Shown here: positions 1-4,749 of the stretch, piece by piece
Position numbering within the stretch: position 1 is the first letter of the stretch
Layout of the letters: the number at the start of each line of letters is the position of its first letter
Source: a virus
Lineage: Duplodnaviria; Heunggongvirae; Uroviricota; Caudoviricetes
Length of the DNA: 4,749 bases
Reading direction: 5' to 3' (one strand)
IMG/VR virus record: IMGVR_UViG_2706794683_000002
Notes under the pieces: generated by a model
The model's input: the letters and a program-made list of their open reading frames with translations, nothing else
Databases searched by the model: none
Told to the model about the DNA's origin: nothing
Program-made: the position numbers and the translations under genes

Positions 1-168
1 GCTGGCAATTTCAGAACATCGACGCTTCTTCGCAAAATAAACCAGGGCTATATCAAAGGCGCATGTGACCAGCTATGTCGCTGGACATATGCTGGCGGTA
101 AGCAATGGAAAGGGCTGATGACCCGTCGTGAGATTGAGCGTGAAGTCTGTTTGTGGGGGCAGCAATGA
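1..168 (+). CDS. Phage endolysin (lysozyme-type), C-terminal fragment; 5' end lies outside the window
   Basis: Frame 1 is open from position 1 to TGA at 166-168 and translates to ...[48 protein letters not shown]. This resembles the C-terminus of phage lysozyme-type endolysins as I recall them. It sits immediately upstream of Rz/Rz1, the canonical lysis-cassette order, and its stop overlaps the Rz ATG (ATGA). Confidence 0.75.
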
Positions 169-629
169 GCAGAGTCACCGCGATTATCTCCGCTCTGGTT
201 ATCTGCATCATCGTCTGCCTGTCATGGGCTGTTAATCATTACCGTGATAACGCCATTACCTACAAAGAGCAGCGCGACAAAAACGCAAGAGAACTGAAGC
301 TGGCGAACGCAACCATTACTGACATGCAGCAGAGACAGCGTGATGTTAATGCACTCGATGCTAAATACACGAAGGAGTTAGCTGATGCGAAAGCTGAAAA
401 TGAAACTCTGCGCGCTGATGTTGCCGCTGGTCGTCGTCGGTTGCACATCAAAGCAGTCTGTCAGTCAGTGCGTGAAGCCACCACCGCCTCCGGCGTGGAT
501 AATGCAACCAGCCCCCGACTGGCAGACACCGCTGAACGGGATTATTTCACCCTCAGAGAGCGGCTGATGACGATGCAGATGCAACTGGAAGGGGCACAGG
601 AGTATATCCGCACTCAGTGCATTAAGTAG
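165..629 (+). CDS. Rz: Rz i-spanin (inner-membrane spanin subunit)
   Basis: The ORF translates to [29 protein letters not shown]...: an N-terminal transmembrane segment followed by a charged, likely coiled-coil periplasmic domain, closely resembling lambda Rz from memory. The ORF track starts at GTG 153; ATG 165, preceded by GGGGG, is the more likely start. It follows the endolysin and contains Rz1. Confidence 0.9.
385..567 (+). CDS. Rz1: Rz1 o-spanin (outer-membrane lipoprotein), embedded in the +1 frame of Rz
   Basis: A 60-aa ORF lies wholly inside Rz in another frame: [24 protein letters not shown]...PPPPP.... It has a signal peptide with lipobox VVGC and a proline-rich mature part, the hallmark of Rz1. 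A strong RBS (AAGGAG, 372-377) sits 7 nt upstream of ATG 385. Confidence 0.85.
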
Positions 630-671
630 CCTTTTTATCGTGGTAAACATTTCGCAGGGTATGAGGTATTT

Positions 672-1022
672 ATGCCATCACTAATCCCACGTGCCTGCCG
701 TAAGCGTGGATGTGCAGGTACAACCACAGACAGTTCGGGTTACTGCGATAAACATCGCGGTGAAGGCTGGGTGCAGCACCAGCGCGGACTGAGCCGCCAC
801 CAGCGTGGCTATGGCTCAAAATGGACGGTGATTCGTGCCCGTATTCTGAAGCGCGATAAAGGTCTGTGTCAGTTGTGTCTGCGTGTCGGTGTGGTGAGCG
901 AGGCGAAAACCGTCGACCACATCATCCCGAAAGCGCATGGCGGAACAGACGCAGACAGCAACCTGCAGAGTCTGTGCTGGCCCTGCCATAAAGCGAAAAC
1001 AGCGCGCGAACGAATCCGGTGA
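672..1022 (+). CDS. HNH endonuclease, phage terminase-associated type (HK97 gp74-like)
   Basis: 116-aa ORF with an N-terminal Cys/His cluster (CRKRGC...C..H) and a C-terminal HNH motif (C..C...DHIIP..HGG....NLQSLC..CH). RBS GAGG lies upstream of ATG 672. Its position immediately upstream of the terminase genes is the typical HK97-like arrangement. Confidence 0.88.
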   Translation: MPSLIPRACRKRGCAGTTTDSSGYCDKHRGEGWVQHQRGLSRHQRGYGSKWTVIRARILKRDKGLCQLCLRVGVVSEAKTVDHIIPKAHGGTDADSNLQSLCWPCHKAKTARERIR

Positions 1023-1069
1023 TAATTATTCTCACTTGTAGGGAGGGGCGGGGCAAATCCCTGTGACCT

Positions 1070-1279
1070 NNNNNNNNNNNNNNNNNNNNNNNNNNNNNNN
1101 NNNNNNNNNNNNNNNNNNNNNNNNNNNNNNNNNNNNNNNNNNNNNNNNNNNNNNNNNNNNNNNNNNNNNNNNNNNNNNNNNNNNNNNNNNNNNNNNNNNN
1201 NNNNNNNNNNNNNNNNNNNNNNNNNNNNNNNNNNNNNNNNNNNNNNNNNNNNNNNNNNNNNNNNNNNNNNNNNNNNNNN
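1070..1279. other. Run of 210 N (assembly gap or masked sequence)
   Basis: Uninterrupted n characters from 1070 to 1279. ORF-track entries made of X residues across this span are artefacts. Confidence 0.99.
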
Positions 1280-1589
1280 GACAACCAAAGAACTCTGCGG
1301 TCAGGGCCTGCTGTGCGTGACTGACCTGGCGGTACTTGAGCGGTGGTGCGTGGCCTATGAGTTCTGGCGACGTGCCGTGAAAAATATTGCCATACAGGGC
1401 AACACCATCACCGGTGCAATGGGCGGCAGGGTCAAAAATCCGGAGCTGACCGCCAAAAAAGAACAGGAGTCCGAGATGAGCAGCACGGGGGCAATGCTCG
1501 GACTCGACCCCAGCAGCCGCCAGCGTCTGATTGGCCTGGCGGGGCAGAAGAAAGCCACTAACCCGTTTCTGAAAATTATCGAATCATGA
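1280..1589 (+). CDS. Terminase small subunit (P27/HK97-type), 3' portion; 5' end hidden in the N gap
   Basis: The frame is open from the gap edge (1281) to TGA 1587-1589, with no stop between the gap and the first in-frame ATG at 1317. Translation is ...[75 protein letters not shown].... Only about 102 codons are visible, so the true start is probably inside the gap. Its stop overlaps the large terminase start (ATGA at 1586). Confidence 0.78.
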
Positions 1590-3319
1590 GCCGGAAATCT
1601 TACCCCAACGTAAATGCTGCAAATCAGTATGCCCGGGATGTCGTGCGCGGAAAGATTGTTGCCTGCCAGTTTGTGATTCAGGCCTGCCAGCGCCATCTTG
1701 ATGACCTGATGGCGGAAAAAAGTAAGTCGTTTCGTTACCGCTTCGACAAGGACCTGGCTGAACGGGCCGCGAAATTTATTCAGCTGTTGCCGCACACCAA
1801 GGGGGAGTGGGCATTCAAACGGATGCCCATCACGCTGGAGCCGTGGCAGCTATTTGTGATCTGCTGTGCGTTTGGCTGGGTCAATAAAGGCACCCGGTTG
1901 CGCCGCTTCCGGGAGGTGTACACCGAAATCCCCCGTAAGAACGGCAAATCAGCAATCTCTGCCGGTGTTGCCCTGTATTGTTTTGCCTGTGATAACGAGT
2001 TTGGCGCGGAAGTGTATTCCGGTGCCACGACAGAGAAACAGGCGTGGGAAGTCTTTCGCCCGGCGCGACTGATGTGTAAACGCACACCCATGCTGACGGA
2101 AGCGTTCGGGATTGAGGTTAACGCCTCAAACATGAACCGTCCGGAGGATGGCGCGCGGTTTGAACCGCTGATCGGCAACCCAGGTGATGGTTCATCACCC
2201 CACTGTGCCGTGGTTGATGAATATCACGAGCATGCCACCGATGCGCTTTATACCACAATGCTTACCGGGATGGGGGCGCGACGTCAGCCACTGATGTGGG
2301 CCATCACCACCGCCGGGTACAACATTGAGGGGCCGTGCTACGACAAGCGGCGGGAAGTCATCGAGATGCTCAACGGCTCGGTGCCTAACGATGAACTGTT
2401 CGGGATCATCTATACCGTTGATGAAGGTGACGACTGGACCGGCCCGCAGGTGCTGGAAAAAGCCAATCCAAATATTGGCGTGTCGGTTTATCGCGAATTT
2501 TTGTTAAGTCAGCAGCAGCGTGCGAAAAATAACGCCCGTCTGGCAAACGTCTTTAAAACAAAACACCTCAATATCTGGGTGTCGGCGCGTTCGGCGTATT
2601 TCAACTTGGTGAGCTGGCAGAGCTGCGAGGATAAATCACTGACCCTTGAGCAGTTCGAGGGGCAGCCGTGCATTCTGGCCTTTGACCTGGCGCGTAAGCT
2701 GGATATGAACAGCATGGCGCGACTTTATACCCGCGAGATTGACGGTAAAACGCATTACTACAGTGTGGCCCCGCGTTTCTGGGTACCGTATGACACGGTG
2801 TACAGCGTCGAGAAAAATGAAGATCGACGGACAGCCGAACGCTTTCAGAAATGGGTGGAAATGGGCGTTCTGACCGTTACCGATGGTGCGGAGGTGGATT
2901 ATCGCTACATCCTCGAGGAGGCCAAAGCGGCGAACAAAATCAGCCCGGTCAGTGAGTCACCCATCGACCCCTTCGGGGCGACCGGGTTGTCACATGACCT
3001 TGCTGATGAAGACCTGAATCCCGTCACTATCGTCCAGAACTTCACCAATATGTCCGATCCGATGAAAGAGCTGGAAGCAGCGATTGAATCGGGACGTTTT
3101 CATCATGACGGCAATCCCATCATGACCTGGTGTATCGGCAACGTGGTCGGCAAAAACATGCCGGGTAACGATGATGTGGTGAAACCCGTCAAAGAGCAGG
3201 CGGAAAACAAAATCGATGGTGCAGTTGCGCTGATTATGGCGGTTGGCAGAGCCATGCTGTACGAGAAAGAAGACACGCTGTCTGACCACATTGAGTCCTA
3301 CGGGATCCGCTCGCTTTAA
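1586..3319 (+). CDS. Terminase large subunit (ATPase plus nuclease)
   Basis: 577-aa ORF with a Walker A-like motif EIPRKNGKS (GKS at nt 1943-1951), a Walker B-like motif CAVVDEYHE (DE at nt 2216-2221) and C-terminal acidic nuclease-type motifs ([23 protein letters not shown]). It is translationally coupled to the small terminase. Confidence 0.95.
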
Positions 3320-3330
3320 CTGAGGTAATT

Positions 3331-3513
3331 ATGATCATGCTGATTCTCGCGCCTCTGGTGGGCGTGCTGGGTGCGCTTTTGCTGGCGTATGGTGCCTGGC
3401 TGATTTATCCCCCGGCGGGTTTTGTTGTTGCCGGGGCGCTGTGCCTGTTCTGGTCGTGGCTGGTGGCGCGATATCTCGACCGTACACGGCAGTCTGTCGG
3501 CGGAGGTAAATAG
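3331..3513 (+). CDS. Small hydrophobic protein (about 60 aa, two predicted transmembrane segments), function unknown
   Basis: RBS GAGG (3322-3325) lies 5 nt upstream of ATG 3331. The product [60 protein letters not shown] has two hydrophobic stretches. Its TAG stop (3511-3513) overlaps a GTG at 3513 that is a likely portal start. No family is recognised. Confidence 0.5.
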
Positions 3514-4669
3514 TGTTCTTTTCGGGATTATTTCAACGAAAAAGCGATGTGCCGGTGACCACGCCAGCAGAACTGCTGATGCTATCGGGCTGTCATACGA
3601 CACCTATACCGGAAAGCGGATCAGTAGCCAGCGGGCCATGCGCCTGACGGCGGTCTATTCTTGCGTCAGGGTGCTGGCAGAGTCTGTTGGTATGCTGCCC
3701 TGCAGTCTCTACAAAATCAGCGGTACCCTGAAAACACGGGCGGTGGATGAACGACTGCATAAGTTGGTTTCGGCAAAACCTAATGGCTACATGACACCGC
3801 AGGAATTCTGGGAGCTGGTTATTGTCTGCCTGTGTCTACGGGGGAATTTTTACGCCTACAAGGTAAAGGCACTGGGAGAAGTGGTGGAGCTTCTTCCGAT
3901 AGATCCGGGCTGTGTGGAACCGAAGCTGAACAGCCAGTGGCAGCCGGTTTATCAGGTGACGTTTCCGGATGGTTCCGTGGATGTGTTGACCCAGAATGAA
4001 ATCTGGCATGTGCGCACCCTGACGCTGGATGGACTTGTCGGGCTGAATCCCATTGCGTATGCGCGTGAGGCCATTTCACTGGCAGCGGCAACCGAGGAGC
4101 ACGGTGCCAGGTTGTTTAGTAATGGTGCGGTGACATCCGGTGTGTTGCGTACGGAACAAAAGCTCACGCCGGATGCTTACGAGCGTCTGAAGAAAGATTT
4201 TGAGGAGTGTCACACGGGGCTTGGCAATGCTCACCGCCCGATGATTCTGGAAATGGGGCTGGACTGGAAGTCGATGGCGCTGAACGCCGAGGACAGTCAG
4301 TTCCTGGAAACCCGCAAGTTTCAGCTGGAAGAAATCTGTCGTCTGTTCCGGGTGCCGTTGCACATGGTGCAGAACACCGATCGCGCCACCTTCAACAATA
4401 TCGAAGAGCTGGGGCTGGGATTTATCAACTATTCACTGGTGCCGTATCTGACCCGCATCGAACAGCGGATCAACACCGGACTGGTACGAAAAAGTAAGCA
4501 GGGCGTTTATTACGCCAAATTTAACGCCGGGGCGTTACTGCGCGGGGATATGAAGTCCCGTTTTGAAGCCTACGCCACCGGGATCAACTGGGGAATTTAC
4601 TCTTCCAATGACTGCCGCGACCTGGAAGATATGAATCCGCGTCCCGGTGGTGTAATGCCGATCAGTTAA
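3513..4669 (+). CDS. Portal protein (HK97-family type), with an apparent frameshift near 3573-3580 (sequencing error or pseudogenising indel)
   Basis: A long frame-2 ORF ends at TAA 4667-4669 and contains a motif I recognise as portal-like (RAMRLTAVYSCVRVLAESVGMLP), at the expected position after the large terminase. The best start signal is GGAGG (3502-3506) then GTG 3513, but that is in frame 0, which runs only 44 codons ([26 protein letters not shown]...) to TGA 3645-3647. The frame-2 ORF has no RBS-backed start; its in-frame ATGs are at 3422 (inside the upstream small ORF) and 3638. Joining frame 0 to frame 2 near 3575 gives a plausible continuous N-terminus. Confidence 0.85.
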
Positions 4670-4700
4670 GGATCAGTTGACCGATCCAGTGGCTGTGTAA

Positions 4701-4737
4701 GAATCCGGAAACGCTCACTTGTTTCCGGATTTTTTTA
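4701..4737 (+). terminator. Putative rho-independent terminator downstream of the portal
   Basis: Perfect 11-bp inverted repeat, aatccggaaac (4702-4712) and gtttccggatt (4721-4731), with an 8-nt loop, running into a T-tract (4730-4736). The orientation (T-run 3' of the stem on +) fits termination of + strand transcription. Confidence 0.55.
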
Positions 4738-4749
4738 TGCACATTGGAC

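Follow-up and report, generated by a model that had tools for sequence, protein, structure and literature searches.

Downstream of the terminase genes of this virus record, the portal gene is split over two reading frames: its only start codon preceded by a ribosome binding site opens a short frame, and the body of the gene lies in another. We asked whether this split reflects an error in a draft sequence, a way of expressing the gene, or the decay of a gene no longer in use. We refer below to the whole stretch of DNA analysed, 4,749 nucleotides, as the window. The features of the start region and of the portal gene are as follows.

Positions 3331–3513, plus strand: gene for a ymfR-like small membrane protein of 60 amino acids, taken from the list of open reading frames (ORFs), the TAG stop of which overlaps the portal start codon.
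Positions 3502–3506, plus strand: Shine–Dalgarno sequence GGAGG, 6 bases 5′ of GTG 3513, read directly from the sequence and invariant in phiP27, A36 and ST64B.
Positions 3513–3647, plus strand: 5′ fragment of the portal gene, GTG 3513 to TGA 3645–3647, 44 codons, of which codons 1–21 are authentic and those past the deletion are out of frame.
Positions 3575–3576, plus strand: site of a 1-bp deletion, where one G of CTG/GCN (Leu22–Ala23) is missing in the DNA alignment with phiP27, A36 and ST64B.
Positions 3576–3637, plus strand: portal codons 23–42 in the frame of the body, 5′ of ATG 3638, from the alignment with relatives.
Positions 3638–4652, plus strand: from ATG 3638, which encodes Met43 when the protein is intact, through codon 380 to the first base of codon 381, where portal sequence ends.

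We analysed the start region first by its gene order. The 60-codon ymfR-like ORF ends at TAG 3511–3513, and its final G is the first base of GTG 3513. In phiP27, ST64B and E. coli A36, a gene of 183 bp, which NCBI names ‘protein YmfR’, likewise separates terL from the portal gene; the 60-amino-acid product of the window had no match to a Pfam family. In phiP27, A36 and the phages of Klebsiella and Yersinia, the portal is annotated from the position of GTG 3513, and the portal of phiP27 (NP_543090.1, L38) and the near-identical portal of the E. coli A36 prophage have the same GGAGG-N6-GTG, with the same overlap with the ymfR-like stop codon. The ST64B annotation begins 3 nt upstream of the GTG position, and the N-terminus of the Pseudomonas phage protein is slightly different. 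GGAGG (3502–3506) with GTG 3513 is the normal portal start, as a first-pass annotation of this DNA had proposed. Its description of the frames was also accurate throughout: the GTG frame stops at 3645–3647, and the body lies in another frame, open over 3422–4669, with no start codon in that stretch that has a Shine–Dalgarno sequence in front. Gene callers begin a 343-amino-acid ‘portal protein’ at ATG 3638.

The ORF at 3638–4666 (343 amino acids) matched the Phage_portal family PF04860 over profile positions 2–321 of 321 (1.7e-107; 359.8 bits, cutoff 39.1). Its phiP27 orthologue matched the solved HK97 portal (8cez/8fql; E = 1.5e-53, residues 17–387) and 9lbn (4.1e-50). The homology to the HK97 gp3 portal (8cez/8fql) is clear at the sequence level, yet identity is only about 30%, and the S. 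sonnei copy differs from it in being, in all likelihood, a pseudogene.

The closest phage relative is phiP27, with 93.7% identity over region 3300–4650 to its membrane-protein and portal genes; identity was up to 93.6% for E. coli prophages and 87–89% for ST64B, SfI, SfII, SfIV and several E. coli phages. The protein of the window, once repaired, is identical to the phiP27 portal at 368 of 378 amino acids (97%). The dN/dS against phiP27 was 0.04 over the portal body, which shows that nearly all of the divergence from phiP27 arose under selection and, thus, that inactivation is recent relative to that divergence. Upstream of the portal, the order HNH, TerS, TerL, YmfR is shared by phiP27 and the window. 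In phiP27 the portal is one uninterrupted ORF of 413 codons (also 413 in A36), followed by prohead protease and capsid genes, whereas the window is one G short in codons 22–23, lacks codons 381–413 and has IS4 in place of the downstream genes. IS4 likewise stands in place of the downstream genes in the seven complete S. sonnei chromosomes fetched; the protease and capsid side of the head module was seen after IS4 only in one IMG/VR scaffold, L022. Instead of a single intact frame of about 400–425 codons, the window thus has a portal gene interrupted by a 1-bp deletion and by IS4 at codon 380.

A further GenBank match to the terL/ymfR/portal junction (window 3300–3642, 96.8% identical) was OR844959.1, 1764 bp long and entitled ‘Enterococcus phage Efm 3-10’, which is probably a mislabelled or contaminant sequence.

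We then considered whether the short 5′ frame belongs to the portal at all. The repaired 60-amino-acid N-terminus aligns continuously inside annotated portal genes, with at least 80% of this query covered in 63 phage records, at identities as low as about 40%. Klebsiella, Yersinia and Pseudomonas phages keep the arrangement in which the portal start overlaps a preceding small ORF. Codons 1–42 show eight synonymous and two non-synonymous differences from phiP27 (dN/dS 0.07). The continuous alignment, the kept layout and the coding-like pattern of codons 1–42 together show that the N-terminal stretch belongs to the portal and does not form a small gene by itself. The first-pass annotation had named the alternative, intact portals that start at the methionine of ATG 3638 next to a separate conserved small protein. 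We found instead that phiP27, ST64B, the Sf phages and the Klebsiella, Yersinia and Pseudomonas phages all encode an FFSGLFQRKS-type N-terminus in one ORF with the portal, and that none of these intact homologues starts at the methionine corresponding to ATG 3638. We therefore rejected the two-gene reading.

The break between the frames could be placed exactly. The DNA alignment has a single gap, GAGCTGGCGGA in the relatives against GAACT-GCTGA in the window, which shows that one G of CTG/GC was lost between 3575 and 3576; one missing base near 3575 had been predicted from the two frames in the first-pass annotation. The G-containing reading of 3573–3582, that is, the undeleted allele, is CTGGCTGATGC. 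Putting the G back at 3575/3576 gives ...TTPAELADAIGLSYD... / ...TTPAELADAIGLSYDTYTGK..., identical to ST64B over residues 14–35. The extra G is present in 92 of the 98 IMG/VR relatives that cover the site, each with one unbroken ORF, and the remaining six carry the same S. sonnei-type allele as the window. When IMG/VR was scanned for both states of the S. sonnei-type allele, G present or G absent, only the deleted form appeared, and an exact-pattern scan for either allele in a contig collection with one genome per GTDB species gave no match. Among E. coli complete genomes and phage records there was no undeleted near-identical copy by which the deletion could be dated, the best relative having about 94% identity. 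The deletion is close to fixation in S. sonnei, and none of the other relatives examined has it. As a result of the loss of the G at 3575/3576, ribosomes that start from GGAGG-N6-GTG terminate after 44 codons at TGA 3645.

The 3′ end of the gene is also broken, a cut-off at 4652/4653 that did not form part of the earlier finding. Two features describe it.

Positions 4641–4652, plus strand: 12-bp target sequence of IS4, GTCCCGGTGGTG, which recurs directly after the right end of IS4 in scaffold L022 and is followed there by the rest of the portal gene.
Positions 4653–4749, plus strand: left end of IS4, its first 97 nt; the window stops inside the element, from which the final residues ...VMPIS and the stop codon TAA (4667–4669) derive.

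Portal homology stops at 4652 (first base of codon 381) and the left end of IS4, TAATGCCGATCAGTTAAG..., comes next, so that the portal is truncated at codon 380 and its last 33 codons are missing. The 3′ end of the window (from 4648/4649 to 4749) was 98–100% identical to IS4 (InsG) copies. In the S. sonnei locus L007, the inverted repeats TAATGCCGATCAGTTAAG and CTTAACTGACTGGCATTA bound an element of 1426 bp, and a transposase with Nterm_IS4 and DDE_Tnp_1 domains lies downstream in the complete genomes. IS4 duplicates 11–13 bp of its target on insertion. The 12-bp GTCCCGGTGGTG flanks both ends of IS4 in scaffold L022 (the repeat being at 4197–4208), a scaffold that is probably misjoined. The right end of IS4, the target duplication and the portal 3′ end together would read GGCATTA+GTCCCGGTGGTGATGTCTATC. 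In L007 the right flank of IS4 is unrelated to the left one, with no target duplication, which points to a later rearrangement.

Scaffold L022 (IMGVR_UViG_2663762996_000003) carries the deleted allele and IS4, beyond which lie the remaining part of the portal gene and genes for a protease, a capsid and lambda-like tails. We rejected it as a complete prophage with the frameshift. On each side of its IS4 (2433–4260) lies a copy of the sequence that spans the portal 3′ end and protease 5′ end, with three differences between the two in 386 nt, and the left part of this IS4 is replaced by an N and an inverted hairpin loop; the scaffold is probably a misjoin of two related prophages. We relied on it solely for the right junction of IS4. 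At that junction, the 12-bp repeat followed by the remaining portal and by head and tail genes suggests that the original event was a simple insertion of IS4 into a complete late region.

We compared what lies to the right of IS4 in S. sonnei chromosomes. In the Ss046 type, an IS3-family element interrupts IS4 at nt 1123, and chromosomal bamE and recN come next; the end of this element presumably resembles IS2. In the second type (L007 and L008), a complete 1426-bp IS4 is followed by raiA-pheL-pheA-tyrA. Head, tail or other phage genes to the right of IS4 were found in none of the seven complete S. sonnei chromosomes fetched. The existence of two right-hand contexts (L004–L010, at about 9068–11500) points to IS-mediated rearrangement within S. 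sonnei. Pseudogene formation, gene loss and rearrangement mediated by IS elements have been reported for Shigella genomes (PMC8072062), and the portal broken by IS4, the second IS within the IS4 of Ss046 and the varying right-hand context all match that pattern. The 1-bp deletion differs in being a second, IS-independent lesion in the same gene, which is nothing unusual.

The relative age of the two lesions can be approached through rare alleles. By exact protein look-up, the repaired protein with the IS4-derived tail (P0031, 385 amino acids) was found on 19 contigs, and a partial form that ends before the IS4 tail (P0041, 379 amino acids) on four, all named S. sonnei. Both proteins have the S. 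sonnei-specific residues V13 and D23. Accessions for the undeleted allele include CSN80531.1, CSQ26545.1, CSQ49866.1, CSQ61896.1 and EGD9969674.1. The existence of a rare allele that bears the G together with the IS4 tail (23 contigs) suggests that IS4 came first. We thus favour, as the probable order, insertion of IS4 followed by loss of the G in an ancestor of most of the sampled S. sonnei, an order read solely from the protein look-ups of the undeleted allele. In scaffold L022, the deleted allele is linked to a portal 3′ end that appears uninterrupted, which makes this order less than certain.

The above results make it almost certain that the portal is a true pseudogene, with two independent lesions (IS4 and the 1-bp deletion), in an S. 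sonnei prophage remnant. In the likely course of events, IS4 would have inserted after the first base of codon 381 (4652/4653), removing the last 33 codons and, in the seven complete S. sonnei chromosomes, separating the portal from any head or tail genes. The later loss of one G of CTGGC, in codons 22–23, may then have been neutral decay in an already dead gene, and no functional portal would be made.

It is possible, in principle, that the 343-amino-acid portal-domain protein is made by reinitiation at ATG 3638 and has been kept for a function, such as interference with incoming HK97-like phages. The ORF holds the whole PF04860 domain and is intact on at least 1000 contigs, and ATG 3638 lies 7 nt upstream of the stop of the GTG frame, TGA 3645, near enough for termination-reinitiation. 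However, ATG 3638 is without a preceding Shine–Dalgarno sequence, Met43 is a conserved internal residue of all intact portals, and in none of the relatives does the gene start here. As S. sonnei is a clone of recent origin, the conservation of the 343-amino-acid ORF within it says nothing about selection. We consider such a kept protein very unlikely, and still less likely that it benefits S. sonnei, for instance through dominant-negative portal subunits that disrupt the heads of superinfecting HK97-like phages as they assemble.

An error of sequencing or assembly in a draft, with the true gene in frame, has next to no probability. The window is a draft scaffold with a run of 210 N and ends inside a repeat, and a few S. 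sonnei assemblies do encode the in-frame N-terminus. However, window positions 1280–4749 matched six complete S. sonnei chromosomes with no mismatch, among them CP000038, the chromosome of S. sonnei Ss046 (PMC5447701), and the base was absent from all ten S. sonnei loci fetched (seven complete chromosomes, including Ss046, and three draft contigs from other assemblies), as well as from six IMG/VR contigs. TerL identical to that of the window appears in 4305 blocks of the assembly index, and at least 1000 contigs carry, under the name ‘portal protein [Shigella sonnei]’, the 343-amino-acid ORF to which the deletion gives rise. The presence of the same deletion in finished chromosomes and, through this ORF, on so many contigs excludes an indel of draft assembly. 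The choice left open in the first-pass annotation, between such an indel and a decaying prophage, is thus settled for the latter by a deletion common to finished S. sonnei chromosomes and many assemblies.

Two places at which the window does differ from, or lacks, sequence of other S. sonnei loci lie in its left part. Positions 49 and 76, in the lysozyme gene at the left end, are the sole positions at which it departs from the other S. sonnei loci with which that stretch was compared, which suggests that the contig end runs into a repeat common to other lambdoid prophages. The 210 N at 1070–1279 correspond to 259 nt in finished S. sonnei genomes (L010, 5436–5694) and hide a cos-like site (CTGCCCGCCCCATC, compared with CGCCCGCCCC for the cos of phiP27) and about 62 codons at the start of the gene for the small terminase subunit.

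Deliberate joining of the two frames into a full-length portal, through programmed −1 ribosomal frameshifting or slippage during transcription, we reject as having practically no chance of being right: a −1 shift anywhere in 3513–3644 would connect the two open frames and the A5 run at 3539–3543 could permit rare slippage, but no X XXY YYZ slippery heptamer occurs in any register of 3513–3647, the longest homopolymers there are A5 and T4, the portal is in a single frame in phiP27, A36, ST64B, the Klebsiella, Yersinia and Pseudomonas phages and all 92 IMG/VR relatives not of the sonnei type, the rare S. sonnei allele is itself in frame, and the gene is cut by IS4 anyway, without adjoining head or tail genes. 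The lack of a heptamer and of any two-frame relative bears out the doubt about programmed frameshifting expressed in the first-pass annotation. An Rfam scan of the window found no families, and promoter and terminator scans of 3250–4749 stayed at the level of shuffled sequence.

The remnant that houses the pseudogene combines lambdoid replication, Q-antiterminator and lysis genes with a packaging module of the phiP27/ST64B type (HNH-TerS-TerL-YmfR-portal). Several phiP27-like regions have been listed in S. sonnei by PHAST-type analyses (PMC5447701). Some of its other genes look complete. The spanin pair consists of Rz (154 amino acids, 165–629) and, embedded in its +1 frame, Rz1 (60 amino acids, 385–567), with the lipobox LVVVGC and a proline-rich stretch. 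An intact gene for an HNH endonuclease (672–1022) immediately precedes the cos-like site and terminase genes, as in phiP27, and the gene for the large terminase subunit (1586–3319, 577 amino acids) is intact despite the prophage being defective.

The finding bears on how the region is annotated. The portal call in Ss046, AAZ89394.1 (UniRef Q3YYL8, 414 amino acids; L010 7840–9084, equal to window 3425–4669), uses an upstream TTG start in the frame of the body and overlaps the ymfR-like gene; some 55 residues at its N-terminus are spurious, since that stretch is read in the wrong frame, and the call is a fragment of a dead gene. The 343-amino-acid ‘portal protein’ calls from ATG 3638 are, likewise, pieces of a dead gene, and prophage predictors that score the region as ‘intact’ from terminase and portal matches are misled. 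The rare undeleted allele could be a small phylogenetic marker within S. sonnei. A pseudogene in an IS-riddled prophage remnant is nothing new in kind, and the biological weight of this one is small: it is another pseudogene in a species known for IS expansion and gene decay, and its value is mainly for annotation.
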